Below, one piece after another: positions 1-38,499 of a stretch of DNA of 38,499 bases. This DNA is from a virus (lineage: Duplodnaviria > Heunggongvirae > Uroviricota > Caudoviricetes): IMG/VR virus record IMGVR_UViG_2711768065_000005. One strand, given 5' to 3'. Made by a program: the position numbers and the translations under genes. The stretch's first letter is position 1; every line of letters starts with the position of its first letter. The notes beneath the pieces were generated by a model. That model did no database searches and had not been told where the DNA came from. It worked only from the letters and a program-made list of their open reading frames with translations.

Positions 1-3000
1 ATACCAGTATGACTGTTGGTTATTACTGTTGAAATTCTCATGCTTACCACCGCGGAATAACACTGGCGGTATCATGACCTGCCGGTCAAATTTCTGATCA
101 TCACTGATTCTTACCGTGATGGTGCCACTGGCATAACTGTTCGTGCGGGGGAAAGACTTGCTGACCGTTTTGACAATATCGCCTTCAATCTGATTGGCTG
201 ACAGTTTTCCCTTAATCTGACAGTTTTCATTAATCGTGACATTGTTGAGCGTCCCTGAATTTGCATTCACATTACCGCTGATATCCGCATTTTTAGCGGT
301 CAGCTTTCCGTCTGGTGTCAGGGAAAATGCCGGCGGATTTCCACCGCTGGTAATGGTGGGAGCCGTCAGGCGTTTCAGGAACACGTCGTTCATGAATATC
401 TGATCGCCCTGACCAACAAACATCGGTTTTGTGTTGCCATTCGCAGGATTAACCATCGCAATCCTGTCCGCCGCCAGCAGCACCTGACTCTGCATGCCGT
501 CAGGGGTATTCTCAATACCGGCACCAATACCCGCGATATAAAGGCGTCCGTCCTGCATCTGCTGCAGCTTCACAGCCCACATGCTGTTCAGGTTATTATT
601 TGTATCAACCTGAACCTTCTGTATCTGCTGAATTGCAGCACTCTGGTCTTCCAGTTTCTTATTGACGGTCTGCGTGATTTCATTGCTGACATCCGTAATG
701 GACGTCCTGATTTCAGCCAGGTCAGGCGCAAGCTGACCGTTATCAATCTGCGTCCACAGCTCCTGAGCCAGATGGGTTTTCCCTATCTCGCCTTTGAAAA
801 AATCCAGATAACCGGATGCATCATCACTCGGCTGACCAACAGCCTCCACGAATGCCGATTTGCCAACGGTGTTCACACTGCGGATATAAAAGTAATAATC
901 ATGGCCCGGTTTGATATTGATACTGGCGGCTATCCAGTACAGCGCCGTGCCAAGATAGCGTGCTGTGGTTTCAACCTGCCTGATATCCGCAATCCGCTTT
1001 TCCGAGAACCAGAACTCAAACTGTACCGTCGGATCATAAACCGCAAGATGCGGCGTGGCGGTTATCTGAAAATAGCCCGGCGTCAGCTCAATCCGCGACG
1101 GCGCTGCCGGTGCGGCAATCCGGAACGATACCGACGCCGGATCGCCCTGCTGCCCCCACGCATTTACTGCCCGGACTGTCAGCCTGTAGTTCCCCAGCGC
1201 CAGTTGTGTGAAGCGGTAAGTGGTTTCCGTCGTCCGGGCCGTGCTGACCAGCCGCTCACTGCCGTCATCCGCTGTTACGGTCAGACGGAGCAGGAAGCTC
1301 ACGCCCTTCACCACCTTCGGTGTGTCCCATCGCGCCAGCACCTGATATTCCCCGCTGTCTGCAGTGACTTCGGCGGTCAGGTGCTGCACTGCTGGCGGCG
1401 TGACACCATTCACCGTGCCGCTCTGGTCACCGTCAAAGTGCGCCCCGTTATCCACGATGGCTTCTTTTTCCGGTACATGCTGCACGGCGGTGATGGCATA
1501 CGTGCCGTCGTCGTTCTCACGGATACTCACGCAGCGGAACAGGCGCTGGCGCAGCGTCGGCAGCTTCAGCCCCCACACGCTGTATTCAGCAACGCCGTCA
1601 GGAACACGGCTCACTTTCACCTTCACGCCGTCGGTGACGGACTGAACCTCCACGCTGACCGGATTGCCACTCCCGTCAACCAGGCTTATCAGCGTGGTGC
1701 CGGAAGATGGCAGCGTGATTTCACGGTCGAGCGTCAGCGTCCGGGTCTGGCTGTTTACCGCCAGCACGCGCCCGCCGGTGCGGATACCGGCATAGTCATC
1801 ATCGCAGATTTCAATGACATCGCCCGGTACATGGCGAAGCCCTTCGGCACCCACGCTGAAGTCCACGGTCTGCGTTTCCAGCAGTTCTGTTTTAATCAGC
1901 CACAGCCCGGCGCGGTGTGCCTGCCCCCGGCTGGTACAGCCAAAAGCATCCATCTTCGTGACGTTACGACCGTAACGGGCAATGGCCTGCGTGTCCTCCA
2001 CAAGCTCTGTCGCCGTCTCCCAGCCGTTATTCGGGTCAATCCAGTTCACCTCAACGGCATTATGGCGGTCCTTCAGGGCGCTGAAGCTGTAGCGGAACGG
2101 CGCACCATCATCCGGCATCACCACATTACTGCGGTTATAGGTCCACACCTTATCCGACGGTCGGTCCTGCACGAACGTCAGCGTCTGCCCGTTCCATACC
2201 GGCATACAGCGCATCGCAGAGCAGAAATCACTGAGCACATCCCACGCCTTGCGCTGTGTGGTCAGGTACGCATTACAGGTGATGCGCGGCTCCGTGCCGC
2301 CAAAACCGTCCGGCACCGACTGATCGCAATGCTGGCCGATGACATACAGCGCCCATTTGTCCACATCCGCCGCACCAAGACGTTTCCCCATGCCGTAGCG
2401 CGGATGGGTCAGCATATCCCACAGACACCAGGCCATGTTGTTGCTGTATGCTGGCTTAAACGTTCCGTCCCAGATACCGCTGTATTGCCGCGTCTGCGGG
2501 TTATAGTTCGACGGCACCTGCAGAATGCGCCCGCGAAGATGATAATTACGGCTCACCTGCTGGCTGCCGAACTGCTCCGAATCCACCTGCACGCCGACCA
2601 GTGCCGTGTTCGGGTAGCACTGTTTCACATCGATGATTTCGGTGTATGACGACCAGAGCGTTTTGTTCTGCAGCTGGTCTGTGGTGCTGTCCGGCGTCAT
2701 TCTGCGCATCCGGATATTAAACGGGCGCGGCGGCAGGTTATCCACCACCACCGAGGCCAGATACTGCGAGGTGGTTTTGCCCTTAATGGTGATGTCTTTT
2801 TCCGTCACCCAGCCACCGTTACGTTGTATCTGAACCAGCAGGCGAACTTCCGACGGATTCCGGTCCCCCTTTGAGGTGGTTTCCACCAGTGCCTGCATAC
2901 CGAAGGTAAAGCGCAGACGGTCGATGTTTGCCGACGTGATGGTCCGGGTAATCGGCGTGTCGTACTTCACTTCCGTACCCAGCACCGTCTCGGAGCCGGA

Positions 3001-3249
3001 GGATTCAAATCCCTCCGGCGGTGTCTGCTCCTGCTCACCGGCCCGGAACACCACCGTGACGCCGGATATATTGGTATTCCCCTCACTGTCCAGCACCGGC
3101 GTACTGTTCAGCAGCACGCTTTTTAATCCATCCACCGGACCTTCAACCGGCCCTTCGCTGATGGCATCGATCACACTCAGCAGCTGCGTGGACTTCAGGT
3201 TGTCCTTCGCTTCGCGCGGGGTATGCCCCTTACTGCTGCCTTTACCCAT
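1..3249 (-). CDS. J: Tail tip/host specificity protein J (3' end truncated by window edge)
   Basis: Reverse complement from 3249 reads ATG GGT AAA GGC AGC AGT AAG GGG CAT ACC = [10 protein letters not shown], the lambda J N-terminus; GGAG Shine-Dalgarno 5 nt upstream; reading frame stays open to position 1. Plus-strand ORF 772..2649 is its antisense shadow. Confidence 0.9.
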
Positions 3250-3309
3250 TCGTCATGCTCCATAAACGATAAAACCGCCCGGAGGCGGTTTCACATAAAA
3301 CATTTTGCA

Positions 3310-3870
3310 TCAGCGACCAATCACCACAACCTGACCACCATCCCCTTCGTCTGCCGTGCTGATCTCCTGAGAAACCACGCGTGACCCCACGCGCATTTCA
3401 CCGTACAGAACCGGCAGAACATTGCCCTGGGCAACCATGTTATCCAGTGAAGAAAAATAGGTATTCTGTTTGCCGTTATCGCCCGATACAGCCGCGGCAC
3501 CCAGCCAGCCCACAGGGTTCCACCATGCCACCGCAATCAGCGCCGCCCCAAGCACCACCTGAAACACACCGCCACTTTTAGCTCCCGCCAGACGCGGCAC
3601 GATGTGGATCACGGCACCATTTGCCAGCGGCTCATTAAGACGGGCAGATAATTCATTTTCGCCTGCATCACGCCCGGCAATGCGCACCTGATACCAGCCC
3701 TTATTCAGTTTCTGACGAAACGCCGGGAGCTGAGTGGCCAGCGCCCGGATGGCTTCGGCCCCCGTTTTCACACGAAGGTCGATGCGGCGGCCAAATCGTT
3801 GCAAATCCCCGTAAAGGCAGATGCGTGCCATGCCCGGTGACGCCAGAGGGAGTGTGTGCGTCGCTGCCAT
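3310..3870 (-). CDS. I: Tail assembly protein I
   Basis: 186-aa product MAATHTLPLASPGMARICLYGDLQRFGRRIDLRVKTGAEAIRALATQL... and C-terminal ...NGKQNTYFSSLDNMVAQGNVLPVLYGEMRVGSRVVSQEISTADEGDGGQVVVIGR match lambda gpI; overlaps K as in lambda. Confidence 0.85.
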   Translation of the reverse strand: MAATHTLPLASPGMARICLYGDLQRFGRRIDLRVKTGAEAIRALATQLPAFRQKLNKGWYQVRIAGRDAGENELSARLNEPLANGAVIHIVPRLAGAKSGGVFQVVLGAALIAVAWWNPVGWLGAAAVSGDNGKQNTYFSSLDNMVAQGNVLPVLYGEMRVGSRVVSQEISTADEGDGGQVVVIGR

Positions 3871-4511
3871 TTGTCGGTATACCTCTCTCGTTTGCTCAGT
3901 TGTTCAGGAATATGGTGCAGCAGCTCGCCGTCGCCGCAGTAAATAGCGGCATGATTCGGCACCGATGAACCAAAACAGCACAGCAGCACATCGCCCGGCT
4001 GCGCCGCTGACAACGGCACCTGATACAGCCCTGTAGCCTCCAGATTATCCAGATAGAGATTCTGACCGTTACGCCACCAGTCATCCCCGCGATGAAAATC
4101 CGGCATCTCAATCCCCGCCAGATGGTAAGCATCCCGGAACAGCGTGTAACAGTCCGTCACCCCGTGCTCAAAGCGCCGCCCGGTGAGATGCGGCACACAG
4201 CGGAATTTATGAATCTCACCCCGGCAGACCAGCCACCACGGCAAATCACTCTGCACCTGCAGCCGCCGGTCAGTCTCACTCAGCCAGGGCAGACCACCGG
4301 GGTGGCTGTGGACCAGCGCCACAATCTCACCCTGCATTTCTGCCCGCAGCCAGTCCTCCGGCGACATCCGGAAATACTCCTCCGGCTCACCGGAGATATT
4401 CACGCAGGGAAAATATCTTTCTCCCTCCGGCGTTCTCACCACGAAGCCGCACGACTCCGCTGGCGCACATCGCCGGGCGTGCGCCAGAATCGCTGATTCT
4501 GTCTCTGTCAT
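3768..4511 (-). CDS. K: Tail assembly protein K (JAB/MPN plus NlpC/P60-like)
   Basis: 247-aa product with HSHP (JAB-type metal site) and Cys/His residues typical of lambda gpK; sits between L and I. Confidence 0.8.
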   Translation of the reverse strand: MTETESAILAHARRCAPAESCGFVVRTPEGERYFPCVNISGEPEEYFRMSPEDWLRAEMQGEIVALVHSHPGGLPWLSETDRRLQVQSDLPWWLVCRGEIHKFRCVPHLTGRRFEHGVTDCYTLFRDAYHLAGIEMPDFHRGDDWWRNGQNLYLDNLEATGLYQVPLSAAQPGDVLLCCFGSSVPNHAAIYCGDGELLHHIPEQLSKRERYTDKWQRRTHSLWRHRAWHASAFTGICNDLAAASTFV

Positions 4512-4516
4512 GGGAT

Positions 4517-5215
4517 TTACTGCGAAAGTTTGTTAATGGAAAGGAAGCCGCCAAAGTTGCCGACGTTATTGCGGAACTTACAACCGCTCAGGCATTTGCT
4601 GCATTTATCCTTCGTGATATCGGACGTTGGCTGGTCATATTCATCCGCGACCGCCGGACCGTGATAACCGCACTCATCGCCGCGATAGGTCCAGGTGCAG
4701 GTGTTGGCCAGCATGATACGTCCCGGAAAAACAGCGCCGTCCGTTTCCGTCGGCGTGGCCAGTACAAAAGAGGCACTGACCGCGCTCAGTTCGCTGCACT
4801 GCTCGATGCGCCAGCGGCTGATCACCTCCTGCTCCGGGTCGGCGTCACTGTTTCCGTTGACGAAGTTCACCGCATCCAGAAAACGGGCGTAAACCTTACG
4901 CCGGACCACCGTTCCGCCGACCAGACTCTGCAGCTCTTCCGCCATCCCGGTGACCATACCGTGCAGGTTAGAAACCGTCAGTGTCGGACGGGCAGCACTG
5001 CCCTTGCCGTTCAGTTCAAATCCCGTCCCCTGAATGGGATACGGCTGATACTGTCGTCTCTGCCAGGTGACCGGCTCACCTTTTTCGTTCTGCTCATTAC
5101 AGAAAAAATAACGTTCACCACCGACCTCTGTCAGATCGATTTCCCAGAGCACCACCTGGGCTGACTGAGTGAGGCGTGTCGTCTCATGATGTGTTTCCTG
5201 TGGAATATCCTGCAT
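4517..5215 (-). CDS. L: Minor tail protein L
   Basis: 232 aa, same length as lambda gpL, C-terminal Cys cluster (CSKCLSGCKF); position between M and K. Confidence 0.85.
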   Translation of the reverse strand: MQDIPQETHHETTRLTQSAQVVLWEIDLTEVGGERYFFCNEQNEKGEPVTWQRRQYQPYPIQGTGFELNGKGSAARPTLTVSNLHGMVTGMAEELQSLVGGTVVRRKVYARFLDAVNFVNGNSDADPEQEVISRWRIEQCSELSAVSASFVLATPTETDGAVFPGRIMLANTCTWTYRGDECGYHGPAVADEYDQPTSDITKDKCSKCLSGCKFRNNVGNFGGFLSINKLSQ

Positions 5216-5224
5216 CAGAGCCTC

Positions 5225-5554
5225 CTATGCCACGACCTGTTCAAAATCTGCCGTTATGGTTACCCACAGCGCCCCCACGCTTGCCGACCATTTACGACAA
5301 ACCACCCTAATCGGTTTCCAGTCATAAGGTGGCGTCCACTGAAATGCGCGGACGCCACCGTGCCGTTCCAGAAAGGCTTTTAAAGATGGGTGTTCACATT
5401 TACGAACACGTATCGTCACGCTGTAAGTCGACAACTGGTTATTCAGTCCCGCCGCACGACGCTGTTCATAACCATCGCCCAGCTTCACTGTCACCACTTT
5501 CGGCTCTGATACCACATTCATATCCGGGCGCACTTTCCAGTGAAACGTCTCCAT
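5225..5554 (-). CDS. M: Minor tail protein M
   Basis: 109 aa, same length as lambda gpM; start overlaps H stop. Confidence 0.85.
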   Translation of the reverse strand: METFHWKVRPDMNVVSEPKVVTVKLGDGYEQRRAAGLNNQLSTYSVTIRVRKCEHPSLKAFLERHGGVRAFQWTPPYDWKPIRVVCRKWSASVGALWVTITADFEQVVA

Positions 5555-8500
5555 TACCGATATGCTCCACTTAACCGACCACCATCACGGGCCTGCTGTT
5601 GCATAAAGTCCGCTGCTGCTTTTTTCCCGAGGTCATAAACCACCTTCAGGGCAGCCGGACCTATCTGCCCGTTCGTGCCATCGTTATTGATCTCGATGTT
5701 GTACTGCGGGGCAAACATCGCCATACCTGAACCACCAATATCCGCCACAACCCCCAGCTTACCGTCAGCACCACGACGCAGAGGCAGAATGGCTTCAGGC
5801 CCAGCTTCCCCCATCACACCTGCACCTTTTGCAAAAGCAAAAAACGTCGGACGGTTAACCACCGTGCCACTGTAGCGACTCAAATCAGCAGACTGATAAA
5901 CACCACCATCAGCATTGGGCGTCACACTGGCAGTTGCTGCACTCCCCCAGCCAAACGCCGAACCAATCCCCTTAACTGCCTGCATCATGGACATCTGAGC
6001 CATGATTTTTGCCAGATCAGAAAGGAGCGAGGCGGTAAAAGATTTGAAGTTCAGTTTTCCGGTGGTACAGAATGTAGCCAGTGCATTACCTGCACTATTA
6101 AATGCCGCTGTAAGCATCTGCTCCGCAGTGCCTGCCGCATTATCCGCATCTGCCGTGAAATTCTGAAACGCCCGCATGGCACCGTTTTTCCAGTTACCCT
6201 GAGCAATTTCAAGCTGTTGCCAGTAACGGCGATTCTCATTCAGTTGCCTGTTCAGGCTCTCCGTCAGCGCCTGCTCGGCCTTTCTGTAGTCATCCGTGTT
6301 ATATGTCCCTTTCTGCTCACTATCCCGCCTCAACTGCTCCAGCTGTTGCTGGTATTTCTGGCGAAGGCTCAGTTGTACCTGATATCGCTGCCGCTGCTGA
6401 TCACCCATACCCACCGTGGCGATATCCAGGTCATGTTGCTGACGCTGAGCGCGCTCTTCTTCAGCCAGTTGACTGGTCAGCTGAATTGTTTTTTTCTTCA
6501 GATCGTTGAGTGCCGTCTGTTTCTGAAGCTCCTGCTGTTTTACATCCAGCAGCGTCAGTGCCTGAATCAGTTCATCTTTACGGGCCAGCACACTCTTTTC
6601 ATCTGCCGTCAGTTTTTTCCCGTCCAGATCGCTGATGCGCTGCTGCAGAGCCAGAAGCTGTTTATGCGCTTCTGTCATCTTTTCAGTGGCAATGCCTGCT
6701 GACTGTCTTGCAGCAGCAATCTGTCCTTCCACCTGTGCCTGTTGCTGGCTGTACTGCAGCAATAACCGGGTGGCCTCATCATTACGGGTTTCGCGTGTTT
6801 TTTTCTTACCGGATGCCAGGGCTTTCTCGTAACGTTCATTTTCACGTTGTATCGCCGCATCCCTGACAGCCTGATCGGCGTACTGCATGGCATTAATACG
6901 CGCAATTTCACGCTGATGTCGTGCTGCTTCCGTTTCATTCATCCGGTTCAGTGCAGCATTTTCAGCATTACGGCGTTTCTGTTGCTCCTGATAATTCCGC
7001 TCTGCCTGCTCTTTTGCATCCTGCAAATCCTTCTGGCGTTTTTTCTCCTGAAGATCGTTAAGACGCTGCTGATCGTATTCAACCTGAGAAGATGATGCCG
7101 TCCAGGGGAGTCTTTTCGCCCGCGACACTTTCTCCTGTAAAGCGGCAATCTGTTCATCCAGCGAGTCTTCACGACCAATATTCATGGCCGCATCCCAGAA
7201 ACGACTCCACAAATCAGACAGATACTTCAGCGTACTGCCAAGCGCATTGAGGTTATTATCAATATCCGCAGTACGCCGACCGGTTTCCTCTGCCAGTGCA
7301 GACATGGCTATCCGTGCAGCATCACTGGACCGCCCCTGCTCCCCAAGGACGCGTATCTGCTCAAGCTGAGTGGCAGTAAGAAAATGCAGCTCATTGTCCA
7401 GAGCCTTCGCGGCATTTACAGGATCATCCTTCAGCCGCTTAAACTGATTTATGGTATCGCTGACCGACTGGCCAACCGATCGCTCCATCTGTGCGGCAGC
7501 TCTCGCCACCATACCGATATCGTTTCCACGAAATGCACCACTCCCCACCACCTGAGCCAGCGCACCGGCTGCAGCATGTTGCGTGATACCATTCCCGGAA
7601 ATAGCACGACTGAGCGTCCACAGCTGCCCGGCAGTAACTCCGGCATAATGCCCCGTCAGCGACAACTGGCGGTTAAATTCTTCCCCCTCCTTCTGACCGT
7701 CATACCAGGCTTTACCCAGACCATAGACGGCCGCGGCAATACCGCCAATAACCCCGCCAAGCATCATGCCTTTCGGTGACATCAGTGTGTCTATCCATCC
7801 GGCACGGTTAGCCAGCGTTATCCCGGATCCCCTCAGCGCCCCTAAATTGCCGCGGGCCAGTTCACCTATCAGAACGCCTATCTCCTGGCGGGCTGCTGCA
7901 CTTTTCAGACCCAGCGAATGCGTGGCTTTTCCTGCCTGCTCCATTTTGCGGATATACACTTCTGCAGCACTGCTTACCCCCAGCTGGGCTGCCTTAGCAC
8001 GAAGCAACTCAGAAGATGAAAGATTCTGGCGGGTTGCCTGCTCTTTAAGCTGACGGATAAACGCCACTTTCTGTCGGGTAGCCTCTTCCTCAGCCTGTGT
8101 AAGAACACGGGTTTTCGCCGTAACCTCAGAAATCAGCGCCAGATAATCCTGCTGACCAATCCCGCCACTGTTTCTGGCCTGTCGGATCTGCTGCTGAATA
8201 CGCTGTAATTCCTGCAGCCCCGCACTGGCCTGTTTCACACTGTCAATCTGACGATAAAACGCAGCAGCCGCTTTATCCTGAGCCTCCGCCAGAGCCATGG
8301 CCTGCGCCTGTTCATCGCGCATTTTCTGGCTCAGCGCCTCCATGCGCTGGCGGGTTTTCTCCACCTCGCGGGCCATGCGTTCATGAGCCTGTGCGTTCTT
8401 CTCCACCGTCTGCGCATGGACGGAGGCGGCTGTTGCAGCCGAAGAAGCCGCCTGCGTTGTCTGCCGGGCGGCCTGAGTCTGACGCTCCATAAAACGCTGC

Positions 8501-8628
8501 ATACGGGCAGAAGACCGTTCTGCATCGCTGGCGGCACCATTCAGAAGGTTTTTGATACGGGGAATTTCATTTTTAAACTCTGCCGCATCAATCCCCAAAT
8601 CAATGACCAGGTTGGCTATCTGGTCCAT
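5554..8628 (-). CDS. H: Tail tape measure protein H
   Basis: Long Ala/Gln/Glu-rich coiled-coil protein; N-terminus MDQIANLVIDLGIDAAEF resembles lambda gpH MAEPVGDLVVDLSLDAARF; C-terminus ...INNDGTNGQIGPAALKVVYDL... matches lambda gpH. Longest ORF starts at 8658 (1034 aa); 8628 chosen by homology. Confidence 0.85.
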   Translation of the reverse strand: MDQIANLVIDLGIDAAEFKNEIPRIKNLLNGAASDAERSSARMQRFMERQTQAARQTTQAASSAATAASVHAQTVEKNAQAHERMAREVEKTRQRMEALSQKMRDEQAQAMALAEAQDKAAAAFYRQIDSVKQASAGLQELQRIQQQIRQARNSGGIGQQDYLALISEVTAKTRVLTQAEEEATRQKVAFIRQLKEQATRQNLSSSELLRAKAAQLGVSSAAEVYIRKMEQAGKATHSLGLKSAAARQEIGVLIGELARGNLGALRGSGITLANRAGWIDTLMSPKGMMLGGVIGGIAAAVYGLGKAWYDGQKEGEEFNRQLSLTGHYAGVTAGQLWTLSRAISGNGITQHAAAGALAQVVGSGAFRGNDIGMVARAAAQMERSVGQSVSDTINQFKRLKDDPVNAAKALDNELHFLTATQLEQIRVLGEQGRSSDAARIAMSALAEETGRRTADIDNNLNALGSTLKYLSDLWSRFWDAAMNIGREDSLDEQIAALQEKVSRAKRLPWTASSSQVEYDQQRLNDLQEKKRQKDLQDAKEQAERNYQEQQKRRNAENAALNRMNETEAARHQREIARINAMQYADQAVRDAAIQRENERYEKALASGKKKTRETRNDEATRLLLQYSQQQAQVEGQIAAARQSAGIATEKMTEAHKQLLALQQRISDLDGKKLTADEKSVLARKDELIQALTLLDVKQQELQKQTALNDLKKKTIQLTSQLAEEERAQRQQHDLDIATVGMGDQQRQRYQVQLSLRQKYQQQLEQLRRDSEQKGTYNTDDYRKAEQALTESLNRQLNENRRYWQQLEIAQGNWKNGAMRAFQNFTADADNAAGTAEQMLTAAFNSAGNALATFCTTGKLNFKSFTASLLSDLAKIMAQMSMMQAVKGIGSAFGWGSAATASVTPNADGGVYQSADLSRYSGTVVNRPTFFAFAKGAGVMGEAGPEAILPLRRGADGKLGVVADIGGSGMAMFAPQYNIEINNDGTNGQIGPAALKVVYDLGKKAAADFMQQQARDGGRLSGAYR

Positions 8629-8950
8629 AACGCACACCTCCGGAAATACCTTCTCCAAGATGCATCAGTTCTTCGTCCGTTCGCTCCGGTATCCCGTTCT
8701 CTTCCGGTAAAAGGCTGAAATCAGCCACCGCAGCATCACTGCTGCCGGACACCATTCTCACGATCAATGCCTTCAGCGAGGCAAACTGCGCATCCATCCA
8801 CACATCACTGAAGCTCTGCATCCGGAAATAATCGCCCCACTCACCAAGCTCAGTGGCCGACATTTCCGACAGCATCCGCCGCCAGTCTGCCCGCCGGAAC
8901 TCCCGGGCAAGCCGCATGACAAACTGCATTTCCCGCGTCAGGACTTTTCC
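8600..8950 (-). CDS. T: T-frame extension of G (G-T fusion made by programmed -1 frameshift)
   Basis: ORF in the -1 frame relative to G is open from the slippery heptamer G GAA AAG (8950..8944, minus strand) and continues ...VLTREMQFVMRLAREFRRADW... to a stop at 8600; G codons start at coordinates congruent to 0 mod 3, T codons at 1 mod 3, as a -1 shift on the minus strand requires. Confidence 0.7.
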   Translation of the reverse strand, partial: GKVLTREMQFVMRLAREFRRADWRRMLSEMSATELGEWGDYFRMQSFSDVWMDAQFASLKALIVRMVSGSSDAAVADFSLLPEENGIPERTDEELMHLGEGISGGVRYGPDSQPGH

Positions 8951-9324
8951 GGCGTCAGCGCCTCATGCTCATCATCCCCGGCATTATCAATGGCCCCCAT
9001 ACCGCTCAGCGACAGAACCATCTCCGCCCCCGCACCCAGGGCATCATACGACCATGTTGTAATAACGGATGCGCAAAGCGTCTCTACATCCTTAGACTGA
9101 TCCGCATTCCACAGTGAGCGGGAAACCAGCCAGGCATTGATATCCATCCCCATCCGCAGAAAAGCAATCTGTCGTTCAGCCTCCGGCAGTTCTCCCTCCC
9201 CGGCATCAAACTTTGCCGTTCGCTGCTGAACAAACGCCAGATATTCAATTCTCTGCAGCCCGGACAGCTCACTGAGCACCACGGACTGTTTTTCATAATT
9301 AAACGTGCCCTGTTTCAGAAACAT
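8938..9324 (-). CDS. G: Tail assembly chaperone G
   Basis: Product MFLKQGTFNYEKQSVVLSELSGLQRIEYLAFVQQR... resembles lambda gpG (MFLKTESFEHNGVTVTLSELSALQRIEHLALMKR...); ends ...ALTPEKS*. Confidence 0.8.
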   Translation of the reverse strand: MFLKQGTFNYEKQSVVLSELSGLQRIEYLAFVQQRTAKFDAGEGELPEAERQIAFLRMGMDINAWLVSRSLWNADQSKDVETLCASVITTWSYDALGAGAEMVLSLSGMGAIDNAGDDEHEALTPEKS

Positions 9325-9384
9325 CATGTTCTCCACCTGCAAAAAAGCCCCGGATAACCGGGGCAAATGATGAGTATCGTCCTG

Positions 9385-10134
9385 TTAACCTGCGGCGCTG
9401 ACAGCCACCGCAGCCACGGCCACAAAATCGCCGTCAGAAGTCATGCCCACAATGCTGACACTGCCCTGCTTCACGCCTTTCACCGTGGCCACAAGCCCGT
9501 TCAGGGTCACCGTGGCAGTCTGTGGATCTGTCGAATGTACACTGATCGCTTTGTCACTGGCTCCGTCAGGTTTTACTGTAAAGGTCAGCGTGGTGGTTGC
9601 TCCCACTTTTACACTGGCAGATGCTGGTGCCACCGTCAGCCCGGTAACGCTCACTGTTTCAGTGCCTTCCTCTGCCAGATGCGGACGCCCCACACCGCTG
9701 ATTTTCACTGTGCGGGTCATCACGTCTTTTGAGGCAATGGTTTTACCCAGTGAGCTCAGCCAGCCACGGAAAACATCAACAGTGCCGTTGGGATATTTGA
9801 TACGAAACGCGCAGACTTCACCGGAGTCGAACAACTGAACCAGTTTTTTCTGCCCGCTGTCACCCGGACGCCAGGCCAGCGTCGCCGAAGTATCACCGAC
9901 GGATTTCTGCCCCTGGGTTGTCGTTTTCCAGTCTGCATCTTCATCATCGAGATAAGTGTCATCTTCTGCATCAGCGGTCATTTCGCCAGGTTGCAGATCC
10001 TTCACCATCGCAAGACGCAGCCAGTCAGTGTCCGATAAAGGGTTCGCAAACGCATCGCCCTTGCCGGTGTACATCCAGAACGTCGTTCCCGCACCTTTCG
10101 TTTTTGCCAGTGGATTTGGTGTGGTCATTGCCAC
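9385..10134 (-). CDS. V: Major tail protein V with C-terminal Ig-like domain
   Basis: 249 aa; ...KGAGTTFWMYTGKGDAFANPLSDTDWLRLAMVKDLQPGEMTADAEDDTYLDDEDADW... closely parallels lambda gpV. Confidence 0.9.
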   Translation of the reverse strand: MAMTTPNPLAKTKGAGTTFWMYTGKGDAFANPLSDTDWLRLAMVKDLQPGEMTADAEDDTYLDDEDADWKTTTQGQKSVGDTSATLAWRPGDSGQKKLVQLFDSGEVCAFRIKYPNGTVDVFRGWLSSLGKTIASKDVMTRTVKISGVGRPHLAEEGTETVSVTGLTVAPASASVKVGATTTLTFTVKPDGASDKAISVHSTDPQTATVTLNGLVATVKGVKQGSVSIVGMTSDGDFVAVAAVAVSAAG

Positions 10135-10139
10135 CTCCT

Positions 10140-10553
10140 TTAATTCGTGTACGTGATCTGGTACGTGATTTCCGCCATCGCCCAGGTGGCTATCTCATTA
10201 TCACGTTGATAGTTAAAACCGAGAGGGATCAGGGTGTCGATGAGTCCGGAAAGTGCCGGTATATCATTCAGAGCCGGGAAAATGGTGCTCTCCATCCACA
10301 TATCCAGCTCTGAATCCGGTGCCTGTGCCCGGATGAAGACAGCAATATGCAGAACAGCCTGCCAGTCATCTTCATCCGTCATTTTTCCGGTGTACTGAGC
10401 ATCACTCAGCCACACCGCCACGGCAGGCAGTTCCTGCGCATCAATAAATGCCGGAAGCCCGTCAAAAAACGTGGCGCTGTCTCCACACTGTTCCCGAAGG
10501 CGTGCCAGTACGGCCTGGCGGATTTGTGTATGTCGGTTCATCGGGTCAGCCAT
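10140..10553 (-). CDS. U: Tail terminator protein U
   Basis: 137 aa; ...ATFFDGLPAFIDAQELPAVAVWLSDAQYTG...APDSELDMWMESTIFPALNDIPALS... resembles lambda gpU; start may be the internal Met at 10541. Confidence 0.8.
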   Translation of the reverse strand: MADPMNRHTQIRQAVLARLREQCGDSATFFDGLPAFIDAQELPAVAVWLSDAQYTGKMTDEDDWQAVLHIAVFIRAQAPDSELDMWMESTIFPALNDIPALSGLIDTLIPLGFNYQRDNEIATWAMAEITYQITYTN

Positions 10554-11116
10554 AACCTCAGTTGTTGTTTCAGTGCATACCCCAGCTGTTTCGGCATTTC
10601 CGCAGCAATAATGCGGTCGCGGGCATCTTCAAATGCCTGTGTCAGCGGTCCGGACAGCGGGACTTTCACCACATCAATGGGGTAACGATTTTTGCCATCA
10701 ATACGCCGCATCACATGCCAGCGACCATTCGCCAGTTGCTGAATAAACGCATCCCGGAAAAGATATTTACCCACCTTCAGCACACTGCCACGGTACTGCA
10801 GTTTTCCACCACGCCGGGCCAGTCTGACCCGGGCTGTCCCCAGCTTAATAGCGGGCAGATTGCCCCGGTTAACGCGGATCCTGGCCGTCATTTTTCCTGA
10901 CGGACTGGCTTTAAACACCCGGACACGCTGACGTACCAGTTTCAGGGGGATCCCTTTCACCTGGTTATCTCCCGCAACGGTATTCCCGGCAACCTGCCGG
11001 GTGGCGACCGAGACTGCTTTCTGTGCCACACGGTTTATCGCCCATGCGCTGGCCTGTGGCACCATACGGGTATCAAGGCTGTTCAGATTACGGATGGCAT
11101 TCTCAAGCCCCTTCAT
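10538..11116 (-). CDS. Z: Tail completion protein Z
   Basis: 192 aa, same length and position as lambda gpZ (between the head-tail joining genes and U). Confidence 0.8.
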   Translation of the reverse strand: MKGLENAIRNLNSLDTRMVPQASAWAINRVAQKAVSVATRQVAGNTVAGDNQVKGIPLKLVRQRVRVFKASPSGKMTARIRVNRGNLPAIKLGTARVRLARRGGKLQYRGSVLKVGKYLFRDAFIQQLANGRWHVMRRIDGKNRYPIDVVKVPLSGPLTQAFEDARDRIIAAEMPKQLGYALKQQLRLWLTR

Positions 11117-11127
11117 CCCACACCTCT

Positions 11128-11403
11128 TTACTCAATAAAGATCATTGGCTTACCGTTAAAACGTTCATGCCGTGTGACCGTCCATTGTTGTCCGTCATAA
11201 ACAACGCGATCCCCGCGCCGTGGGCGGTATCCCGAAGAAAACACCACCAGAGAGACCGCAGGTCCGGACAGAGCATTCAGCTCTGCCAGTGTTTCTCCCG
11301 GGATCACAGTCATATCGACATCATTAATCGAGGCTGTCTTTCCCATCTTTCTGACCGTGATCGCATCCATACGCGCTGCCAGCCGGGAAAAGGGATCAGA
11401 CAT
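11128..11403 (-). CDS. Putative head-tail joining protein (FII position)
   Basis: 91-aa ORF tightly packed between Z and the upstream head gene; function assigned by position only. Confidence 0.45.
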   Translation of the reverse strand: MSDPFSRLAARMDAITVRKMGKTASINDVDMTVIPGETLAELNALSGPAVSLVVFSSGYRPRRGDRVVYDGQQWTVTRHERFNGKPMIFIE

Positions 11404-11719
11404 TGAGTTTTACCGGCACTTCTTCTGCACTGGTTCCGGCATCTGCCCAGACAACCCCGACCAGCGGATCAGAGCCGCTGTTAGTCAACTGAACTTTTCC
11501 GGACTTCAGATAAACCTTCTTACCCGTTTTCATGTCATCCGTTTTCAGCTTAGGCAGCATAAACACACCTTCGGTCAGGCCGTCGCCTGTTTCACCCTGT
11601 GGAATATCGGTCAGCGCTACCGCAAAAACATCACCCACCTGCACCAGATCTCCGCTGCTGATGGCTGCACTGGCAACAATCGCCACCGTTTTTCCTTCTT
11701 CTACAAAATTCTTTGCCAT
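11396..11719 (-). CDS. Small head-associated protein (DUF2190-like, possible decoration or connector protein)
   Basis: 107 aa from MAKNFVEEGKT...; lies directly after the protease-capsid fusion gene, as in related enterobacterial prophages; family assignment from memory. Confidence 0.45.
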   Translation of the reverse strand: MAKNFVEEGKTVAIVASAAISSGDLVQVGDVFAVALTDIPQGETGDGLTEGVFMLPKLKTDDMKTGKKVYLKSGKVQLTNSGSDPLVGVVWADAGTSAEEVPVKLNV

Positions 11720-11805
11720 AACTGTCTCCGCACAGCCCCGTTCAGGGGCTGATTTCAGGTACAAAAAAAGCCCTTACGGGCCATCAGAGTTGTTGTCTGC
11801 GACGT

Positions 11806-13764
11806 TTACGCCGTACATTTCACCAGACCGCGGTGATCAACTGGCGCGACACCGGCGTCAATACGCACTTTCGTTGTCACGCCATCCACACTGAAGCCCT
11901 CCATCTGATCAATATATGGCGTATCCACACCGTTGAGATAAGCCACTTCAATCGTATCGGAGCCTTTTGACGCAGCCAGGTAGAAGGTGGTCTGGCTGTT
12001 ATCATCAAGACGAGGCTCTGCAATAACGGTCGCAAAATCTTTCACCGGGTTAATAATACCGGCGTTAATGTCAGCCCCCTTGACACTTGAGGAGCGAATG
12101 ACCTGGTTAGCAACAGACTCCATCGCCGTCGGTACCAGTACGAACGCAGGACGAATATTCAGATGACGCTCCCCCTCTTTCTGAACGCGCATCAACTGGC
12201 GGGCTTTATCCAGCGATGCCACGTCCATTGCAGCGCTCTCCAGTACGTTTGCATGTTTCGCTTTATCGAACAGACTTACATTATCTGTGGAGATTTTCGG
12301 GTTAGACGTCAGAATGGCATAAACCAGATCGGCAATAGTGGATTTCGCCGCACGGCCCAACTTCATCGGGACATCGGTCAGCATATTCAGATCATCATTG
12401 ATAATGGCCTGACGGGTGATACTGAACAGCTCGCCATAGGTCGCCAGTGCAATAGTGGCCTGTTTATCTCCGGTGGTGACGTATTTATATTCCGCCCCTT
12501 CACGCACCTGACGCAGAGCACTGAAGCCCCCCATACCCACACGATGGGCAATTTTAAAATCAGACAACTGACCTGTCCGCGTCCACTGTTCATAGGTTTC
12601 AGGGGCATCTTCCCAGCCCTGCAGAATGGCTTTGTTCGCAACATCCAGCAGAATATTACCGAAGTCAGACGTACTGTGTGTGAACGCCGCACCGACCATC
12701 TGCATCGGGTTATAACTGGAAACCCCAATACCCCGTTCAGTCAGTGACATACGGGCATATTCACGCAGGGTCATCCCGTTGTAGACATTATCACGTTCGG
12801 TTTTTTCAAATCCGGCACGCGCCATCAGCGCCTGGCGGATCCCGTCCCCCACAAAATTACCGTTACCGGCATAAATATGAGCCGGGGTATTTTTATTGGA
12901 TGGCGTGGACTCGCGCCCCATCTCGTTCAACAGCTTTTCGCGGGCCTGCTCCAGCGAACATTCAGGATCGGCAAGACACTGAGCCTGCAGCGTCTGATAA
13001 CGCCCGCCAAACATGGCAAACAGATCATTAATACCGTTTACACGCGCTTTTTGCTCTGCCAGTACCTGCGCACGGATGCTGTTTTCATCCACCACGGGTG
13101 CTGCTGCCTGCACTGGCGTCCGGGAGGCTTCAGGTTCATTATCCTGTACGCGTGGAGCACTGTTGCGTGGCGGAGTAATCATGTTTCGAATGGATTCCGG
13201 CATCTTTTTAAATTCCTCTGTACGTTTTGACTGAATACATGCCATTGCCTTAACGGCTGGCGTTACCTGATCAGCAAATCCATGTGCCAGACATTCGGCA
13301 CCGGACATCCAGGTCTCATCCGCCAGCATGGCAGCAATTTCATCGGTGGTTTTCCCGGTTTTCTGTGCATAAGCGGGTAACAGAACCGCCTCAACTTTAT
13401 CGAGCAGGTCGGCATAGGTGCGCATGTCCTCCGCATCACCGCCCGTAAAGCCAAATGGTTTATGAATCATCATGAAGGTGTTTTCCGGCATAATGACCGG
13501 GTTTCCCACCATCGCAATGACCGACGCCATTGATGCCGCCACACCGTCGACATAAACGGTAATGGACGCACCATGTGTTTTCAGCGCATTAAAAATGGCG
13601 ATGCCTTCAAAGACATCGCCACCCGGTGAATTGATATGGAGATTAATGTGGGTGATATCGCCCAGTGCATTCAGATCACTGATAAACTGCTTCGCTGTAA
13701 CACCCCAGAAACCAATCTCGTCATAAATATAAATATCCGCGTCACTCTGGTGACCAGCCTGCAT
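11806..13764 (-). CDS. Prohead protease (ClpP/S49-like) fused to major capsid protein
   Basis: About 650 aa; N-terminal ...IYIYDEIGFWGVTAKQFISDLNALGDITHINLHINSPGGDVFEGIAIFNALKTH... is a ClpP-type serine protease fold; long C-terminal capsid-like domain. Start set at the first Met after the portal stop (longest ORF from 14025 overlaps portal). Confidence 0.75.
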   Translation of the reverse strand: MQAGHQSDADIYIYDEIGFWGVTAKQFISDLNALGDITHINLHINSPGGDVFEGIAIFNALKTHGASITVYVDGVAASMASVIAMVGNPVIMPENTFMMIHKPFGFTGGDAEDMRTYADLLDKVEAVLLPAYAQKTGKTTDEIAAMLADETWMSGAECLAHGFADQVTPAVKAMACIQSKRTEEFKKMPESIRNMITPPRNSAPRVQDNEPEASRTPVQAAAPVVDENSIRAQVLAEQKARVNGINDLFAMFGGRYQTLQAQCLADPECSLEQAREKLLNEMGRESTPSNKNTPAHIYAGNGNFVGDGIRQALMARAGFEKTERDNVYNGMTLREYARMSLTERGIGVSSYNPMQMVGAAFTHSTSDFGNILLDVANKAILQGWEDAPETYEQWTRTGQLSDFKIAHRVGMGGFSALRQVREGAEYKYVTTGDKQATIALATYGELFSITRQAIINDDLNMLTDVPMKLGRAAKSTIADLVYAILTSNPKISTDNVSLFDKAKHANVLESAAMDVASLDKARQLMRVQKEGERHLNIRPAFVLVPTAMESVANQVIRSSSVKGADINAGIINPVKDFATVIAEPRLDDNSQTTFYLAASKGSDTIEVAYLNGVDTPYIDQMEGFSVDGVTTKVRIDAGVAPVDHRGLVKCTA

Positions 13765-13810
13765 CCTGAACCAGGAATTATTCTTCGGACTGGTCGTCGG
13801 TGTACTGCGG

Positions 13811-15286
13811 CTACTGTCGTTTCGTTGCGGCACTGCTGCCTCCTTTATCACTGGCCGGATCGGTATCAAATACCAGGTCCAGCTTGCGGTTTTCATCAAT
13901 TTCGGCCTTGCGCCGACGTTTGACATCATCCGGATTACGACCACCTGCACGTACCCAGTCTGATTCTGTCGCCGCTCCACCACGAATCTGGATTTTCCAG
14001 GCCTCAGCCTCCTTAACAGGGTCAATCCACGGCATCACCGGTCCGGAATACACCGCGGTATACAGTGAAGAACGGTCAAGATCGCGGGGTAGCCTGATAA
14101 CACCGGATGCCACAGCCTGTTTCAGCCAGGCACGATACATCGGGCGGGTGACGGCACCAATAAACCAGTCCTGCAGGATCAGGTAGCCATCAGTGGATTC
14201 AACCAGCTCCTGACGCTGGGCGCTGTAAGTGCCGTTATAGTTGCGCGCTGTACTGGAAAAACTCAGACGACTGCCCGCCGCCACGGCACGCAACTGAGCA
14301 TTACGAAAAGTTTCAAGGTTAGGATTTGGGCGATCCGACTTCACCATTCCGATTTCTTCGCCGGGTTTCAGATCGTCGTAAATAATGCCTGGCTGAATGG
14401 TAAGCTCGCGTTCATTCTCCTTGCTGTCATTACCATCCGTTTCATAGCTCTGTCCGTCGCCTTTGCGGATGTACATCCCCAGAGCAGCGGCGACCCTTGC
14501 TGCAGTCAGCTCAGAATCTTCATACTCTTTCAGGGCGCTGAGGCGGATCAGCACACCGGACAATAAAGACGTCCCGCGCATCTGGTGCAGACGGCGAACA
14601 AATTTAAGATGCAGCATTCGCTCTGCATCCACTTCTTTGGTTTCCATCTGCCGTCCGGATACAGGACGACTTTTATACACCAGATATTTTTCGGGACGCC
14701 CCCAGTCATCAACAAACACGCCCTGATTCAGCCTGTTGCTCTCATCACTGGTCATGGGAATAAAGTCCGGCTCGAGCGCCTCCAGCCAGAAATGAACACC
14801 GGCAGAAGGCGTCAGGCTGTTTATGCGCCCGGAAACCATCTGGGCAAACACCTCACCATCGCGCAGCCAGGTACGAAGCATCAGACGTTCCAGCATCGGA
14901 CGGGTAAACTGCCCGGTGACTTCCGGGCTGACAGACCATTCACTCCATCGGGTGCGAATCTCCGCAGCCAGGTCACGGGCAATGGCCCCATTGCGTAATA
15001 CCGGATGTGGCTCGACAATAATCCCGTTTTTCCCCACCACCCGTTCTTCCAGCTTGTCAAATACACCAATAACCAGATCGTGGTTGTTATCAAGGTAACG
15101 GGCCTGCTCACGTAACGACACGGCCCCGTACTGGCTTAACTGGTCGGCAGTTCGGTTCTCCCGTCGGGCTTTGTGTGTCCGCGTCGTTTTTACGGCCTCA
15201 TAAGCCTGGATCACCGCACGGGAACGCAGCCTTGCCGCTTTCCATCCTGGTGAAAAAACGCCAATCACATCATCAAGAATTGCCAT
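13811..15286 (-). CDS. Portal protein (lambda-type)
   Basis: About 490 aa; size and position between gpW-like and protease genes; start ATG overlaps the W stop (ATGA). Confidence 0.8.
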   Translation of the reverse strand: MAILDDVIGVFSPGWKAARLRSRAVIQAYEAVKTTRTHKARRENRTADQLSQYGAVSLREQARYLDNNHDLVIGVFDKLEERVVGKNGIIVEPHPVLRNGAIARDLAAEIRTRWSEWSVSPEVTGQFTRPMLERLMLRTWLRDGEVFAQMVSGRINSLTPSAGVHFWLEALEPDFIPMTSDESNRLNQGVFVDDWGRPEKYLVYKSRPVSGRQMETKEVDAERMLHLKFVRRLHQMRGTSLLSGVLIRLSALKEYEDSELTAARVAAALGMYIRKGDGQSYETDGNDSKENERELTIQPGIIYDDLKPGEEIGMVKSDRPNPNLETFRNAQLRAVAAGSRLSFSSTARNYNGTYSAQRQELVESTDGYLILQDWFIGAVTRPMYRAWLKQAVASGVIRLPRDLDRSSLYTAVYSGPVMPWIDPVKEAEAWKIQIRGGAATESDWVRAGGRNPDDVKRRRKAEIDENRKLDLVFDTDPASDKGGSSAATKRQ

Positions 15287-15504
15287 CAGAACCTCGCCAG
15301 CCGATACCCGGGATGCCCCCGTCGTCGTGTAATCAGAGCCGCAAGGCGGCGCTCCCACTCCTGCCGTCCCTGCCTGATCTCAGATAAGTTTTCCATGGTC
15401 ATCTGCTGACCATTAAAGGTGACGGATTTTCCGTCCAGCACCGCCATTTCAGCTTCCGTATAACGCTGAATCATGGCTTCGATATCATTCTGGTTCATAA
15501 CCAT
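15286..15504 (-). CDS. Head-tail joining protein, gpW-like
   Basis: 72 aa; C-terminal ...RRRGHPGYRLARF resembles the lambda gpW C-terminus; lies between terminase large subunit and portal. Confidence 0.65.
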   Translation of the reverse strand: MVMNQNDIEAMIQRYTEAEMAVLDGKSVTFNGQQMTMENLSEIRQGRQEWERRLAALITRRRGHPGYRLARF

Positions 15505-17594
15505 CCTCCGGAAGTCAGCCAGGGGTTAACATCGTCAGTTACTGTTTTCTTCCGTTTTTGTTTTTTAACAGGCGTGGATACCGGTTCCGGTGAGGATGAC
15601 GGTTCGGTACTGTCCGGGACACACTCCAGCCAGGTTTCCCGGCTCGCCCACTCCGGTGCATCCGGCCAGCGGATCTTTTCGTATCCATGCAGAATGACCA
15701 GAGCCTCGGCATACACCATCAGGTCAAAAGCTTCGTTGGCACCGCGACCCGGCTTACTCCATTTCCCGTCACTGCTCCGCTCTTCATACGTCAGTTCGTC
15801 GTAAAACCAGCTCCCCAGCCAGTCAGGGAAATGCACATAGCCGGGACCTGGCGAGTCACGCCATAACGCGTTATTCACCCGGTCTTTCAGTGCATCCGTC
15901 TGAAGAAGCCAGAGCGGCACATCACCTGCGGCCTGCGCCCGTCGGCCCGTTCGTCCGGTGTTATCAGGGAATGTACGGGTGATCAGTTTTGCGCGCCGGA
16001 TGCTGTCGCCCTTAAACAGGTAAATACGTTTACCAAGGCCATCACGACGGCAACGACGCCAGAATTTATAGGCATTATCAGTGACCCCGTCTTCACCGCC
16101 GGAGTCCACCGCCATTGCCATCAGTCGCATTTGTTGAGAAGGATCGGAGGCCAGCGGCCAGCTTTTATGAAAAACATCCGTCAGCAGGACATCCCAGTCT
16201 TCCGGATAGCTGGCCGGATCAATTCGCTGGCTCTCCCCGTCGCTGTCACCGCGCAATGACTGCGTGATGTTGTAACGATCAATAATCCAGCGTTCGCCAC
16301 GGCTGCCATAGCCCGTTACCTGAACCACAAAACGGCGATGACGTCCCGCCTGCACATCCACTGTCGCCACAAGAAAATTAACGCCATCTGGCACACTGCG
16401 GGAAGGAACTGGCTCTGCCCGCTGCTCAAGCAGTTCACTTTTTCGTTGCTCCATGCTGGCGCGGGGAAGATAAGGTAATCCCCAGTCGGTGTTGATAACC
16501 GCCCTGAGTGTTTCTTCACTTCCTGTCGCTTCATACTCCTGTTCTGCAGTCAGTAATTTGTAAACCAGTTGCGCCCAGGTCTGATACGCAGCAGCTGGCC
16601 CTTCCATCCAGAAACTGGCGATACGGGAGCGGCGCGGTTCACCGGAAACGTTGCCGTTACAATCAATGACCTGACCTTCACGCAACCAGACTCCTGCACT
16701 ATTGAGCTCACGCTTTTTCTCCGCAGTGATAATGCCGCTGCAGTGCGGGCAAAGTAGATACGCCGCCTCACTGGCTTTAAAGGGATCCGGTTCATTACGG
16801 TAGCCGGTCATGGCATCCATGGCTGGCTGAAAATATTCACCGCAGTGCGGACATGGCCAGTACCAGCGGCGGCGGTCACCACGATTGTAAAGGGAAAGAA
16901 TACCAGTCGTCGGTGGCGCTTCATGAGGCGACTTACGTCGCCATTTGCTGTCGCAGATGTCACGTCCCGGCGAGCTCTCCACCAGAGTCATCCCGGCGGA
17001 CATAAATGTGGTGGTACGTTTTGAGGCCAGGGAGAAACCATCACCCTCGCTGTCGATATTCTCCGGAAAACGGTCGTAATCGGTTAAGGCGACAAACCGG
17101 TAATCCGACGACGACATAATGTTGACCGAGGGCCAACCAATTTTAAGGAACGAGCCATCCCTGAACGTCTTATCATGGACATTATTGTCATTACGACGTG
17201 GACTCATTCTTTTCTTTACCGCCGCACTGCTTCTGAACGTTCTGTCGAGGCGCTTTTTTGAATGCTCGCGGGCCTTATCTTCGGTCATCTGCACAACGAG
17301 CATGTCCGAAGGATCGCAAACGATGGTATAGACAATCCATCCATCGATCAGACCAATGGTCTTCCCTGTTCGCGCAGGACCAACAAAAATCACCGCATCG
17401 TATTCACGCGATGCCAGGCAGTTCATGGGCTCAATGATGTAGGGTGTCAGTTCAGGATCCCATGGCACCGAGTTACCAGCCCCCTTGGGAACACGCATGA
17501 ATTTTTTAACAGCCTCCGAAATCGGCATGCGACGTGGTGGGGAAAATCCTGCCGATATGTCCCTTCCCAAATTTCGGGCTGATGAAAAACCCAT
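15495..17594 (-). CDS. Terminase large subunit (lambda gpA family)
   Basis: 699 aa; Walker A-like GPARTGKT; GGAGG Shine-Dalgarno upstream of ATG at 17594. Confidence 0.9.
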   Translation of the reverse strand: MGFSSARNLGRDISAGFSPPRRMPISEAVKKFMRVPKGAGNSVPWDPELTPYIIEPMNCLASREYDAVIFVGPARTGKTIGLIDGWIVYTIVCDPSDMLVVQMTEDKAREHSKKRLDRTFRSSAAVKKRMSPRRNDNNVHDKTFRDGSFLKIGWPSVNIMSSSDYRFVALTDYDRFPENIDSEGDGFSLASKRTTTFMSAGMTLVESSPGRDICDSKWRRKSPHEAPPTTGILSLYNRGDRRRWYWPCPHCGEYFQPAMDAMTGYRNEPDPFKASEAAYLLCPHCSGIITAEKKRELNSAGVWLREGQVIDCNGNVSGEPRRSRIASFWMEGPAAAYQTWAQLVYKLLTAEQEYEATGSEETLRAVINTDWGLPYLPRASMEQRKSELLEQRAEPVPSRSVPDGVNFLVATVDVQAGRHRRFVVQVTGYGSRGERWIIDRYNITQSLRGDSDGESQRIDPASYPEDWDVLLTDVFHKSWPLASDPSQQMRLMAMAVDSGGEDGVTDNAYKFWRRCRRDGLGKRIYLFKGDSIRRAKLITRTFPDNTGRTGRRAQAAGDVPLWLLQTDALKDRVNNALWRDSPGPGYVHFPDWLGSWFYDELTYEERSSDGKWSKPGRGANEAFDLMVYAEALVILHGYEKIRWPDAPEWASRETWLECVPDSTEPSSSPEPVSTPVKKQKRKKTVTDDVNPWLTSGGWL

Positions 17595-17602
17595 TATTCC
17601 TC

Positions 17603-18130
17603 CTAGAGACTCTCTCCTTCCTCATCAGGAATTAATTCAGCAGCACAAGCCTCGTAGGATTTTTCCTGAAGAGTGTATCGCAGGTCATCAATGGCCTGCT
17701 GTACAACGCCAACGGCCTGAGGAGTCAGGGCGCAATCGCGTTCAAGAACATCCGGAATTGTCTCCAGAACCTGGACGACAGCCTTTCTCATGGACGAATA
17801 GACGATGACTACTTCATCAACGGGGATGAGTTTTCGCTGCTCCTTTTCCAACTTGATCCTTTCATTTTCCGACTGGTACCAGTCCTTTCTCTCTTTCGGC
17901 TCCATACGGGATGGATCATGAACAGAGTCTGCTGCCTCATGCTTCACACTAAACAGGGCAGGCCCGACATGCTGCAGGGCGTAAACGGGGTTCCCCCTGA
18001 CAGTCGCAGCCACAGGAGTGTTGGCCGCGAGGAGCCGTTTTTTTACTGTGTCCCGGTGAAGCCCAAAGGCCTCGGCGATTTTAAAAACACTCCAGTAATA
18101 AGCATCACCGATCCCGCTCACATTTGACAT
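17603..18130 (-). CDS. Terminase small subunit (putative)
   Basis: 175 aa from MSNVSG...; N-terminal HTH-like segment YYWSVFKIAEAFGLHRDTVKKRL; immediately upstream of terL; GGAG Shine-Dalgarno before the Met at 18130. Confidence 0.65.
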   Translation of the reverse strand: MSNVSGIGDAYYWSVFKIAEAFGLHRDTVKKRLLAANTPVAATVRGNPVYALQHVGPALFSVKHEAADSVHDPSRMEPKERKDWYQSENERIKLEKEQRKLIPVDEVVIVYSSMRKAVVQVLETIPDVLERDCALTPQAVGVVQQAIDDLRYTLQEKSYEACAAELIPDEEGESL

Positions 18131-18299
18131 AAGCAACTCCATCTGGCAGGTGAAAATCAGGTTTATTTATATATTTCAATTAATTGCAAACTAGTCTAAT
18201 GACAGGGAGAAAAAAATATTGTACAGCTGAAAAGAGAAATAACTTTTAATTATCAATAAATTACCAAACATGCTGCCGCCACCATGGAAATGCAAAAAC

Positions 18300-18375
18300 T
18301 AGCCTTTTTCCGCGACGCTCCCGCCCCGTGGCAGGGCCCCCCACTGGGAGGACCCGACAGCCTGACAACCGTGAC
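18300..18375. other. Candidate cos/packaging site region (GC-rich island upstream of terS)
   Basis: cgcgacgctcccgccccgtggcagggccccccactgggaggacccgacagcc is sharply GC-rich inside an otherwise AT-rich non-coding stretch about 170-250 bp upstream of the terminase operon. Confidence 0.25.
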
Positions 18376-18692
18376 GAGCATCTGTAACAGAGCTTTACAT
18401 AATGGCATGGGGATAATTCAGAAGGACATCACAGCATGCCCACACAAATTAGTGTGAGTGTCCTGTCTCTTACTACGCGCAGGACTGACGAGCATGAGGG
18501 GAAAATACGAGAACCGAAATGCCTTATCTTCAGAAATGCAGCCGGCATCCGAACTGGACGATATTGTAAATTCACCTAAATACGAGGCATTGCTGTAGTT
18601 GAATTGCATTGCTGTATTAGCCTGACAGTGACAGAATACGATATTGACTCTGTCACTTGTGAAATGGTCAGAATGGTTAGCAGTTATGGTGA

Positions 18693-18899
18693 TCAGTCAA
18701 CCACCAGGGAATAATCCTTCGTATTCTTATCGTGCTTTACTAACGCGGCCTCAATTGCCCTGAATGCTTCCAGAGACACTTGATGTTCTATACATGCAAT
18801 TACAACATCCGGGTAACCCATCGAAATGGTGCTATTAAGCATAGTTTTTACACGAACCTGCTCCTGGGAGGGGGCATCAGTGTATTGATCTTTATGCAT
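18693..18899 (-). CDS. Hypothetical small protein (moron region)
   Basis: 68-aa ORF in the AT-rich region between terS and cspI; no recognised family. Confidence 0.3.
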
Positions 18900-19194
18900 T
18901 TTGTCGCTCCATGCGTTTGCTCTTCACTTACGGCTAAAAATATAACGTCAAATCACTCAGCATGAAAGAGTGAAAGATTCAGCGCGTTTCCCTTACATAA
19001 TCTGTCGTTTGTATTCTCTTCAGGCATACCGAAAAGACTAGGTATTGTCACACAACCAATACCATCGACAATCGAGATTTATACCTATTCGGTAATGTTT
19101 AAATATAACAAAACCCCGTAAAAACGAGGTTTATGGGTAATTTGTATTGTTGAATAGCATCTGATGAGAAATTGATGCTAATGCTATAAACAGA

Positions 19195-19368
19195 CTAGAT
19201 TAAATCAATCTTGATATCATAGCTTTCAAGACCAGTCATTTTTTCCCGTGCAGTAAACTGGATACTGGTAACTTCTTTCCCGGTCTTTTTCTTAAGCTCA
19301 ATGATTTTTTTTGTTATATATTCAGAAATATCTGCTTCTGTTTTTGTTTTTAACTCTTCAATGTTCAT
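19195..19368 (-). CDS. gnsB: GnsA/GnsB-family small protein
   Basis: 57 aa MNIEELKTKTEADISEYITKKIIELKKKTGKEVTSIQFTAREKMTGLESYDIKIDLI; the FTAREKMTGLESYD block and the length match E. coli GnsB of Qin; AGAGG Shine-Dalgarno. Confidence 0.7.
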   Translation of the reverse strand: MNIEELKTKTEADISEYITKKIIELKKKTGKEVTSIQFTAREKMTGLESYDIKIDLI

Positions 19369-19540
19369 CATTTCCTCTTTTAGTCTGTTATGACTTTCCT
19401 GGTACACAGTAGTGTCAATTATATGGAGCAAGCGTATAAAAGATAAGATGAAACATCGCAATAATCAACATACGACGGTCTAAATTTCACACAAACAGAT
19501 AAAGATGATTATCATTTATTATCAATGCATTAGAATCAAA

Positions 19541-19732
19541 TCAATTCAAGAGTCTCATTGCTGCTTCCAGAATTTCTTCTGAAGTTACATGCCGATCCGC
19601 TGCTACATAAATGACTTTATGATCTCCGGTCAGAGATGGAAACCCTGCAGCCATTACAGTGAGGTGTGTTGTTTCGCCATTTGGATATTCACGCATGATG
19701 GTGTTAACTCCGGTCATCACTGGCACTACCAT
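19541..19732 (-). CDS. Hypothetical small protein
   Basis: 63-aa ORF; no recognised motif. Confidence 0.3.
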   Translation of the reverse strand: MVVPVMTGVNTIMREYPNGETTHLTVMAAGFPSLTGDHKVIYVAADRHVTSEEILEAAMRLLN

Positions 19733-20041
19733 TGCTGGTTCAGAGTTAAAAAAACTATTATTTTTTTCATAATGTTACCGTAATATGTGAGTATCCATCG
19801 ACTAGACACTAAGCAAAAAAGCTCCCGAAGGAGCCTTCATTTTCACTTTCTTAAATCTAACGACAGACGGCTAACATTTAAGTATTGTGAAATATTATCA
19901 AATGTAATCATCATTGATTTACAAAAGATACATTTTGCCCCGAAAGGATTCCTGTCAGAAACATCAAAAGATGATGTTCTATACTGAGAACCATGGCAAC
20001 ACGGGCATCTAAAGTGAATATGGTTTGTAATATTTTCTACC

Positions 20042-20254
20042 TCAAAGTGCCACAACATGAACAGCCGCGGGGCCTTTAGGTCCGTTCTCAATACCAAATT
20101 CGACTTCCTGATTCTCAGTTAACGTTTTGAAATCGTTGCTCTGAATAGCTGAGAAATGGACAAACACATCTTTGCTACCATCTTTCGGCGTGATGAAACC
20201 AAAACCTTTTTCAGGGTTAAACCATTTCACTAAACCAGTCATTTTGTTAGACAT
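20042..20254 (-). CDS. cspI: Cold shock protein CspI-like (CspA family)
   Basis: [70 protein letters not shown]; RNP1/RNP2 motifs (KGFGFI, VFVHF). Confidence 0.85.
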
Positions 20255-20617
20255 CATTATTACCTTTTGAAGAAGTTAGCCCTTGGGCAGAATGGTCCGA
20301 AAAAAAATATCAGAGAGAAAAACCAACAAGGAAATCTCAAGAGGTACAAATAATAAAATTATAACAATGACTGCTTCAGATAATTTTGTAACAAACCAGA
20401 ACACCATTAACGCATGATTAACCAACCATAGCAAGGATTACTTTTGTAAAGAAAAACACACGAATGAAACAATAGCTTTATTTATTAATAAAACGTGTCA
20501 TTCTGTCTAATGACCTTTTATCTTACCCTTAAGATTTCAAGGATTTTGACTCATGGAAGAGTCCTTTTTATTTAAATTTCACATTCAGCGCTAAAAATAA
20601 TCCGATTTAATATTAAT

Positions 20618-21645
<1,028 letters not shown>

Positions 21646-21772
21646 GGATATTTATCAGGATTTATCAGTTTCTAATCTCTAGATATGTTAAGCACTCAGC
21701 CCGTCAGTGGTGGATACTGGCGTGTGTAATAAAGGGGGGATGGCTGATTACCTCTGATAAGGGAATGTAACT

Positions 21773-22069
21773 ATGAACGGTATAGATCCATTCAAACCAA
21801 TCAGTAAGCAACTTGATGTGGTATTACCACAACTGACAAAACACAACGACCTTCTGGATAAAGTGTTGCCTTTTTATATTGCTGTTACCGCAAAATTATC
21901 AGGTAAAACTCGAGAAGAGGTTCTCAAATATAACATGCTGGCTTTAGAAACAATTTTTGGCTCAGAAAAAGCGGGAAAATCACCCAAAGAGCTGGCAGAA
22001 TCTCAATTTGCTTATATGACAAATATAAGAGTATCCGAAATCTTTGATAAGCTACCAGACATTGAATAA
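21773..22069 (+). CDS. Hypothetical protein, opposite strand, inserted between holin and endolysin
   Basis: 98-aa ORF with plausible RBS (aagggaatgtaactATG); no recognised motif. Confidence 0.4.
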   Translation: MNGIDPFKPISKQLDVVLPQLTKHNDLLDKVLPFYIAVTAKLSGKTREEVLKYNMLALETIFGSEKAGKSPKELAESQFAYMTNIRVSEIFDKLPDIE

Positions 22070-22093
22070 TTTCTAAGCGGCAGTAATGCCGCT

Positions 22094-38499: not shown

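Follow-up and report, generated by a model that had tools for sequence, protein, structure and literature searches.

A programmed −1 frameshift of the lambda type very probably joins the tail genes G and T in the window, by which we mean the whole 38,499-nucleotide stretch analyzed here (IMG/VR virus record IMGVR_UViG_2711768065_000005, Caudoviricetes). A small fraction of the ribosomes translating G would slip back one nucleotide on the heptamer G GAA AAG (8944..8950, minus strand), giving a G-T fusion of 242 aa. Judged by sequence comparison, this appears to be an ordinary, conserved lambda-type G/G-T frameshift on a known variant heptamer. The initial annotation had proposed a shift at this junction, and comparative data now support it: the heptamer is invariant and lies at the position homologous to lambda's site, the T frame is under constraint, and T has no conserved start.

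The junction belongs to a lambda-like tail block on the minus strand, ordered Z-U-V-G-T-H-M-L by Pfam assignment (Z, 11116..10538; U, 10553..10140). As in lambda, two overlapping ORFs lie between the tail tube gene V (9385..10134, minus strand; C-terminal Ig-like domain; Phage_TTP_12, E 9e-67; Big_2, E 1.9e-11) and the tape measure gene H (5554..8628, minus strand; 1024 aa from ATG 8628, a start shared with the mEp460 annotation; TMP_2, TMP_4, and Tape_meas_lam_C). Pfam places the upstream ORF in the gpG chaperone family and finds a gpT domain in the downstream one. Gene G, the tail assembly chaperone (8938..9327, minus strand; Phage_TAC_2, E 1.8e-39), encodes 129 aa from ATG 9327, or 128 aa from ATG 9324, and stops at TGA 8940..8938; these limits are the ones given in the mEp460, Ayreon, and RefSeq annotations. 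The T-frame part of the predicted fusion (8600..8944, minus strand; Phage_tail_T, E 4.6e-15) runs from GTC 8944..8942 onward for 114 aa to the stop at 8602..8600. On translation, the predicted product is join(9327..8944, 8944..8600), reading ...ALTPEK-VLTREMQF... across the junction.

Other features of this part of the genome can be recorded in their own right. The start of H, ATG 8628, lies 29 nt inside the end of T (8600..8628, minus strand) in a different frame, and relatives are annotated likewise; translation of G-T and of H therefore overlaps. Between V and G, which stand 57 nt apart, lies a GC-rich hairpin (9364..9339, minus strand), GCCCCGGTTATCCGGGGC, followed by TTTTTT. The mEp460 and Ayreon annotations give it as a rho-independent terminator, and transcription of G, T, and H could drop at this point relative to that of V; the part of lambda's record that was compared has no such feature. 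In a single 739-aa ORF (11806..14025, minus strand), residues 95-255 form a Clp protease domain (E 3.3e-36) and residues 441-736 a phage capsid domain (Phage_capsid_4, E 1.3e-54), making this a fused prohead protease-major capsid gene where lambda has separate C and E.

The T frame is −1 relative to G; past a TGA at 8965..8963 it stays open from 8962 (GADAGKVLTREMQF...) until it ends at 8602..8600. The G/T overlap (8938..8962, minus strand) is bounded by that TGA and by the stop of G; it amounts to 8 codons and is the sole stretch in which a −1 step can join the two frames. The frame map bears out the earlier reading that T is open from the last codons of G. In the G frame, the 3′ end of the gene (reverse complement of 8967..8938) reads CAT GAG GCG CTG ACG CCG GAA AAG TCC TGA. 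Within the overlap, G GAA AAG is the single slippery element, exactly at the minus-strand coordinates 8950..8944 first assigned to it, and it does differ by one base from lambda's G GGA AAG. Its 0-frame codons, GAA (8949..8947) and AAG (8946..8944), become GGA AAA in the −1 frame. The remainder of the overlap (GAG GCG CTG ACG CC) contains no repeated bases that would permit re-pairing. As a whole, the heptamer departs from the canonical X XXY YYZ form, since the first post-shift triplet is GGA and not a homopolymer; the A AAG half is canonical, and it stands in frame (GAA AAG in the G frame), where it is decoded by tRNA-Lys. Relatives with G GCA AAA or C GAA AAG break the X XXY YYZ pattern too.

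Heptamers of this sequence are not rare as such, with 11 copies in the window against 6.7 expected. An in-frame A_AAG accounts for 0.33% of codons in the window ORFs, which corresponds to a chance of ~2.6% in a given 8-codon stretch. This expectation, taken with conservation across lineages, places the heptamer at the G/T junction beyond what chance would be expected to give, and the comparative argument is the stronger of the two.

The comparative argument draws on ~450 related loci, taken from phage records and from collections of viral, genome, and metagenome sequences; within this set, a genome contig scan gave 11 loci, and a metagenome scan gave mostly copies identical to the window. At least 20 lineages, with G identities of 42-100%, carry G GAA AAG unchanged, despite its location inside a hypervariable linker. 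In the 16 window-type lineages, where G identity to the window protein spans 42-100%, the gene always ends with NNG GAA AAG, one sense codon (TCC, TCA, CCC, TTC, TAT, or CCT), and a stop (TGA, TAA, or TAG). At the protein level, P-E-K alone is conserved in the G C-terminus of this type, and the ~20 residues before it are hypervariable. Codon choice is fixed as well: Lys is always AAG, though this is the rarer codon (27% of Lys codons in the window structural genes), and Glu is always GAA, against 52% of Glu codons in the same genes.

Such constancy might merely reflect recent common descent of a decayed site, carried in mostly defective prophages that make little or no G-T. Most copies are indeed prophages: of 5426 complete E. 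coli genomes, 1847 (34%) contain one with at least 95% identity. In vitro, moreover, G GAA AAG shifts poorly (PMC6924986). We nevertheless consider decay extremely unlikely. The 841-bp G/T region is 98-99.8% identical to that of Escherichia phages Tritos, mEp460, cdtI, Ayreon, and the PhiR series, so that the same sequence is present in phages deposited as isolates with a named host strain; the heptamer is also retained between lineages that differ in their flanking codons and share only 42-66% identity in G, which is not the mark of recent descent.

Some database proteins related to the window G have unusual structures. Two of them (P0026 and P0044) are in-frame G-T “fusions” of 215 and 212 aa; in P0044, ...WSYDA is followed by GKVLTREM, so that its seam coincides exactly with the heptamer as read in the −1 frame. 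As natural in-frame fusions, both were rejected; each lacks the end of G through an internal deletion and is uninformative on the shift. Another, P0001, is a 182-aa G with an internal duplication. These variants may stem from genuine defective prophages or from assembly artefacts.

The position of the shift was derived from sequence, and the overlap spans 8962..8938, which leaves some room for a fusion produced by a different event, either a shift elsewhere in these 8 codons or RNA polymerase slippage on the A4 run. We judge this very unlikely. The rest of the overlap, besides having no repeats for re-pairing, varies between lineages, unlike the constant heptamer, and in one relative (L092) the overlap is down to 5 codons, TGATTCGCCGGAAAAGTCCTGA, and still includes the heptamer, so that no alternative shift position is available there. 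Productive transcriptional slippage needs runs of about 8-9 bases or more; a run of only 4 A is far shorter, and this candidate was rejected.

Selection on the T frame extends back to the heptamer. The T-frame Leu two codons past it is encoded by CTG, TTA, CTA, CTT, or CTC depending on lineage, a synonymous variation that argues for protein-level selection upstream of any ATG, and the stretch V-L-x-x-E, read in the T frame from the heptamer up to the ATG, keeps its protein sequence. GenBank and RefSeq records of this module present T as a separate CDS from ATG 8929 (8927..8929, minus strand), and none joins G and T. This public start is probably not genuine. It is not conserved among lineages: others have I, L, Q, V, or R at the aligned residue, and lambda lacks a start at this place, which makes independent initiation of T unlikely. 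T lies in the −1 frame, open over the end of G and without a conserved start of its own, as is typical of the lambda arrangement.

If T were instead made as a free protein from ATG 8929, for example by termination-reinitiation, a G-T fusion would be unnecessary. The public records agree with such a scheme, and coupling is physically possible with the ATG 8 nt past the stop of G. It remains quite unlikely in our estimation, given an ATG that changes between lineages and codons ahead of it that are kept for their protein sequence. A free T also gives no reason for heptamer invariance at synonymous sites, and in lambda T is expressed as a G-T fusion (Atkins et al. 2016, PMC5009743).

The frameshift reading gains further from the alignment of T-frame products, which opens with an invariant, heptamer-encoded G1 K2 in all lineages, lambda included. 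Read in the −1 frame from the heptamer, the product is GKVLTREMQFVMRLAREF in the window, GKVFDGELSFALKLAREM in lambda, and GKALA... in phi80, the respective beginnings being GKVL, GKVF, and GKAL. The invariant G-K at the start of the T frame indicates that the site is the same as lambda's. By this alignment, the window site is lambda's G GGA AAG with one base changed, homologous to a site that has been mapped experimentally (Levin, Hendrix and Casjens 1993; Xu, Hendrix and Duda 2004, 2013, 2014; as summarized in PMC5009743).

Across the wider family, the heptamer at homologous junctions takes several forms. G GGA AAG is found in lambda, PhiR12_5, an Stx2a phage, and Serratia/Symbiopectobacterium prophages; A AAA AAG in Stx1a and Stx2d phages and another Stx2a phage; and C CCA AAA in Vibrio phage HY01. 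G GAA AAG is shared by the window type, phi80, mEp043, mEp237, Klebsiella phage Kp4865-4, and Fels-1. Seven lineages have G GCA AAA with TAG directly after, two loci (L291 and L370) have G GAA AAA with TAG directly after, and the pair L346/L347 has C GAA AAG with TAA directly after. The element constant over all homologous junctions is the lysine tetramer A AAR, while P-site re-pairing ranges from perfect to essentially none. Constancy of A AAR alongside a varying P-site codon suggests that, in this family, the signal centers on the lysine slip; the P-site G:U pair is chemically correct but may not be decisive.

Two of these groups invite separate comment. In a clade of viral and metagenome contigs (L285-L293 and L365-L370), whose T proteins are 68-100% identical to that of locus L100, the junction reads ...CTG GCA AAA TAG, and the G stop directly follows the lysine codon (G GCA AAA TAG or G GAA AAA TAG). 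During a −1 shift here, a stop codon would occupy the A site and the P site would re-pair hardly at all, a different form of the same signal. In the IMG/VR contigs L346/L347, the junction is CCG GCC GAA AAG TAA; C precedes GAA, the P-site tRNA cannot re-pair at position 1 or 2, and what remains is the A AAG tetramer beside the stop.

In the mechanism we propose, ribosomes on G would slip back one nucleotide at 8950..8944 and go on in the T frame, and the remaining ribosomes would stop two codons on, releasing the 129-aa G. G and G-T would then act as a joint tail assembly chaperone, as in lambda, with the G part binding H and the T part recruiting V. The slip would most likely be driven mainly by the one tRNA-Lys that E. 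coli has, which matches AAA better than the AAG it leaves. In the P site, tRNA-Glu, going from GAA to GGA, would keep its pairing at positions 1 and 3 with a G:U at position 2, and either tRNA-Lys alone or both tRNAs may slip.

Published work bears on each of these steps. The initial annotation had described the A-site change from AAG to AAA as standard and the P-site change from GAA to GGA as dependent on G:U, a logic in agreement with Peng et al. 2019 (PMC6924986), in which tRNA-Lys pairs with both AAG and AAA and tRNA-Glu has a second-position mismatch on GGA. In the reconstituted E. coli system of that study, G GAA AAG (as AUG GAA AAG) was less slippery than G GGA AAG, and whatever the EF-G concentration it yielded mainly 0-frame product. 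The sole tRNA-Lys of E. coli forms a better pair with AAA than with AAG, and A_AAG is the most shift-prone tetramer in this organism; even so, without a stimulator it barely exceeds background in vivo (0.147% versus 0.112%), against 5.6% with the IS3 pseudoknot (Sharma 2014, PMC4066793). Energetically, replacement of A.U by G.U carries a modest penalty of about 5 kJ/mol at P-site position 1, and the change from AAG to AAA gains about 2.9 kJ/mol; these figures come from a study whose scope did not extend to second-position mismatches (Bock et al. 2019, PMC6787027). With this literature in hand, a low-efficiency shift by tRNA-Lys, partly helped by the P-site G:U, is plausible. In lambda, the ratio of G to G-T is ~30:1, so a low level of shifting suffices (Atkins et al. 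2016, PMC5009743). Together with the lack of convincing downstream structure described below, the in vitro result and the near-background activity of A_AAG imply that efficiency in the window could be well below lambda's; the suggestion in the initial annotation that the two may differ is a reasonable one.

The region downstream of the heptamer was folded over 100 nt, screened with hairpin rules modeled on those of Sharma, and folded as a consensus over 13 lineages; no convincing stimulatory structure emerged. The 100 nt past the heptamer fold no better than shuffles (z = −0.96); the consensus fold reaches −9.2 kcal/mol and begins 17 nt downstream; and no hairpin or pseudoknot of the dnaX/IS911 type, starting 4-10 nt after the motif, is supported. 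Upstream, a tentative candidate stimulator is the Shine-Dalgarno (SD)-like GAGG at 8961..8964 (minus strand), 10 nt before the heptamer with a spacing of 11. [quoted passage not shown]

An SD-like motif lies 6-17 nt upstream in 13 of the 16 window-type lineages, with spacings clustered at 11-14. Codon shuffles give an expectation of ~0.33 per sequence, for a nominal P of ~5e-5 that is uncorrected for shared ancestry. Where the Glu five codons before the heptamer GAA is present, it is always GAG, and the third base of the Ala codon that follows varies. The motif is absent from all four phi80-type G GAA AAG lineages (phi80, mEp043, mEp237, and Kp4865-4), and it is present in 4 of 10 other non-canonical types and in one of the eight canonical representatives scored. 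A general rule, that a non-canonical heptamer always comes with an SD-like motif, had at first looked promising (14/17 non-canonical versus 0/4 canonical) and was discarded when it failed on the phi80 type (0/4) and on the other types (4/10). Tentatively, then, the SD-like element would be a feature limited to the window's lineage type. For that type (…P-E-K-x-stop), we hold it possible but doubtful that the weak heptamer is aided by GAGG, GGAG, or AGGA 10-13 nt upstream, in a dnaX-like manner, with heptamer and SD together setting the ratio of G to G-T.

Variation within the window's own relatives touches this element directly. L039, L072, and ~30 related loci carry, at the position homologous to 8959..8961, a common GCG to GTG allele (Ala to Val) directly after GAGG. 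The allele turns GAGG into GAGGUG and makes the predicted anti-SD pairing stronger, from about −5.6 to −9.2 kcal/mol; it could act as a natural test of the SD idea. Should that idea prove true, the family would provide a natural allelic series for measuring how far P-site re-pairing matters: A AAR is preceded by GGG, GGA, GGC, CGA, AAA, or CCC, an SD is present or absent, and the stop stands at +0, +1, or +5 codons. Independently of the SD, junctions in which the P-site codon varies and A AAR is kept form a ready-made set for testing the contributions of the P and A sites.

The heptamer has precedent at the level of annotation. In phi80 (FN582354.1), a misc_feature at 10194..10200 is labeled “slippery sequence for -1 translational frameshift,” its sequence, which we checked, is GGAAAAG, and the record (phi80 gene 14/G-T) also carries a joined gpG-T CDS. 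That annotation, along with the non-XXXYYYZ classes described in the PRFect paper (PMC10885494), means that the variant is already recognized at this level. In the literature searched, no paper mentioned G GAA AAG or GGAAAAG as a phage slip site. What is new is limited to the observation that the very common mEp460/cdtI/Tritos-type module uses this heptamer without a matching annotation. Since this module, carried by several isolated phages and by roughly one complete E. coli genome in three, is everywhere annotated as two genes, the 242-aa G-T is absent from protein databases. A heptamer that served as the “less slippery” comparison in a kinetic study is conserved in nature where a shift is required, and its conservation at a shifting site implies that searches restricted to X XXY YYZ will miss genuine sites. 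None of these results alters how tail assembly or frameshifting is currently understood.

Among known systems, the “twofour” and “fivetwo” classes of PRFect resemble the window site in being non-XXXYYYZ motifs among curated phage frameshifts, and by the name of the class GGAAAA would fit “twofour”; that paper also discusses re-pairing of GAA on GGA through G:U, in GGGGGAA (PMC10885494). The examples given there differ in coming mainly from actinobacteriophages and in placing GAA second in the motif, where the window site has it first. IS3-family A_AAG sites and E. coli dnaX share with the window the reliance on a single tRNA-Lys moving from AAG to AAA, and the upstream SD-like element here stands at a dnaX-like spacing; unlike the window, where no such structure is supported, those systems have strong downstream hairpins or pseudoknots, and the heptamer of dnaX is fully slippery, A AAA AAG (PMC4066793).

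Closer at hand, phi80 has the identical heptamer at the homologous G/T junction, known here from its annotation as a slip site, and mEp043, mEp237, and Klebsiella phage Kp4865-4 share phi80's GGAAAAG. The context differs: the phi80 type reads GCG GAA AAG CCC TTG... where the window reads CCG GAA AAG TCC TGA; the stop of G lies five codons downstream in phi80, mEp043, and mEp237 and one in Kp4865-4; and the phi80 type has no SD-like motif at 6-17 nt upstream, whereas the window has GAGG at 10 nt. Lambda, for its part, differs from the window in the third base of the heptamer (G in G GGA AAG, A in G GAA AAG), in a P-site codon for Gly in place of a Glu codon that re-pairs with a second-position G:U, in a G that stops five codons past the heptamer and not one, and in a G protein with which the window's is only ~33-36% identical. 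The two nevertheless have in common the gene order V-G-T-H, the Pfam families, a −1 T frame with no conserved start, the absence of convincing structure downstream of the site, and the placement of that site at the homologous position.
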